Source: a virus. Taken from it: DNA of 64,000 nt. Positions within the stretch are counted from its first letter, which is position 1. Each line of letters starts with the position of its first letter. The stretch spans positions 10,288 through 74,287 of IMG/VR virus record IMGVR_UViG_3300022699_000232; one strand, written 5' to 3'. This document shows, one piece after another, positions 1 to 64,000 of this stretch. Made by a program: the position numbers and the translations under genes. The notes beneath the pieces were generated by a model. It had not been told where the DNA came from. It ran no database searches and was given only the letters and a program-made list of their open reading frames with translations.

Positions 1-2054
1 GTGAACGACTCTGTGTCCGCTGCCGGACGTGGGATTGGATCAATACCCCCGGCCGGGTCGGCAACAAGCGCACCGACAGTTTCTAGTGGGAGCAGAGAAG
101 CAACGATGGATGCGTCGTCTGAGCCGGCTCCATTAATGATGCTGAAGACGAAGCCGATTAGCAACGGAAAGCTGGTGTCGACTCCACGCGGAAGCGAGAA
201 CTGTGCGTAGATGGCATCACCGGCAGCGGTCATTTGACTGTTCTTAACCTTGTGGTTCCAGCCTGTAGGAGCGCCGCCGCTGCCGACAGCAATCGTAGCG
301 TCTGCTACCTGACCCGACTCTCCGAATTGATTACCACCAGCAAGCAGCGTCTCTCGAAAACGGCTGCGTCCGAAGAAGGCGTGCGTGCCATCGTCCTTGA
401 ACTCCGAATGGTTCGGGTGGAGCTTTACCGTTTCGATGATCGGAGCAGAGGTCAAAGCGTTGACGTTGCGTACTCGTGACCAGTAGAGATTCTGGCCGTT
501 GATGGTCTTCTTAGCCCAGGTGGTTGTTCGGTCGATTCCGTAGAGAACTTGGTCGTCGCTGTTGTCGCGAATCAGATGGAAGTTCCCGTATCGATGGAAC
601 AACTGTGAGTGGTAGCTCATCGCACCGATCTCAACCCACGCCGCTCCATCCCAGATTTCAAAGACGAAACTGCGAGTGTCGAAGTCGACTGCTCCGGTGG
701 CGACCTCTAGATTCACGCCCCAGTGCTTTAGCACGTCTGTGCCGTCATCGAGCAACGACCCGAACAGGATTGAATGATTGGTGCCTGTGCCTTGCATGGT
801 GAACGTTGAGCCCGAAACAGACTGCGACTCACTGGACACGTCGATAAGATTACCGCCATCTGACGTCGAACCAGCGGTCCCATCGGTTGTGATTACCACG
901 GTACCGCGTCTGTAGGCGTCACCCTCTCCGAAGGTCGCCGAGGCTCCTCTCTCGGCGTGTCCCGTAACTAGCTCACCCCAGGTAACGAAGCCCTCGTCGC
1001 CGACGCTCCTGTCGATGATCGTGAGGAAGAATCCAGGTGAGTTTAGCCATGCACCTGGAGCGTCAATAGAGTCGACACGGCCTTCACTGAGCAGCCATGT
1101 GAAGTCTGCCGTGGTCAGCCCAGAATCGACCTTCACATCGGTGGTGACGACATCTGTGTTGATGCTAAGTGAATTGAGGCGGACAGTGGCACTGTCGCTA
1201 GTAATTCTAACGCCGTTGTCGATGCTGCCGACGCCACCGAATAGCGTAGACGTCATCTGAAGGTTACCCGCGCCGATCATGATTGCGTCCGTTAGGACCC
1301 CAGATCCCACGAATGACAGGTTTCGGCAGACACACAGACCGCCGGTAACTTTCAGACCAGTGGTAGCAATTCCTCCAAGCACATCAAAGCCTGTAATGAG
1401 AGATGCCCCATTACCACTTTGTTCGATGATCGTGTCGCAGGAACCTGCTTCGTAGATCGAGAACCCGATCCCCAAAGAACCGTCGCCTGAGTTTCGGATG
1501 CAGGTGCCGGAACCGCCGTTTCCGATGAACAGGCAGGAGATTACTTCTCCTCTTTCCCCTACAGGCGCAACTACATCTACAGCAGGAGCCGCATCATCAG
1601 GAACTTCGACGGTGAAGCCAATGATGTTAGACCCACCGCTTAGCGTAACGCGAGTTCCAGTAGAGCTACTACCGGTGATGCGGGTACGAAGTGGACGAGG
1701 AGCGGCCAACAAAGTGACATCGGTTGGAACCGTGAAACTCTCCGCATAATCTCCCGGACCAACCCAGATGATCGAACCTGGTTGGGCCTCGTTAATTGCG
1801 TCGGTGATAGTAGTGAACTGCTTCTTCGTCAGTCCGAATACTAGCGTGACTCCAGACACACCGCCGACAGCGCCTTCCGGCGAGATAATCTTCCAGTTGG
1901 CCGCTCCGGTAGTCGAGTCCACCAACTCGTACTGAAAGCGTGTTGACGTGTCGAGCCATCTCCAGCCGAGGACGAATCCCTGCGACTCGTCGTCACTAAC
2001 AGTCGGCGCGACGTTGGTGAGGGTAAGAGAGGCGTCTGTAGGAAAACCGGGCAC
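1..2054 (-). CDS. Tailspike-like virion protein with a probable pectin-lyase-type beta-helix; runs off the window edge and is absent from the ORF track
   Basis: GTG at 2054, 2 nt after the upstream TAG. Reads MPGFPTDASLTLTNVAPTVSDDESQGFVLGWRWLDTSTRFQYELVDSTTGAANWK, then TKKQFTTITDAINEAQPGSIIWVGPGDYAESFTVP, the typical N-cap of parallel beta-helices. The ORF track lists no closed minus-strand ORF here, consistent with an open frame to the edge. Confidence 0.75.
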   Translation of the reverse strand, partial: MPGFPTDASLTLTNVAPTVSDDESQGFVLGWRWLDTSTRFQYELVDSTTGAANWKIISPEGAVGGVSGVTLVFGLTKKQFTTITDAINEAQPGSIIWVGPGDYAESFTVPTDVTLLAAPRPLRTRITGSSSTGTRVTLSGGSNIIGFTVEVPDDAAPAVDVVAPVGERGEVISCLFIGNGGSGTCIRNSGDGSLGIGFSIYEAGSCDTIIEQSGNGASLITGFDVLGGIATTGLKVTGGLCVCRNLSFVGSGVLTDAIMIGAGNLQMTSTLFGGVGSIDNGVRITSDSATVRLNSLSINTDVVTTDVKVDSGLTTADFTWLLSEGRVDSIDAPGAWLNSPGFFLTIIDRSVGDEGFVTWGELVTGHAERGASATFGEGDAYRRGTVVITTDGTAGSTSDGGNLIDVSSESQSVSGSTFTMQGTGTNHSILFGSLLDDGTDVLKHWGVNLEVATGAVDFDTRSFVFEIWDGAAWVEIGAMSYHSQLFHRYGNFHLIRDNSDDQVLYGIDRTTTWAKKTINGQNLYWSRVRNVNALTSAPIIETVKLHPNHSEFKDDGTHAFFGRSRFRETLLAGGNQFGESGQVADATIAVGSGGAPTGWNHKVKNSQMTAAGDAIYAQFSLPRGVDTSFPLLIGFVFSIINGAGSDDASIVASLLPLETVGALVADPAGGIDPIPRPAADTESF

Positions 2055-2056
2055 GC

Positions 2057-2767
2057 CTACACCTCCAACAACGAAGCTAAGATCACAGAGCTAGCAGGGT
2101 TAGAAAGACCGCTCGTTGTGGATGGAAGCGCAGTACCGGTGGTCGTCTGTCTCCTCACAGACAGAAAGTTGGCCGGGTACGTTGCATTCGTCTGAATCAC
2201 ATTAAACTGACCACCAGCGCTTTCTCGAACAATTGCGAGCCAATAGTAACCGCTTTCAGGAACAGTCCAATTGCCCGCCGTGAAGGCAGCAGCAGTGAAC
2301 ACACCCGTGGAAGGTAATGTCAGCGCCGTCTCGCGAATCTTCGCGTTAGGAACTCCTGACCCATTAGACGGATCCGCCTGATCGTAGACGCCCATGCGAA
2401 TATCTTTTGTCGGTCCAGTGGAAGAAGCGACATAAGCCCGCATGGATCCATATTCTCTGCCTACTCGCAGAAACGTCCTGGCATACTGCACCTCATCTGC
2501 TGTGAATCCTCCGGTCGTGCCGTAGAAATAGAGCGAACCGCCTGGTGTAATCACACCAGGTTCCTCAAGATTCGCCTGGATTAGCTCGTTTACGGTAACC
2601 CAAACGGCCGCGCCGGCAGTCGCATCGACGCATTCGAACACCGTATTCGTATCTACGTTCACCCATCGTGAGCCGATATCATAGGCTTGAGTTTCGTCGT
2701 CGTTGACAGTCGGATCAGATGTGGCGTCGAACCTATTGGTGAGCGCGGCATTCGGGGTACGGGGCAT
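2057..2767 (-). CDS. Virion/fibre-associated protein; N-terminal module shared with the 1..2054 protein
   Basis: DPTVNDDETQAYDIGSRWVNVDTNTVFECVDATAGAAVW aligns with the neighbour's N-terminus; beta-rich C-domain; start overlaps the upstream stop (TAATG). Confidence 0.75.
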   Translation of the reverse strand: MPRTPNAALTNRFDATSDPTVNDDETQAYDIGSRWVNVDTNTVFECVDATAGAAVWVTVNELIQANLEEPGVITPGGSLYFYGTTGGFTADEVQYARTFLRVGREYGSMRAYVASSTGPTKDIRMGVYDQADPSNGSGVPNAKIRETALTLPSTGVFTAAAFTAGNWTVPESGYYWLAIVRESAGGQFNVIQTNATYPANFLSVRRQTTTGTALPSTTSGLSNPASSVILASLLEV

Positions 2768-3369
2768 TACGAGGTTGGCTTTTCCTTACAGGTTCGAACG
2801 GTATGCCCCTCCTTGTCGCAACGACTGCACTTGCGAGGCTTCTTCTCAGACTTTTTCTTAGACTTCTTCTCGGACTTCTTGCCGTTCTCGGCCGCCTTCA
2901 GCGCAGCAATGCGGTTCGGCGGACGAGTTCCCGTTGGGCGCGGGGGTCCGAGGCGCTCGACCGTTCCATCAGGCTCCTCCTCGGTGTGTTGGGAAACAGC
3001 CTGACGCTTCGCCTGCTCGTCGTCATAGAGCTTCTTGGTGATCTTGACCGAGGTCTGTAGTGCTTCGACGCGTCCGTGGGCACGTTGCTCCTTTACATCG
3101 GCCTGGATACGCATGTTACGAACGACTTCGGCGGAGCGCTGTAGCCACTTCCGGACCAGGACGAACTGCTCTTCGTCGAGAATCTCGGCGTCCATATCGC
3201 GCTTGGCGTGCGCGATGAGCCCCTCAACAGCCTGTGCGGCAGACCTCAACGAAGTCTTGGCGCCGTCCCATCGATAGATGTCGTGTTGAGCAGACTCAAG
3301 CGCATCATCGAAGCCGGCGCCAAGTTCATGGGCGACCGCCATCTTGACCTCGGACTTGTCGACTCCCAT
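2767..3369 (-). CDS. Coiled-coil protein with Lys-rich tail and C-terminal CCHC zinc knuckle
   Basis: CSRCDKEGHTVRTC matches C-x2-C-x4-H-x4-C; helical body; ATG 3369 follows a GAGGTG RBS (GTG 3375 is an alternative start). Confidence 0.75.
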   Translation of the reverse strand: MGVDKSEVKMAVAHELGAGFDDALESAQHDIYRWDGAKTSLRSAAQAVEGLIAHAKRDMDAEILDEEQFVLVRKWLQRSAEVVRNMRIQADVKEQRAHGRVEALQTSVKITKKLYDDEQAKRQAVSQHTEEEPDGTVERLGPPRPTGTRPPNRIAALKAAENGKKSEKKSKKKSEKKPRKCSRCDKEGHTVRTCKEKPTS

Positions 3370-3397
3370 TACCACCTCACCCTATGGGGTCTTCAGA

Positions 3398-4975
3398 TTA
3401 CGGCTCCTGGCCGTTGACGATCACGGTGACGACGTCGGGGTTACCCGGAGAAGCCTTGATGGTGAACTCGAAGCGGAGATCACCACTAGCGGGGCTAGTG
3501 CCGGGGTAGACGTCCTCGTTCGCAGCGGCGTTCGCGCCATTGCGCAGAAGCGCGCCGTTGTAGAACACGTCGACATCTTCGACGAACGTGACCTGATCGT
3601 AGGCCGGAAGGTCCGTGTCGAGGTTGTTGGCACCGCTCGGACCGTTGACGTCGTTGTCGGCAGTTGTTGTGGACGTCACCACCGCCTGGACCTTGTTCCG
3701 CGCTTCGGCCCTGGCTGCCTGGTAGATCGCGTTCAGCAGTGAGACTTCACCGAACTCAGTTTCGAAGTCGTCCCACTCCTGAGTCGTCTCCGACAGCTTG
3801 ATACCGGTTGTCTGGGCCCAGGTAGAACCAGCCTGGTTACCGTCGTCGAGAAGAAGCTCGCCGGCGCCTAGGATACGAAGATCATCGGCGCCCGTAGTCT
3901 CGACAACTCCAGCGTTGACGCCGATGTCGACCTGAGTCCCGCCTGTATCGAGCGAGGCTCCGTTCGCGAAATCGTTGACCGCCGCATTGTTATCGAATAG
4001 GTCGACATCCGTCCCGAACTCGATCTCACTGGTGCCACCGGAACTCCCCTCGATGATTCGGAGGAGATCGGCTTCGAGATCGTCGCGGATCGACCAGATC
4101 AGTCCAGGGCCTTCAAGATCCAGGGTGGCGTTGGTAGTCAGGTCGACCGGGGTCGTGCCTTGGTTGTCGTAGGCGACCTGACGAGTGACCGTAGATCCGG
4201 CGGGGACATCTACCACAGCGCCGTTAAGGAAGTCGTCTTCGCTCAGATCCTCGTAGCGCACACGCTCGTTCGAGCAGTAGTTGATGACTGCATTTTCGAT
4301 GTCAGACACCGGGCACGCTTCGAGGTCGTCTCCCGTCGCGTTGACCCGGACGAAGCTGATCTGGACACGCGTGGTCGTCGTATCGGTGATCGTTGCGCCG
4401 TCCGTAACACCCGACTCGCCTTGGAGAAGACCGTAGATCTGTCGACCACTGGAGAGAATCGGATCTCGCGTGGCGCCGTCAACGATCACCATCAGGTTCT
4501 TCGGCTTGATCGCGCTAGAGCCCGCAACTTCGTCGAGAGCATGAGTGCCGAAGGTTCCGCCGTGAGCGGCAACCACGGTGCCTAGTGTTGTGACGGCGCC
4601 GACAGCAGCCGTCGTATTCGACGGCAGTTCGCCGGTTCCAAGGATCACGAAATTCTCGCCGGCCCCGACCGTGACGTCTGTCAGGTTGTAGACGCAGCGC
4701 AGGATGCGCTTCTTCTCAACCAGGTGCAGCGCATCGTTTAGATCGCTGACACCGCGCTGGGAGCCCGACTCCAGCGTCGACGGTGTCGTGATGACGTCGT
4801 ACCAGTTGCCCACTTGCACGTCGAGCAGGTGCGAGACCATCGAACGCAGGTTGTTGAGGTCTTCCTCGACGTTGGCCGGGTTGGTCTCGAAGTTCGCCTC
4901 AGAAGGGGCGACGGTGTCATCGAAGACATCGCTCGACTGAATCTGCGTGTCCTGCCGAATGAATGTACGTGCCAT
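3398..4975 (-). CDS. Virion structural protein (525 aa, acidic, beta-rich)
   Basis: Long ORF with GGAGAG RBS; C-terminal VDVFYNGALLRNG...EDVY module related to the 4989 and 35741 proteins. Confidence 0.75.
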   Translation of the reverse strand: MARTFIRQDTQIQSSDVFDDTVAPSEANFETNPANVEEDLNNLRSMVSHLLDVQVGNWYDVITTPSTLESGSQRGVSDLNDALHLVEKKRILRCVYNLTDVTVGAGENFVILGTGELPSNTTAAVGAVTTLGTVVAAHGGTFGTHALDEVAGSSAIKPKNLMVIVDGATRDPILSSGRQIYGLLQGESGVTDGATITDTTTTRVQISFVRVNATGDDLEACPVSDIENAVINYCSNERVRYEDLSEDDFLNGAVVDVPAGSTVTRQVAYDNQGTTPVDLTTNATLDLEGPGLIWSIRDDLEADLLRIIEGSSGGTSEIEFGTDVDLFDNNAAVNDFANGASLDTGGTQVDIGVNAGVVETTGADDLRILGAGELLLDDGNQAGSTWAQTTGIKLSETTQEWDDFETEFGEVSLLNAIYQAARAEARNKVQAVVTSTTTADNDVNGPSGANNLDTDLPAYDQVTFVEDVDVFYNGALLRNGANAAANEDVYPGTSPASGDLRFEFTIKASPGNPDVVTVIVNGQEP

Positions 4976-4988
4976 GCCTTAGCTCTCC

Positions 4989-5285
4989 CTAAACGGGATC
5001 ATAGTCGATAGTTACCACGTCATCCGGTCTCGAACCAGGACGATCTCGCGGGGCTACCGCAAAGGTGATTGTATCGTAACCCGTTCCCGCCCCACCACTC
5101 TCTGAGCGAACGTAGTCGTTTCCCGCGCCCTCTCTTTGGCGCACACCGTTGAAGTAGACTGCTTCAGAACCAGGAGTGAAATCGCTCGCCGTCGTGAAGA
5201 CGGTGTTGGAGTCGTTGATTGCTCCGGTAAGAACTTCACCGTAGACGCGTGTGGATGCTGCTGTTTCTGTAACGCTTAGGAGCAC
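4989..5285 (-). CDS. Small virion structural protein (single 'VxxNG..EG..DY' beta module)
   Basis: GEVLTGAINDSNTVFTT...AVYFNGVRQREGAGNDY...ITFAVAP, a module common in large-phage structural proteins. Confidence 0.7.
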   Translation of the reverse strand: MLLSVTETAASTRVYGEVLTGAINDSNTVFTTASDFTPGSEAVYFNGVRQREGAGNDYVRSESGGAGTGYDTITFAVAPRDRPGSRPDDVVTIDYDPV

Positions 5286-5352
5286 GATTTAGACCGATCC
5301 GAAAGAAAGGCTCACCTGAGATTACCTGGGCCTCCCGAGGGTCTAGCGTCGG

Positions 5353-6414
5353 CTATCGTTCGGGTGCATCAACGATCTTCGCGCCTTGAATGCTCCCGTG
5401 CCGATCTCGGTCGAACTGAACCTCTCGCGACCCCTTCTCGCCCTTGTGGAAGTTCACCTTGATAGCACCTTCGTCGAAGGTGACACTGGGCGGTTGCACG
5501 TTAACCGGAGCGGCGACCTTTACCTCACGCTCCGGGATCTCGAAGTTGTTCTGGACGGCGCCCTTGGCGATCTTGACGACTGTGTCCTTAGAGACCGCGC
5601 CTTCGATCTTTGCCATACGCGCGTCAAGCGTGTGGTAGTTATCCATCAGACGCTCGACGAGTCGCTGCAACGACGAGAACTCTTCGCGGACGATACGCGA
5701 CAGTTCTTCTCGAACAGCGCGGATGATCTCGGTACGCAGAACGGTCGCTAGCTCGGTCTTGATGAGCCGAGGGACCTCCGCACGGATGACCTTGGTTACG
5801 TCGTTTCTACTCTCGGCGAGTAGGTGGCGCTGTGTCGTTGTCAGTGCTGTAGAAGTAGTTGCTGGTTTCGGCGTAGGAGGAGGAGGAGGAGTTCCAACGT
5901 CCTCCTGCTTCGTCGTAGGTCTCGTCTGCTCTGATGGAACCGACTTCTCTGGGGAGGTGCCCCACAAGCCACCCATCCGCTCGAACAGGTTGTCGACGAT
6001 GTCTCGCGCCCGCGAGTCATTCTTCTGCTCGCTCGACGACGTACCTACGAAGTTCGGAAGCGGCCGGGTTGATCTAACTAGGCTGTGCGGTGTCGCCGTG
6101 GAAGACGGCGCCTCTTCATCGAGAAGTTGCGACTCTTCGTCTTCATCCTCATCTTCCTCGATCTCTTCGACGATCTCGTCTTCGATTCCGATGTGGTCGT
6201 TCGATGGCTCGTAGTCAGGTTCCTTGGCTTCCTCTACAACCGGTCGTTCTCCTGTGAGCAGGGTATGCTTGACGTAGGAGGAGAACTCCGTCGGCTCTGG
6301 TGGCGGTGAATCTGCGGGCGAGACGCGCTCGAACAGAGAGCCATGGCTCCGCGACCTGGAGGGAGCGGATCTGCGCATGGGCTCGGTTGGCATGACCCTG
6401 GCGAACAGGCTCAT
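5353..6414 (-). CDS. Hypothetical protein (low-complexity N-half, coiled coil, beta C-terminus); possibly head-associated
   Basis: ATG 6414 preceded by AGGGAG; acidic and Pro/Thr tracts; repeated LF(A/E)R motif; C-terminal EVQFDRDRHGSIQGAKIVD. Confidence 0.65.
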   Translation of the reverse strand: MSLFARVMPTEPMRRSAPSRSRSHGSLFERVSPADSPPPEPTEFSSYVKHTLLTGERPVVEEAKEPDYEPSNDHIGIEDEIVEEIEEDEDEDEESQLLDEEAPSSTATPHSLVRSTRPLPNFVGTSSSEQKNDSRARDIVDNLFERMGGLWGTSPEKSVPSEQTRPTTKQEDVGTPPPPPTPKPATTSTALTTTQRHLLAESRNDVTKVIRAEVPRLIKTELATVLRTEIIRAVREELSRIVREEFSSLQRLVERLMDNYHTLDARMAKIEGAVSKDTVVKIAKGAVQNNFEIPEREVKVAAPVNVQPPSVTFDEGAIKVNFHKGEKGSREVQFDRDRHGSIQGAKIVDAPER

Positions 6415-6736
6415 AGACGCTCCCTGGCGGTTAGAGCATACCACGACCTAACTGTCGAGATCGTATCGCCTTCCACATGGTAGCTTGAGTATTCCTCCCT
6501 TTTCCAGGAGGAGGAGGAGGAAGGGGATCTTCCTCGTTCTGCTTCCTGCGCCCATAATTTTTCTCGCACAGACTACAACCAACTCGGTAGAAATACCCAG
6601 CGCCTATTAGGCGCAACCTCAGAGCGGAAGTGCCTCGGTATCCCCCTTAAAGGGTTACCAACCGTCCTGGACACTGATCGTTCTTTGTTGGACCTCTTGG
6701 TCTGACGGGCAATTAAGCCGGTCGATTGAAAGCGCG

Positions 6737-6769
6737 TTTACGAGACTCGCTCGAAACGAGACTCGTAAA
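6737..6769. repeat. 13-bp inverted repeat (one mismatch, 7-nt loop) in a divergent intergenic region
   Basis: TTTACGAGACTCG-CTCGAAA-CGAGACTCGTAAA; each arm also contains ACGAGACTCG as a direct repeat. Confidence 0.6.
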
Positions 6770-6851
6770 ATCGGACATAGTCCGTCTTTAGATTGACTGT
6801 CCTTGATAACTCGCCAAGAGGTGATTCGTGTCGGCACCCAGGAGGAGATGA

Positions 6852-7394
6852 ATGAGCGGGCTTCAGAGACCAACAACCGTCCAGGAATCTCGCGTTACGG
6901 TCAAAGGCGTCGTCGTCGATCCGCTTGTCGATGTCACTCAACCTGGCGGGCCTTACGACTACGGTGAGGCGATCCTCACAGATGGGGCAGGCAACTACAC
7001 GATTGCCCCCACCCTAAGACCCTATCTGCTCGGGTTTACCCTTCGCGGACCTGTTCCCGATGACGATTACGGGCTCTCCGCCGACTACCAAGGTATCAGC
7101 ACCGCTCGAATGGGGCTTGTACTGCCTTTCCAGGCAAATCTCATTGCCATCACACTCGCCGTCTCGGAGCCCTCGAAGAACTCCTATGTCTTCGAGGTCG
7201 TCCAAGAACCGGCAGAAGAAGCTAAGGTCTTGTCTGGTATCGTGTTAGAGCAGGGCGAGCGGAAGGTTTTCCGTCGCGATCTCAGCGTTGAGATCGAAGC
7301 TGGGTCGGAGCTTGGTGTCTGCGCACGCCTCGAAGGGGGAGAAGGATCGTCGTTCTTTGATGCCGCGATTATTGGCGTCGAGCTTGAGATCTAG
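6852..7394 (+). CDS. Hypothetical beta-sandwich protein, possibly structural
   Basis: GGAGGAG RBS; alternating hydrophobic beta pattern; shares a CTAG stop overlap with the convergent gene. Confidence 0.7.
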   Translation: MSGLQRPTTVQESRVTVKGVVVDPLVDVTQPGGPYDYGEAILTDGAGNYTIAPTLRPYLLGFTLRGPVPDDDYGLSADYQGISTARMGLVLPFQANLIAITLAVSEPSKNSYVFEVVQEPAEEAKVLSGIVLEQGERKVFRRDLSVEIEAGSELGVCARLEGGEGSSFFDAAIIGVELEI

Positions 7395-7918
7395 GACTTC
7401 TTCTTCTTCTTCTTCTTCTTCTTCTGTTTTTTCAGCCGAGGCTTCTTCGTCTTCTTAGGCGGCACGATCTTCGTGCGAACCTTCGACTTCCGCTTCTTGT
7501 TGTCGGTCTGCCCGGAGAGTCCTTTCTGGGCGCCGGACAACGGCTTCGCGACGACCTCCCGCGATTCCTGTTCACCAAAGACCTGGTCTTCTTGGAAACG
7601 GAAGGATGGGTCAGAGTAGTTCGATCCCTCCATCTTCGGAAGCAGCGGACGTGAACTAACATCCTCGATGTCGACTTTCACGGTCCAGGGACGAAGTCGG
7701 TAGAGCAGTCCACAGCACTCTGACTGCGTGTAGCTGATGTCTTGCGGACAGTCCCAGTTGAGAAGCGATCCGCACATCCGGCAGTAGCATCGAAGAGCAT
7801 GCTCGTAGAGAAGCGACTTCCCCTCTTCCAGCTTCTCCGGTTCTCGGAGCCGGAGTAGACGCTCGAATCTCGCTGCACCCGGCCCCCGCTTCGCGTTCGG
7901 GTCTCCTTTAGCGGCCAT
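7391..7918 (-). CDS. Zinc-ribbon protein with very basic C-terminal tail
   Basis: CYCRMCG...ECCG; ends KKPRLKKQKKKKKKKKKS, encoded by a perfect (AAG)9 tract at 7397-7423. Confidence 0.7.
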   Translation of the reverse strand: MAAKGDPNAKRGPGAARFERLLRLREPEKLEEGKSLLYEHALRCYCRMCGSLLNWDCPQDISYTQSECCGLLYRLRPWTVKVDIEDVSSRPLLPKMEGSNYSDPSFRFQEDQVFGEQESREVVAKPLSGAQKGLSGQTDNKKRKSKVRTKIVPPKKTKKPRLKKQKKKKKKKKKS

Positions 7919-7997
7919 ACCTTGATTCTACTTGGGTCGACTCGTGCCGCCAGTTAGGATCGCCCAGGAAGACCCGGGGTTGGCGTGGTGCGGTCTC

Positions 7998-8882
7998 GTG
8001 AAAGAGAGAAAGACCGTGCTGATCCTCAGTGTTGACGGTGGCGGCGTTCGGGGAATCGCCGCGGCCATCTTGCTGCGGCGCCTAGAAGAAGAGGTTCCCG
8101 GGTGGATCGCGAAGGTCGATCTTTTCACAGGTGCGTCGACTGGCGGAATCATCGCGCTTGCGCTTGCCTACGGTCTCCATCCCGATGAGATCGAGCGCTT
8201 CTATCGTGCCGAACTTCCTGAGATCTTCTCTCAGTCTTGGTGGCGGCGGTGGATGGTGCTTTGGCGCGCCAAGTACAGCAACAAGGCGCTGCGCGAGTCG
8301 CTTAGGTCGGTCTTCAAGGACGCACGACTCGGTGATCTCGCACGAGAGACATTGATCTCCACCTACTTCTTGGGATCCAGGGAGCCCTTCGAGCGCGCGC
8401 ATCCTAAGTTCTACTCGCGGCGCCGCAATCCCAAAACAAAGCTCGCAGATCTTGCTCTCTGGACTAGCTCTGCTCCTACGTTCTTTCCGAGCGCAGATCG
8501 TCACGTCGATGGCGGTTTGTCGGCTAACAACTGTGCCGTCTGCGCCATGGCTTTCGCGGATCGTTACGGCGCGTCTTTGAGCGACATGACCGTGCTTTCG
8601 GTGAGTACGGGCCTCTCGCCAATGGTTCTAGAGGGTGGCGACCGAGGGCTCGCTTATTGGGGTCGATCCATTCCCGAGACGTTGATCGATGGTGGGGTCG
8701 ATGTTGCTGACTACCAGGCACGCCACTTCCTGGCCGACGAGGGGACGTATCATCGTCTCCATCCTGAACTTGGGGAGGAGATTCCCCTGGATGATGTCGC
8801 ACGGCTGGACGATCTCTGCGAGTTCGCAGAGAGCGTCGATCTTACTTCTGCTACTTCTTGGCTTGCGGCTCAGGTAGGCTAG
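7998..8882 (+). CDS. Patatin-like phospholipase
   Basis: ILSVDGGGVRG oxyanion loop, GASTG catalytic Ser, SAPTFF, DGGL catalytic Asp. Start uncertain (GTG 7998 preferred; ORF track uses 7932). Confidence 0.92.
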   Translation: MKERKTVLILSVDGGGVRGIAAAILLRRLEEEVPGWIAKVDLFTGASTGGIIALALAYGLHPDEIERFYRAELPEIFSQSWWRRWMVLWRAKYSNKALRESLRSVFKDARLGDLARETLISTYFLGSREPFERAHPKFYSRRRNPKTKLADLALWTSSAPTFFPSADRHVDGGLSANNCAVCAMAFADRYGASLSDMTVLSVSTGLSPMVLEGGDRGLAYWGRSIPETLIDGGVDVADYQARHFLADEGTYHRLHPELGEEIPLDDVARLDDLCEFAESVDLTSATSWLAAQVG

Positions 8883-8924
8883 AGGGTAATAGGCAGTAGT
8901 ACCGACGAAAGTCTGAGGTAACGC

Positions 8925-8933
8925 TGCTATAAT
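8925..8933 (+). promoter_or_regulatory. Extended -10 sigma70-type promoter upstream of the rightward structural operon
   Basis: TGCTATAAT (TGn + TATAAT) in the 105-nt gap, about 55 nt before ATG 8988. Confidence 0.55.
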
Positions 8934-8987
8934 GCTTCGGTCGCCACGACTTACGTCGTAACCACACTCCGCTCTTAGGGGTCGAGC

Positions 8988-11063
8988 ATGGCAACCACCA
9001 GGCAGAATCTCGACATTCAGTCGGATAAGGTACTCACCGAACCGACCGTACAGACGCGGATGCGGATGGAGGACGATGGGGCGACCCAGGCTTTCTTCCT
9101 CGACTGGGATGAGCCGGCCGGCGCTGATAGGACCGTCAACTTCTCGGATCCCGGCGCCAACGATACTGTCGCCTACCTGGACAAGCCCCAGGTCTTCCAG
9201 AACAAGCAGACCACGACGACCCCGACCGTTGGCGACGACATCGCCAACAAGGACTACGTCGATTCGACAGTGGCGGCCGGAACCCCTACGGCTACCTCGG
9301 CGCCCGGTGGTGGTACTGAGGGTAAGGTCACGATGGATGAGGACAAGGGTCTCCTCATCGTAGGTGGCGTGGCTGAGGTGAAGGTCGACGGATCGACCAT
9401 CACCTTCAATGGATCCGGTGAACTCGTTGGATCGGCCGCGATTCCTGACGCTACGGCCGGCTCTGGCGGTGCCACCAAGGGTAAGGTGACCGCCGATACC
9501 GACAAGGGGCTAGACATCGTCTCCGGTGTTCTGGAGGTGAAGGTCGACGGCGTCTCTGTCGGTCTGAATCTCTCCGGAGAACTGGAGACTCTCAGTGGCG
9601 GCGGCGGTGGCGGTCCAACAGGCATTGTCTCGAACCAGCCGCAGTTCACCGAGGAGATCTCCGGTGTCACAGCACCCAACGATGGCACAACCGGCGGCGG
9701 TGACATCTCTACGCTGGAGTTCCCCACCAACGTCGAGACCGGGATTCGGTTCGCCCTTCAGATTCCAGAGGACTACTTCGATGGTGATCTGACCATCTCA
9801 GCCGTCCAGCAGATGACCGGTGCTGATCCCGCCGGATCCATCGAGATCACGACGCAGGCCAAGATCGTCGACGTTTCAGCAGGTGTCATTGACTCGATCT
9901 CCTATCCCGAGACTCAGGCGACGCATACGGTTCCAACCACGACCGACGTCGAGAGTCGGAACATTCTCACCATTTCCGAGGGCGACTTCGCTAAGGGCGA
10001 CACCATTCAGGTGCTCGTCAAGCGTGTTGGCAACGACGTCGGCGATACGAACACCGAGGACTGGGGCGTCCTCGCTTTCAAGTTCGCCTACAACGCCATC
10101 ATCAACGGTCGCGTTGCTACTGTCTCCTCGAAGTTCTTCGAGAATGCGCCAGGTGAGACGGCGACGACGCCGGACACGATCTCTGGCGGTGACATCACAG
10201 TCGAGGAGTTTCCGACGGCGGTTGATACCGCTCTCAAGTTCGAGTTCATCGTACCGGAGAACTGGGACGAGTCCTCCGAGGCGGACATCCGCATCAACTA
10301 CACGATGTCGTCTAGCGACGCGGCAGGTGTGGTTCGGCTGGAGCCTAGAGCGAAGATCGCACGTATCAACGGCGGGACCGTCGACACTATCGCTCCGAGC
10401 AACTTCGACTTCACCCCCGGTGCCGGCGACTCGACGGTTCCGAAGCAGTCCACCGCGATTCTCAGCATCCCGGCGACAGCATTCAGTCGTGGCGACGCTG
10501 TGACCATTGTCCTCGCGCGTCGCGGTAACGATGCGGCGGACACGCACACTGGTGACCTTCAGCTTATCTGCTCGATGGTCACGTTCGGAACGGTCTCTTC
10601 TCTCGGCGTGAACGCTGTCACGATCCGCGAGGATTACCTGAATCAAGGCGTATTCGGCAACGCAGTTGGCGCCGGCGTCAACGGCGACACCGACTACCCG
10701 GATCTTCTCGGTGACTTCGAGACCTACGACCGCCTGGAAGCGACGTCTGGTGCCGGTAGTCTGGACATCGCCTATGAGGGGCGCCTCGGATCACTGGCAA
10801 CGCAGATCAAGCGCATTTCGTTCTTCATCAAGGGCACTCCAGCGAGTAGCTACACGCTGGAGATTCACGCCGAGGGTTCTGGCATCGTTCACTCGATCGG
10901 ACCCATCCCTGTGCCGGCGACAAGCACAGAGATTATCCGAACGGACTTGGACCTGTCCGCACAGCCATCTGGCGCCGGTCGTTTCTTCGTCGTCATCGAG
11001 GTCACCTTCTCCGGCGGGGGTGAGAACGTTCTGGTCGGACGACCCTTCGTGAGGATGGAGTAG
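8988..11063 (+). CDS. Fibre-like structural protein: beta-spiral-like repeats plus tandem jelly-roll-like domains
   Basis: GKVTxDxDKGLxIVxGVxEVKVDG twice; two F-x-[IV]PE[DN][YW]...RxGNDxxDT domains; paralog of 13096..14604. Confidence 0.8.
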   Translation: MATTRQNLDIQSDKVLTEPTVQTRMRMEDDGATQAFFLDWDEPAGADRTVNFSDPGANDTVAYLDKPQVFQNKQTTTTPTVGDDIANKDYVDSTVAAGTPTATSAPGGGTEGKVTMDEDKGLLIVGGVAEVKVDGSTITFNGSGELVGSAAIPDATAGSGGATKGKVTADTDKGLDIVSGVLEVKVDGVSVGLNLSGELETLSGGGGGGPTGIVSNQPQFTEEISGVTAPNDGTTGGGDISTLEFPTNVETGIRFALQIPEDYFDGDLTISAVQQMTGADPAGSIEITTQAKIVDVSAGVIDSISYPETQATHTVPTTTDVESRNILTISEGDFAKGDTIQVLVKRVGNDVGDTNTEDWGVLAFKFAYNAIINGRVATVSSKFFENAPGETATTPDTISGGDITVEEFPTAVDTALKFEFIVPENWDESSEADIRINYTMSSSDAAGVVRLEPRAKIARINGGTVDTIAPSNFDFTPGAGDSTVPKQSTAILSIPATAFSRGDAVTIVLARRGNDAADTHTGDLQLICSMVTFGTVSSLGVNAVTIREDYLNQGVFGNAVGAGVNGDTDYPDLLGDFETYDRLEATSGAGSLDIAYEGRLGSLATQIKRISFFIKGTPASSYTLEIHAEGSGIVHSIGPIPVPATSTEIIRTDLDLSAQPSGAGRFFVVIEVTFSGGGENVLVGRPFVRME

Positions 11064-11066
11064 TTC

Positions 11067-11624
11067 ATGCGTCGCCTTTGCTACTGCACCGGAAGCGGGT
11101 CAACCATGGTTCGTTCGGAAAATTTCCGAGATGGCTATCTCGTACCGACGAGTGTGGGGCCTAAGCGTGCCGATGAGATTCAGCCAAATACCCCGGCTAC
11201 GCTAAGTGTTCCAGGCGTCGACGCTGACGGCCTCGTTGTCTATACGGCGAAGTACGGTGGGTCTGCTGGCAACGACATCTTCGTCTCCCACGAAACAGGA
11301 GAGACCGGGCCGGGGCACGAGAGCCGTCCGCTCGCCGTGAGCTTCGATCCCGATGATGAAGATGGCCGAGCTATCGTTGTGACGTTTGGCACGACGAGTG
11401 GGGGCTTTACTATGCTTCCGACTGCTCAACAGATTGCCGATCTAGTTAGCGCGGAAGCTGTGCTTCTCGACGTCGTGATGGTCGAGGCGGGCGGTGATGG
11501 GACAGGCGATGCAGGCGTCATCGACCCTACCTATCTCGGCGGAGGAGCAGACGACGGCGATTGGCGCAAGTTCAATGTCAACGGTGGGGACTGCATGAGA
11601 GTCAATGCGGTTGAGGTGATCTGA
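11067..11624 (+). CDS. Structural protein with a tail-sheath-insertion-like domain nested in a small Hint-like module
   Basis: Core VYTAKYGGSAGNDIFV...TAQQIADLV...LGGGAD; flanks TSVGPKRADEIQP and GGDCMRVNAVEVI match ORF 39348..39512. Confidence 0.65.
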   Translation: MRRLCYCTGSGSTMVRSENFRDGYLVPTSVGPKRADEIQPNTPATLSVPGVDADGLVVYTAKYGGSAGNDIFVSHETGETGPGHESRPLAVSFDPDDEDGRAIVVTFGTTSGGFTMLPTAQQIADLVSAEAVLLDVVMVEAGGDGTGDAGVIDPTYLGGGADDGDWRKFNVNGGDCMRVNAVEVI

Positions 11625-13084
11625 TGGCACAACCGTTTCTCGCGCTCCAGCATCGTTCGGGCGGCGCACCGCAAGTTTATCGACTCCCCGGTGTGTCTCC
11701 GCAGGCGCTTGGTGATCCTATTGGCGCGGCTGTTGAAGGCACAAGCTCCGACGATATGTGCATCTTCAACCGCGTCATTCAGTTCCAAGGAGATGTCTAC
11801 GCGGCGGTTAAGGGGGGTGTCTATAAGAAGGACGACCCAACTACCGATACTGGTGCATGGAGCTTGGACCACGCTTTCACGAACTTCACGACTTCATCTG
11901 CGATGGAGCACGCAGTATCCGGCATCTACCAGTTCGTGGATAACGGGGTAGAGAAGTTGTTTGTTTGTTGGCGCGCAGACACGTCCAACAGCACATGGAA
12001 TGCTTCTATCTTGGATGGATCTACTGGACTGTGGAGCGATGCCGGCGAGCAGGCGGCTGTTACGGCCGGCAATAACGAGGCTACAGGGGCTCAGATCATT
12101 TATCGGGGCGTGCTCTACTGGGGTCTGAGGACCAGTCAAGAGTTTCTTACGTTCGATCCTGTAGCACAGTCGCTTGGGACCATCTCGGCGATGATTGCGG
12201 ATGAGATCGGGTCCATGGGACTTTGTGTTTTCAACGACCGGCTTCTTACTTTTGGTCGAAACTCTTCTGGCAACGCAGCGCTCTTCGAACTCACTAGCAC
12301 ATTCAACGAACTATTAGAGGTCTCTCCGGCTATCACTCTCAACGGAGGCATGGTCGAAGCGCTTGCATGTCTCGTTCCGAGCCCCGACGGATCGGTTCTC
12401 TATGGAATTGTGGTGGAAAACGGTAGTGGTAGTCACTTCCTGAAGTTCATCGACACTGCCGGTGTGATCTCATTTGACTCTGACTTGACGAGTACGGTAT
12501 TGCCCGCCGCACGACGTCCCGGAATGGGCGACAACAATACCGAGACACGTTGGTGGGCTGCTTTCGATCAGGAAACGACGCCAGGCTCCGCAACGCTGCT
12601 GATCTACTTCTCTGGAAATGGGTCAGTCGGGACGACTGTCACGCAGTATCAGTTCGTGAACGAATCCACCGAACTCTCGCAGGTAGATGTCGGTGGAAGC
12701 GCTGCATGGGGTTTCTCGACACCGACCACTGGCGGCGGAGAACGGATCTTTACGCCCGGTGAGCTTCACATCTCGATTGTGCAGAGACTTGCGGCCATCG
12801 GCGGCGAAGCAGTGCGTTTCAAGTGCTACGGAGACCCCGGCGCCGTCAACAAGAACGTCAGCTTCCGGTTCAACACGGAAAACGAAGTACCCCTGACCCA
12901 GGCCACGTTGATCGGCACACCGTCGGTCATTTCGGGCGGTGCCGCTGCGCCAACACGCGTCGGAGATACGCTTCAAGGCGTCGAAGCTGACGGCGTCTCT
13001 GTCTACGAGACGATCTGGGATATCACGGCTGATGGTGTGACTGCCGGACAGCGCGCCCAGTTGGTCCCTAGGATCTTCATCTAG
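11624..13084 (+). CDS. Putative beta-propeller plus Ig-like virion protein (paralog family A, copy 1)
   Basis: NRVIQFQGDVYA, DLTSTVLP and IWDITADGVTAG motifs shared with 37900, 39523 and 40983. Confidence 0.75.
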   Translation: MAQPFLALQHRSGGAPQVYRLPGVSPQALGDPIGAAVEGTSSDDMCIFNRVIQFQGDVYAAVKGGVYKKDDPTTDTGAWSLDHAFTNFTTSSAMEHAVSGIYQFVDNGVEKLFVCWRADTSNSTWNASILDGSTGLWSDAGEQAAVTAGNNEATGAQIIYRGVLYWGLRTSQEFLTFDPVAQSLGTISAMIADEIGSMGLCVFNDRLLTFGRNSSGNAALFELTSTFNELLEVSPAITLNGGMVEALACLVPSPDGSVLYGIVVENGSGSHFLKFIDTAGVISFDSDLTSTVLPAARRPGMGDNNTETRWWAAFDQETTPGSATLLIYFSGNGSVGTTVTQYQFVNESTELSQVDVGGSAAWGFSTPTTGGGERIFTPGELHISIVQRLAAIGGEAVRFKCYGDPGAVNKNVSFRFNTENEVPLTQATLIGTPSVISGGAAAPTRVGDTLQGVEADGVSVYETIWDITADGVTAGQRAQLVPRIFI

Positions 13085-13095
13085 GAGCACGAGCA

Positions 13096-14604
13096 ATGGT
13101 CGTAAACATCGACAAGTTTATCGACGAGACCGAACTCGGTGCTCTCAGTGGCGGGTTTGCGGTTGCACCTGTGTCTTTCTCGCCGGAGACGGTGCAAGAC
13201 ATCTCGGGTCCCCCCAGCTTCGGAACGCTGGGGTCGAGCATCAATACGCACGATCATCCTGACGGTTCGACGACAGGGCTCAAGTTCGAGTTCACAGTGC
13301 CCTCCGATTACGACGCCGGTCCGCTTCAACTTCAAGCGGTCTACGCGATGTCGACGGCTGTTGCTTCGCCCAACAATATGGTCGTGCTAAGCGTCGGCGC
13401 CGAGATCGCTGATACCGCCACCGGAAGCATCGACACGGCGACATATGCACAGTCGCCCTTCATCCTTGTCACTCCCGACAACTCCACTGACGTGGACCGC
13501 TCTGGCACCATCCTCTCCATCGCAGAGGGTGACTTCCAAGCAGGAGACAAGATCGTCTTCCTGATCGAGCGACTCGGTGGTGACGCTTCCGACGACCATA
13601 CGGGCGATTTCCAACTCATCGACTACATGGTGATCTACGACGGACAGGTCGCTGCTCGTGCGTTCACTCACAACGTCGAGGTTTTTTCCGATACAGGCGG
13701 AACGGCGCCAGCCGCCGGAACCAAGTCCAGCTTCAACACGCTCGACTTCCAGGAGGGTTTCACCCACGAACAGAAGTTCCAGTTCACGATCCCCGAGAAC
13801 TGGGATGGCGCCTCGGATTTCCACGTTCGCTTCATCTACGCGATGACCGCGGCGCAAGCAGCAGCGGTCAGGTTCGACTTCTCAGGCGAGGCCACCAATC
13901 TCGTCACCGGCGCCGTCGACAGTCTTCCCATCGATGCTCTGGTTCAAGGGACTACGGCCGATACGGACGTCCATAGGACTACGGTGGCCTATGCTGTTCC
14001 TGGCACGAACCGGTCCGCGGGTGATGCGGTCGTCGTCACCTTCAACCGTCTAAGCGGTGATGCGTCGGATACCCATACCGGCGATTTCCAGCTTATCGCC
14101 GCCACCGTATTCGTCGGGCAGGGCGGCAGCACAGCCGTCAGCACGCTGGTCACCGAAGACTACCTCACCCACAGGAACTTCCGGATCGTGTCCGGACCCG
14201 GCGTCGATGGCGAGCAGGAGTCGCCGGACTTCTCAGGTGATTTCGAGCTTTGGGCTCTCATGACGTCTTCTGTGTCTTCGGGGCGCATCGACGTCGAGTG
14301 GCAAGGACGGCTCGCCGCTTCGCAGACACAGATCTCATCGATCATCATCCCCATCGTCGGTCAAAGCGGGGGCCCAACACCTGAGTATCAGGTCAAGGTC
14401 TATGCCGAGGGCTCCGGGGCAACGCCTGTTTACACCGGTGCTCTTACGGCAGAGACGACTGGCTCACGACAGTTAGTTTCGCTCACCGACAGCGATCTCA
14501 GCGCACAACCGACCGGCGAGAAGCGTTTCTTCGTGGTCGTCGAGGCTTCCTTGGACTCTGGAGAAGAGCTTCGCGTCGGAACGCCCTTCGTGCGGCAGGA
14601 GTAA
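13096..14604 (+). CDS. Structural protein with tandem jelly-roll-like domains (paralog of the C-terminal part of 8988)
   Basis: LKFEFTVPSDYD, KFQFTIPENWD, RLxGDASDxHTGDFQLI twice; C-terminus QPTGEKRFFVVVE...VGTPFVRQE versus QPSGAGRFFVVIE...VGRPFVRME. Confidence 0.8.
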   Translation: MVVNIDKFIDETELGALSGGFAVAPVSFSPETVQDISGPPSFGTLGSSINTHDHPDGSTTGLKFEFTVPSDYDAGPLQLQAVYAMSTAVASPNNMVVLSVGAEIADTATGSIDTATYAQSPFILVTPDNSTDVDRSGTILSIAEGDFQAGDKIVFLIERLGGDASDDHTGDFQLIDYMVIYDGQVAARAFTHNVEVFSDTGGTAPAAGTKSSFNTLDFQEGFTHEQKFQFTIPENWDGASDFHVRFIYAMTAAQAAAVRFDFSGEATNLVTGAVDSLPIDALVQGTTADTDVHRTTVAYAVPGTNRSAGDAVVVTFNRLSGDASDTHTGDFQLIAATVFVGQGGSTAVSTLVTEDYLTHRNFRIVSGPGVDGEQESPDFSGDFELWALMTSSVSSGRIDVEWQGRLAASQTQISSIIIPIVGQSGGPTPEYQVKVYAEGSGATPVYTGALTAETTGSRQLVSLTDSDLSAQPTGEKRFFVVVEASLDSGEELRVGTPFVRQE

Positions 14605-14607
14605 GAC

Positions 14608-15363
14608 ATGCCTCTCTATGTAAACGACGGTCGAACTCCGCTCCAGGCTGCACCTTCGTCCCGTCAGGAGCTTTTGGCTCCCCGCGGGTTCGGTTACGGC
14701 GAGCTTCTTTCCATCATCGGATCCTCCTCGGGAAGTGCCCCAGCACTGAGCGCTCTTGCGGTGCAAGGCATCGGAAGCCTGAGCACAGGCGTATCTTCGA
14801 TCACGCCCACGGTTTCGGCTGCTGGTAGCGGCGGTGGCGGCGGGCTCGGAAACGAGACGACCTGGGCCTTGTCCGGCGGCGGCATTGCGAGTGTGACATC
14901 AGCCTTGCAGATGCTCGACGCCCCCTTCCGGCTCGCTGCTCAGGTCGCACTGCCTGCTGGTACGCCTGCTGGTGGCGATGAATTCTTCGTTGGTGTGACG
15001 ATTCCACCGACGTCGCCTACAGCGACACTTCTTCTCGGAGGCGGTCCTGGTCCTTCGGTAGGGGTCGGCTGGAACTCCGGTATCGGACCGGATTGGCAGG
15101 TTCAGGCAGGCGGTGGTGCGGCTGTTCCTACTGGTGTCCCTGCTGCGGGCGGACCCATCGTCATCATCGAACTGGTGGAGAATCCGGCTACGACGTGGAC
15201 GGTAGCTATCTACGATGCCGTTTCCCTCTTGCCGCTCTTCCCTCCAACACCATTTCCCGGCGTTCCTGTTGGACCTTACGGGTTCACTCTCTACTTCAAC
15301 GCCGCTTCAGGCGGCTCCGTCTCCAGTATCATCTGGGGCGTATCCATCGGACCTCAGCTTTAG
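14608..15363 (+). CDS. Gly/Pro-rich hypothetical structural protein
   Basis: In operon with AGGAG RBS; beta-rich C-terminal domain. Confidence 0.65.
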   Translation: MPLYVNDGRTPLQAAPSSRQELLAPRGFGYGELLSIIGSSSGSAPALSALAVQGIGSLSTGVSSITPTVSAAGSGGGGGLGNETTWALSGGGIASVTSALQMLDAPFRLAAQVALPAGTPAGGDEFFVGVTIPPTSPTATLLLGGGPGPSVGVGWNSGIGPDWQVQAGGGAAVPTGVPAAGGPIVIIELVENPATTWTVAIYDAVSLLPLFPPTPFPGVPVGPYGFTLYFNAASGGSVSSIIWGVSIGPQL

Positions 15364-15373
15364 GGCTTAGATC

Positions 15374-17947
15374 ATGCCTCTGAATCCGCACATCAAGGGT
15401 GGCGCTGACGTCCCGATCCTGGACGGCGGTACTGGTGCGTCTACAGCTTCAGGGGCCCGTACGAATCTCGACGCGCTCAATGAGGCGGCTCACGATCTAC
15501 TCGATCACTCAGGGCTCACAGGTGTCGGCGATCTCACAACCGCTGCCCACGCTTCGCTCGATCACTCCACTATTCCGCACTCTTTCCTGAATATCGGGAC
15601 GGTCACCGACGCTGCTGCCTCCGGCGATTTTGCGGCCGGTCTTACGGGTGACAGCAGGATCGTCTTCGATCAAAGCAGCGGTGTTCTCCGCGCCATTCGG
15701 ACGACGACGTCCACGAACGACATCGACACTGTCCTTCGTGTGTTTCGTGAGAACACTGGCGGAACGGCCACTGGATTCGGCTCGTGCATCTCTTTTGCGA
15801 TGTCCGACGACGGTGGCGTCGAGGTTACCGGCGGGGACATCAGCAGTGTTCTCACGCAGTTCTCTCCGGTAGAGACTGAGGTCCAGATCCGACCGGTGCA
15901 GTCGGGCTCGACCGTCTCGGCGGTTACGGTTCGCGGGTCCGACCTCGGTCTCGTGACAGGCGGTCCCATCAATGCTGGGACATACGCACGCGTCGGATCG
16001 TCTACGGCGGCAGTCGCTCCTGGCGACCTATCCACCGGCAATGGCGCAAACTCGCTTTTCTATAACGCCAGCGGCAATCAGCTTCAGCTTGTCGGGGCAT
16101 CTGCGATCATCAGTAGTGACGATGCCCTTACTGTTGCCTCTGGGACGACCGATGATGCTCTGACTCTCCGGTCCGGAGACAACGGCGCTGGCGACAGTGG
16201 CGACGTCACCATCGATGCTGGTTCAGCCACCGGCACCGCAGGGACCGTCACACTAGCCGGCACCAACGCTGCCTCGCTTGTTCTCGGACGAGCCGGACTC
16301 GCTACGAGTGTTCCCGGTAATCTGACGGTCACAGGCGACCTAACGGTCAACGGCACAACGACGACTGTCGATACGACGAATATCCTCGTTGAGGATGTGC
16401 TCGCGCTCTTCGCTGCAAACGCTTCGACCGCCGACGAGGCCGGTCTAGCTTTCGAGCGGGGCTCCACCGGCGACGATTCTTTGCTCCTGTGGAACGAGGC
16501 CGGCACTCGCTTCGAGCTTGGCCTGTTCGATACCTCTGGTGGAACGACGGCGCCCACTGGTGCGCTGACGTCGCTGTCGGACCTGCGAGTCAACGATCTC
16601 CTGCTCGCCGGCACCGCGCTCACCGCAGACGGGGCTCTCACTGTCACGGCGACCGGTGCTACGCTTAGTCTTGACGGGTCCGCGCTCGAAACGAGCGCTA
16701 CATCACTGACTGCGGACGGAGCATTCACCGTCGCTGCTACGAGCGCGGTGCTCAGCCTTGATGGTAGTGGCATTGAGACGAATGCCACAAGTCTCACGGC
16801 CGACGCGGCGATCTCTTTTCTTAGCGGTAGCGGAAATAACGCACTCACCCTGAAGTCTGGCGACAATGGCGCCGGTGACTCGGGGGACGTCACCATCGAC
16901 TCGGGCACGGCCACTGGCACGGCTGGTGATGTGCTTGTTGGCACGACGAGCGCGAATGCAGTCAGCGTTGGTCGTAGTGGTCAAGCCACCACTATCAACG
17001 GTACACTCACTGTTTCCGAGGCGGCTACCTTTACTCTCGCGGCTGACTTCGACGCCGGGGCGACTGTGGCCGCCGGTCAGGCGATCACCGGCGATGGTGC
17101 TCTCACCGTTGCGGCTACCGGCGCGGTTTTGAGCCTCGATGGATCCGGGCTGGAGACTTCAGCGACCACGTTCACAGCCGACGCTGCGTTTACGCTTGCG
17201 TCTGGTGTCTCTGACAATGCTCTGACCCTGAGGTCAGGTAACAACGGTGCAGGAGATTCAGGCGACGTTACGGTCGACTCGGGTACGGCGACTGGTACCG
17301 CCGGCGACGTGTTGATCGGCACTACGAGCGCAAATGCCGTTAGTATTGGTCGAAGTGGCCAGGCTACTACCGTCAACGGTACTTTGACGGTGACGGAAGC
17401 TGCCACGTTCACCGCCTCCGCCGACTTCGATTCGGGGGCTACGGTCGCGGCGGGACAGTCGATTACCGGCGATGGCGCGCTTACGATTACCGCAACTGGT
17501 TCTGCACTGAGTCTCGATGGTTCTGGGTTGGAGACGTCGTCGACCACACTCACAGCAGACGCCGCGTTTACTCTGTCCTCTGGTACTGCCGACAACGTCC
17601 TCACGCTGAAGTCTGGCGATAACGGGGCCGGTGACTCAGGCAACGTGGTGGTAGATGCTGGCACCGCGACCGGGACCGCAGGTGATGTCAACGTGGGCAC
17701 GACCAACGCCGCCAATGTCAACGTAGGGCGCGCGGCAGGCAGCATCGGGTTCTTCGGCGCGACCGCCGTTGGTCAGCAGACGGATGTTGGCGTTCTCACA
17801 GACTCTAGTGGTGGTAGCGTGGACGGAACGGTTGCGGCTGTTAGCGGTTCCGGCGATGACACGACCATCAACAACAACTTTGCCGACCTGGTAGATAGGA
17901 TCAACGGTCTGCGAACTTCGGTCCGTAACCTCGGACTCATGGCCTAA
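15374..17947 (+). CDS. Long tail-fibre-like protein (857 aa) with internal repeats
   Basis: DGGTGASTASGARTNL fibre motif; GNLTVTGDLTVNGTTTTVDT; four LTLxSGDNGAGDSGDV repeats; two His repeats. Confidence 0.8.
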   Translation: MPLNPHIKGGADVPILDGGTGASTASGARTNLDALNEAAHDLLDHSGLTGVGDLTTAAHASLDHSTIPHSFLNIGTVTDAAASGDFAAGLTGDSRIVFDQSSGVLRAIRTTTSTNDIDTVLRVFRENTGGTATGFGSCISFAMSDDGGVEVTGGDISSVLTQFSPVETEVQIRPVQSGSTVSAVTVRGSDLGLVTGGPINAGTYARVGSSTAAVAPGDLSTGNGANSLFYNASGNQLQLVGASAIISSDDALTVASGTTDDALTLRSGDNGAGDSGDVTIDAGSATGTAGTVTLAGTNAASLVLGRAGLATSVPGNLTVTGDLTVNGTTTTVDTTNILVEDVLALFAANASTADEAGLAFERGSTGDDSLLLWNEAGTRFELGLFDTSGGTTAPTGALTSLSDLRVNDLLLAGTALTADGALTVTATGATLSLDGSALETSATSLTADGAFTVAATSAVLSLDGSGIETNATSLTADAAISFLSGSGNNALTLKSGDNGAGDSGDVTIDSGTATGTAGDVLVGTTSANAVSVGRSGQATTINGTLTVSEAATFTLAADFDAGATVAAGQAITGDGALTVAATGAVLSLDGSGLETSATTFTADAAFTLASGVSDNALTLRSGNNGAGDSGDVTVDSGTATGTAGDVLIGTTSANAVSIGRSGQATTVNGTLTVTEAATFTASADFDSGATVAAGQSITGDGALTITATGSALSLDGSGLETSSTTLTADAAFTLSSGTADNVLTLKSGDNGAGDSGNVVVDAGTATGTAGDVNVGTTNAANVNVGRAAGSIGFFGATAVGQQTDVGVLTDSSGGSVDGTVAAVSGSGDDTTINNNFADLVDRINGLRTSVRNLGLMA

Positions 17948-17976
17948 AATCGTGATCGGTAATTGAGGTAACCACG

Positions 17977-18318
17977 ATGAAGATCGACTTCTCTCAGGAA
18001 CTCAAGACCATCGAAGGAGATACGCTGCACCGCGAGCGTGTCGATAGCGGCAAGATCGCGCGTGTCCCCGCTACGCTGAAGTGGGCGACTGTCGAGGCGC
18101 TCCTGTCGCCTCCGGCAAACGCGAACGTTTCCGGGGAAGAGAAGGCTCGACGCTATGATCTCGCCATCAAGATCCAGCAGTCGCACACACCCCTCGATCT
18201 TCCCGTCGACGACGTCAGCTTCATCAAGAAGCTCTGCGACGAGCACTTCCCTCCGCTCGTAATGGGTCAGACACGCAAGCTTCTGGAAGGCCCGCAGACT
18301 GAAGGGAAGAGCGACTAG
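17977..18318 (+). CDS. Putative tail-fibre assembly chaperone
   Basis: SGEEKARRYDLAIKI...DDVSFIKKL...PLVMGQ, a small helical family usually seen right after fibre genes; GAGGT RBS. Confidence 0.6.
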   Translation: MKIDFSQELKTIEGDTLHRERVDSGKIARVPATLKWATVEALLSPPANANVSGEEKARRYDLAIKIQQSHTPLDLPVDDVSFIKKLCDEHFPPLVMGQTRKLLEGPQTEGKSD

Positions 18319-18335
18319 CGCTCCGGAGAATCGAG

Positions 18336-18989
18336 ATGCCAGTCAATCCACACATCAAGGGCGGACCTGACGTTCCTGTCACCGATGGCGGTACCGGTGC
18401 CTCTAGTGCCTCCACTGGCCTCTCGAATCTCGGCGGAATCGATACCTCCGCACACTCCTCGATTGACCACACCGGCATTCCGGGTGTTGGCGATCTGACG
18501 ACCGCTGCTCACTCCTCGCTCGATCACACCGGCATTCCCGGTGCCGGCGCTTCGCTCATTGGGCAAGAATCAGGAACTCCATCCTCGTCTGGAGGGACTA
18601 CAGCCGAGGAAACTCTGTCTTCAGTGAGCGTGCCAGCAAATACGCTGGCGTCAAATGGGGACTCTCTTCGAGCCAGCTTTCGCGTTCAGGCGGGAACCCA
18701 CCTCTCTGGAGCGTCGGCAACTACTCGTATCCGTTGGGGCGGTAGTCAGATCTACAGCAAAGCGGCCTCTCCCGGAGCGAACCTTCTTCTGAACATCGAC
18801 GTGCGTATTAAGCGCACTGGCGTCGGCACGCAGGTGATCTACGTCGACGATGGGACCGTGACACGGATGACGGGGTCAGCAGACGAGACCTCGGGAAACT
18901 CCATCGCCATCTCAAATCAAAACTCGTCCGGCTCGAACGATGCTGGCGGGCTAGTCGTGGATCTGTTTGAGGTCGAGGCCGTCATCTAA
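18336..18989 (+). CDS. Short fibre protein sharing its N-terminal ~65 aa with 15374
   Basis: MPVNPHIKGGPDVPVTDGGTGASS versus MPLNPHIKGGADVPILDGGTGAST; C-domain (PANTLASNGDSL) resembles the N-part of 22994 (TANTLTADNQSL). Confidence 0.78.
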   Translation: MPVNPHIKGGPDVPVTDGGTGASSASTGLSNLGGIDTSAHSSIDHTGIPGVGDLTTAAHSSLDHTGIPGAGASLIGQESGTPSSSGGTTAEETLSSVSVPANTLASNGDSLRASFRVQAGTHLSGASATTRIRWGGSQIYSKAASPGANLLLNIDVRIKRTGVGTQVIYVDDGTVTRMTGSADETSGNSIAISNQNSSGSNDAGGLVVDLFEVEAVI

Positions 18990-19100
18990 GACGTAACCTG
19001 CTGGATTACAGAAGTTTCTCTCTTCTATCCCGCCTGGTAGACTAAGGTAGCCTCTGCTCAATGCGAGGGCCTCAGTTCCAATCTCGGGGAGCAGCCGACC

Positions 19101-20135
19101 GTGCCGAGACAGATCATCGACGGCGCAGACGCCGTAGACGCTATTGCTGGTCTCAGCTTCCCCGATTTCGGCACCGGTGCGCTCGGCAACGTCACCATCG
19201 CCGCACCTACGGATGCTGCCGGCCGGAAGAACTACAGCGCTCTAACCATCGATCCAGGTGCCCATCTAGCTGTCACCGCCCGTCGCAAGCTCGTGGTGCT
19301 GGTGCAGGGAAATCTTACGGTGAACGGGCCCCTAACCGCTACGGGTCGGGGTGGTCTTGGCGCAGTCGGCGGAGACGGCGGCAACGCGGGCAGTTCCGCC
19401 TCTATTGCCAACCCAAAGAACGCTTCGGCATCCGGTGGCGGGGGCAGCGGTGGTGATGGGCAAGAATCGCTTGGTGCGGGCGGCGATGGTGCGTCCAGAT
19501 CAACATCTCTGCTTGACGGCGCAGGTGCAGGCACAGGCGGCCCGTCTCCATCCGGTGGCAACGGCGGCGTCATTTCAGCGCTTGACGCGACAGAAAGGGG
19601 GCGCATCGAGGATGATCTGGGCGGCTCTCCTTTCACTTACGCTCCTGGCGGCGGTGGCGGCGGTGGCGGCGGTACTGACTCTGGTGAGAGCGGTACTTCA
19701 GGACTAGGCGGTACGCCAGGATCTCAGACTGGTTCCGGTTTTGGTGTTGGGGAAAATGGCGGAGATGGTTCTGGTGGCGGTGCCGGCGGCGGGGGCGCTG
19801 GCGGCGCCGGCGGCGGGGAGCTAGAAGTTCGTGTCGGCGGCGATGTGTTGATCGACGCAGCAGCCGAGATCAGTGCCGACGGCGCTGTTGGAGGAACCGG
19901 CGGTGACGCCGGTGAACCCTCTGTCGCAGGTGCCGGCGGCGGCGGCGGGGGCGGCGCTGGAGGAATCATTCTTCTCATTTACCGCGGTACACCGACGAAC
20001 GTAGACGCTGCGCACGTACATGCTGACGGCGGAGCAGGTGGTAACGGAGGAGTCGAGACCGGCGGCGGTGGCGGCGACGATGGTTTCGACGGCTCCACCG
20101 GGGAAGACGGTTATGCTGTCTTCTTCCAGGTGTAG
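19101..20135 (+). CDS. Glycine-rich (polyglycine-II-type) adhesin-like virion protein, copy 1
   Basis: Many GGGGGG/GGAGG runs separated by short hydrophobic strands; paralog of 21074. Confidence 0.75.
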   Translation: MPRQIIDGADAVDAIAGLSFPDFGTGALGNVTIAAPTDAAGRKNYSALTIDPGAHLAVTARRKLVVLVQGNLTVNGPLTATGRGGLGAVGGDGGNAGSSASIANPKNASASGGGGSGGDGQESLGAGGDGASRSTSLLDGAGAGTGGPSPSGGNGGVISALDATERGRIEDDLGGSPFTYAPGGGGGGGGGTDSGESGTSGLGGTPGSQTGSGFGVGENGGDGSGGGAGGGGAGGAGGGELEVRVGGDVLIDAAAEISADGAVGGTGGDAGEPSVAGAGGGGGGGAGGIILLIYRGTPTNVDAAHVHADGGAGGNGGVETGGGGGDDGFDGSTGEDGYAVFFQV

Positions 20136-20155
20136 GACGTAGGACGGTCGCGATC

Positions 20156-21061
20156 ATGATGATCCAGAAGACAAGTCCGTGCTGCGGAGAACTCCTGTTC
20201 CAGGCTGAGAAACCCGACCATCTCGCGGCTGAGGTATTCCTTCAGGCGTGGAAGGACGACGCGAACAACCAGAACGGCCATGGATTCGAGTGTCCAGGCT
20301 GTGGTGGTTACTTCCGTACCCAGGATGACGGCATCCCCGCCGGCGATGGTGGCGGGTTGATGCTTCTCGACGAATCGAAGCCGCGCATCGACTCGCTGAC
20401 CATCGGGTCGGGCTCTCGAACAGGCGGCGAGGCTCTCTACATCAACGGAGCGTCTCTCGACTCCGGGACCCTTAGCGTCACCTTCGCTGGAAAGCCCGTG
20501 AAGGAGTTGACCGACATCACAACATCCAGTGCTCGCGTCGTGAGCCCCGTTGGTACTTATCGTCTCCTTCCAGAGGGTGATGAACTCGTGAAGCTCTCGC
20601 TTTCGAATCGGTCGGGGACGCCCGCACTCAACGAGGAACTCCGACAAGGTTCTAAGCGCGTGGGCGTCATCCGTTTGGTGGAGGCGGATGAGATTCGAAT
20701 TACACTGGATTCTGGCTTCACGAATTCGATCACCTCTTTGATCGGTAACACGGTGAAGGGCAGTTCCTCCGGGTTTACTGCAACCGTCTCGACGGCGATT
20801 AGGCCGGAATTCATCGATGGCGAGGAAGTTGTCGGACAGACTGGCGGGGCTAAGGGTGTTCTTAGATCTCGCGAGGAATGGATCGTTGATTCACCCACGC
20901 GGGCATATCAGGCTGGTGAGTTGGTAAAGGGTAGTTCCTCGGGCACTTACATCCGACTCGTTACTCCCGCTTACTCCGGTGCTGTGGACGTCGCGGTTTC
21001 CAACGAGCGCGGTCAGCGCGATGTTGGCAGCGTCCTCAAGAACGGGTTCACCTACCTGTAG
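20156..21061 (+). CDS. Zinc-ribbon plus IPT/TIG-like protein, copy 1
   Basis: SPCCG...ECPGCG; PRIDSLTIGSGSRTGGEALYING...AVDVAVSN...GFTY (IPT pattern); paralog of 22079. Confidence 0.75.
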   Translation: MMIQKTSPCCGELLFQAEKPDHLAAEVFLQAWKDDANNQNGHGFECPGCGGYFRTQDDGIPAGDGGGLMLLDESKPRIDSLTIGSGSRTGGEALYINGASLDSGTLSVTFAGKPVKELTDITTSSARVVSPVGTYRLLPEGDELVKLSLSNRSGTPALNEELRQGSKRVGVIRLVEADEIRITLDSGFTNSITSLIGNTVKGSSSGFTATVSTAIRPEFIDGEEVVGQTGGAKGVLRSREEWIVDSPTRAYQAGELVKGSSSGTYIRLVTPAYSGAVDVAVSNERGQRDVGSVLKNGFTYL

Positions 21062-21073
21062 GGGATGATCTAG

Positions 21074-22075
21074 ATGCCCAGGCAAGTCACCGACGGACTG
21101 GAACTCACTGACGCGATTACCGCCGCAGGTCTAGACGCTCGATTCGGTAGCGGCGCCCTTGGTGATGGTACGATCTCCAGCCTCATGGAGGTTGGAGGCG
21201 AACTCAACTACAACAACCTCGTCGTTGAGACGTCTGGGGCTCTTATTGCGCTGGTAAGGCGCAAGCTCACTGTTCGTTGTCGAGCGAATTGTGACATCCA
21301 AGGCAGCGGGGCAATCCACGCTGACGGGCGCGGCGCTGTCGGTGTAGCAGGCGGTGCTGGGTTCTTTGGCGCTGGATCTGGCTTTTCCGGTCAGGCCGGC
21401 ATTGCCGGTTTTTCCTTCGCCGGAGGCGGAGGCGGAGGCGGGGGCGGCGCCACCGCGGCCGGTGGAATCGGCGGTGATCGTAGTCCGATGCTCAACGGAG
21501 GGACCAGCACCGGCGGTGCCCCGGGTACTGCCTCGGTGGATGGCGCGGCCCCGACTGCCTTGAGTGGCGACGTTCGTCCGCGGTTGGAAGACGCTCCGAT
21601 TTCGCAGATGTTGTTGTGGTCTTCGTCGGGTGGAAGCGGCTCCGGTGGTGCGGGCACCGGCTCTACTGGCTCAGCAGGTGCGGGCGGCGTCCCCGGAACT
21701 CAGACCGGCTCAGACCTCGGTGGTGGCGGTGCTGGTGGCAGCGGTTCCATGGGCTCTTCAAGTGGTGGAGGAGCCAGTGGTGCAGGAGCAGGCTCCATTG
21801 CGCTCTTCGTCGGCAGTGATCTCACGATTGACGCTTCGGCTCGCATCTCTGCCGACGGCGGAGATGGCGGTGACGGTGGTGCTGGTGGTGCTAATGATGG
21901 TGGCGCCGGCGGGGGCGGCGCTGGCGGCATGGTCGAAGTGATCTACAACACGAGCACAACCCCCGGCAACATCGATGCTGCCCACATCCATGCGAATGGC
22001 GGCGCTGGTGGAACTTCTTCTGAGGGCGACGGTGGTGCCGGCGAAGACGGTATCGCCGTGTTTAAGGAGGTGTAG
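21074..22075 (+). CDS. Glycine-rich adhesin-like virion protein, copy 2
   Basis: MPRQVTDG...FGSGALGD...RRKL...NIDAAHIHANGGAGG aligns end to end with 19101. Confidence 0.75.
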   Translation: MPRQVTDGLELTDAITAAGLDARFGSGALGDGTISSLMEVGGELNYNNLVVETSGALIALVRRKLTVRCRANCDIQGSGAIHADGRGAVGVAGGAGFFGAGSGFSGQAGIAGFSFAGGGGGGGGGATAAGGIGGDRSPMLNGGTSTGGAPGTASVDGAAPTALSGDVRPRLEDAPISQMLLWSSSGGSGSGGAGTGSTGSAGAGGVPGTQTGSDLGGGGAGGSGSMGSSSGGGASGAGAGSIALFVGSDLTIDASARISADGGDGGDGGAGGANDGGAGGGGAGGMVEVIYNTSTTPGNIDAAHIHANGGAGGTSSEGDGGAGEDGIAVFKEV

Positions 22076-22078
22076 TCG

Positions 22079-22981
22079 ATGAGCTTTTCGGTCGACTGCG
22101 ACTACTGCGCCCCTCCAGGCAACACCCTAGTTGCATTCCAACCTCATCCCGACCAAAAGCAGTCCGAGTTCGATGCTGCCTGGAAGGCAGCGGCTTCGCT
22201 GGTCGGCAACATCGAGTGCGCTAACTGCGGCGCCCGATATCAATTGGCCGACGATCCGGCTGGTTCCGTCCAGCCCATGAACATGTCCAGGCCGAAGATC
22301 ACCTCGATCAACGCGACGTCGGGTTATCGCGCTGGCGGCAACGTTATCTTTATCTCAGGCGAGGCTCTTGAGGTCGGAGACCTCGTCGTGCGCTTTGCCG
22401 GCAAAGCCGCACCCACTGTGGATCAGCGAACGAAGACGACGGCACGCGTTGTAGTGCCGCAGGGATGCTACCGACTAAACGTCGAGGAGTTGCTCTCACG
22501 CCTGGTGGTCGCTGTTACCAACGGAAGCTTTCAGGTGGGCGAGTCGATCACGACATCCGACGGCTCGACAGGCGTTGTCAGGCACATCGCGAGCAGTGTC
22601 TTCATGGTCTACATGTCTACGCTCGTCACCTCTCTCGATGACCTCGTGGGGCTGACCGTCAGTGGTGGTTCTTCTGGGGCGACGGGAACCATCAATGCTG
22701 TATCAATGCCGCTCTTCTCAGATGGTGAGATTGGCAGAGGGACTACTAGTCTCACGAGCGGGCTGATGAGAGACAGTGCTGCGACTCCTTACGCGCCGGT
22801 CGTCGATAACCCAACTGATTCTTTCGCGCCTGGCGAGCTTGTCGAGGGCACGGTATCCGGCGCTATGGTGAAGCTGTCGGGCAGTCCGGCATATTCAGGA
22901 CTCGTCGACATTACGGTCGAGAACGAGTACGGTCAGAGGGACTCGGGAAATACCCTCGAAGACGCCTACACCTACCAGTAG
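22079..22981 (+). CDS. Zinc-ribbon plus IPT/TIG-like protein, copy 2
   Basis: DCDYC...ECANCG; PKITSINATSGYRAGGNVIFISG...VDITVEN...AYTY. Confidence 0.75.
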   Translation: MSFSVDCDYCAPPGNTLVAFQPHPDQKQSEFDAAWKAAASLVGNIECANCGARYQLADDPAGSVQPMNMSRPKITSINATSGYRAGGNVIFISGEALEVGDLVVRFAGKAAPTVDQRTKTTARVVVPQGCYRLNVEELLSRLVVAVTNGSFQVGESITTSDGSTGVVRHIASSVFMVYMSTLVTSLDDLVGLTVSGGSSGATGTINAVSMPLFSDGEIGRGTTSLTSGLMRDSAATPYAPVVDNPTDSFAPGELVEGTVSGAMVKLSGSPAYSGLVDITVENEYGQRDSGNTLEDAYTYQ

Positions 22982-22993
22982 GTCGAGTAGCTC

Positions 22994-24643
22994 ATGGCTA
23001 GGAACATCGACGACTTCATCACTCCTACTGAGCACTCGGCCATCGACCATACCGGTATTCCCGGCACAGGTGGCGGTGGTGGGTCGACCATCGTAGGTGC
23101 CAGGGTTCTCTTCGCGGACGACAATCCGGCAGGCCAAGGCACCGTCTATTCGTTGACGGCCAATACTTTGACCGCCGACAACCAGTCCCTCGAAATCACG
23201 CTCAATTTCTCACCCGGCACCGGGTCTGACCCAGACTGGAGTGTGACGCTAGGCGGTCAGACGCTCATCAACTGGACCTCGATCCCCGTTGGCACCAGCA
23301 ACGTGGGGTTCGCGCGGATCCGCGTTTTTCGCACTGGTGCTACGACTGGTCGTGCGAGCGTTCATGCGTGGGTAGCTGAGGACGACACGGCGCAGGCCGG
23401 GTTATCTGAGGTCTACAGCAACGCGGCGCCTGGTCTCACTCTCGATTGGTCCACCATCCTGGACCTCGACTCTCTCTTTTCTGGCGGAACTGGAACAAGT
23501 CTCTCGAATTTCCATGTCCTCCAGTGGCCCCAGGCCGGGGCTCTTGGCGTTTCAGGCATCGGTTCAGATACCCTTCCAACCGGCACCATCGTGCCCTATG
23601 CCGGCACAGTGTCCTCGGTTCCTGCTGGATTCCTTCCCTGCGATGGCTCGCTGGCAGATGAGACCGTGGAGACGGAACTCTTCGCCGTCATCGGGTCGAC
23701 ATGGAATACAGGCGGCGAGCCCGCGGGCTTCTTCCGACTTCCCGATCTACGCGCCAAGAGCGTCCTTGGCCTCAATGACGGAACTCTTCCGAACGGCGCG
23801 GATGGTGGTTTCTCGACGAGAAATCTCGCGGACACGGGTGGTTCAGAGTCGGGTTCAACGAGCAGTGCTGGCGCACACGTTCACACACAGCCCGATTCAT
23901 TCTCTACGTCTAGCCTCGGCGGGTCTGCGAACAATGCGGATAGCGGCGGCGCGGGTACTATCGATCTGATTCCAGCCGGCACGGTCGACCACGACCACTC
24001 GCTGCAAGATACGGACAGTGCCGGTAGTCACAGTCACACGACCAGTCGGATGCACCCCTTTGCCGTGTGTCCCTACATCATCAAGTCGCAGCAGGTCGGC
24101 GGCGGGCTCGGGGTCACGGCGCAGAATAACGGCGGGGCGCTCACGGGAACCCAGCCGACGCTGAACTTCATCCCCACCGGAGGCGCCGGTGTCTCCGTGG
24201 TAGAGGACTCCGGTAACAACCGACTCGACATCACCATCTCCGCGCCGACTGCCGGACTCAGCAGCTTCACCAATTCGCGCGCTGCCGTGAGTGGAACAAA
24301 CACCTTCACTAACAACCTGAGCCTAAACTCGGGCGGCTCAGGTACGTCTGACCTTGCCATAGTGGTCGCGGCGGGTGCTATTCGTGGGGACGCGAATGCT
24401 GACACGAACCGACAGATGTGCATCGGCGCCTACGAGTTTGACGATCCGTCTGGCGTGTTCATCTGCTTCACTACCGGTTTCGCGACGTTCAGCAACGGCT
24501 CGGGAAATCAAACCATTCTCGGACACCCCGATGGCACGCGGTACACTGTGAATAACTCTGGCGGTGGCGGAAACCCTGCTATTGATCGATCTGCCGGGTC
24601 GAGCGATTTCTCTGGGTTTGGTCTGGGTTTGAAGATCTCCTAG
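22994..24643 (+). CDS. Tail fibre with phage tail-collar domain
   Basis: LPTGTIVPYAG...PAGFLPCDG...LFAVIGSTW...FRLPDLR...YIIK is the tail-collar signature; HxH motifs (HVH, HDH, HSH). Confidence 0.88.
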   Translation: MARNIDDFITPTEHSAIDHTGIPGTGGGGGSTIVGARVLFADDNPAGQGTVYSLTANTLTADNQSLEITLNFSPGTGSDPDWSVTLGGQTLINWTSIPVGTSNVGFARIRVFRTGATTGRASVHAWVAEDDTAQAGLSEVYSNAAPGLTLDWSTILDLDSLFSGGTGTSLSNFHVLQWPQAGALGVSGIGSDTLPTGTIVPYAGTVSSVPAGFLPCDGSLADETVETELFAVIGSTWNTGGEPAGFFRLPDLRAKSVLGLNDGTLPNGADGGFSTRNLADTGGSESGSTSSAGAHVHTQPDSFSTSSLGGSANNADSGGAGTIDLIPAGTVDHDHSLQDTDSAGSHSHTTSRMHPFAVCPYIIKSQQVGGGLGVTAQNNGGALTGTQPTLNFIPTGGAGVSVVEDSGNNRLDITISAPTAGLSSFTNSRAAVSGTNTFTNNLSLNSGGSGTSDLAIVVAAGAIRGDANADTNRQMCIGAYEFDDPSGVFICFTTGFATFSNGSGNQTILGHPDGTRYTVNNSGGGGNPAIDRSAGSSDFSGFGLGLKIS

Positions 24644-25113
24644 TGCTGGGACTGCTCGAAAAGATCCTTCAGGCGAAGGCAGCCGTTGAAAGTGGAGATG
24701 CTCCGCACGTCACCATCTCGCTCGACCTGAGCGATCCACGCGCGCAACGGCTTGCTGAGCTAGCAAAGAAGTTGTTGCTTCCGACGACCAAGATCCACAA
24801 GACCGGACTCACAACGAAGACCGGTATGATTATTCCCGAGCGCGCCGAGGAGTTCATTGAAGTGCTGAGAAGGGAGGTCGGTGACGAGGTCATGGACGAT
24901 CTCGCTTCTGACCTGAGGGCTCAGATACAAGCGCGACAGAGGAACACCGCCTCCGGCCTTGGCAAACAACTCGTCTCTGATCCGGGGGCCATTGCAGCTA
25001 CTACAAAGAGCCTGCTCTCTGAGGAGAGCTTCCGAGACGCACTCTCGCCGAGCGAGAAGACTGCTTTCGGAAACATCGCAGACGCGCTGGAGCGCGGCGA
25101 AGCGAGTATCTAG
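24643..25113 (+). CDS. Hypothetical helical protein
   Basis: Start overlaps the fibre stop (TAGTG); helical composition. Confidence 0.6.
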   Translation: MLGLLEKILQAKAAVESGDAPHVTISLDLSDPRAQRLAELAKKLLLPTTKIHKTGLTTKTGMIIPERAEEFIEVLRREVGDEVMDDLASDLRAQIQARQRNTASGLGKQLVSDPGAIAATTKSLLSEESFRDALSPSEKTAFGNIADALERGEASI

Positions 25114-25132
25114 CCTCGTTTTCCCTATCACC

Positions 25133-25160
25133 TTGCAACGGGTTTCTGAGCAGTTATACT
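25133..25160 (+). promoter_or_regulatory. Sigma70-type promoter for the RHH-chaperone-tape measure-baseplate block
   Basis: TTGCAA-16 nt-TATACT in the 77-nt gap, followed by an AGGAGG RBS. Confidence 0.55.
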
Positions 25161-25190
25161 CGCGAGTAGACCTACTCAGGAGGCTAGTGG

Positions 25191-25718
25191 GTGGCTGAGG
25201 AAATTAGCGGCAACGACTGGTTAGGACCCGTTCCGGCACCAGCACCGCCTGAAACACAGACGCGTTTGAACTACGTGATTCCGGGTAACCTGGAGCACCT
25301 TCTGGCGCGCTACTGTGTACAGACGGAGATGAAGCCTGGTCCCTTGGTTCGGCGACTCATCACTGATTTCATGAAGGGCGAGATCGTGCTCACACAAGCC
25401 GACCTCGATCACCCCAGGGGCAAGCGAACATCCGTCGACCTCCCCGTACGCCTTCTGGACGCGTTCGAGGGGCGTTGCGAGGAGATCAAGGCACCAACGA
25501 AGGCAGCCGTAATCGCTGCGCTTCTTCGTGAGTTCCTTCCTCCGCGTGTAAGCACTGAAGGAATCGAGAAGATCGCGGTGTCTGTGCCCACCACGATCTA
25601 CAACAAGATCTACAAGCGCTACGGGCCTGGTCCGGCTGAAGAAGTAATCGTCGAGGCCCTCTGCGACCTGATCCAAAAGAACGAGTCTCGTGCCATTCCG
25701 GCCGAGCAGGAGGCGTAG
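25191..25718 (+). CDS. Tandem ribbon-helix-helix DNA-binding protein (three RHH-like units)
   Basis: TRLNYVIPGNLEHLL..., KRTSVDLPVRLLDAF...AAVIAALL and EKIAVSVPTTIYNKI...EVIVEAL each fit the strand-P-helix-helix pattern. Confidence 0.65.
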   Translation: MAEEISGNDWLGPVPAPAPPETQTRLNYVIPGNLEHLLARYCVQTEMKPGPLVRRLITDFMKGEIVLTQADLDHPRGKRTSVDLPVRLLDAFEGRCEEIKAPTKAAVIAALLREFLPPRVSTEGIEKIAVSVPTTIYNKIYKRYGPGPAEEVIVEALCDLIQKNESRAIPAEQEA

Positions 25719-26555
25719 GTGCCTGGTATCGCTGACATCCCCGGTGTACAGATCCACGGTAAGGGGCAGATGGACTTCGTCCTCCCCGTCGGTTACGTGG
25801 ACGCAGAGAACAAGGTCCACAACAGCATCGTTCTTCGCGAGATGACCGGTGTCGAAGACGACATGATGGGCAACGCAGACCTGCCCATCGGAGAACGTGT
25901 ATCCAACGTCCTCTCGGCATGCATCGTCAAGCTCGGCGACGTCGAGGATCCGGAGACGATCAAGAAGGCCGTCTGCGACGAGTTGGAGAGCGGTCTGCCT
26001 CTGACTGAACAAGACCGCATCGCAGCCATGATCTACCTGCGTCGCGTCACTGTCGGTGATCTCTACAAGTTCGAGCGCTCTTGCCCTCGGTGCGGGACTG
26101 AGGCCAAGAACCGAGCCGTTGACCTTCGTACGCTCAAGATCGAGCAGTCGGAGCACCCGGAACGACGGCGAGTTAAGGTCGAGCTTCCGCGATCCAAGAA
26201 GGTCGCGATCATCAGGGTGCTCACGGCCAAGGGCGCCATCGAGATCGGTCGTCTGCGTCCTACTCAGGATGATCTCAAGAGCCTCGCCATCGTCGCCCGC
26301 ATCGAGACCCTTGATGGAAAGGCGCTTGGTGACCCCAGAACCGCTCTCGGCAAGATCAAGGCGCTTCCGCAGGCGGACCGCAACCTCATTCGGCAGGTCT
26401 ACAACGCCATGGAGACGAACGTCGAGACCGACATCGACGTCGAGTGCCGGAATCCGATCTGTCTGAACAAGTGGCAGTTCCCACTGGACGTGGGGCAGGG
26501 TTTTTTCTTGGACCTAGGGGGTTCCGTTTCGGCAGAGGATCTGAACTGGTTGTAG
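25719..26555 (+). CDS. Tail assembly chaperone / T4 gp26-like baseplate hub assembly protein
   Basis: FVLPVGY...LREMTGVEDD...LTEQDRIAAMIYLRRVTVG...CPRCG...ECRNPIC; sits directly before the tape measure gene. Confidence 0.8.
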   Translation: MPGIADIPGVQIHGKGQMDFVLPVGYVDAENKVHNSIVLREMTGVEDDMMGNADLPIGERVSNVLSACIVKLGDVEDPETIKKAVCDELESGLPLTEQDRIAAMIYLRRVTVGDLYKFERSCPRCGTEAKNRAVDLRTLKIEQSEHPERRRVKVELPRSKKVAIIRVLTAKGAIEIGRLRPTQDDLKSLAIVARIETLDGKALGDPRTALGKIKALPQADRNLIRQVYNAMETNVETDIDVECRNPICLNKWQFPLDVGQGFFLDLGGSVSAEDLNWL

Positions 26556-26591
26556 GACACCGGTTTAGTGGATTCTGGCCCCTAGGTCTAA
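26498..26591 (+). promoter_or_regulatory. Programmed -1 ribosomal frameshift signal (slippery heptamer plus 3' stem-loop)
   Basis: CAG GGT TTT TTC gives G_GGT_TTT and overlapping T_TTT_TTC in the correct phase; GACCTAGGGG (26511-26520) pairs perfectly with CCCCTAGGTC (26579-26588). Confidence 0.85.
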
Positions 26592-26827
26592 AATCGAATC
26601 TGGAGTACGACTGGCTTTTCCTAGCGGAGGCTTACAAGTACACCCACGAAGAAGTGTTGGCTATGCCATGTTCCCGGCGGCACAAGCAGGTGAAGTTCCG
26701 CCAGGAAGCGGTTAACCAACAGAATTCGGGCGGCGGAGACGTAGGCGCGGGTACTGGTGCTCGCCTACCGGCGACCTGGTGGCAAGCCCATCAGCGAGCC
26801 AAGGCGGTTGGGCAAGCACAGGGGTAA
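26498..26827 (+). CDS. -1-frame extension of the chaperone (gpGT/gpE+E'-like C-terminal part)
   Basis: Open -1 frame encoding LEYDWLFLAEAYKYTHEEVLAMPCSRRHKQV, the usual trans-frame chaperone pattern; ends 3 nt before the tape measure start. Confidence 0.8.
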   Translation, partial: GFFLGPRGFRFGRGSELVVGHRFSGFWPLGLKSNLEYDWLFLAEAYKYTHEEVLAMPCSRRHKQVKFRQEAVNQQNSGGGDVGAGTGARLPATWWQAHQRAKAVGQAQG

Positions 26828-26830
26828 TCC

Positions 26831-29800
26831 GTGGCGCGCGTGTTCGACTTCGGGATCGGCATCACGGCGGAAGACGAAGCCTCTTCCGTCATCCAGAACG
26901 TCATCCAGGACGTCGGAAACCTCAGAAATTCACTCACCTCGATGTCGGACGCCGGAACCGTCGAGGACATCATGGGTGGCTGGGATCCGACGGCACTCAT
27001 CCCCGCCGAAGATGCGCTCGATGACATGCGACGCATCCTCGGAGACGTTGGCGAAGTCCTCGTCGACATCTCCAAGGATACGGAGTTCATGGCGAAGGCG
27101 CTCGGTCGTGGTGCGACCGACTTTGCTGTTGAGCTTGAAGAGGTCAAGCCTGCGCTGGAGCAGGTGAAGCCGGAGCTTCACGAGGTCACTAGGGGACTTT
27201 GTGCTATCGACGAGTGCGCTGATAAAGCGTCTGTATCCCTGAAGGAAGTTTCCGATAGTTCCTCTGGTCTTGGAAAGATCCTACGCAAGCTCGATTCGGG
27301 CTTAGGGGACATCGTGGACGGGTTCGCCGATCTTGTCGGACTCGTTGGTGGTGCCGTTCCTCTCGGTCTTTCGAAGATCGAGCATGAATCTGTTCGACTC
27401 AACGCCTCTCTCGGTCAGTCACGCGACCAATCGATGGAGTTCGCGCGCAGCGTAACCGAGATAGCAGAGAGTACTGGTCTCTCGACTGATTCGATCCTGA
27501 AACTTCAGACGAACCTCGCGAAGGCAGGACTACGCTTCGATGAGACTACAGAGGCAGGTAGGCGGCAGATCGAAACGTACGCGCACTTGCAGGAGACCTA
27601 CAAACTAGGTGCTGAAGAAACACAGCGTCTTGCCGGTGCAATGCACGCCATGGGCAATTCTGTAGAGGATCTGGCCGGCGTCGGTCGTCGCTTTGAGAAG
27701 GAATTTCAGGTTCCAGGCATCATTGCGACGCTACCTGAAGCTGCCGACGCCGCGATGGATGCGCAGGCACAGTTCGGCTCACTAGTGGGTCGATCCTCGC
27801 GTGACATCATGGTCAACATCCAACGCATGACGGGTGTATACGCTCGCGCGCTCGGCACAACAGCCGCCAATGCCGCCGACAAGGCACGTCAGACCTTCAT
27901 GCACTTCCAGGGCGAGATTGAGCACTTCGAAGATCTCTTCCTTGGTCTGGAAGATGATGTATCGCCGATGCAGCGGGCATTCCTGGAGACCGGAATGTCG
28001 TTTGCCAGTATGGAGGACATGATCCGCATGGGCGCAGAAGCGCCCATGGAGTTTGCTCAGAGCGTTCTTGCCATCAGAGATCAGATGGACCCGCAGATGG
28101 GTCAGCGCTTCTTCCGTCAGATTCTTCGTGCTAGCGACGAGACTACACGCAAGATTCTTACGCAGCAGGAGATCTTGCGGCACGGTACGGAGCAAGAGAA
28201 GAAGGATCTCGAAGAGCTAATGAAGAAGGAGGAGGACGCTCAGAAGCAACAAGAAGCCTTCAACAACATGATCTCTGAGATGCGTCGTAACGCCGTCGAC
28301 GCTTTCGACATCTTCAACAACCTGCTTGGTGTATTCCGAGAGGAGGTTAAGCTCGATTTCGCCGATGCGATCCAGCAAGGACTGACACATCTCATCAAGC
28401 TGATTCCGAAGGGAATCCAGCTATGGCGCGACTTCAGTGGATTCGTGCGCGGAACCAGCGACGTCTTTGAGGGCTACGGCCCCGTCTTGTCATCTGTCGC
28501 CGGTGCATTGCGCGGACTCTTTACGAACGCCGAGGACGGAAGCAATCAGTTCAACGAGATCACCGGTAATGCCGTTGCGTTCGGGGTCGGTTTGTCTACG
28601 GTTGCTGGTGCTGCTGGCGTACTAGTGAAGGTTGTCAAGCCGCTTTGGAAGATCCTCAAGGGTGGTGGAAAGATCCTCAAGTCTATCGGGAAGCACCTAC
28701 TGTCCGTTGGGCGAGAGGCTGCCGCCGCAGGACGCGGTGCAGGTGCGATGCGGGGATCGATGAAGGCTCTCGGCGTCGTTGTCAAGCGTATTGCTGTACC
28801 TCTCGGCATCGCTATCGCGGCCTTCGACAACGTCAAGGAGGCTGTGCTCGGAGTTGCCGACATCATCTCAGATCCAAATAAGACCGGTTTCGAGAAGTTC
28901 GAGGACATCGTCGGTGAGGTGCTCGGCGCGGTCTGGGGCACTTTCGACGACTTCTTCCTCGGCCTCCCCGGCAAGTTTGTGGAGGGCTTCAATAACGTCG
29001 GTCGTTCGATCAGTACAGAAGGAGCCGAGGATTTTGGTAAGGCAGTCGGCGACTTGCTCGGCAACGGGCTCGCGACGATGGTCAGTTGGTTCAGCGAGTC
29101 GGTCATTCCGTGGTTCCGGAATACTCTCGTGCCCGGCATCCAGGACACTCTGTCTGCTATGGGCACGGGTGAATTCTGGAAGGATCTGGGTCTCAAGCTC
29201 CTGAGTGGATTCGCGGCTATCGGCGACCAGATCCTCGCTTTCTTCAGTGGTCTTGGCGAGGGTTTTGTCAATGCGTTTAGTGTTCCCCTCGAAGGGCTCA
29301 AGCCGACCGTGGAGATCATCTGGCTCAAACTCCAAAAGGCTCTCACGATAGGTATTTTGGGGTGGGTCGACACGTTCATGAACCAGATCTCGACGATTAA
29401 GTTGGCCTCGACAAACGCATTTGCTTATATCGAAAAGACCTGGGAAACGGTCACTTTCAAGCTGGAGCATAATTTCCAGTTGTTTGTCGCCAGCGCTCTC
29501 AGTCACTTGGCAGCGTTGGCGCAGGCTGTTCTTGATAATGCTGCTGTACTCGGAATTACCGTAGATCAAGCGAATCTAGGTGTCGACGCAGTCCGCTCCG
29601 CCGCTAACGCTGTTCTGGCCGCAGCGGGGACTGCTCGTGAGGAACACGAAAATGAGATGGAGCGGATTGAGGATGAGCGTGCTGCGAGTCAATCAGCCAT
29701 CATCGATGAGATCAGGATGCGCGAGGCGGCCACGGATGCTGCCGCCGCGGACTTTGATAGACGTGTCGAAGAGCAGCAGGAAGTTCTCAACAAGCTCGCT

Positions 29801-30205
29801 GAGCAGCGTGCCGAAGCTGATGCGGCGGCTGCGCGTGAAGCGATGGGCATCGCCGCGCGCGAGGACGAGCCAGGGGCCGAGACCGGCAGTACTGCTACGT
29901 TGACCGCCGGACCGCCACCTGCCGGGGCCGGCGAAATTCCCCCGATGATCGCTGCTCCGGAGGGCACAGCCGGTGTTTCACAGGTAGTTCAGACCGCCGG
30001 CGTCGGTGCTGGCGGTGGCGGTGGTGGTGGAGCTACACGTCCAACCCCATTGGGTCCTGTTCCCGTCAATCTCAATGGGCAGATTACGGTTGCCGGTATG
30101 GGTCGTTGGGGGGCGATGATCGCCGAACAACTCGATCTCGCCCTTGCGCCCGGAAACGCCCCAGAAGATATGTCGAGCCCACATCATCAAGGGATGAACC
30201 AGTAG
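26831..30205 (+). CDS. Tape measure protein
   Basis: 1124 aa, helical and Ala/Gly-rich with central hydrophobic segments; N-terminal GIGITAEDEASSVI; lies between chaperone and baseplate. Confidence 0.88.
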   Translation: MARVFDFGIGITAEDEASSVIQNVIQDVGNLRNSLTSMSDAGTVEDIMGGWDPTALIPAEDALDDMRRILGDVGEVLVDISKDTEFMAKALGRGATDFAVELEEVKPALEQVKPELHEVTRGLCAIDECADKASVSLKEVSDSSSGLGKILRKLDSGLGDIVDGFADLVGLVGGAVPLGLSKIEHESVRLNASLGQSRDQSMEFARSVTEIAESTGLSTDSILKLQTNLAKAGLRFDETTEAGRRQIETYAHLQETYKLGAEETQRLAGAMHAMGNSVEDLAGVGRRFEKEFQVPGIIATLPEAADAAMDAQAQFGSLVGRSSRDIMVNIQRMTGVYARALGTTAANAADKARQTFMHFQGEIEHFEDLFLGLEDDVSPMQRAFLETGMSFASMEDMIRMGAEAPMEFAQSVLAIRDQMDPQMGQRFFRQILRASDETTRKILTQQEILRHGTEQEKKDLEELMKKEEDAQKQQEAFNNMISEMRRNAVDAFDIFNNLLGVFREEVKLDFADAIQQGLTHLIKLIPKGIQLWRDFSGFVRGTSDVFEGYGPVLSSVAGALRGLFTNAEDGSNQFNEITGNAVAFGVGLSTVAGAAGVLVKVVKPLWKILKGGGKILKSIGKHLLSVGREAAAAGRGAGAMRGSMKALGVVVKRIAVPLGIAIAAFDNVKEAVLGVADIISDPNKTGFEKFEDIVGEVLGAVWGTFDDFFLGLPGKFVEGFNNVGRSISTEGAEDFGKAVGDLLGNGLATMVSWFSESVIPWFRNTLVPGIQDTLSAMGTGEFWKDLGLKLLSGFAAIGDQILAFFSGLGEGFVNAFSVPLEGLKPTVEIIWLKLQKALTIGILGWVDTFMNQISTIKLASTNAFAYIEKTWETVTFKLEHNFQLFVASALSHLAALAQAVLDNAAVLGITVDQANLGVDAVRSAANAVLAAAGTAREEHENEMERIEDERAASQSAIIDEIRMREAATDAAAADFDRRVEEQQEVLNKLAEQRAEADAAAAREAMGIAAREDEPGAETGSTATLTAGPPPAGAGEIPPMIAAPEGTAGVSQVVQTAGVGAGGGGGGGATRPTPLGPVPVNLNGQITVAGMGRWGAMIAEQLDLALAPGNAPEDMSSPHHQGMNQ

Positions 30206-30209
30206 CGCT

Positions 30210-30539
30210 ATGGGCACTCTGAGAAACCCGCAAGGACCGTTGCAACATGCCGAACTCGTTCAGATCAACGAGGTCGTCTTCTGGGATCGCACTATGCCTC
30301 CCGTGGTCGACCCCGTCGATACAGACGAGGACTACATCGTTCAGATGGCGGATCGCTCAGATCTGTTGACGCAGGTCAAGATGTCGAACTCACAGTGGCC
30401 TTGGGTCCTCATGGAGCGGAATCGAAGCGAGGAGGATGGCGAGATCGATATGCGCTTGTGGCCGAACGACTACGTTCCCGGCGCAACGATCAAGCTCCCT
30501 AGCCGAGACTCTGTAATCCAGCGAGGCATCTCTCCGTGA
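30210..30539 (+). CDS. Baseplate LysM-like protein (gp53/gpX-like)
   Basis: YIVQMADRSDLL...WVLMERN...PGATIKLPS. Confidence 0.75.
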   Translation: MGTLRNPQGPLQHAELVQINEVVFWDRTMPPVVDPVDTDEDYIVQMADRSDLLTQVKMSNSQWPWVLMERNRSEEDGEIDMRLWPNDYVPGATIKLPSRDSVIQRGISP

Positions 30540-32140
30540 GTTCGCTGGGCCCTAATCAGAGCGGCGGGGTCTTCAACATCCCGCAGCAGCGTGTCCCAAA
30601 GCGAAAGGGAGAGAATTTCTCTCCCGTCAATGACCTGTACGCGCCCTACTTCGACGTCGTGTTCTATCGCCCCGAGGAGGAGACGGGGACGAGAGAGTCG
30701 GACGAGATGGAGTCGCAGGGCGTGGGTGCGTTGACTCTTAGAGAGGTTGAGGCGACCGACTCGATTGGTGCGTCGAAGATTCAGCTTCGGAGCACAGGCG
30801 GCGGCACTCAGATTCTCAACCCTCAGGGGCCGGACAGCCCTATGGGACAACTTCTTAACTACAAGTCGAACCTTCAGATCACGATGGTTTCGGCAGCCGC
30901 ACTTCAGGCAACCCTCACGCTTCAACCGCCCTACTTCGACGCGATCAACATCATCGACAGTCGTCTCATCAAGTACGGATCGTTGATGGAGGTCCAGTGG
31001 GGCTACATCAACACAGAGACAAACCAGCCAGAGATCTCGGATAAGGGGCTCTTCACCATCGTCCAGCCGTCAATCAAGTTCGGACGTGAGGTGACACTCA
31101 CGCTCGGCGGTTTCGACACTCTTTCGACTTCGCTTAGGTCTATCGATTCACGTCGTGAGTGGTCGCGCGAGAACTTCGAGAACGATCTGCTGATCCTTCG
31201 AGAGATTGTCTCCAAGGCCGGAACGGGACTCGTCATCGATGATTCTGGAGTTAAGCCCGAATCCTCTCTTCGGAAGTCGAAGTCTCGTAGCATCACTCAG
31301 GCTACCGACAACTGGACTTTCTTTCGTCGCCTCTGTCGCCAGAACGACGTGACGTTCACGCAGGTCGGTAGTACTGTCAAGCTCAGCGACCAAGAAGAAC
31401 GTGATCTCGCTCCGCGAAAGTACCGGCTCATCTGGTTCATGCAGCCGCAGAAGGAGTGGGACATTCCCATGGTCTCGTTCGAGACGAATCCGCACATCGG
31501 CTACTTTGCCGGTCAGGGTTCACGCGGGCTGCTTACTATCTGCCGTGACTCAGAGACAGGCGAAGTTCGTCAAGTCGAGAATAGCCCCGTCGACCCGGGT
31601 GTTGGTCAGACAGGCGAGGGTCGGGCGCAGACAGCAGAGGGATCGCACAAGAAGGATGTGGTTAAGACCGCCGAATCGGGAAGTGTTGCAGCCTTCGGCA
31701 AGTCGGATGACAAGACCAGCACATCTGCCGGACGCGTTTACGTCCAGCCGTGTGGGAAGCCAAACCAAGACGAGGAGACAGATCGCACCAACCGTGAAAT
31801 TCTGCGCAACTTCAACACCCGAGCGAGCGCGCTTTGCCCGGGTGTTCCGGGGATGGTTCCGCAGATCATTACCGAGGTGGCGAATGTCGGTAAGGTTTTC
31901 TCGGGTCACTATCGAGTGATGAAGGTCGTTCACGACATTGGTGTCGGCGGCTACACGATGCAGATCGATCTTCTACACGCCGCCAGCAGCGGCGATCCGC
32001 GCTCATCTGATACCGATGTTCGTGCTCAGACGAAGCAGGGGCCAGAGAATCCAGATCAGCCGCCGTGTCCCGCGTCTGGCGAACTCGTCGAACCAAAGCC
32101 CGGCGATGACGCAACTGCGGCTGCTTCGGGGGGCGCTTAG
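30536..32140 (+). CDS. Baseplate hub protein (gp27/gpD-like)
   Basis: MEVQWGY, ITQATDNWTFFRRLCRQ, NVGKVFSGHYRVMKVVHDIGVGGYTMQI. Confidence 0.85.
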   Translation: MSSLGPNQSGGVFNIPQQRVPKRKGENFSPVNDLYAPYFDVVFYRPEEETGTRESDEMESQGVGALTLREVEATDSIGASKIQLRSTGGGTQILNPQGPDSPMGQLLNYKSNLQITMVSAAALQATLTLQPPYFDAINIIDSRLIKYGSLMEVQWGYINTETNQPEISDKGLFTIVQPSIKFGREVTLTLGGFDTLSTSLRSIDSRREWSRENFENDLLILREIVSKAGTGLVIDDSGVKPESSLRKSKSRSITQATDNWTFFRRLCRQNDVTFTQVGSTVKLSDQEERDLAPRKYRLIWFMQPQKEWDIPMVSFETNPHIGYFAGQGSRGLLTICRDSETGEVRQVENSPVDPGVGQTGEGRAQTAEGSHKKDVVKTAESGSVAAFGKSDDKTSTSAGRVYVQPCGKPNQDEETDRTNREILRNFNTRASALCPGVPGMVPQIITEVANVGKVFSGHYRVMKVVHDIGVGGYTMQIDLLHAASSGDPRSSDTDVRAQTKQGPENPDQPPCPASGELVEPKPGDDATAAASGGA

Positions 32141-33514
32141 ATGGCTACTTGGACACTATCTCAAACCCTCACGAATATCCGTGAACGTGGTCTGGAGAAC
32201 ACATTTCAGCGCTTCTACTCGTTCTACCAGTCGCGGGTAAAGAGCACGGCCGATCCGCAACAACAGGGTCGCTCTCGCGTTCATGTCGATAGTCTAGGCT
32301 ACCCGCGCGAGCATCCCGAGTTTGCGGATACGATGAGTCCTTTCGCCAGCGACGACGCTGGCTTCTACTTCCCGCCTTACGAAGACGATCTTGTTTATGT
32401 GTCCTTCGACCAAGGCGATCACTCATCGCCTATGGTGGTGGGCTCCTTTTGGAAGACGCGCGGTAATAGGCAAGTCTCTGATTCGGGGGTGCCCGCCGAA
32501 TTCGTCAGGTCTGACGAATCGGCCCCGACTGTGCGCGGCATCAAGGTCCGCGTAGGTAGCGGTCTTGCCTTCGACGAGACAGAAGACCAGGTCAAAACCG
32601 AGATGTGGACGGGTGCGTCCCAAGGTGTGGGGCAGCCTGCCGAGAAGCACCACCGTGTGCTGCTGGACGACACGACAGAGGACGAGAAAGTGGTCGTGGC
32701 TTCGTTCGGGGGTCACGAGAGTCGATGGCAAGACAAGGCCGGAGAAGTCTACCTCCGTCATAAGACTACCGACGGCCATGAAGTTCTGCTCGATGACACA
32801 GGGAAGAAGATTCTCATCAAGAGTGTTGGTGACCACGCGATCACCATCGACGACAACGCCAACACCATCGAAGCTGCAACTCAAAGTGGAAGTCGCATCT
32901 TCATCGATGGGGCGGCTAATGACATCACGTTGGAGACGCCCGGACAGAATTCGGTGTTGATCTCTGATTCGCAGATGAAGATCGAGGCATTGACGACGGG
33001 GCAGCGTAAGCTCGCACTCGACGATGCACTGCAAGTGATTCGTGCTGAGTCGCCTGGAGGGGTTCAAGTCGTTCAAGTCAGTCCTCTGACGGGCACTCAG
33101 ATCACTGACAACACGGCCGGCGGTGTTACGACACTCGCCTCTGCTGGTCCTCTGATCTCTACCGGACAAGGAACGGCTATCACGTCGGCAGGCGGAGCCC
33201 CGGCTACCATCAACAATACCGGTACGGCTACGAGCACTTTCCAAGGGCTCATGACCGAGGATCTTCTTGGAGCCCAGACCAAGAACGTTACGGGTACGTG
33301 GAATGTCCTTGGGGGATTCATCGGGGTAATCAACGCCTTGTCTTTGGCGCTGGGAACCGGGCTTCAGCTACGACTCGTCAACGAGAACTTCTTCGCTGCT
33401 GCCTATAATGTCCACACGCACACTACGACCATTGCCGGCGCACCAACGGGTCCGCCGATCACCGGTCTCGGTGTTGTCGGCACTCACACGACTACGCAGG
33501 TCACAGGTTCTTAA
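32141..33514 (+). CDS. Baseplate central spike (gp5/gpV OB-fold plus beta-helix; no lysozyme domain seen)
   Basis: DPQQQGRSRV...GFYFPPYEDDLVYVSFDQGDHSSPMVVG; GH-x-[IV]-x-[LI]-DD repeats; C-terminal HTH...TGPP metal-binding tip. Confidence 0.9.
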   Translation: MATWTLSQTLTNIRERGLENTFQRFYSFYQSRVKSTADPQQQGRSRVHVDSLGYPREHPEFADTMSPFASDDAGFYFPPYEDDLVYVSFDQGDHSSPMVVGSFWKTRGNRQVSDSGVPAEFVRSDESAPTVRGIKVRVGSGLAFDETEDQVKTEMWTGASQGVGQPAEKHHRVLLDDTTEDEKVVVASFGGHESRWQDKAGEVYLRHKTTDGHEVLLDDTGKKILIKSVGDHAITIDDNANTIEAATQSGSRIFIDGAANDITLETPGQNSVLISDSQMKIEALTTGQRKLALDDALQVIRAESPGGVQVVQVSPLTGTQITDNTAGGVTTLASAGPLISTGQGTAITSAGGAPATINNTGTATSTFQGLMTEDLLGAQTKNVTGTWNVLGGFIGVINALSLALGTGLQLRLVNENFFAAAYNVHTHTTTIAGAPTGPPITGLGVVGTHTTTQVTGS

Positions 33515-33883
33515 ATGTCTGTTCCACAAGGTATTAAGGCACCCTTTGAGGTAAGCAAGACGCGCGGTTCGCCCGTCATTGTTCAGAACAACGAACTCCT
33601 TAGTAGTTCGATTCGCACAATCCTGCTGACGACGCCCGGAGAGCGTCCGTATCGGCCAACCTTCGGGTCCTGGCTTCGGAGGATGGTGTTTGCGAACATG
33701 ACGGAGGGCGCTGCCTTCCAGGCGGCTGCTGAAGCTAAGCGCGCCCTAACTGCCTGGGAGAAGCGGATTACCGTGCAGGACATCCTGTTTGAGTTGGCGG
33801 AAACCTCGATCTTCCTGACCGTGATTTGGCGCCCAAATGGCGCATCAAGTCAGTTTCGAACGACCGTAGAGTTTAGGACGTAG
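33515..33883 (+). CDS. gp25: Baseplate wedge / sheath initiator (gp25/gpW family)
   Basis: SIRTILLTTPGERPYRPTFGS...WEKRI. Confidence 0.93.
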   Translation: MSVPQGIKAPFEVSKTRGSPVIVQNNELLSSSIRTILLTTPGERPYRPTFGSWLRRMVFANMTEGAAFQAAAEAKRALTAWEKRITVQDILFELAETSIFLTVIWRPNGASSQFRTTVEFRT

Positions 33884-33886
33884 CTG

Positions 33887-35728
33887 ATGGCCGTTTTCCT
33901 CAGCACAACCGCAAAGGATCTTATTCGTTCGAACTTCTTCGGTAAGGATTTCGACAGCTACGTCACTGAGATTAACAACCAACTCGTTCTCCAGTTCGGA
34001 AACGAGGTCGCGGGGAATATCGTCACCTCGGACTACGGCCAGTATTTGGTCGAGATGCACGCCTTTGCCCTTTCGACAATGTCCTGGTACGGAGATAGGC
34101 AGGCAGATGACACAACGCTCCAGTTCGTCCGCCTTCGCTCGGCCGCGAACGTCATTGCGCGTCAGCTTGGCTACAAGCCGAATGCGGCTGTTCCCCCGGC
34201 CATCGAACTGACGATGACACTTGCATTCGCGCCCACCCTCACGCGATTGACGCTGGAGGCGGGTCGCGTTCTTGTTGGTCCTGCTGGACTGTTCTACGTA
34301 ACCACCGAAGAGGTCATCTTCGATGTCGGTGAAGTGGGGCCGAAGACCTTTTCTGCTATAGAGGGCGAGGTCATCGAGGAGATCTTCACCAGCGACGGAA
34401 CTCCGAACCAGTTCTTCTTCCTGGAGTCGGTTCCGACAAGTAAGTCTATCGCGCAGGACTCTCCGCGCGTATTCGTGAACAACGTCGAGTGGGCTGAGAA
34501 TCCGCTGCTCACCTTCAAGCGAACCGACCAGTTTGAGATCCAGTACGGGTTCAATCCGCCGCGGCTTCAGTTCGGCGATGGTATCGCTGGAAACATCCCT
34601 CCCGTTGATGCTGAGATTCGCGTCACGTTCCTTGCTACGTCGGGACCTGCCGGTGCTGTCCAGGCCAACACGGTTACCAACTTTCAGGCGCCGCTAGTTG
34701 CTGGGTCTCAGACGCTTCAAGCGACTCTGACGCACGATGACCCGTCGACGCCTGGTTCACCGCGCGAGAGCATCGACTCCATCAAGATCAATGCGCCGCT
34801 GGTCACGCAGACGGCCGACCGTGCTGTCACCCAGAAGGATCTGGATGCGCTCATCAACGCGTTCATCGATCCGGTCTTCGGTGCTGTAGCTGTCGGGCGC
34901 GCCACCGTACCGCGTACTGTGGACGAAGACGCCGAGGCGCTGACGATTATCGGGTTGATCGACGCCTGCTGTCCGGTGGTCCTGACCCACGGTGCAACCG
35001 ACCCCTCTGGCAGCACCTTCACCGTTGGTTCGACGGTCACGGGCAACCTGTCAGAGGCAACCGGCACCATCGCGCGCGTTACGTCATCGACGACGCTGGA
35101 GGTCGTGGATGTCGGAGAAACGACACCGTTCGTGGTTGGAGACGTAATCACCGAGTTTGGAACGGGTGTTACGGCGACGCTTACTTCAGTTGCGGACCCG
35201 GGCATCGCATCTCGGCTGCGAACCTACTGGGACGCTGTTCTCTCCTCGAACTGTAAGGTCAACATCGTCAACGCACAGGTGCTTGCGGCAGACGCTACTG
35301 GTAGGTATGTATCCGCACCTGTCGGGCTCGCGACGGCCTTGGAGACGTTCCTCAACGAGCGTGCCGAGAGCACGGTTGAGGTGATTGTGACCGACGGGTC
35401 CATCAACCTCTTTAGCGTTTCGTTGGAGGTTGAGATCGCGTTGGCCGAAGGTTTCAACAACGAGGTTGCTCGTCAGACCGTCTTCGCCAATGTCATCGCT
35501 GTGCTGGAGACTGAACTTCTGGGTCGGTCTTACGGTGAGTCACTGCGCATCGGCGATCTCTACGCACTTGTTGAGGCGGTCGAAGGTGTCCGTTACAGCC
35601 ACATTGCTGTGAGCGCGATCAACGGGGAAACCCCAGGTATCGGTGCTCTGAATGAGTTCGGAGACCTGGTCATCCGCGACTTCGAGGTCATCACACTCGG
35701 CGAGCAACCGGCGCTGTCTCAGATCTAA
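33887..35728 (+). CDS. gp6: Baseplate wedge protein (gp6/baseplate J-like)
   Basis: KDFDS, ARQLGYKP, SDGTPNQFF, FGDGIAGNIPP, ESIDSIKINAP, RAVTQKD. Confidence 0.9.
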   Translation: MAVFLSTTAKDLIRSNFFGKDFDSYVTEINNQLVLQFGNEVAGNIVTSDYGQYLVEMHAFALSTMSWYGDRQADDTTLQFVRLRSAANVIARQLGYKPNAAVPPAIELTMTLAFAPTLTRLTLEAGRVLVGPAGLFYVTTEEVIFDVGEVGPKTFSAIEGEVIEEIFTSDGTPNQFFFLESVPTSKSIAQDSPRVFVNNVEWAENPLLTFKRTDQFEIQYGFNPPRLQFGDGIAGNIPPVDAEIRVTFLATSGPAGAVQANTVTNFQAPLVAGSQTLQATLTHDDPSTPGSPRESIDSIKINAPLVTQTADRAVTQKDLDALINAFIDPVFGAVAVGRATVPRTVDEDAEALTIIGLIDACCPVVLTHGATDPSGSTFTVGSTVTGNLSEATGTIARVTSSTTLEVVDVGETTPFVVGDVITEFGTGVTATLTSVADPGIASRLRTYWDAVLSSNCKVNIVNAQVLAADATGRYVSAPVGLATALETFLNERAESTVEVIVTDGSINLFSVSLEVEIALAEGFNNEVARQTVFANVIAVLETELLGRSYGESLRIGDLYALVEAVEGVRYSHIAVSAINGETPGIGALNEFGDLVIRDFEVITLGEQPALSQI

Positions 35729-35740
35729 AGGATTCTAACC

Positions 35741-36742
35741 ATGTCTGAGCTTTCCCCGCGCAACCTGTTTCCTTACCCTTCGGAGCGCGAGCAGCCCTTC
35801 TTCGATCTATTCAAGGCCGGAGAGCTTGCGAAGGATGCGGCCATCTTCGCGAACTCCGACAACTCGAACATTGTCTGGCAGAAGGGTGGAATCTTCTCCT
35901 GGGATGCGGCGACGGACACCCTCTTTTGGACCGACACGATCTACGTGAACGGTTTCCACGCACCGTTCGGTGGGTTCATTCCAAGTGGGTCTGTGACGCT
36001 TCAGGAGAACGAGGTCATCTACTTCAAGATGCCTCGGTTGGTTCAGAATCAGGATGTGGAACTCGAACTCTTCCGTTCGAGTCGGATCTTCCTGGAGGGT
36101 GTGCGTCTGCACGACCTGAGACTCTTCGTCACACGACGTGACGACGTCATCTACTTCGCGAACGGCATGTCGCTCAACGACGGCGATACAGGCCCCTTGT
36201 TCGAAGCAGGGCTCATCAAGGTCACCACTGTTCTTCCACACCAGCACGAGCCTGCTTGGCTCTTCATTGCTCCGGCAGCCGGCCTCAATACGCTGACTCC
36301 TTCTCCCGTCATCACGACGCCCGATCTCATTCGTGTCGACGTCTTCCGGAACGGACAACTTCTGGTGGAGGGCGCCACCGAAGACTACACGGTGGACCTG
36401 AACACAGGTGTCATCACGCTCAACACGGCGACCGTTGTCGTGCCGAACCCCGACAAGTTCATCGTCTTCCGTGAGACCCGAGACAATTCCGGCGTCTCCG
36501 TGTCGAGTCACCAACACCCTGCGCCGCTGCTGCTCAAGCCGACACCGGGAACGGCCGTCCTAAATGCTCTCGCGACGTCTCCCTTCCTGCTTCGCGTCGA
36601 CGTGTTCCGCAACGGTCAACTCCTCGCCGAAGGGGCAACGGAAGACTACACCGTAGACCTGGGCACGGGTCTCATCACCCTTGCCGTGGCGTCCGTAATC
36701 AACGACAAGTTCGAGATCTGGCGTGAGTTGGCGATCCCCTAA
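35741..36742 (+). CDS. Baseplate-associated protein with duplicated C-terminal domain
   Basis: HQH...RVDVFRNGQLLxEGATEDYTVDLxTGxITL occurs twice. Confidence 0.75.
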   Translation: MSELSPRNLFPYPSEREQPFFDLFKAGELAKDAAIFANSDNSNIVWQKGGIFSWDAATDTLFWTDTIYVNGFHAPFGGFIPSGSVTLQENEVIYFKMPRLVQNQDVELELFRSSRIFLEGVRLHDLRLFVTRRDDVIYFANGMSLNDGDTGPLFEAGLIKVTTVLPHQHEPAWLFIAPAAGLNTLTPSPVITTPDLIRVDVFRNGQLLVEGATEDYTVDLNTGVITLNTATVVVPNPDKFIVFRETRDNSGVSVSSHQHPAPLLLKPTPGTAVLNALATSPFLLRVDVFRNGQLLAEGATEDYTVDLGTGLITLAVASVINDKFEIWRELAIP

Positions 36743-37626
36743 TGTCTGGTAAGCCTTCTGCAATTGGGTTTGGATTCCAACCCTTCGGGGAATTCCCGTT
36801 CGGTCACGCGGACTGGGCAGAGGAAGTTACGTTCGCCGTCGCGCCTCAGCACGTCAGGGACGACGACGCCCTTTGTCCGTTCGACCCGCCGGTGCCGTTC
36901 CGGAAGCTGGCGGATTCTTACAAGCCGCAGCTTCAAGATCTACTGGACAATTGGGACCTGTTTCCGTCCCTGTGGGACGCCAACCGTGTTCCCATCGAGC
37001 AGCTAGCTCAGCTTGGCTATAACTTCAACATCTCGCCTAGTTCGCTGAAGAGTGAAGCTCTTCAGCGATCTGAAGTCCTCAACGCGGTTCAGTTCTTCCT
37101 CAACAAGGGAATCGATCAAGGCTACGAGATCGCTGCTGCTTTCTCTGGTCTGATCGTTACGATCACTCCGCTTTGGGCCGATTCGTGTGATGCCGGGGCC
37201 AACCTGATTGAAGAGGGGCCGACCGAGTTCTTCGCTACCTTCAACACGATTCCGGCGGACGCCATCTCAGCAGACGCGGTTTTCACCGATTTCTTCGCAC
37301 GATGGCCGGGGATGCTCACCTGGGATCTTCCTTGTCGAACCTCTTGGCTCAAGCTCTTCTTCACGACACCTGACGATACGGAGATCGAAGACTTCTCGGC
37401 TGTTGCTGAGGACGTCATCAACAACGTGGAGCGCGTCCGCCCAATCCACGTTCGTATCGCGCAGTTCAGGTTCGACGGACCGAGGGCTGTAGGAGGCGGA
37501 TGGACTCTTCCTGTTCAGGCCGAGAACGCAGCAGTCGGCGGCGGCTGGACGCTGCCTGTAGTGGGCGAACTTCGCGCAACTGGTGGTGGCTGGACACTGC
37601 CCGTCGTTGGAACCCCATCGCCGTAG
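36742..37626 (+). CDS. Baseplate tail-protein-I-like subunit with C-terminal 15-aa repeats
   Basis: LAQLGYNF...QRSEVLNAVQFFLNKGIDQG...ERVRPIHV; AxGGGWTLPV three times at 37486, 37531 and 37576. Confidence 0.72.
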   Translation: MSGKPSAIGFGFQPFGEFPFGHADWAEEVTFAVAPQHVRDDDALCPFDPPVPFRKLADSYKPQLQDLLDNWDLFPSLWDANRVPIEQLAQLGYNFNISPSSLKSEALQRSEVLNAVQFFLNKGIDQGYEIAAAFSGLIVTITPLWADSCDAGANLIEEGPTEFFATFNTIPADAISADAVFTDFFARWPGMLTWDLPCRTSWLKLFFTTPDDTEIEDFSAVAEDVINNVERVRPIHVRIAQFRFDGPRAVGGGWTLPVQAENAAVGGGWTLPVVGELRATGGGWTLPVVGTPSP

Positions 37627-37638
37627 GAGACAGAGGTC

Positions 37639-37896
37639 ATGAGCACGACGATGACTTGGGAGGAGTTCATCTACGAGCTTTCTGCGCTGGGTTTCGTCTA
37701 CGACAAGCGTGATCGAAGCTGGAAGCGTGAGGATGGTGTGGCTGCTTGTGATGAGGCACTACGCGATCTTCATCGTAACTGGCCAGCTATGATGGGTGCT
37801 GTGCTGCATCTCTACGCAGAGGGGTCGAAGACGGTCTACATCGAGTTCAACCGCGAGGGCAACACCTTCGTCGCGCGTCTACGCTCGGAGAAGTAA
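37639..37896 (+). CDS. Small hypothetical protein
   Basis: GAGG RBS; fills the operon gap. Confidence 0.65.
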   Translation: MSTTMTWEEFIYELSALGFVYDKRDRSWKREDGVAACDEALRDLHRNWPAMMGAVLHLYAEGSKTVYIEFNREGNTFVARLRSEK

Positions 37897-37899
37897 GAC

Positions 37900-39345
37900 A
37901 TGGCTAAGTTCCTGGCATATAAGCGCGACGACCGGCAAGTAGTCACCGTCAACACCATCGATGTGCTCGTCGAGAGCCTCGGAAACCAGGTTGCCGGTGC
38001 AGATGTCCTGTCGGACTTTCCGAATCGGTGCGAAAACGTCGTTTGTGAGTTCAGGGGCGACTACTACCTCCTCTACCGCACACCCAGCAACGAGATTCGA
38101 CTCTCCCTTCTCGATCTTGGGTCAGGAGTCTGGGCCGATGTAGTCGGGTTTACCGCCATCACGACAGTTTCGGGCACTCTCGTTCCTATGTGCCTTCAGG
38201 TCGTTCGTGACAGGCTTGTTGCCATCGCGACGGTTGCTAACTCGGTCGGCGTCGACGGTGTGATCGCGCGTCGTAGCGCATCAGACGACGGCTCGACGTG
38301 GAGTCCCATCAACACTCAGAACTTCGCAACCCAGCCTACGGACTCTCGGGCTGGGCCCAGCATCGTCTGGCACAACGCCGTCTTCTTCACCACATCTGAG
38401 GGGATCGGTTACTACGATCCTGCTTCTGACACTCTGACGTCGACTTTCGACGACGGCGATGACAGCAGTATCACGGGCCAGAAGGCGAACTTCGGCGCCT
38501 TCACGTTCTTCGAGAATGATCTCTACTACGTCCTACCGACGGACAATCCGAGCGGTGCCCCCAACATCTACAGGCTGGACAAGACGTGGTCAACGACTGC
38601 GCCGACACCAACTTGGCAGAATCTTCTGATCGTGATTCCGGGAACAGGAGAGGTTGTTCTCAATAACGATACCGGCAACTACTCCATGTTCGTGAACCGG
38701 AACGGCATCATCAGCTTGCTCTACAGCGGAACGCTCGGCTCGAAGTTGGTCACGATTGAGGGATCTGGTTCGATGTTCACGGTCACAGACCTGTCGGACA
38801 CGCTTGTTCCGCTGACGATCCGGGGTGAGCCGAACCTCGGCTTTGCCTACTACGTCGATGACCGCCGCCGGACCAACGAGAGGCACACGATCATCGTCCG
38901 GTTCCGGCCCTCGATTCCTCAATCAGTGCTTCTCTATTCCTGGGATGGCGTCTCTGAATTGGAGCAGGTCGGCACGCTCGATGGCGGTGGAACCGGTCTC
39001 GACCTTATGGTGCCAGAAGTCGAGCGCGGCGACTTTCGCACCTTCACCGACAATCAACCGTCGGTGTTCGTTGACGACGCGAGCCAACCCTTTCCGGGGC
39101 GCGTGCGAGTCGACTACACGATTCGCGACGACAGTTCTCGCCCCATCGACGTGATCCCGGAGTACTCCATCAACGGTCAGGATTGGTTCGAGATGACTCA
39201 GGGCGACGGAGACTCTGGTAAGGAAAACCTGACTTCCTCCCCCACCGGTCTCTCCTACTTCTTCAACTGGGATGCCTTCGTTGATCTCGACGGAGACTTC
39301 GACAACGTCGACATCCGCGTCGTCGCCAGGATCGCAGGAGTCTAG
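37900..39345 (+). CDS. Putative propeller plus Ig-like virion protein (family A, copy 2)
   Basis: NVVCEFRGDYYL, DLSDTLVP, C-terminal FNWDAFVD. Confidence 0.72.
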   Translation: MAKFLAYKRDDRQVVTVNTIDVLVESLGNQVAGADVLSDFPNRCENVVCEFRGDYYLLYRTPSNEIRLSLLDLGSGVWADVVGFTAITTVSGTLVPMCLQVVRDRLVAIATVANSVGVDGVIARRSASDDGSTWSPINTQNFATQPTDSRAGPSIVWHNAVFFTTSEGIGYYDPASDTLTSTFDDGDDSSITGQKANFGAFTFFENDLYYVLPTDNPSGAPNIYRLDKTWSTTAPTPTWQNLLIVIPGTGEVVLNNDTGNYSMFVNRNGIISLLYSGTLGSKLVTIEGSGSMFTVTDLSDTLVPLTIRGEPNLGFAYYVDDRRRTNERHTIIVRFRPSIPQSVLLYSWDGVSELEQVGTLDGGGTGLDLMVPEVERGDFRTFTDNQPSVFVDDASQPFPGRVRVDYTIRDDSSRPIDVIPEYSINGQDWFEMTQGDGDSGKENLTSSPTGLSYFFNWDAFVDLDGDFDNVDIRVVARIAGV

Positions 39346-39347
39346 TC

Positions 39348-39512
39348 ATGCTCGTCTACACGCTTGCCGATGGCTCCAAGTTCTACGTCAAGGAATCTGC
39401 GACCATCATGACCAACATGGGGCCGAAGCAGGCCGATGAGGCCCAGGTCGGTCACTACATCCGACTCGGGGGATGCCCCTTCTGTCGGATCGATATGATC
39501 GTCCAGAAGTAG
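39348..39512 (+). CDS. 54-aa protein resembling half a Hint fold (below the ORF-track cutoff)
   Basis: AGGAG RBS; MLVYTLADGSKFYVKESATIMTNMGPKQADEAQVGHYIRLGGCPFCRIDMIVQK; exactly fills the gap between neighbours. Confidence 0.7.
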   Translation: MLVYTLADGSKFYVKESATIMTNMGPKQADEAQVGHYIRLGGCPFCRIDMIVQK

Positions 39513-39522
39513 GGAGCGCGCT

Positions 39523-40965
39523 GTGGCTGAGACTTTTCTCGTCCTGCGAAGCAACGATACGAGCCCGCAACTCTTCTTCCACAATGGGTTCACCATCGAT
39601 TCCTCAGGACTCGGTTCTCTTCCGGGCGCATCGCTCGAAGACCTAACCGCGCTCGGAGGCGTCCGCGACAACGTCAAGCAGAACAACCGCGTATTTACCT
39701 TCCTGGACATGATCTTCGTGATCCAAGACGGCGTGATCTACCGGAGCACGGACGAGGCAACGACGTTCGCTTCGGACTTCACGTTCACCGGGACAACGGA
39801 CGACTGGTACCCGCAAGTCATCGGACCCGTCCCGGTCATGGTCCAAGGCGCCATCAAGCTCGTGGGCTTCTACATGAGCGGCGTCAACATCTTCGTGTTC
39901 GAGTACGACCTCGCGGGCGATACCTGGTCGGACAGCGATACGACCGTAGACGTGACGACCGGAACTGCTGGTCAGACGGTTCCCGTCGTGTCTAACAACC
40001 TCGTCTATGTGCGCATCGGCGACATGTTTATCGCCTACGATCCGTCCTCTGGCGGAACCATCACCCTCTCAAGCTCCCTCTCGAATGAAGGCGCCGACCA
40101 GATGGTTCTCTGGAACGGCGGATTGTGGCTCGGTCCCATTACCGACGGCGCCCCAGCCCACGCCGGCATCGCGACGCTGGATGGTGCTTCCTGGGACGTG
40201 GATACGAACGGTGCCGACCTCGGCGTAGGGGCTTCGGACTTTCCTTCGACATCGAGCAAGGCGGGTCTCTTCGTCGACCCCAACACCAACAATCTGATCG
40301 TGATGTGGACGTCGGATGCAGGCAACTTCTTCGTCCACAGCATTACTCCTGGTCTTGTTGTCACAGACCTTACGGGAACCGTCGCCGGGTCATCGCTTAC
40401 GACCCTAGGCACTTTCGGCGCTAACACTCGGTTCTGGCCTCACGTCACCCGCCAACCGGGGGGCACTTACGGCGTATTCATCTACGCCGCTCGTGGTCCG
40501 ACGCCGAGCGATCCCATCGAGAAGTTCGAGTGGGTCGACGATGCAACGCAGATCATCGAGCACGGTGTGGTCGGTGGCTCCGGTGATATGGCGTTTCCTT
40601 ACGCCATTCACGGCGGCGACTACAACGGGTTCTTCGTGGACGAGAAGCGCGTCCTTCAGACCGCGCAATCAGTGAATCCGAGCGGAATCACCGTCACTTG
40701 CCAGGTCTACCAGAACGGCGGAACGGTCCTCTCAGTGCGAGGACACCACGACAACGTGCAGGCGAACGTCAATAACCTGACCCTCGATCCGATGACCATC
40801 CTCAATCCGGCGGGAGATCCGGGTCTCTCCTTGGGCGGGTCGAACCCAGGTGCCCAAGTCGACAACGTTCCCGCCGACAAAACGCCGATCACCTTCGACT
40901 GGGATCAGATCGCTGATGGGTTTGTCACTGGCGACACCTACAACTATCAGCTTGAGGCGTTCTAG
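39523..40965 (+). CDS. Putative propeller plus Ig-like virion protein (family A, copy 3)
   Basis: NRVFTFLDMIF, YRSTD, DLTGTV, DWDQIADGFVTG. Confidence 0.72.
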   Translation: MAETFLVLRSNDTSPQLFFHNGFTIDSSGLGSLPGASLEDLTALGGVRDNVKQNNRVFTFLDMIFVIQDGVIYRSTDEATTFASDFTFTGTTDDWYPQVIGPVPVMVQGAIKLVGFYMSGVNIFVFEYDLAGDTWSDSDTTVDVTTGTAGQTVPVVSNNLVYVRIGDMFIAYDPSSGGTITLSSSLSNEGADQMVLWNGGLWLGPITDGAPAHAGIATLDGASWDVDTNGADLGVGASDFPSTSSKAGLFVDPNTNNLIVMWTSDAGNFFVHSITPGLVVTDLTGTVAGSSLTTLGTFGANTRFWPHVTRQPGGTYGVFIYAARGPTPSDPIEKFEWVDDATQIIEHGVVGGSGDMAFPYAIHGGDYNGFFVDEKRVLQTAQSVNPSGITVTCQVYQNGGTVLSVRGHHDNVQANVNNLTLDPMTILNPAGDPGLSLGGSNPGAQVDNVPADKTPITFDWDQIADGFVTGDTYNYQLEAF

Positions 40966-40982
40966 GCGGATCGAGTTAGAGC

Positions 40983-42554
40983 ATGGCTACCGAATTCCTT
41001 GCGATGCACAACAAGTTCTCTGGCACCATCGGCAACGGTGTTGCCGTCTTTCGTGTGCTCAACGCAACTTCGGCCCAAGTCGGAAATGGGTTCGCCAGAA
41101 GAGAGCAGTTCTCCTCACAGTTTACCTTCGGGCTCCAGCGTGTCGTCCAGTTCAAAGGGGCCGAGGATCTCTATGCTGGGACTGGATCCGAGGGTGGTTC
41201 AGCCGGCGACGATGGTGGAGTGTATAAGTACAACCCCTCAACAAGCAATTGGGACCAAGTGGTTAGTGAGGGGAGCTTTACCGAGGGATTCGATACCACA
41301 ATGGGGCATCTCTTCGTGGGCCCTTACGTGGTATTCGTTAACGGCGAACCACATCTTGCTGTTCTAGCGCCCGGTAATAACAACGCTCGATTCCAGGGCG
41401 CCCGCTCGGTCGATGGTTCGACCTGGTCATTTTCGGCCGCATCCGATTTCTCTGGGTCTGTAGATGCCGAGCGTGAAGCGGACTGCTGGAACAGCCATGT
41501 CTTCGGAAACGCTATCTATACGTTCATCGAGGACGATGTCACCTTCTCAGCAACCGAGGGCTGGTTTGCCGTCTCTTATGATCCCGCAGCACAATCAGTC
41601 TCGCTTCACACGGTCGACTCCGGCTTGCACGGAGGCGGCGGCTCTAACAAGCAGGCGGCTGTTTGTTTTCTCAACGGACGACGATGGCTCATCAACTCGT
41701 GGCCCGGCGGCGGTGCGGACGAACCTCCGGTGGTTGTCGAATGGCCGGCGGGTCAGAACATTTCGTCCTCGCTTAATCGTTTGGTGCTTGAGTCTGGCGG
41801 TACTCCTTTTGGAAACAATCGTTGTGCATTATTCACCGACGGGACATTCCTTTACGCCCTCTACTACTACCAGAGTGTTGGGGACTCTGGTGGTGGCTGG
41901 CACATGATGAAGCTGCAAGAGAGTGGTGCCGGTCTTGCAATCGTGTCGGACCTGACCGATGTCGTACTTCCGGCCTCTGTCGGTCGAAATAGTGGTGCGG
42001 GTGGCCACTTCACTTGGATGTTCGACCAGGAAGTCAATCCAGGCGGTGTGCCTGAGATTCGTCTCTACCATGATTCTGGTGCGTCGTGGGATGTCTACAA
42101 ATGGAATGGTGACTCTGCTTTGATCGGTGCTGGCGGATCACCAAATGATTCTGGAGCCACTGATGGCATCATGATCCCTGGCGGACCAAACTCAGACGAC
42201 CAACCGATCTGGTGGTCCGACGGTCCCGATGGCGGTTCCGTCAACATCGAGTTTGAGCCGGCGACAAGCGGAGATGTAATCACGCCTGCGCTAGGCGGAG
42301 AGAGGCTGCGGTTCAAGATCTATGGACCGCTCGGAACTGAGACGGTAAACGTCAGAGTCTTCTTTGGCGAAGATGACGAATTTCAATTTCAGCAGGCCAG
42401 TCTCTCAGATGCTTCTCACGGCACCATCGTCAGTGACGAAATCCAGGGTCTCACGGCTGACGGTTCGACGATCTACGCCGTCACGGCCGGCTATCCCGGT
42501 GTTACGACCGGCGAACCGATCACAACGCAGTTGTACGTAGAGATCCAACCGTAG
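40983..42554 (+). CDS. Putative propeller plus Ig-like virion protein (family A, copy 4)
   Basis: QRVVQFKG, RSVDGSTW (Asp-box-like), DLTDVVLP, GGERLRFKIYG versus GGEAVRFKCYG in copy 1. Confidence 0.72.
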   Translation: MATEFLAMHNKFSGTIGNGVAVFRVLNATSAQVGNGFARREQFSSQFTFGLQRVVQFKGAEDLYAGTGSEGGSAGDDGGVYKYNPSTSNWDQVVSEGSFTEGFDTTMGHLFVGPYVVFVNGEPHLAVLAPGNNNARFQGARSVDGSTWSFSAASDFSGSVDAEREADCWNSHVFGNAIYTFIEDDVTFSATEGWFAVSYDPAAQSVSLHTVDSGLHGGGGSNKQAAVCFLNGRRWLINSWPGGGADEPPVVVEWPAGQNISSSLNRLVLESGGTPFGNNRCALFTDGTFLYALYYYQSVGDSGGGWHMMKLQESGAGLAIVSDLTDVVLPASVGRNSGAGGHFTWMFDQEVNPGGVPEIRLYHDSGASWDVYKWNGDSALIGAGGSPNDSGATDGIMIPGGPNSDDQPIWWSDGPDGGSVNIEFEPATSGDVITPALGGERLRFKIYGPLGTETVNVRVFFGEDDEFQFQQASLSDASHGTIVSDEIQGLTADGSTIYAVTAGYPGVTTGEPITTQLYVEIQP

Positions 42555-42563
42555 GCGTTCGCA

Positions 42564-43328
42564 ATGCCGTTTAGCTCCGGATTACTCCACAGCTTTAGGC
42601 CGCGACAGCTTGCTTCTTTCTCCTCCGGTCTGCTCCACTCACTGGTGCAGGGACCAGGTCGTCAGTTCACTGGTCTTACGGAAGACGAGGCGGAGTTCCC
42701 GCCGGCACAGGTCTACAGCGCCTCTACTGGGGATGTCATCATCACCGCTCCAGCACGTCAGTACGGGGGTACGTCGAGCGCCATTACGGTCTTGCCGCCT
42801 GCGCAGGTCTATAGTGGTAACGTTGGTGATGTTGTCCCTCCTATCGTCAGCGCATTTGGCTTCGGCGGCACAACCGGTGGTGAGGTGATCTTTACCATTC
42901 TCCCGGCCCCTCTCAATCTGACGGCTACGGTTGTGGACGCGGGCGATGTGGACCTGGTGTGGATCGATGCAAGTAGCGGCGGAGCCGATGGGTTCCGCGT
43001 CGAACGCTCGTTGACGGGGCAGAATACCTGGGAAGAGATCGGCGAAACCGAGCCCACGGAGACGAGCTTCCGGGATCGGTTCGCCATCCCCCTTGTCACC
43101 TACGACTACCGCGTATTCGCCTTCGATTCGGTGGGTGATTCGCTTCCATCGAATATTGCGATGGCGACGACGCCTCTTCCTCCGAACATCTCGACTCCCC
43201 CACCGCCAACGACTCCTGCTGACCCACAGCGCAATAAGCTGAAGCCATCGGAGGTCGAGTTCCTCAGTCCTGGTGTTTACGGTCTCGAAGAGGATGATGA
43301 GGGGAACATCACTGGGAACAAGCTATGA
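42564..43328 (+). CDS. Fibronectin type III domain virion protein
   Basis: PAPLNLTATVV...VDLVWID...GFRVERS...YDYRVFAFDSVGDSLPSN. Confidence 0.85.
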   Translation: MPFSSGLLHSFRPRQLASFSSGLLHSLVQGPGRQFTGLTEDEAEFPPAQVYSASTGDVIITAPARQYGGTSSAITVLPPAQVYSGNVGDVVPPIVSAFGFGGTTGGEVIFTILPAPLNLTATVVDAGDVDLVWIDASSGGADGFRVERSLTGQNTWEEIGETEPTETSFRDRFAIPLVTYDYRVFAFDSVGDSLPSNIAMATTPLPPNISTPPPPTTPADPQRNKLKPSEVEFLSPGVYGLEEDDEGNITGNKL

Positions 43329-43373
43329 TGGTCGGCGCAATTCGTCGCCGCCTTACGATTTGCGAGTAATCCT

Positions 43374-43916
43374 GTGCCACCTCCTCAGTCGTCTATAGGA
43401 CCGACGTTCGATCACTTTACGACCAGTGGCGCACCTAGCTCTAGCGGTCCGATCTTCGATCACGTCGCAGAGGCAGCACCCACAACCTCACTCGGTGCGG
43501 TTGCAGATCGGTTCACCTCCGCAAACCCCAGCGATTCCGCCGGACCGATCTTCGATCACATAGCGGAAGGGATTCCGGGGGCCTCGTTCGGACCAGTAAG
43601 CGACGCCTTCTCGCTCATCGGAATTTCGGCTGTTGGGCCCGTGTTCGACCACGAAACCGAAGCCACGCTACCAGCAAATGACGTGCATGGACCCGTCATC
43701 GACTCTTTTGCCCAGAAGGGGGTGGATGCCGTCGGCCCTGTGTTCGATCATGTGGTGGCAACTATCTCACCTCTTACCGTCAGCGACCCTGAATCGCTCA
43801 TCCCGGTCGACGTCGAGCGTAACCAGTTGGATCCTCAGGACGTAGAATACCTTAGCCCCGGCGTCTATTCTGGCGAGAAGGATCCTGAGGGGAACATCAC
43901 AGGCAATAAGTTCTGA
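43374..43916 (+). CDS. Repeat protein (eight ~16-aa GPxFDH-type units) sharing a C-terminal motif with the FN3 protein
   Basis: GPTFDH/GPIFDH/GAVADR/GPIFDH/GPVSDA/GPVFDH/GPVIDS/GPVFDH; ends LSPGVY...EGNITGNKF. Confidence 0.75.
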   Translation: MPPPQSSIGPTFDHFTTSGAPSSSGPIFDHVAEAAPTTSLGAVADRFTSANPSDSAGPIFDHIAEGIPGASFGPVSDAFSLIGISAVGPVFDHETEATLPANDVHGPVIDSFAQKGVDAVGPVFDHVVATISPLTVSDPESLIPVDVERNQLDPQDVEYLSPGVYSGEKDPEGNITGNKF

Positions 43917-43931
43917 GGATGTGGAGCAGCT

Positions 43932-44999
43932 ATGGCCTTTGTCTACCCTGACCGAGTCAAGGAGCAGTCGTCTACTACGGGTACCGGCGACCTTACCCTT
44001 GCTGGGGCCGTTCCGGGGTTCCGCACCTTCGATACAGGCGTGGCGGTTGGCAACCAGACCTACTACACCATCGTCTTGGACTCCAACAACACCTGGGAAG
44101 TGGGTATCGGCACGCTCACAGGAAGTAACATCCTTCAGCGCACAACCGTCCTCGCTTCCTCGAACGCGAACCTCCTCGTCAACTTCGCTTCCGGAACGAA
44201 GATCGTCAGCGCTGTCGTTGCGTCTCAGTTCTTCGCTCAGACGCTTCTCACCTCAGCCCACGCTACGCTCAACCATTCCGGAATCCCCGGGGTCCCGGCT
44301 CCCGAGTCCTTCACCTCCGCCAGTCATGATCTCGTCGACCACACGGCAGCACCCTTCAATCTCCTCGACGTAACGGCACACGAGTCGGTCAATCACCTCG
44401 CTCCGCCCTTCAACTTGCTGGACGAGCCGACGCATGATCTGTTGGACCACACCGGTCTTCCGGGCGTAAGCAGCTTCGATTCGTCTGCTCACGCTACTAC
44501 TAACCACACAGGTCTTCCGGGTGTTCCGCCTCCAGAGTCTTTCACCAATGCGGTCCACGCTGTCACAGACCACGCCAGTATCCCGGGCGTGTTCTCGCTT
44601 GCGACTCACGCGGCGACTAACCATGCCGGAATTCCGGGTGTTCCCGGGGCGCTCCAGTTCGCGACGCACACGTTCGGTCCGACCTCGTCCAACATCTCCT
44701 TCTCTGTCGGGTTCACACCCTTCATGCTGGTCGTGCTTTACGAGCTTTCCGACACAGGAGGCGGAGTCGGTGTTGCATTCGGAACCAATAGCGGAGATCA
44801 GTCGACTGGCACTCTGAACTTCGGCGCTACGTCATCCTGGGAGCATATCCCCGAACGTGTGATCTCGTCGTCCTCTCAGAATCCGGACAACGTCATCTAT
44901 ACGCTCTCCACGTTCGGCGGGGGCACGGTCACGCTTACGAGTTCCGGCGACACCTCGGCCGACACCGTGAGCGGCAGAGTTTTTGTTTTCGGTAACTAA
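43932..44999 (+). CDS. Tail fibre protein with seven His repeats
   Basis: MAFVYPDRVKEQSSTTGTGDLTLAGA...WEVGIGT...LQRTTVLASSN, a common fibre N-domain; seven H-x3-[DN]-H units. Confidence 0.82.
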   Translation: MAFVYPDRVKEQSSTTGTGDLTLAGAVPGFRTFDTGVAVGNQTYYTIVLDSNNTWEVGIGTLTGSNILQRTTVLASSNANLLVNFASGTKIVSAVVASQFFAQTLLTSAHATLNHSGIPGVPAPESFTSASHDLVDHTAAPFNLLDVTAHESVNHLAPPFNLLDEPTHDLLDHTGLPGVSSFDSSAHATTNHTGLPGVPPPESFTNAVHAVTDHASIPGVFSLATHAATNHAGIPGVPGALQFATHTFGPTSSNISFSVGFTPFMLVVLYELSDTGGGVGVAFGTNSGDQSTGTLNFGATSSWEHIPERVISSSSQNPDNVIYTLSTFGGGTVTLTSSGDTSADTVSGRVFVFGN

Positions 45000-45013
45000 A
45001 GGAACCCGAGCAG

Positions 45014-46981
45014 ATGTCGATCAGCGAATTTTCGATCTCTGAGGGCTCCGTTTCTGAGACGGAGGCGGGTTCCGGTGTCCTTGCCGGACCGTCGCACCAG
45101 TTCGATGCGGTGAATGTCAAGTTCCGCCACGGCGAGCGCTACATCTCGGATGCCGCAGACAAGAAGTTCTTGGGCATCCCAAGAGGTGTCTATCTCGGAT
45201 TCGTACCCTCTTTCGGCACTAACGATGTGCTTACTCTCTCGCCAGATCCCATGTTTGGCGTCTCGTTCGCTCGCGTTACGTCACAGGACGACCCGCTCTA
45301 CAGCGTGGATGTCTTCGTGCAGACAGACGTGATACTCGACTTTTCAAATCACAATGCGTTCCCTGTGAACGTCGTCTTGAAGACGCGAGGTGCTCTGGGC
45401 TTTCCTCACTCAGCCGAGATCGTGACTCAATCGGCGGCTCCTACTCAGCCGACCGAGATCTTGCTCGGCGTGGTCACGGCTCCTCAAACCATCAGCGTCG
45501 CGGAGCCGTTCAACCGCGATACGCCCTATGCCTATTCAGGCGCACCGCTCGGTTATGGGTTCATGAAGAGTAATGCGGTCGATGAGCTTCTGGCCGCCAT
45601 CGCCCTCAATGCCGAAATTGCCGACGCGCGCGTAGACCTGGCGGGGACGACTCAGGCATCCTTGGATGATCGTCTGGAGGCGGATGGTGATGCCTCTGCA
45701 ATGGCGGATCGACTGGGTAAGGAGACGCAATCCATCCTGGCGGGCGATTTCGTTCTCACCTCGCCGACCTCGGTCGTCAACATCAGCAGTGGGTTCGCTG
45801 CCTTCCATCGCAGCGCTGCCAGCCTAACACCTATCGAGGACTTCGAGGGATTCGCCTCCGAGACGCGTCCTGGTGCCGTGACGAGTGGCACTATCCCCTC
45901 TCCTTCACCAGCCGGTGCGATGACGGACAATGTTCGCAACGTCTGCGCGATCATCGATGCGACGACGCAAGCTCGAATTACCAGCGACGCGCGAGCGGTC
46001 GCGTTCGGACGTCTCAGTCTTGACGAGATCACACTATCTGGGACGGAGATCACGTTCACGAACTCCAGCACCACGGTTACCGGTGTCGGGACCCTCTTCA
46101 CATCTGAGGTGGAAGAGGGGGACATCATCCAAGACCCTGTGGGGGGCGGGCTTTACGAGGTTGCTTCGACGCCCGTCAGCGATACGTCGCTTACGCTGTC
46201 TGACCCGTTTCCAGGAACGACGACTCCTCCGGCAACGGCGCCGACGCTACGACGTCGATTCGAGTTGAACGCGCGAACGCGCACTGGGCCCGACTCAGAC
46301 ACGCCCTTCACCCTTCCGGCAAGTACGATTCGCGTCTTTTTTACGGCTTGGCGCAAGATCGAGGAGAGTCAGTTCGACTATCTGCCTTTTCTTTCCCGCG
46401 GCTTCGAAGAGGAACCGATTCCGACGGCTACGACCTCTCTCGAAGGCAAGGCGTTGCTGGCCTCCAACATCTCAGAGGGTCAAGCTGGATCTGTCTTTCA
46501 GGTGCAGCAACAAAGCGCGCAGGTCGGACCGAATCACATTCACACGATGGATTTCGATGGTGCTGTCCTCGGTGCGCCCGGCATCGCTGACATCACACAA
46601 CGTGGCCCCATCGGAGCGCCTGGACCGCCCGGCTCTGGTGGAGTTCCGGGTCCGGCAGGTCCTACCGGATCTACAGGAGTCGGTTTCACGAACTTCGATT
46701 CAGCGAATCTCTTCCGTGAGAGCGGACTCTTCCAGCACGCAGTCTTGGGGAGCGGTGCTCAGTACAGCTTTTCCACAACAATGTCTGGGACGGAGGTCTT
46801 GTTCCTGACCGGCGGTAACTCTGAATGGTACTCACCTTTCGTATTCGACTCCGACGATCATTGGCAGATTGACGACATCACCATCGTAAGTGGATTGAAC
46901 GTCCGGTTGGACGCACGCGTCCCGACCGGAAGCACTCCATCGGCTGAAGTACGTTTCTTTCTTAACGCGGCTACTAGGTAG
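45014..46981 (+). CDS. Collagen-segment fibre protein, paralog 1
   Basis: GIPRGVYLGF N-domain; ITFTNSSTTVTGVGTLF module; nine G-X-Y triplets at 46604-46684. Confidence 0.8.
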   Translation: MSISEFSISEGSVSETEAGSGVLAGPSHQFDAVNVKFRHGERYISDAADKKFLGIPRGVYLGFVPSFGTNDVLTLSPDPMFGVSFARVTSQDDPLYSVDVFVQTDVILDFSNHNAFPVNVVLKTRGALGFPHSAEIVTQSAAPTQPTEILLGVVTAPQTISVAEPFNRDTPYAYSGAPLGYGFMKSNAVDELLAAIALNAEIADARVDLAGTTQASLDDRLEADGDASAMADRLGKETQSILAGDFVLTSPTSVVNISSGFAAFHRSAASLTPIEDFEGFASETRPGAVTSGTIPSPSPAGAMTDNVRNVCAIIDATTQARITSDARAVAFGRLSLDEITLSGTEITFTNSSTTVTGVGTLFTSEVEEGDIIQDPVGGGLYEVASTPVSDTSLTLSDPFPGTTTPPATAPTLRRRFELNARTRTGPDSDTPFTLPASTIRVFFTAWRKIEESQFDYLPFLSRGFEEEPIPTATTSLEGKALLASNISEGQAGSVFQVQQQSAQVGPNHIHTMDFDGAVLGAPGIADITQRGPIGAPGPPGSGGVPGPAGPTGSTGVGFTNFDSANLFRESGLFQHAVLGSGAQYSFSTTMSGTEVLFLTGGNSEWYSPFVFDSDDHWQIDDITIVSGLNVRLDARVPTGSTPSAEVRFFLNAATR

Positions 46982-46988
46982 GAGAGCG

Positions 46989-48854
46989 ATGGCCGTCTAC
47001 CCACGCCAGGTTTTCACGCAGGAGAACGCTCTCGTTGGCTTCAACGAGGACTACAAGTCCTCTCCGCTCGGGAAGAAATTCGCCGGGCAGCCGAAGGGCG
47101 TATACGTGGGATTCGCCCCGACTACCGCTGGTTCTGTGCTGTCGCTGGAGACGGATACATCAGAGGGCTATTCGGTCGTAAAGGTCCCATCACAGGCTGA
47201 TCCAAGCGGTCTCGATATCATCACAGATCAATCCATCGCGCTTGACTTCAGCAGTCAAACCATCGGCGATTTCCCGATGCAGGTACTTGCGCGAGCAAGC
47301 TACATGGCAGACGGTAGTGTTCCGACAACAGCGGAAATCTTCTCGCGCTCGGGCAGTGCCACGCCGGCCTTCGACGAGGTGCTCATCTGCGTCGTCGATG
47401 GTCCGCCTGGAGCCATCAGCGCACGATTCGACGCATCTCTAGGTGAGCGCGATGAGCCGTTGGCGTTCTCCGGCGTCAACTTCGGCTTCATGCCTGGCGG
47501 GTCAATCGAGGATTTGCAGGCAGCGGCCGACATCGTCGACGAGGTCGTCGCCGCGAGGCAAGGGTTCGACGGGACCGACCATCCTGATCTAGATGCTCGT
47601 ATCTCCGAAGACTACAGCGCGGAGTCGATGGCGGGGCGTCTGTCGCCGCTTTTCAGAGCATTGCGCAGCAACGACTACGCGGTCTCCGCAGGCGATTCGA
47701 GTGTTGTCGTCTCCGGCTCGTTCACAGAGATCGACCGCGACTTCGGCCCGGAACTGACTCTGAGCGGGAACGGTGACGAGACGACCGTCGGCGCCGTTGC
47801 GGCGCCTAATGATTCGATCCGAAACGTTGCCATCGTCGTCGATGCCGATACGGGATACCGCCCCGTAGATGATCCGACGGATCGCCGCATCGTCTTTGCG
47901 CGTATAGAGGGTCCGAACGAGACCGCCGTTGGTGGTACGTGGACATTCACTAACGCGCTCACGGATGTAAGCGGGGCTGATGGGCAAGCAACAACCGAAA
48001 TGGAGGTTGGCGATACTATCCTCGGCGCTGACGGCAAGTACTACGAGATCGAGACGATCATCGACAACAACAACATCGAGCTTCGTACGGCTTACCAGGG
48101 TCCGACTGCGACGGTGGATACGCAGACCATCCGCCGTTGGCAACTGCGTCTGAAGAAGATCAACGACCTCAACGTAGAAGTCGATGCTTCCTTCGCATCA
48201 CAGGTTATCGTTCGATTCTTCTTCCCGGCATTCGTGTCGATGGAGCAAAGCAACTTCGACTGGAAGATGGCCATGCATACGGCAGGGGAGCGAGAGCCGT
48301 TGCCATCTGCATCTACGACTGTCCCAGGTGCCGTGAGGCTCGCTACCTCCGGCGCACGTCTCGGCGCCGTCAAAATCCAGAACGCTGGTGTACCTGTTGG
48401 CGGCGGACCCTTTCATACGATCAACTTCAGCGCTCCAAACGCCTCAGTTGTCACAGTTTCAGGGTCTCCTGGCGAGGTCGAAGTTGTTGAAATCGGTCCA
48501 CAGGGTGCTACCGGCCCCCCGGGGGCAAGCGGTGGCCCAGGTCCGCCGGGGGGCCCGGGTCCTGGTTATAGCGCCCTAAACACGTTCGAACTCAGTAGTG
48601 AGTTCGCCGGCGTTAGTGGGTCGGCTATGATGTTCTCGTTTACTCGGGATATGGGACACAACATCCGGTACTTACACGGCAATGTCGCTAGATTCCGAGA
48701 CTTCGGCTCTTTCGTTTCCACGCAAGACCCACTGGAAATTCTCGACGTCACCGCAGCTAGTGCGACGGAAGGGAAGATCGACGTCTCTCTCGGAACCTCC
48801 GGTTCCACAAACGATCATGCCGCTACACTGTTTCTTAGCTCGGCAGGTGACTAG
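46989..48854 (+). CDS. Collagen-segment fibre protein, paralog 2
   Basis: GQPKGVYVGF; eight G-X-Y triplets at 48495-48566. Confidence 0.8.
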   Translation: MAVYPRQVFTQENALVGFNEDYKSSPLGKKFAGQPKGVYVGFAPTTAGSVLSLETDTSEGYSVVKVPSQADPSGLDIITDQSIALDFSSQTIGDFPMQVLARASYMADGSVPTTAEIFSRSGSATPAFDEVLICVVDGPPGAISARFDASLGERDEPLAFSGVNFGFMPGGSIEDLQAAADIVDEVVAARQGFDGTDHPDLDARISEDYSAESMAGRLSPLFRALRSNDYAVSAGDSSVVVSGSFTEIDRDFGPELTLSGNGDETTVGAVAAPNDSIRNVAIVVDADTGYRPVDDPTDRRIVFARIEGPNETAVGGTWTFTNALTDVSGADGQATTEMEVGDTILGADGKYYEIETIIDNNNIELRTAYQGPTATVDTQTIRRWQLRLKKINDLNVEVDASFASQVIVRFFFPAFVSMEQSNFDWKMAMHTAGEREPLPSASTTVPGAVRLATSGARLGAVKIQNAGVPVGGGPFHTINFSAPNASVVTVSGSPGEVEVVEIGPQGATGPPGASGGPGPPGGPGPGYSALNTFELSSEFAGVSGSAMMFSFTRDMGHNIRYLHGNVARFRDFGSFVSTQDPLEILDVTAASATEGKIDVSLGTSGSTNDHAATLFLSSAGD

Positions 48855-48862
48855 GAGATCGG

Positions 48863-49906
48863 ATGGCCTTCGTATTCGCTGATCGCGTCAAGGAGACTTC
48901 CACTTCGGTGGGTCTTAGCAGCTTCACTCTCGATGGCGCTGCTGCCGGGTTCCGTACTTTTCAGGCTGGCGTTGGGAACGGCAATCAATGCTTCTACGCC
49001 ATCGAAAACGACAGCGACAGTACTTGGGAGGTAGGCATCGGGACTGTGAGCGGGGCGTCCTTGGCGCGAGACTCCGTCATCAGTTCTTCAAATGGAAACC
49101 TCCCGGTCAACTTCGCCGCCGGAACGAAGCAGGTGTTTGCGACCGAGGCGTCGGACTTCTTCAACAACGCGCTTGATGAGACCGCCCACGATCTTCTCGA
49201 TCACACAGGGCTTCCTGGTATTCCGGCACCGGAGAGTTTCACTTCTTCTGCTCACGCACTGACAGACCACACGGGACTTCCCGGGGTTCCGGTTGCTGAG
49301 ACGTTTACGTCCTCAGTTCACGAGTCGGTCGATCACACGGCTTCCCCTTTCGATCTGCTCGATGTTCCGGCGCACTCCTCTCTAGATCACACAGGTATTC
49401 CAGGAGTTGGTGGCAGCGAGACCTACGATCAAGCCGTTCACGATGCTGACGATCACTCCGGTGTTACGGCGATCCAACCGCCGTCCCAAGCTGAGGCTGA
49501 AGCAGGAACGGCCACGACAGCCCGTCTGTGGACTGCTTTGCGTGTTGCTCAGGCTATCGCCGCACAGACCGGACTTGAGGTCGTGGCCGACTTCTTCACC
49601 GCTGTCAACACGATCAGCATCTCGACGGGGTTTGTTCCGAAGATTGCCGTCTTCGCGGGTCGCTACGTCGGCCTAACTGGGGCACCTACAATCGGGTTCG
49701 CGCTCGGTACGGGCGGTGGAAATCAGGGTTGTACGGTGTCTGGTGGGCTGGAGGGTGTTTCTGGGTTCGTTGCCGCCGATTCCGGCGGAGACGCTGTTGT
49801 GGATGAAGCTCACGAAGTGACTACGTTCAACAACACCCAGGTGCAAGCGACTCAGACAACGGGTACTACCGCTTGGACTGGTATCGTATTCGTTCTCGGG
49901 GGCTAG
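48863..49906 (+). CDS. Tail fibre protein with five His repeats (paralog of 43932)
   Basis: MAFVFADRVKETSTSVG...WEVGIGT; SQAEAEAGTATT fibre motif. Confidence 0.82.
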   Translation: MAFVFADRVKETSTSVGLSSFTLDGAAAGFRTFQAGVGNGNQCFYAIENDSDSTWEVGIGTVSGASLARDSVISSSNGNLPVNFAAGTKQVFATEASDFFNNALDETAHDLLDHTGLPGIPAPESFTSSAHALTDHTGLPGVPVAETFTSSVHESVDHTASPFDLLDVPAHSSLDHTGIPGVGGSETYDQAVHDADDHSGVTAIQPPSQAEAEAGTATTARLWTALRVAQAIAAQTGLEVVADFFTAVNTISISTGFVPKIAVFAGRYVGLTGAPTIGFALGTGGGNQGCTVSGGLEGVSGFVAADSGGDAVVDEAHEVTTFNNTQVQATQTTGTTAWTGIVFVLGG

Positions 49907-49909
49907 TCC

Positions 49910-51838
49910 GTGGCAGGCGTTTTTCCTACCGCTTCGACACCTACTGCATCGACGTCGTCGCTCACAGCGCCGCCGCCTGGTCCCGGTACCTTCCCTTCGA
50001 TGACACTGTCGAACGAGTTTGTGAAGGTGAGGTTCTTTGAGGAGAACGCTGCTGAGGCCATCAATCGTCGCTGGCTTGGAATGCCTCGTGGCGTCTATCT
50101 AGGGTTCAACCCAAGTGTCTCTGCTGGCTCCCCTGTGCTCACACTGAGTGTTGACGCGAGCCACAATTTCTCGCTACTCAGAGTGCCCTCTGGCGTCGAA
50201 GCAGCGATGGTCGATATCTTCACAGCCTCGCCGATCACGCTAGATTTCACCGCCCACCAGGTATTTCCCGTCTACGTCCTCGCCACAGCCGATTACCGTG
50301 AGAACTCTCCTACGCAAGGACGCATCTTCACTCGTGCTGCCGGGCCCACGTCGGAGACGGAGGTACTGATCTGCATGGTCGACAAGTCCGGGGACGACCT
50401 CGTTGTTTCATCATTGTCTCCGACGACACGTCAGCCACCGGTCGCCTTCAACTCACAGCCTTACGGTTACATGCCGGCTGATTCCATTGACGACCTAGCA
50501 GCGACAAACGCTTCGGTTGCCGAGGTCATCGCCGCACGCAATTCCTCGTTCACCGGTCCGCACGCGAGCCTGGATGGTCGTATTGATGCTGACATCACGG
50601 GCGAAGCCATGGCCGACCGTCTTGGGCTACGGCTCGTTCATCTGATTTCTAATACCCATCTCCAGAGAACCGGCTCTTCGCCCAATGTTTCGGCTTCCTT
50701 CACAGAGACAGGTCGTGAGTTCGGACCCAACTTCACCATTGGAGCCGGCGGCAACGAGACTACAGAAGGTGCGGTAACCGATATCACTCGCGGGTTTTGC
50801 TTTGTGATCGATGCGCAGACGAAGAAGCGCATCGTCAGCGCTACGACCAAAGAGCCCGTATTCGGAACCCTTTCGTTCACCCAGACATCGCTTGGTGCGG
50901 GTAAGGAGATCCAGTTCACCAACGCTTCTACCGCCGTGAACGGTAACGGTACGAACCCGTTTGCTTCGCCGCTCCAAGAGGGAGATATCGTTCAAGGACC
51001 AGATGGACTCTTTTACGAGGTCGAGAGCTTCACGGATCCAGACAACGCTGTGCTGGGCGCTGCGTTCCAAGGAACCAGCGGTTCGATCACCAACTCACTC
51101 TTCAGGCGTTGGCTTCTGTTCCTTGCGACCGCGTCAGGCGGTGCCTTTTCCCTGTCATCTGCCACAGATATCCAGTTCGTCTTTCCATCGTTCTTCCGTA
51201 CTGATAGAGCCATCTTCGACGGCTACCTGCTAATCAAGCAGGATGGAGAGTCACCCTCGCTAGAGGTCGCAACTTCAACGGAAGCGGGTAAAGCACTTCT
51301 CGCTACACCTGGTGGATTAGTCGGATCAGTTCGAACCATCGAGGATTCGAATACTCCTATCGGAAACGACTTCCATACGCTCAACTTCATCTTCGGCGGC
51401 GCTACGAACGCCGGTAGTGGAGTGCTTAACGTTTCGGTTCCAGGGGCTACTGGTCCCGCAGGTACGCCATCGAATACCGGACCCCCTGGTGCAACTGGAC
51501 CTGCTGGATTCGGTTACTCGGTCAACAACTCCTTTGAGGGTTCAGCAGAGACCGGAGACACATTCACCGCGGTGGGTCCTGTTACCCTCTCGTTTACAAA
51601 CGACTGGACGTCTCCATCCTCTACACCGACGTTTGCATCCTTGTCGCCACGGTCTTACGCCCACGTAAGTGGTGGATGGGCTAAGATCAACGGATTCACG
51701 ACTGCTGGGTTCGAGCGGATTCACATTGACGAGCTAACAGACGTCGACGCTGATCGAACTCGTATCACTATTCGGATCCAGCCGGATCCTAATACGAGCC
51801 TGACGACGTTGAAAGCGTTCATGGGGGCGTCCCAGTGA
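49910..51838 (+). CDS. Collagen-segment fibre protein, paralog 3
   Basis: GMPRGVYLGF; G-X-Y run at 51443-51514 with one interrupted triplet. Confidence 0.8.
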   Translation: MAGVFPTASTPTASTSSLTAPPPGPGTFPSMTLSNEFVKVRFFEENAAEAINRRWLGMPRGVYLGFNPSVSAGSPVLTLSVDASHNFSLLRVPSGVEAAMVDIFTASPITLDFTAHQVFPVYVLATADYRENSPTQGRIFTRAAGPTSETEVLICMVDKSGDDLVVSSLSPTTRQPPVAFNSQPYGYMPADSIDDLAATNASVAEVIAARNSSFTGPHASLDGRIDADITGEAMADRLGLRLVHLISNTHLQRTGSSPNVSASFTETGREFGPNFTIGAGGNETTEGAVTDITRGFCFVIDAQTKKRIVSATTKEPVFGTLSFTQTSLGAGKEIQFTNASTAVNGNGTNPFASPLQEGDIVQGPDGLFYEVESFTDPDNAVLGAAFQGTSGSITNSLFRRWLLFLATASGGAFSLSSATDIQFVFPSFFRTDRAIFDGYLLIKQDGESPSLEVATSTEAGKALLATPGGLVGSVRTIEDSNTPIGNDFHTLNFIFGGATNAGSGVLNVSVPGATGPAGTPSNTGPPGATGPAGFGYSVNNSFEGSAETGDTFTAVGPVTLSFTNDWTSPSSTPTFASLSPRSYAHVSGGWAKINGFTTAGFERIHIDELTDVDADRTRITIRIQPDPNTSLTTLKAFMGASQ

Positions 51839-52434
51839 GGCATTATTTCGGCTACGACACCAACGGAGTGCTGCGGTCTGTTGAGGTCTACGGCCCCGCA
51901 GGTTGGCCTTCGTCCCACTGCGTGGAAGACCCTGACTGTCAGGAAGATGCTGTCACGAGTCTTCGTGAGGGCCGGGCCAACAACGCACCAGACGTAATCG
52001 ACTGGGTCCTTTTCGATTGTTCGTGCGATCCAGCACAAGGCGCGTTGCTCAAGGATTGCGTCTGCTACAACGCGGAATTTGCCGAGAGCTACGTCAACAC
52101 GCAGACCAAGACGCTCGTCAAGAAGCCTCTCCGAACTGTCCAACTCGACAATAAGACCATCTCAAACAACGAGACAATCACTCATCCTCCCGGGACGAAG
52201 GTTGTTCTCAAGATCATCTCAACGGGAATGCCGGACGGGGAGACGGCTCACTGCACCCAGAAGGGTGCTGTGGATCTAACGCTCGATGATGAGTGGGATC
52301 TCACCTTCGAGGGTGGGGTTACGGACGCGAAGACTCTCACAGCCCCGGCCCAGGGTACGAAGGGTGTTGTAGCTATCAGCGGAAAGATGATGCGCCCCAT
52401 CACGTTCTGCCTGCGCGGCTTCGAGGACGAGTGA
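51835..52434 (+). CDS. Cys-rich hypothetical protein, possibly a fibre assembly factor
   Basis: GTGA-coupled on both sides; HCVEDPDC, DCSC, DCVC. Confidence 0.65.
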   Translation: MRHYFGYDTNGVLRSVEVYGPAGWPSSHCVEDPDCQEDAVTSLREGRANNAPDVIDWVLFDCSCDPAQGALLKDCVCYNAEFAESYVNTQTKTLVKKPLRTVQLDNKTISNNETITHPPGTKVVLKIISTGMPDGETAHCTQKGAVDLTLDDEWDLTFEGGVTDAKTLTAPAQGTKGVVAISGKMMRPITFCLRGFEDE

Positions 52435-53267
52435 GCAAGATCGACGATATCCTGCCGCTTCCAGAGCAAGCAGACGTTCACCTCATCTGCCCCGATATCC
52501 TCGCCGTCAAGCGCATCGTTCCGTGGGGCGATGAACTGATTCGAGTCTCCGAGAACATCAACAAGTGGAAGCAATCCGATCAGGTTCATGCTGGTAACGC
52601 TGGGCCCGGCTACACTTCCGAGCACCGGACCAGCAGAAGCTTCTACGTCACGAGCGCTCATCCGGATTTCGGTCCGTGTCTCAGACGCTTCGAGCACGGT
52701 CTGATGCGCGCATTCCATACGGCCGCAGTTGCCTACAAGAGCTACAACTCAAGCCTCGTGGCGACCGACGACTCAGGCTACGAACTCCTTCGCTACCGCG
52801 AGGGGGAGATGTTCTCTGCGCACGTCGATACGATTGTGGGTCGCCAGAAAGCGTTTCGGCAGCTTAGCGCAGTTTGCTATCTGAATGCCGACTACAGTGG
52901 GGGCGAAACCTTCTTTCCGAGGCAGCAGGTCAAGTTCCGCCCGGAACCTGGAGACATCCTGATGTTTCCGTCTAACTTCTGCTATCCTCATGCTTCCCTT
53001 CCAGTAATCTCCGGTACCAAGTACGCTGTGGTGACGTGGTTCGTCGCCTACCCGGAGAGACCGCAAGAAGACAAGCAGGAGGTCGATGGTGAAGAGGAAG
53101 AGCCACTGGGCGCTGACGATGGTGATGATCCTGCTCCCGGTCACGAACGGGTGCGCATGGTTCGGGACGCCGCCGGAGGCGGAGCTTCTACAGGAGAACC
53201 GCAAGCATCTGGTCGAGAGCATTCGGCCTGCGCTAGTGGATGCGCTTCACAAGGCCAAGGGTCCTGA
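52431..53267 (+). CDS. 2OG-Fe(II) oxygenase, prolyl-4-hydroxylase-like
   Basis: LLRY...FSAHVD (HxD), SAVCYLNADYSGGETFF, PGDILMFPS, PHASLPVISGTKYAVVTWF (distal His and 2OG-binding Lys). Start GTG 52431 overlaps the upstream TGA. Confidence 0.9.
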   Translation: MSKIDDILPLPEQADVHLICPDILAVKRIVPWGDELIRVSENINKWKQSDQVHAGNAGPGYTSEHRTSRSFYVTSAHPDFGPCLRRFEHGLMRAFHTAAVAYKSYNSSLVATDDSGYELLRYREGEMFSAHVDTIVGRQKAFRQLSAVCYLNADYSGGETFFPRQQVKFRPEPGDILMFPSNFCYPHASLPVISGTKYAVVTWFVAYPERPQEDKQEVDGEEEEPLGADDGDDPAPGHERVRMVRDAAGGGASTGEPQASGREHSACASGCASQGQGS

Positions 53268-53427
53268 TGGAGAGCCTATCTACATCGACGCCTACCGAAC
53301 CGAGAAGGTGAACCTGCTCGACGAGATCATTCGTCAGAGCGCTCGCGTCGCTCCTACCGACGAGGATCAGGGGCAGTACACGCCGGAACCGCTTCCCTGG
53401 AAGCGCGACGGCGAGGAAGACGAGTAG
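53086..53427 (+). CDS. Putative lipoprotein
   Basis: CAGGAGG RBS; basic N-region, hydrophobic WALTMVMILLPV, then NG-C lipobox-like site (non-canonical). Confidence 0.65.
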   Translation: MVKRKSHWALTMVMILLPVTNGCAWFGTPPEAELLQENRKHLVESIRPALVDALHKAKGPDGEPIYIDAYRTEKVNLLDEIIRQSARVAPTDEDQGQYTPEPLPWKRDGEEDE

Positions 53428-53430
53428 ATC

Positions 53431-53922
53431 ATGCCGCTCGATGCTGACAAGATCCTCGCGGACCTGAAGGCTGCTGCTACCCCCGAACTGGAGAAGCGCG
53501 CCGAAGAACTGCGAGCTACGTTCCTGAAGAACGTCGACGACTTCGTTGACTCGTCTCGCGTCCACGTCCTGGATGACCTGCTCAAGAAGGCCGCCAAGTA
53601 CGAGATCTCCGCCATCACCGAAGATGATCCGGACAAGGCACGTCAGTACGCCGAGGCGGCTGAGGATGTTCTCCGCCAGGTCTCCGTGGTGCTCGTCGCC
53701 GAGAAGGTCGTCGCCGAGAAGACCGTCGCGGCCATGATCGAGCAGGCGGCGCTCACGGTCTGGGAGGGTTTCAAGTCGGCCGCCACCGGACTTCTTGGTG
53801 TGGCCGTCAAGGGGGCGATGACCGGGCTCTTGGGCTCATCGGGAGGTGCTATCGCCGACGCGGCGGGCTCCTTTCTCGGAGACGCTGTCGGAGGTGGCGG
53901 AGACGGCGACGACGCCGCCTGA
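53431..53922 (+). CDS. Helical hypothetical protein with hydrophobic Gly-rich C-terminus
   Basis: Strong codon bias; 3 nt after the lipoprotein gene. Confidence 0.7.
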   Translation: MPLDADKILADLKAAATPELEKRAEELRATFLKNVDDFVDSSRVHVLDDLLKKAAKYEISAITEDDPDKARQYAEAAEDVLRQVSVVLVAEKVVAEKTVAAMIEQAALTVWEGFKSAATGLLGVAVKGAMTGLLGSSGGAIADAAGSFLGDAVGGGGDGDDAA

Positions 53923-53950
53923 TCCGCTCGAAGGCTACAAGGAGAGAGTC

Positions 53951-54259
53951 GTGGCTAAGTTCACGGCAGCGCAAGTTCAAGAGCATGCCGAACACCTCAT
54001 GAAGGCGTTCGACGATGGCTTCCAGTGGTCCGACGTGTTCGACCTCGTTCCGAACGCAATGGAGATCGTCGAGCAAGCTGGGGGAATGACCGGCCCTGAG
54101 AAGGAAGAGTCGGCCTTGGCGATCATCGACTACGTGGTCGACAACACCAACACGCCGTGGATCCCTGACGCTCTGACGGACCCCATCATCAAGAAGGCCG
54201 CCCGCTACATGATCCCCAAGCTGATCGACGCGACGAAGGGGCGGCTGAAGATCGACTAA
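53951..54259 (+). CDS. Small helical protein (weakly holin-like GxEK motif)
   Basis: GTG 53951 after AAGGAGAG; VEQAGGMTGPEKEESALAIIDYVVD. Confidence 0.65.
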   Translation: MAKFTAAQVQEHAEHLMKAFDDGFQWSDVFDLVPNAMEIVEQAGGMTGPEKEESALAIIDYVVDNTNTPWIPDALTDPIIKKAARYMIPKLIDATKGRLKID

Positions 54260-54287
54260 GAGCCCCAGCCCCCACCTGACCAGGCTC

Positions 54288-54321
54288 CGTTGAAGGCCCT
54301 GGGTAACCAGGGCCTTCGGCG
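54288..54321. terminator. Strong hairpin with GNRA loop (terminator or processing site; no U-tract)
   Basis: GAAGGCCCTGG-GTAA-CCAGGGCCTTC perfect 11-bp stem, extendable to 15 bp with G-U pairs. Confidence 0.55.
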
Positions 54322-54335
54322 TGTACAATCCCGGT

Positions 54336-54560
54336 ATGATCCCGGAGCGTACCCCCCTTCTTCTGGAGCGACGCCATCGTCAGTGGCGTAAGCGTAAGAA
54401 GAAGCTGATCGACCGTGTTCGCAAGCCGCAGAAGAAGCTGCCACCTTCTTATCGGCGCACGACGCGTTCCATGGATCTTCCGACCTTCACTCCTCGTGTT
54501 GGCAGCCTTGCGGGTGCTTTTGGGCCGACTAGTGTCGGCGGGATCATGCGGCACTCATGA
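54336..54560 (+). CDS. Small highly basic protein, candidate internal head protein
   Basis: MIPERTPLLLE then RRHRQWRKRKKK; ATGA overlap with the next gene. Confidence 0.6.
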   Translation: MIPERTPLLLERRHRQWRKRKKKLIDRVRKPQKKLPPSYRRTTRSMDLPTFTPRVGSLAGAFGPTSVGGIMRHS

Positions 54561-54910
54561 ACCGGACACCGCTGCTCCTAGAGACTCTGACGACGCGCCA
54601 GACGACGCGATCCGGTCCGGTCTACTTGTTTCGCAGACCTGCTGGACCGCCCGTCACGAATGACGTCTACATCGACCGCTGGCTGCACGAAACGGGGCAG
54701 AAGTTCGACTTCACGCCGCTTTTCAATGGCGATCAGATGCAAGCTCGTACCGTTGCTCAGGGTTACATCAAGCATCTGAAGGATCAGGCTAAGAAGGACG
54801 GAATGGACTGGGATGTGATCTCACGACGTTTGAAGGAGATCAGCCCCCACATTCTTCGCAGCCTGCGAACCTTCCACTCGTACTTCGACGCGCGCTTGAA
54901 GACAAGCTGA
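54557..54910 (+). CDS. Small protein with the same RTPLLLE leader
   Basis: MNRTPLLLETL...; translationally coupled on both sides. Confidence 0.65.
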   Translation: MNRTPLLLETLTTRQTTRSGPVYLFRRPAGPPVTNDVYIDRWLHETGQKFDFTPLFNGDQMQARTVAQGYIKHLKDQAKKDGMDWDVISRRLKEISPHILRSLRTFHSYFDARLKTS

Positions 54911-55596
54911 TGCTGACAGGCGATGCGGTCGTTGCGACTCTCCGGGGCACCGAATTCGTAGCTGATCTAGCTGATCGCGGCCCGACAAAGATCTTCACCT
55001 GGGATGGTGATCGCATCACCATCGGCGAAATCGAAGTCGGCGAAACCCAAACACAGATTTCCTACGCGCTCGATCTCGACGATGGAAATACCTTGCGGGT
55101 TTCGTCGGAGACGATGGTGCTGCTCCGCAATGGCGCACCGCGTTACCCAGAACAACTCGAAGAGGATACCTCGCTGCTACCCCTCTACTTCAAGTTCGAC
55201 GGGGATAACTATACGCTCTACCGACAGGTTGGCGACTGGAGAAAAGGCGCTCTAACTACCCGTGATTCATACGGTTGGCGACGTCTAAGCCGCATGATCG
55301 CCGAGTGGAAGATGGGGCGTAGATGCCAGCCAGGCGACGTCGTTTCGTTTGTCGACGGTAACCGTACCAATCACGATCCCGAGAACATCAAGGTCAGCCA
55401 GAAGCGCCCGAGAAAGCCGAAGCGGAAACAGAAGTTCGCCGAGCCGGTCTTCAAGGCACACGAGTTCATCAGGAAGCACAACCACAAACTCGTGCAGGTG
55501 CGCCTTGACACAAGTACCGATTTGTTCTCGATTAGAGGGTTAGACGGAGCTAACCTAGCCGTTAACGGTATCTTCGTCTCCGTAGACACGGAGTAG
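54910..55596 (+). CDS. Free-standing degenerate intein-like (Hint plus HNH-like) protein
   Basis: MLTGDAVVAT (block A), LDLDDGNTLRVSSETMVL (block B), SRMIAE...GDVVSFVDGNRTNHDPENI (HNH-like), NHKLVQV...DLFSI...NLAVNGIFV (blocks F/G). Confidence 0.78.
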   Translation: MLTGDAVVATLRGTEFVADLADRGPTKIFTWDGDRITIGEIEVGETQTQISYALDLDDGNTLRVSSETMVLLRNGAPRYPEQLEEDTSLLPLYFKFDGDNYTLYRQVGDWRKGALTTRDSYGWRRLSRMIAEWKMGRRCQPGDVVSFVDGNRTNHDPENIKVSQKRPRKPKRKQKFAEPVFKAHEFIRKHNHKLVQVRLDTSTDLFSIRGLDGANLAVNGIFVSVDTE

Positions 55597-55599
55597 TTT

Positions 55600-58500
55600 G
55601 TGGCAATCAGAGATCGAGCCCTCAAGGCCCTCCGCCGCGTCTTTGGTGACGAGCGAGATGCTCGCGAAGCGGCTGAATCTCCTAGTGGAGACGCGCTTCA
55701 ACACGCTCCCTCGTCGACCTACGCGATCTGGGGTCGCGAAGACATCGGCGGGCTCCTCTCTGTTTCGCAGAACCTCATGGATCGCTACGCGGACTATGAG
55801 GCGATGAACGACTACCCGGACATTCGCTGTTTCACCGGCGAGATGAAGGTCTACATCTACAACGAGGATACGAAGGTCATCGAGCCGAAGACCATCCTGG
55901 AACTCGCCCGGGAGGGCGATGGTCTTCAGATCTTGGCGTTCGATACCAAGAAGAAGATCATCACGAAGGTCGCGGCCGAGAATCCTAGGATCTCCGGGAG
56001 AAACGCCGAGGTTGTTCGAATCAACCTCTCAAACGGCGAGCACCTGCGTGTGACGCCTGACCACAAGATTCTGGTTGTAGAGTCTCAGGGCGCAAAGCCT
56101 GAGTCGTACGTAGAGGCGAAGGATCTCAAGAAGGGCGACCTTCTCGTCGGAACACGGGCCGGTTTCTCGACCGCTGCGAAGTCGCTGCTCACTGTCAATC
56201 GGACTGGCGGCGTGCGCGTCGAAGAGGATCCGCTTCCTGACGGTCGAGAGACCGTTTTCGATGTCACGACCTCGACGCACAACTTGATCGTCAACGGTGT
56301 GGTTTGCCACAACTCGGCTTTCCACTACTTCGCCAACGACGCGACCCAACCCAACATGGATAACGGGCGTGTCGTCTGGGTGCAGTCCAACGACGAAGCG
56401 GTCGTTGACATGGCTGATACGCTCATCAAGCGGCGGCTTCGTCTCGAAGACGATCTCTTCTCCATCGCCTACACGCTTGCGCAGTACGGCAACGACTTCG
56501 AAGAAGTGCTCGTCAATGATAACGGTGTCGTGGGCCTCAACAATCTCGCTGCGCCCACCATGCGTCGTGTCGAGAAGTTGAACGGCAGCCTCATCGGCTA
56601 CGTCCAGGACGTGACTGGTCGATTCACGGCGAACCAAGACGAACTTCGCCGAATGCTCGCCGGTAGCATGGAGATTCCCAAGCACGTCGCGCTCTTCGAG
56701 GACTGGCAGGTCTGCCACTTCCGTTCACGTTCTACGACGCGTAGATCGCCCTACGGTGTCAGCGTCGCCGAGGGAGCCAGGTGGATCTGGAAGCGTCTCG
56801 TGATGCTCGAAGACGCCGTGATGATCTACAAGCTCTGCCTTCGTGGTGACTCGCAGATCTGGACGCCTGAGGGACGCAAGGCAATTGCTGACCTGAAGGA
56901 AGGGGATGAGGTCTACTCCTATACGACCGCTGACAAGCTGAAGAGGACCAAGGTCGTCTACAAGAAGCACAACGGTCAAGACACGATCTACCGCGTCTAC
57001 AGCGATCATCGAGAGTTCTTCGCCAACAAGACGCACCCAGTTCTTGTCGAGACTGTTGTCGGTCAAGGCAGTGGTCGCCCCAGGATTCGTCGCCTCGACT
57101 ACGTTGAGGTTCAGGATCTCAAGCCGGGCGTTCACCGTCTTGTAACACCGAAGAAGAACGCCAACGACTGGGAGGAGATTCGGCTTCGTAAGCCTCTGTT
57201 GCACTCCAAGGCGAGGCTGGTGCGACACGACGAGGTCACTCGGTCACTCAGCTACCCGCAGATCGCCAAGGAAGTCGGTGTCCATCACTACCGGGCACGA
57301 TATTTCTTTGGGGGCGACTACGAACTGAAGACCGACACCGCAGTCGCACTCTTGGAGAGTAACGGCTACGACCAGCCTGAGGATCTCCTAGAGATCGAAG
57401 AACACTGGGGAGGCGAGCGCGGCGTGCCCGTAAAGGGCGTGACTCCACCTGAGACGGTTACCGAGGATTTCGCCCGGTGGTGGGGCTTCATGCTGGGCGA
57501 TGGGTTCATTACAACGCGTCAGCACAAGCAGCGCGCCGGTCACACCAAGGCGCACACCGCTCAGAACGAGGTTGGATTCGCGCTCGGTGCGGACGACAAG
57601 GTGAACGCCTACTACAAGGCGCTGTTCGATCAGTGGGCCGCCGACGTCAAGTTGGTCGGCGATACCGGTCACCGCTTCGGTGCTTACACCTTTGTGTCCT
57701 CCAAGTTTGCGGAGTTCATGACGCTCAACGGTTTCATTCCGGGTGCGCATCACAAGCGGTTGCCCGAATGGATCTATCGAGCGCACCCCAAGATCAAGCT
57801 CGCGATGATCCGTGGGTTCGCAGATGCGAACGCTCACATCAAGCCGCGTAGTGTCAGCCAAGTTCGTCGTCGAGTACGTCACGAAGTCGCACGGTTCGAG
57901 GTGTGCAACAAGGCACTACTTGAAGACCTCCGCGAACTGGCCATGCAGCTTGGGCTCACCGTCACGTTCATCCGCGAGCGTGAGCGCAAGGGTGGGCGGA
58001 CCATCAAGGGGTCGAAGAAGCCTCTGCCTGCCCGCACGTCCTACTGCATGGACATCTCCTACAAGCCGCAGCCGATGACGGAAGTGCTCCGTGGCGTTGA
58101 GGAGATCGAGACAGACGACATCTGGGACATCGGTGTAGAAGCGGACGAACACAACTTCATCACCGATGGGTGCGTCGTTCACAACACCCGCAGCCCTGCG
58201 CGTTATGCCTTCTACGTGGACGTCACCGACGTTCCCGCGAATCGCGTTGAGAGCTTCCTCAAGCGCGCAAAGCGGGATCTCAAGAAGAAGAAGTCGGTCA
58301 ACCCGAACAACAACTTCCTCGACATGCGGTACAACCCGCTTGCGAACGACGAGGATTTCTTCATCGCAGTTCGTGATGGACGGGCGCTCTCGCGAGTGGA
58401 AGTCCTGTCTGGCCCGGACTACCAGAACACCGACGACGTCGAGTATTTTCAGCGCAAGCTTCACGGCGCGCTGATGGTTCCGCGCGCCTACTTGGGGCAG

Positions 58501-59292
58501 GATGCTCCGATCCAAGGTCGTGCCATCCTCTCCAACGAGGACGTACGTGCGGCGCGCGTTAGCCTTCAACTTCAGAAGGAACTGAAGCTCGGCGTCGAGC
58601 AGTTGATCCGCACGGATCTGGCGGCTCGCCGCCATCCGAACCCGTGGGCCATTCCGTTCGACGTCATGATGACCGTCCCCTCGAACATCTACGAGTTGGC
58701 GGCCATGGAAGTGAAGAACGCCCGAGCGGACTTCGCGGCTCGTACCCAGCCCTACATGTCGATGCACTGGCTGCTGGAGAATGTCTTCAAGCTCTCCGAC
58801 GACGAGATCCGACAGATCGAGAAGCAGCGCCGTCGGGAAGCCTCGATGGCCGACAAGATGGGGATGGATCCGTCCTTTGCTCCGTTCACGGGTGGTCGTC
58901 CACCTGAGATGGATGAGCAGCCTCCGCCTGAGGGTCAGCCCCCCGGAGAGCAACCGCAGGGGTTGGAGCAGGTTCCTCCGCAAGGGTTGGAGCAGGTTCC
59001 GCCTCAGGGACTTGAGGAGGTCCCTCCGCCCAAGGGTGCTCCCATGGCTGCGTGGCGCGCCTACGACCGTCGCCAGCGTCTAGAGGAGCGTCGTCATCGC
59101 GAGTCCCGGAGAAACCATCAGCAGTTGGTGGACATGATCGGTACTCTCCGGGAAAACGATGCTAACTTCGCTCGACGGTTGGAAGAAACATCGGCTTTCC
59201 TTCGAGAGTTCAAGGAAGCGGCTCTGAAGAAGAGCAATGGCCGTCTAATGGCCGTCCCGTCTGCATCTACCCCAACTTCCCCTCGACGGTAA
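55600..59292 (+). CDS. gp20: T4-like portal protein containing two inteins (1230-aa precursor, about 618 aa spliced)
   Basis: Joined exteins give YPDIR|SAFHYFANDAT and LVMLEDAVMIYKL|TRSPARYAFYVDV; EDFFIAVRDG and DDVEYFQRKLHGALMVPRAYL match T4 gp20 motifs. Confidence 0.93.
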   Translation: MAIRDRALKALRRVFGDERDAREAAESPSGDALQHAPSSTYAIWGREDIGGLLSVSQNLMDRYADYEAMNDYPDIRCFTGEMKVYIYNEDTKVIEPKTILELAREGDGLQILAFDTKKKIITKVAAENPRISGRNAEVVRINLSNGEHLRVTPDHKILVVESQGAKPESYVEAKDLKKGDLLVGTRAGFSTAAKSLLTVNRTGGVRVEEDPLPDGRETVFDVTTSTHNLIVNGVVCHNSAFHYFANDATQPNMDNGRVVWVQSNDEAVVDMADTLIKRRLRLEDDLFSIAYTLAQYGNDFEEVLVNDNGVVGLNNLAAPTMRRVEKLNGSLIGYVQDVTGRFTANQDELRRMLAGSMEIPKHVALFEDWQVCHFRSRSTTRRSPYGVSVAEGARWIWKRLVMLEDAVMIYKLCLRGDSQIWTPEGRKAIADLKEGDEVYSYTTADKLKRTKVVYKKHNGQDTIYRVYSDHREFFANKTHPVLVETVVGQGSGRPRIRRLDYVEVQDLKPGVHRLVTPKKNANDWEEIRLRKPLLHSKARLVRHDEVTRSLSYPQIAKEVGVHHYRARYFFGGDYELKTDTAVALLESNGYDQPEDLLEIEEHWGGERGVPVKGVTPPETVTEDFARWWGFMLGDGFITTRQHKQRAGHTKAHTAQNEVGFALGADDKVNAYYKALFDQWAADVKLVGDTGHRFGAYTFVSSKFAEFMTLNGFIPGAHHKRLPEWIYRAHPKIKLAMIRGFADANAHIKPRSVSQVRRRVRHEVARFEVCNKALLEDLRELAMQLGLTVTFIRERERKGGRTIKGSKKPLPARTSYCMDISYKPQPMTEVLRGVEEIETDDIWDIGVEADEHNFITDGCVVHNTRSPARYAFYVDVTDVPANRVESFLKRAKRDLKKKKSVNPNNNFLDMRYNPLANDEDFFIAVRDGRALSRVEVLSGPDYQNTDDVEYFQRKLHGALMVPRAYLGQDAPIQGRAILSNEDVRAARVSLQLQKELKLGVEQLIRTDLAARRHPNPWAIPFDVMMTVPSNIYELAAMEVKNARADFAARTQPYMSMHWLLENVFKLSDDEIRQIEKQRRREASMADKMGMDPSFAPFTGGRPPEMDEQPPPEGQPPGEQPQGLEQVPPQGLEQVPPQGLEEVPPPKGAPMAAWRAYDRRQRLEERRHRESRRNHQQLVDMIGTLRENDANFARRLEETSAFLREFKEAALKKSNGRLMAVPSASTPTSPRR
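55828..56313 (+). mobile_element. Mini-intein (162 aa, no endonuclease)
   Basis: CFTGE start, VTPDHKI block B, VFDVT...HNLIVNG block F, VCHN followed by Ser+1. Confidence 0.93.
56836..58185 (+). mobile_element. Intein with LAGLIDADG homing-endonuclease domain (450 aa)
   Basis: CLRGD start, NKTHPVL, WWGFMLGDG (block C), MIRGFADANA (block E), IWDIGV...HNFITDG, VVHN followed by Thr+1. Confidence 0.93.
58957..59028 (+). repeat. 24-nt tandem repeat x3 in the portal C-terminal tail (QGLE[QE]VPP)
   Basis: caggggttggagcaggttcctccg / caagggttggagcaggttccgcct / cagggacttgaggaggtccctccg. Confidence 0.85.
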
Positions 59293-59337
59293 AAGCAGGG
59301 AAAAGTCAGAAACTTCCCGTTTACCTTCCGAAAGCAG

Positions 59338-59377
59338 TTGACGGGTATAAATGTAGACCGTAAACCTAGTAACTAGG
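59338..59377 (+). promoter_or_regulatory. Candidate promoter for head genes
   Basis: AT-richer 100-nt gap with TTGACG, TATAAAT (7 of 8 matches to the T4 late promoter TATAAATA) and a CCTAG-TAA-CTAGG mini-hairpin. Confidence 0.35.
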
Positions 59378-59392
59378 GAACGGAACTTCTCC

Positions 59393-60226
59393 ATGGCAGT
59401 CGTCCTCAAGAGTCAAGTCGTCGATCACCTGCGCGCCGCGCGCGCTGCGGACGACACCCTGGCAAAGCTCCAGGAAAACTCGTGGGAGAATCAGAGGAAG
59501 TCTCTGGTAAGACTCGTGGAGTCTGCGAACTGGCGGCACGGGCCCGCAGAACTTCTCGCTACCTTTGACCACCACCTGATCGCGAAGTCGCCGTCGGGCG
59601 ACGTTGTTCAGGTCGAGTGGTCGCGTGACGGTGAGGGTGAATTCCATCTAGGACGCGCCAACGTCTACGAGTCGGCCACCCCCGTCTCTGACGTCGGTCA
59701 CGAGGTCATGGAGACGGCCCTTGCGGCCGTTGACCGCATCCTCGACGAGGATGTCGAGGGCGTTACACCCATGCTTGCCTCTGTCACAGAGGCGCTCGAC
59801 GCTGGCGGGGATCTCCAGCGCCGCATCACAAACGAGGTTGAGGTTAGAAACCTCTCGCGCGACGCCTGGTGGCACCCGGTCGTCGGACTTCGCGAAGGCG
59901 TTGAAGAGCAGATCCCTGAGCCGAACCTGGGGGATGTCCAGCAGTCGGCTACCGACCTGCTCGCCTTCTTGAAGGAGCAGACGGCTTCTCTCTCCCTCAC
60001 GGCCCGACAACTCGACGGTGTCGATTCCTCAATCGAGGTCGAGACGCTGGCGCGCGATATCGCTGAAGACCTTGAGCGCGCTGTGTCCGCGCTGGTCAAT
60101 GTCGACCGCCGCCAAGATGACGAGGTCACCAAGATCTACGAGGCGGTGGTCTCGGCGGCACCCAAGCTGTTGAGCGGCATCGCGTTCCTGAACGAACTCA
60201 CTTCCAGCGCGGACGAGACCGCTTAG
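59393..60226 (+). CDS. Head-module hypothetical protein
   Basis: Between portal and protease; helical and acidic. Confidence 0.7.
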   Translation: MAVVLKSQVVDHLRAARAADDTLAKLQENSWENQRKSLVRLVESANWRHGPAELLATFDHHLIAKSPSGDVVQVEWSRDGEGEFHLGRANVYESATPVSDVGHEVMETALAAVDRILDEDVEGVTPMLASVTEALDAGGDLQRRITNEVEVRNLSRDAWWHPVVGLREGVEEQIPEPNLGDVQQSATDLLAFLKEQTASLSLTARQLDGVDSSIEVETLARDIAEDLERAVSALVNVDRRQDDEVTKIYEAVVSAAPKLLSGIAFLNELTSSADETA

Positions 60227-60259
60227 ATAACGGTCCACGAGGACGAGTAGGAGACAACC

Positions 60260-61468
60260 ATGATGCTTCCCGCCCAGGGACCGACTAGCACGCTCACTGA
60301 GGACATGGCCGCTCTGTTTGGCGACCCCAAGGACGACAAGAGCGCGTCGTCGCTGACCGAGGAGAAGGGTCCCAGCACCAATCCGCCTCAGCACAAGGAG
60401 CCCGACGACAAGGGTGGTGACTACGCGGGCCCCCCTGGCGACAAGCATCCCCGCGATCCGGGCGGCGATGTTGAACTTCCAGACGGAGCCGACAAGAAGG
60501 GCAAGAACGCCGGCCCCTACAGCTACGTGCCTGTGCGCAGCAGCGAGAACGTCGGGCCCGATGGGAAGTACGCCAAGGGCCGTGGCGGTTCCAAGAACGA
60601 GCACCTGGAGCAGGTCAACAACAAGATGGTCCCGCAGTTCCTCATTCCCGACCCGCAGGAGGTCGCCGAGGAGGAGCAGCGCGAGGCTCAGCAGATCGAA
60701 GAGGACCAGTTGGTCCGCGCCTGGGAGGTCATCAACACCTACTTCAGCGAGGACGACGACGGTCTCAACGAGGAGGGTCTGCGTGGCGTCATCAACGCCA
60801 TGGGCTTCGCACTCAACTCGGCTGTCGAGGACATCGGCTCGCTCAAGTTCGAGAACGAGCGCCTGACCGAGGCCGTGAACGACCTGAACGGTCTGCTCAA
60901 GGAGGCCGAGCTTCACGAGGGCTCCTACAACGGCAACGTCAACGACAAGGGCAACGGCAAGAAGGGCTACGAGGACTACGCCGACTACGCCAAGAAGATG
61001 GGCAAGAAGGACGACGACGAGGACGAGGACGAGGATGAGGATGAGGACGAGGGCAAGGAAGAGTCGCGCCGGGCTCGTGCCAACCTCACCGAGGACGACG
61101 ACCTCAACGCCCTTCTCGACGAGGTCTCCAGCATCGGCAACAGCCCCGAGCGCGAGGCGCTCGACACGCAGGCTGGTCTGGTCGAGGGCTACGAGAAGAT
61201 CGTCAAGAACGCCGGCGACCTCACTGAGCGGATCATCGGCGTGATTCGCGACGACGCTGGTCTCTCCGAGGACGACGAACTCGACCTCGACGAGGACAAC
61301 GACCGCGTCAAGCTCGCGCGCTTCTTCTACAGCATCGCCGAGGACGCCGAGAACTACCTCGCGCGTCTGGCCGAGGGCGAGGTCGCCTTCCGAGTCGCCG
61401 AGGAGGATCTCGCGCGCCTGAACGAGGACATCCGCAAGGGCATCGAAGCGATGCACGAGGTCGAGTAG
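60260..61468 (+). CDS. Acidic prohead core/scaffold-like protein
   Basis: Very D/E-rich with many L-x-E sites; position matches T4 prohead core genes; TAGGAG RBS. Confidence 0.7.
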   Translation: MMLPAQGPTSTLTEDMAALFGDPKDDKSASSLTEEKGPSTNPPQHKEPDDKGGDYAGPPGDKHPRDPGGDVELPDGADKKGKNAGPYSYVPVRSSENVGPDGKYAKGRGGSKNEHLEQVNNKMVPQFLIPDPQEVAEEEQREAQQIEEDQLVRAWEVINTYFSEDDDGLNEEGLRGVINAMGFALNSAVEDIGSLKFENERLTEAVNDLNGLLKEAELHEGSYNGNVNDKGNGKKGYEDYADYAKKMGKKDDDEDEDEDEDEDEGKEESRRARANLTEDDDLNALLDEVSSIGNSPEREALDTQAGLVEGYEKIVKNAGDLTERIIGVIRDDAGLSEDDELDLDEDNDRVKLARFFYSIAEDAENYLARLAEGEVAFRVAEEDLARLNEDIRKGIEAMHEVE

Positions 61469-61522
61469 GCACGGTCGAGGAACGGTAGCCAGGTAACCCC
61501 GACTGAGTCTGGAGAACACCCC

Positions 61523-63397
61523 ATGACAGCCAAGACGATGAGCCCCATGATCGCAAAGCGGTTCGCCGCTGCTGCGAACTCACGGCGGCCTCTGGTCGAC
61601 AACATGCTGGTGGAGTCGGAAGGCTTCACTCAGATGCAGGTCTTGGAGGAAGAATCCAAGAACACCGGCTCTCTGGTGGTCGAGGGGAAGATCGGCGACT
61701 GCAATAGGCCGACCAAGAACAAGCGGTTCTACAGTCGCGGGATCATGGAGCGCGAGATCACGCGCCTTCAGCCCCGCATCAAGCAGCGGTCCCTCCTCGC
61801 CGCCGTGGATCACCCCACTGATGGCAAGTCGCGTATCCGCGAGGCCGGCGCCATCTGCGTCGGTCTCCGGATGGAGGACGACGGCACCATCTGGGGTCGC
61901 TACGAGATCGTCGAGGATTCGACCGGCGGCCACGACCTAGCTGCATTCCTGCGGCGGGGCGCAGCCTGCGGTATGTCCTCGCGCGGACTCGGGTCCACCA
62001 CCGTCAACATGGAGGGACACCACGTTGTCGGTGAAGACTTCCGCCTCCACGGCTTCGACTTCGTCGCCGACCCCGCCTGCGAAGATGCCTATCCCAGCCT
62101 CGTCTCCGAGGATGTGAGCGGTGAGCAGGTCACCGAGGACAGCCTTCGGGCGAATTTCGCGCCCCTGGTCGAGCAGATCGAGGATCGTGCTCGTCAGACT
62201 GGTGCTGAGATCGCCGAAGAGGATGTTCGCGAGCGTGTCGAGGAGGAGTTCAAGCAGGCTCTCGATGAGGCCGGCGAGAAGCTCCGAGAGGACATCAAGC
62301 TCCAGGTCGAGTCGGAGGTTCGTGAGAGCCTTCGGGCTGACTTCGCTACCAAGCTCGTCAAGGCGCTTCAGGAGCAGCGGGCCGATATCGAGGCTGTCGT
62401 TCGCTCCGAGCTTCTGTCCGATCCCTCTGTCGCAGGTGCCAAGCGCTTCGTTGAGGATCTCGCCCAGAAGCTCGTGCCTTACCAGCCGGCTCCCGATCAG
62501 CAGGTCGTCATGGACGGCTACGAGGAGAAGTTGGCCGAGCTTCGTGAGGGCGTCGAGGAAAGCCGTTCGGCTCTTCAGGAGAAGGAAGAGGCGATGCACG
62601 CGCTCCAGGAGCGCGTGACAGAGGCCGAGAAGAAGGCTCGCGAGTTCGGATTCAAGCTCTTCCTTGAGCGTCGCATCAGCGGTCACCCGCATGCGAAGTC
62701 GATCCGCGAGATGGTCGGTGACCCAACCGAGTTCAACACGGCCGAGGAGCTTCGCGACCACGTCGAGTCTGTGATCGAGCAGGTCGACGGTGCCTACGAG
62801 ACTGCTGAGGAGCAGGCTCAGCAGCGCCTCAAGCTCAAGGAGCACAAGGCTGAGTTGGCGACCCAGCGCGCCGCCGCCGCTTCGCAAGACCTGGAGACCC
62901 TGCGCTCCGAGATGACGAACAAGATCGAGAACCTCGGACGCCGGTTCACGCAGCAGCTTCGTGAGAAGGACGAAGTTCTCGCAGAGGCGGCCGACCACAT
63001 CGAGCGTCTGGAGTCGCAACTCGCGCAGACGCAGCGCCACGCAACTGAGGCCGATCTCTTCTCCTACGCAGCCCGCAGAACGGCTGGTCACCCTCGCGGC
63101 GCCGACATCATGTCGCTGGTCGAGAGTGGTCGCCTCACCTCCAAGGAAGAGGTGAAGCACCTCGCTGAGGAGTGGGATGCGGGTGCGCAGGAGCCTGGTG
63201 GCGCGAGTGAGCGGATCCGCCGGTCGTTGGGTCGAGGTCGGGAGACTCCCACCGAGACTGACCAGCAGCAGTTCACTCAACTCATGGAAGACCGTTCGCC
63301 CGTCCCGGGCCTGGAGGAGTTCGACGCCACCATGGGCGAACTCCGACATCTCGCTGGCATCAACCAAGACAGCTTCAACGGAAGAAGCCGTTTCTAA
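61523..63397 (+). CDS. gp21: T4 gp21-type prohead protease fused to a coiled-coil scaffold
   Basis: NKRFYSRGIMEREI, VDHP (His), GMSSRGLGS (Ser), FDFVADPA, followed by about 430 aa of Glu-rich coiled coil. Confidence 0.9.
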   Translation: MTAKTMSPMIAKRFAAAANSRRPLVDNMLVESEGFTQMQVLEEESKNTGSLVVEGKIGDCNRPTKNKRFYSRGIMEREITRLQPRIKQRSLLAAVDHPTDGKSRIREAGAICVGLRMEDDGTIWGRYEIVEDSTGGHDLAAFLRRGAACGMSSRGLGSTTVNMEGHHVVGEDFRLHGFDFVADPACEDAYPSLVSEDVSGEQVTEDSLRANFAPLVEQIEDRARQTGAEIAEEDVRERVEEEFKQALDEAGEKLREDIKLQVESEVRESLRADFATKLVKALQEQRADIEAVVRSELLSDPSVAGAKRFVEDLAQKLVPYQPAPDQQVVMDGYEEKLAELREGVEESRSALQEKEEAMHALQERVTEAEKKAREFGFKLFLERRISGHPHAKSIREMVGDPTEFNTAEELRDHVESVIEQVDGAYETAEEQAQQRLKLKEHKAELATQRAAAASQDLETLRSEMTNKIENLGRRFTQQLREKDEVLAEAADHIERLESQLAQTQRHATEADLFSYAARRTAGHPRGADIMSLVESGRLTSKEEVKHLAEEWDAGAQEPGGASERIRRSLGRGRETPTETDQQQFTQLMEDRSPVPGLEEFDATMGELRHLAGINQDSFNGRSRF

Positions 63398-63413
63398 GTA
63401 GGAGGGAACCCTC

Positions 63414-64000
63414 ATGTTTCAGGCGCGTCAGATGATCGCGGAGAGTGCCGAGGGATGCGCCCTCGCTGACCACGGCATGGTCCGCCAGTACGTCCAGAAG
63501 TGGTCTCCGTTGCTGGAAGGCATCGAGAGCGAACTGGACAAGTTCACCCCCCGTGGGCAGTCCCAGTACGTGAAGTCCGTTGCGGCTTTCATGCTGGAGA
63601 ACCAGGCTCGGCACCTCAAGCGGCTCTCTGAGGAGACTCGCGCTCTGAGCGTCGGTCCCTTCCTGAAGTTCGTCTTCCCTGTCATTCGACGGGCGGCGGT
63701 CCGGCTCGTCGCGACTCAGATCGCGTCGGTTCAGCCCATGACCGGCCCCATCGGTGGCGTGGCCTTCTACCGTCCGCGGTACGCGACGGACAAGGGCCAG
63801 GTCCAGGCCGGCCAGGAGATGAACAAGACGTTCAACAAGTGGTACTCGTCGAACTTCATCGACGGGGAGAGCGTCGGCACCGGTAACGGGACGCTGACGG
63901 CGTTCTCGGCCAACCTCGACTTCCCGCGCATCCTCGCGGGCACCATGCGGGTCCTGGTCCGGGCGGCCGGCACCGCTCAGTCCGGTACCCTCGTGGGTAC
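63414..64000 (+). CDS. gp23: T4-like major capsid protein (5' part; runs off the window; absent from the ORF track)
   Basis: AGGAGG RBS; MFQARQMIAES...QKWSPLLEG...MLENQ...FPVIRR...IASVQPMTGPIGGVAFYRPRY are gp23 signatures. Confidence 0.93.
   Translation, partial: MFQARQMIAESAEGCALADHGMVRQYVQKWSPLLEGIESELDKFTPRGQSQYVKSVAAFMLENQARHLKRLSEETRALSVGPFLKFVFPVIRRAAVRLVATQIASVQPMTGPIGGVAFYRPRYATDKGQVQAGQEMNKTFNKWYSSNFIDGESVGTGNGTLTAFSANLDFPRILAGTMRVLVRAAGTAQSGTLVG

Follow-up and report, generated by a model that had tools for sequence, protein, structure and literature searches.

Prolyl-hydroxylase-type oxygenase and collagen-necked fibres in one operon of an uncultured giant phage: a plausible case of phage collagen hydroxylation

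Introduction

Prokaryotic and phage collagens are stated in reviews to be unhydroxylated (PMC3368898, PMC8968730). They normally show no preference for proline in the Y position of their G-X-Y triplets, for which X-position proline and charge compensate (PMC3368898). Genes for prolyl-4-hydroxylase (P4H)-like proteins rank among the commonest 'auxiliary' genes in aquatic phages, and their role has been called cryptic (PMC9301287). Does a phage that encodes both a P4H-like enzyme and collagen-like proteins use the one to modify the other? The question is raised by an uncultured giant phage with three related tail-fibre proteins, each of which has a short collagen-like neck, and an oxygenase gene downstream of them. 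We analyzed a window of 64,000 nucleotides of this phage (positions 10,288 to 74,287 of IMG/VR record IMGVR_UViG_3300022699_000232), in which all features described below lie on the plus strand. A previous sequence-only reading had proposed that these genes form a dedicated fibre-maturation system, possibly one that assembles a heterotrimer.

Results

Three fibre paralogs and their operon

Three co-linear ORFs, with the lengths of 655, 621 and 642 aa already given in the sequence-only reading, encode the putative fibre or receptor-binding paralogs A (45014-46981), B (46989-48854) and C (49910-51838), which share 33-34% pairwise identity over their full length. The assignment rests on PHROG tail-fibre matches at residues 342-408 for A, on paralogy to A and C for B, and on a structural model together with domain and profile matches for C. 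In the model of C an N-terminal beta domain (residues 30-167) is followed by helices (192-238), further beta domains (240-430), the neck and a C-terminal beta-sandwich (539-641). C also gives a profile match to the N-terminal part of the side fibre of F2-pyocin (E 1e-8). Moreover, residues 29-180 resemble in fold the HFTV1 fibre (Z 7.3), Mtd (7.0), the phage 1358 RBP (6.8) and TssK (5.1-6.2), and residues 538-642 resemble H-type lectins, six-stranded beta-sandwich domains of ~100 aa which assemble as trimers (2ccv, Z 7.3, rmsd 3.8 over 88 aligned residues; 3wmp, 7.1; 2w94, 7.0), all of them middling matches (Z ~7) in a range, below 8, that can reflect a common arrangement. The head of C may thus be lectin-like, a likeness of fold that comes with no sequence match to H-type lectins. 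Foldseek searches with the whole fibre model returned nothing convincing (best E 7e-4, TM 0.1), and the C-terminal part of C retrieved only viral 'collagen repeat' clusters from the ESM Atlas, below the threshold (0.88). The N-terminal domain alone is common to short proteins (317-337 aa) in other contigs. We propose that A, B and C act as receptor-binding fibre proteins in a large myovirus with a T4-like portal, and that they are paralogs of ancient origin. Each would consist of an N-terminal anchor of the RBP-shoulder/TssK type, the kind of beta-sandwich by which trimers dock on the baseplate, beta domains in the middle, a collagen triple-helical neck of 24-27 residues and a C-terminal beta-sandwich head of ~100 residues.

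The fibre genes and the gene of a conserved Cys-rich protein (199 aa; 51835-52434) are probably part of a single late operon, which in most relatives would also include a monomeric prolyl-hydroxylase-type 2OG oxygenase. The successive GTGA overlaps reported previously can be read directly in the sequence: the GTG of the Cys-rich gene (51835) overlaps the TGA of C (51836-51838), and the GTG of the oxygenase gene (52431) overlaps the TGA of the Cys-rich gene (52432-52434). Sigma-70-like promoters and terminators within the region did not exceed expectation. All relatives have the Cys-rich protein, whether or not they encode the oxygenase, and it has 39 homologs in the protein collection searched; ~18 further contigs that carry homologs are outside the genomes whose necks we compared. 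Pfam, PDB profile and ESM Atlas searches with it gave no usable match and none to thioredoxin or PDI.

The following features of the region had not been mentioned previously. Small1 (355 aa; 43932-44999), which precedes A, has five H-x-G-[LI]-P-G-V-P motifs, three of them of the GxPGxP form, and gave no match in Pfam and PHROG searches. Small2 (347 aa; 48863-49906), which lies between B and C, is a 43% identical paralog of small1 and is confined to the subclade of the window among the relatives. Finally, the last 182 nt of the oxygenase ORF overlap, in a different frame, a conserved gene for a 113-aa protein (53086-53427), which in the phage without oxygenase directly adjoins the Cys-rich gene.

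The necks are probably short collagen triple helices

The neck of A consists of nine G-X-Y triplets (residues 531-557; 46604-46684) with Y-position proline in GAP, GPP and GVP, and that of B of eight (residues 503-526; 48495-48566) with Y-position proline in GPP, GGP, GPP and GGP. The neck of C has eight triplet positions (residues 512-535; 51443-51514), GAT GPA GTP SNT GPP GAT GPA GFG, in which Ser replaces Gly at the fourth and leaves uninterrupted runs of three and four triplets. All three align between homologous flanks. The sequence-only reading was correct in placing Y-position prolines in the necks (three in A, four in B and two in C). The segments do lie at the same position in all three, but its count of eight to nine triplets each applies to A and B, not to the broken run of C. 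Thus the pattern is of the collagen type, with Gly-periodic triplets numbering 9 in A, 8 in B and 7 of 8 in C, and with ~0.46 X-position and 0.13-0.26 Y-position prolines per triplet.

Alternatively, the G-X-Y stretch might be a flexible Gly/Pro linker that forms no triple helix and to which the oxygenase is unrelated. This would agree with the shortness of the runs, with the break in C and with the low confidence of the monomer model of C at residues 450-533. It would also agree with the scores against the Pfam Collagen family (PF01391), which are 15.1 bits for A and 13.5 for C at a cut-off of 27.2, with no match for B; the neck runs are too short for this model of 60 positions. A linker, however, would tolerate changes of length and phase, whereas Gly occupies every third position in every ortholog across 19 related genomes (~55 orthologous necks) despite deep divergence. 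At the break in C, 17 of 20 orthologs are limited to Ala (9) or Ser (8), the others having Phe, Asp and Gly (one each); Ala and Ser are the least disruptive substitutes for Gly in a triple helix. Such runs are not due to chance either, since the window contains three of at least eight triplets, of which an unrelated poly-Gly ORF accounts for one, compared to 0.000 expected per shuffled window. Moreover, in the predicted structure of an A homotrimer the whole segment is packed, all residues from 529 to 558 being in three-way contact. We therefore regard the linker as improbable and favor triple-helix formation by the necks, as this model suggests.

The downstream enzyme is of the prolyl-hydroxylase type

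Judged by its sequence and its predicted fold, the 278-aa protein encoded at 52431-53267, from the GTGA start, is a prolyl-hydroxylase-type 2OG-Fe(II) oxygenase. It matches PF13640 (2OG-FeII_Oxy_3; 57.9 bits, cut-off 27, E 2.2e-15) and PHROG 61 '2OG-Fe(II) oxygenase' (E 9e-30), and its best PDB sequence matches are P3H1 (E 3.5e-6) and the P4H of Bacillus anthracis (E 7e-6 to 9e-6); an NCBIfam search gave dioxygenase matches below the threshold only. The previously noted HxD...H...K signature corresponds to the predicted Fe(II) facial triad H131, D133 and H187 together with K197, a basic residue that would contact the C5 carboxylate of 2OG, and is invariant in nine orthologs. The catalytic core spans approximately residues 109-206 (52755-53048) and is modeled with a pLDDT of mostly >83. 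The residues N-terminal of it are part of the oxygenase fold in the model, and the last ~70 residues form a low-complexity tail. The top Foldseek matches (E 4e-9 to 1e-7, probability 1.00) are the algal P4H 3gze (E 4e-9), 2jig, human C-P4H-II (7zsc), the PBCV-1 vCPH (5c5t), PPHD (4iw3) and PHD2. A search for the layout of animal-type collagen P4H (alpha2beta2 with PDI) revealed a single Pfam domain and no P4Ha_N-type match.

The oxygenase is inherited with the fibres, yet optional

All 19 related uncultured phages retain the set of A, B, C and the Cys-rich protein, with one ortholog each. With fibre A as the query, tblastn gave no match among 50,697 deposited phage genomes, which thus include no cultured relative. 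The GTDB genome contigs scanned contained no relative, and hence provide no prophage or host clue, and IMG/VR scans with profiles of B and C added none. Across the 29 fibre sequences aligned, diversity was too great for a pattern scan.

In five genomes the oxygenase gene is missing after the Cys-rich gene, corresponding to four inferred losses. One of these relatives is a complete 275-kb genome that encodes no homolog anywhere and has kept its necks, some with Y-position proline, which means that hydroxylation is dispensable. For the other oxygenase-less phages the absence is read at the syntenic site or in a partial record only. Where the enzyme is linked to fibres its gene is always directly 3' of the Cys-rich gene, and these oxygenases form a cluster of their own whose topology is like that of the fibre tree. 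In the outgroup L013, only one fibre gene precedes the Cys-rich gene and the oxygenase gene. The oxygenase is ancestral in the clade and optional. The co-occurrence of trio and oxygenase, which the sequence-only reading had proposed to look for, therefore exists as shared inheritance across the clade, but the trio is also kept without the enzyme in the five genomes. The wider oxygenase family comprises at least 595 viral stretches. A general association with collagen could be rejected: a collagen-like ORF lies nearby in only 3 of the 80 other viral loci with the best scores, and none of these has Y-position proline.

Neck composition tracks the presence of the enzyme

Necks contain 0.257 Y-position prolines per triplet in the 14 enzyme-bearing genomes versus 0.127 in the five without enzyme (Mann-Whitney p 0.02), and 0.124 versus 0.370 charged residues per triplet (p 0.006). 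X-position proline is the same (0.46 and 0.48). Outside the necks the two groups are alike in proline (0.062/0.058), charged residues (0.161/0.171) and GC content (0.60/0.625). The groups overlap, since L107 has the enzyme and only 0.12 Y-position prolines per triplet, and L121 has the enzyme and 0.40 charged residues per triplet. There are four phylogenetically independent contrasts, of which on average 2.3 for Y-position proline and 2.8 for charge have the expected direction; with only four independent pairs, a sign test cannot reach 0.05. The contrast fits hydroxylation of the necks and is suggestive, not significant. Neck composition tracks the presence of the enzyme, which provides new support for a role in fibre maturation.

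A, B and C most likely form separate homotrimers

Modeling residues 495-655 of A as a homotrimer gave an ipSAE of 0.79, compared to 0.00 for the best control. At least 91% of the contacts are shared by the three runs, and the partner pLDDT is at least 79. Of 30 solved homo-pairs 20 reach the ipSAE mark, as does 1 of 23 single chains, counts that apply only roughly here, since our own alignment and three copies were used. Such a pass is also compatible with mixed trimers, and paralogs modeled together would be expected to pass through their similarity.

The heterotrimer suggested by the sequence-only reading would be a C1q-like co-assembly of A, B and C with a hydroxylated neck. It would account for the retention of the three genes, tightly coupled and in the same order, in 19 of 19 clade genomes, for heads that are not exchanged, unlike those of many host-range cassettes, and for the homologous flanks of the necks. 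A C1q-like trimer in register, however, has necks of equal length, and in no genome do the three necks match in length (27/24/24, 29/24/24, 27/27/24, 28/27/24 and 25/24/24 residues). They also vary independently: the neck of B goes from 24 to 27 residues while that of C stays at 24, and in one subclade A alone shows a one-residue register shift (four triplets, one residue, four triplets). Insertions of ~70-135 aa are found in A only (L004, L006) or in B only (L009, L010, L012), and the outgroup manages with just one fibre gene. The A homotrimer model passes its controls and the structural look-alikes, namely RBP shoulders, TssK and H-type lectins, are homotrimers. We therefore regard the heterotrimer as very improbable, and A, B and C most likely form one homotrimer each, as the modeling of A suggests.

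Discussion

What does the oxygenase do? Its likeliest role, in our view, is the hydroxylation of neck Y-prolines in A, B and C, which themselves are likely homotrimeric receptor-binding fibres; we advance this reading tentatively, at slightly less than even confidence. The enzyme would act on the short necks before or during trimerization and thereby increase their stability. Lineages without the enzyme would have kept the necks, swapped out Y-position prolines and gained charged residues, which is the stabilizing strategy of unhydroxylated bacterial collagens. That the enzyme forms 4-hydroxyproline at its phage's own neck Y-prolines, and that enzyme-less lineages re-engineered their necks with charge, is somewhat more doubtful. 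Of the dedicated fibre-maturation system originally proposed, gene coupling, co-inheritance and neck composition stand, but the system is not obligatory, as shown by the five relatives and four inferred losses.

Alternatively, and this is a serious possibility even if we doubt it, the oxygenase might act elsewhere, on the Cys-rich or small proteins, on host EF-Tu or a ribosomal protein, or on a residue other than proline, its position after the fibres reflecting late co-expression only. Relatives with the P4H fold have substrates as different as EF-Tu (PPHD, 4iw3), HIF (PHD2), Ser-Pro repeats (algal P4H) and lysine (LH3), and the wider viral family is broad and has no collagen link (the 3 of 80 loci above). 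The role of viral P4H genes being called cryptic (PMC9301287) and the persistence of necks in phages without enzyme point the same way. The composition contrast, however, is limited to the necks and, for proline, to the Y position. Moreover, the fibre-linked enzymes cluster on their own, with a branching that follows the fibres, and enzyme-less phages conserve the Cys-rich protein just as well. The small proteins hold up to three GxPGxP motifs, but we rejected their G-[LI]-P-G-V-P motifs as the substrate because the counts are not tied to the enzyme, the enzyme-bearing L011 having none or one.

Neck hydroxylation can be compared to several known systems. The P4H of B. anthracis (3itq, 5hv0, 5iax) is, like the phage enzyme, a small single-domain microbial P4H with HxD...H...K, and it is a Foldseek match. 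In vitro it acts as a hydroxylase on collagen-type peptides (PMC8968730), and the bacterium makes BclA, a collagen-like surface fibre whose repeats are short and whose C-terminal head is trimeric. The two enzymes, however, are only ~17-19% identical, and the B. anthracis gene shares no operon with the presumed substrate, the natural substrate being debated, whereas the phage gene is translationally coupled to the fibre operon. A monomeric P4H with this fold is also encoded by the chlorovirus PBCV-1 (vCPH; Foldseek E 5e-8, TM 0.67 on the target), presumably to act on proline-rich proteins of the virus itself. It differs in its eukaryotic algal host and in a gene that is not linked to a fibre. 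The peptide substrates used for it by Eriksson and colleagues in 1999 (cited in PMC9301287) were reportedly repeats of the Pro-Ala-Pro-Lys type, not G-X-Y. Animal C-P4H (alpha2beta2, 7zsc; C-P4H-II ranks third in Foldseek) and P3H1 (8k0e) share the catalytic fold and residues of the phage enzyme, and the chemistry of C-P4H, conversion of the Y-proline of X-Pro-Gly to 4-hydroxyproline, is the one proposed here. Unlike C-P4H, the 278-aa phage oxygenase, with its single Pfam domain, has neither a peptide-substrate-binding domain nor a PDI subunit.

On the fibre side, EPclA-D of E. coli O157:H7 prophages have the layout of A, B and C, with an N-terminal anchor, a collagen helix and a C-terminal trimerization or binding domain, and these side tail fibre proteins are homotrimers (PMC3368898). 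Their collagen domains, however, are much longer, unhydroxylated and without a Y-proline preference, relying on X-proline and charge, and no hydroxylase is encoded. The necks described here have eight to nine triplets, and their Y-proline frequency in enzyme-bearing genomes approaches that of animal collagen. Finally, the same logic was applied to bacterial dioxygenases for which a co-encoded collagen-like or tail-collar protein was proposed as the substrate (Iyer et al., 2010; PMC2938197). They are members of the beta-hydroxylase and PhyH families from bacterial operons that also encode sulfotransferases (PMC2938197), whereas the phage case involves a P4H-type enzyme, a phage structural operon and a comparative signal of loss and compensation.

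Collagen hydroxylation by a phage is thus plausible. The locus offers a defined enzyme, three candidate substrates of 24-27 residues and enzyme-less sister phages with altered necks. If the proposed role is correct, these would be the first hydroxyproline-stabilized collagens of a bacterial virus, and enzyme loss versus charge gain would be a natural experiment on two ways to stabilize a triple helix. Some viral oxygenases considered 'metabolic' would then be virion-maturation enzymes, and small self-contained pairs of P4H and substrate might serve to make hydroxylated recombinant collagen in bacteria.

A single gene row encodes three fibre paralogs with collagen-like necks

The window, with a GC content of ~58%, covers 64 kb of a viral contig from IMG/VR that is 74 kb long and whose completeness is estimated at 26%. 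It contains a T4-type portal gene with intein interruptions and genes for a prohead protease, a tape measure protein, a gp5/VgrG-type spike and a tail-collar fibre and, thus, corresponds to the structural part of a large myovirus genome. Between 43.9 and 53.4 kb all genes are found on the same strand in a single row, in which no promoter- or terminator-like sites above expectation were detected. The row comprises, in this order, the gene for the small fibre-region protein small1 (43932-44999, 355 aa), the predicted fibre or receptor-binding proteins A (655 aa) and B (621 aa), small2 (48863-49906, 347 aa), the third predicted fibre protein C (642 aa), a Cys-rich protein (199 aa), a 2OG-Fe(II) oxygenase (278 aa) and g113 (53086-53427, 113 aa). 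An earlier sequence-only reading had missed two genes of this locus. Its three co-linear paralogs are confirmed, as A, B and C share 33-34% identity over their full length, and the successive GTGA overlaps that it had described at the C/Cys-rich and Cys-rich/oxygenase junctions are both present, with a purine-rich stretch ahead of each. Small1 and small2 are 43% identical to each other and carry 3-5 H-[TSA]-G-[LI]-P-G-V-P repeats with a spacing of ~19 residues. These repeats contain His residues that recall the metal-binding His motifs of fibre tips, and each amounts to a minimal X-Pro-Gly motif. A 523-aa protein is encoded immediately upstream of the fibre block (40983-42554); it has a distant paralog 29 kb away in the window (11624-13084; 26% identity over 526 residues), and several relatives likewise encode a homolog of it upstream of their fibre genes.

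A, B and C each have one G-X-Y segment, here termed the neck, with homologous flanks consisting of a short G-x7 strand before and F/Y-x-x-x-N-x-F after it. Runs of eight to nine triplets had been reported for all three, which is correct for A (nine) and B (eight; GPQ GAT GPP GAS GGP GPP GGP GPG), but not for C, where the fourth Gly of the eight triplet positions is replaced by Ser. As had been claimed, Pro occupies Y positions, three times in A, four times in B and twice in C. The expected number of runs of at least eight triplets per shuffled window is 0.000. In 20 orthologs of C the residue at the break is Ser (8), Ala (9), Phe (1), Asp (1) or Gly (1). Ser and Ala are the Gly replacements best tolerated in a triple helix, and their prevalence supports the view that the neck of C would form a genuine triple helix rather than a loose linker. 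The G-X-Y scan also caught Gly-rich runs, e.g. GENGGDGSGGGAGGGGAGGAGGGE, at 19683-20117 and 21332-21703, in ORFs between 19.1 and 22 kb; they are of the polyglycine type and not collagen-like.

The oxygenase belongs to the prolyl-hydroxylase branch

The oxygenase matches PF13640 with a score well over the threshold. Among PDB entries its sequence is best matched by prolyl 3-hydroxylase 1 and the Bacillus anthracis prolyl 4-hydroxylase (P4H); PBCV-1 P4H, PHD2 and LH3 have lower scores. In a model based on nine orthologs the core is confidently predicted, and the top Foldseek matches of this model, each with a probability of 1.00, are an algal P4H with peptide substrate, human C-P4H-II, PBCV-1 vCPH, the EF-Tu-modifying Pseudomonas PPHD, B. 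anthracis P4H and PHD2. Residues H131, D133, H187 and K197 are invariant, in line with the HxD...H...K motif noted before. Together, these matches and invariant residues indicate that the protein is a small enzyme of the prolyl-hydroxylase branch, of microbial type and with a single domain; its predicted fold is silent on the substrate. By sequence and model it resembles two monomeric P4Hs, one from B. anthracis and one from chlorovirus PBCV-1, whereas animal C-P4Hs have a substrate-binding domain and a PDI partner, both of which are absent from the phage enzyme. In the window's subclade the ORF continues for ~70 low-complexity residues beyond the fold (53061-53267, pLDDT <50), and 182 nt of the ORF are shared here, in a different frame, with the conserved g113. 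The oxygenases of L008, L010 and L012, three of the metagenomic loci compared, stop at ~205-219 aa, and L008 has g113 as a gene of its own. The extension may be genuine, or it may have arisen by accidental read-through.

The oxygenase is ancestral to the clade but optional

Pattern scans of IMG/VR and JGI metagenomes yielded 19 distinct phage genomes or fragments related to the window locus; no fibre relatives were found among deposited phage genomes or in GTDB genomes. One-to-one orthologs of A, B and C in conserved order, followed by the Cys-rich gene, are present in all 19. In 14 of them the next gene after the Cys-rich one is the oxygenase. It is missing from the syntenic site in five (L004/L005, L006/L007, L116, L009 and the phage assembled from L111, L108 and L020, whose overlaps are 100% identical). 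L005 is part of a complete 275-kb genome with terminal repeats, in which no PF13640, PF13661 or oxygenase-profile match was detected anywhere; for the other four, absence refers to the syntenic site or a partial record. In this clade the oxygenase is, in other words, optional and not obligatory. Compared with 32 other viral homologs, the fibre-linked oxygenases form a separate cluster whose topology resembles that of the fibre tree. This indicates that the enzyme was already present in the ancestor of the clade, with about four subsequent losses.

The outgroup locus L013 (6446-10762) encodes a lone 820-aa fibre homolog with a neck of five triplets (GGT GGT GPT GPP GPG); after it come the Cys-rich gene and a tandem pair of diverged oxygenase copies. 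In the distant phage L026 (7337-10004) three ~300-aa fibre genes resembling small1 and small2 precede a Cys-rich homolog, and neither collagen nor oxygenase is found in this fibre cluster. Thus, the Cys-rich protein is a component of fibre clusters in its own right, although the family, structure and protein-cluster searches assigned it to no family. Homologs of it are encoded on ~18 further contigs. The wider oxygenase family in viral contigs shows no association with collagen; the link is a property of the clade, not of the family.

Neck composition differs with the presence of the oxygenase

All neck triplets were scored per genome and the 14 genomes with the oxygenase were compared to the five without it. 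Y-position Pro per triplet is 0.257 with and 0.127 without the enzyme (Mann-Whitney p = 0.02), and charged residues amount to 0.124 and 0.370 (p = 0.006), whereas X-position Pro does not differ significantly (0.46 and 0.48). Outside the necks, Pro (0.062 and 0.058) and charged residues (0.161 and 0.171), as well as locus GC (0.60 and 0.625), served as controls. The contrast is, therefore, specific to the necks and, for Pro, to the Y position. Such a pattern would be expected if Y-position Pro brought a benefit only where hydroxylation is possible. In the absence of a hydroxylase, collagens of phages and bacteria show no preference for Pro in Y and rely on Pro in X and on charged residues instead (PMC3368898, PMC8968730). 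The contrast is most obvious for the L111 phage, which lacks the oxygenase within the window's own subclade and whose B neck reads GIQ GDK GED GTV GAQ GEP GEV GPG.

The genomes are related, and the fibre tree provides only four independent contrasts. Y-position Pro changes in the expected direction in 2.3 of these on average and in the opposite one in 0.1, and charge in 2.8 and 0.0, respectively, although a sign test with four pairs cannot reach significance. The groups also overlap: L107 and L109 have the oxygenase yet are low in Y-position Pro, and L121 has it yet is charge-rich. The necks of L113 have 0.29 Y-position Pro and 0.08 charged residues per triplet, from which the phage would be predicted to carry the oxygenase. 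Further IMG/VR scans added no contigs beyond those known. One reasonable reading is that of a P4H-type enzyme linked to the fibres, for which the necks are the most likely substrate; we would give it slightly less than an even chance. The fibre-maturation system proposed from the sequence is partly supported, with an enzyme that is optional.

The fibres are predicted to be homotrimers

The fold of C was studied using a monomer model, an all-against-all structural search with it and a profile search of the PDB. Residues 29-180 resemble the N-terminal 'shoulder' of homotrimeric receptor-binding proteins and TssK (Z 6-7.3), and residues 538-642 resemble three H-type lectins (Z 7.0-7.3); both assignments are tentative, since these model-based Z values are middling. 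Residues ~310-400 match a domain that is N-terminal in the F2-pyocin side fibre and in many phage fibres (E 1e-8), as well as PHROG tail-fibre families. Proteins of 317-337 aa from other metagenome contigs (L128-L133; e.g. L132 1086-2090 and 2950-3960) match A, B and C only over the first ~100 residues with ~34% identity, and the N-terminal domain, therefore, looks like a reusable modular anchoring unit.

The strict co-retention of the three paralogs is what an obligate complex would show, in line with the suggestion that A, B and C share one heterotrimeric triple helix. However, the lengths of the A/B/C necks between the homologous flanks are unequal in every genome: 27/24/24 residues in the window's subclade, 29/24/24 in L002, 27/27/24 in L004, L006 and L116, 28/27/24 in L008 and 25/24/24 in L009, L010, L012 and L118. 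B has gained a triplet where C stayed the same, insertions of ~70-135 residues affect single paralogs, and in one subclade (L009, L010, L012, L118 and L124) A alone has a conserved register shift, its neck consisting of four triplets, one extra residue and four triplets. Moreover, the outgroup has just one fibre gene, and the structural look-alikes are homotrimeric. A homotrimer model of A 495-655 passed (ipSAE 0.79, compared to 0.00 for the best control), with a contact agreement between runs of at least 91%, a pLDDT of at least 79, and all neck residues and much of the head in the interface. In the calibration of the pass mark, which applies only roughly here, 20 of 30 solved homo-pairs passed, as did 1 of 23 single chains. 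Mixed trimers are compatible with a pass; the model nevertheless supports the prediction that A trimerises. Taken together, these findings make the shared heterotrimer very improbable.

Relation to known systems

The predicted plan of anchor, collagen and trimeric head also applies to side tail fibres of E. coli prophages that contain collagen (PMC3368898), although the necks are far shorter here. For bacteria, modification of collagen-like or tail-collar proteins by co-encoded dioxygenases was proposed in 2010 (PMC2938197). A limited full-text literature search found no report of hydroxyproline in a bacteriophage virion, which is not proof of its absence. What is new is that true G-X-Y necks are candidate hydroxylase substrates in phage, that the enzyme is co-inherited with them, and that its repeated loss goes together with a shift in neck composition.
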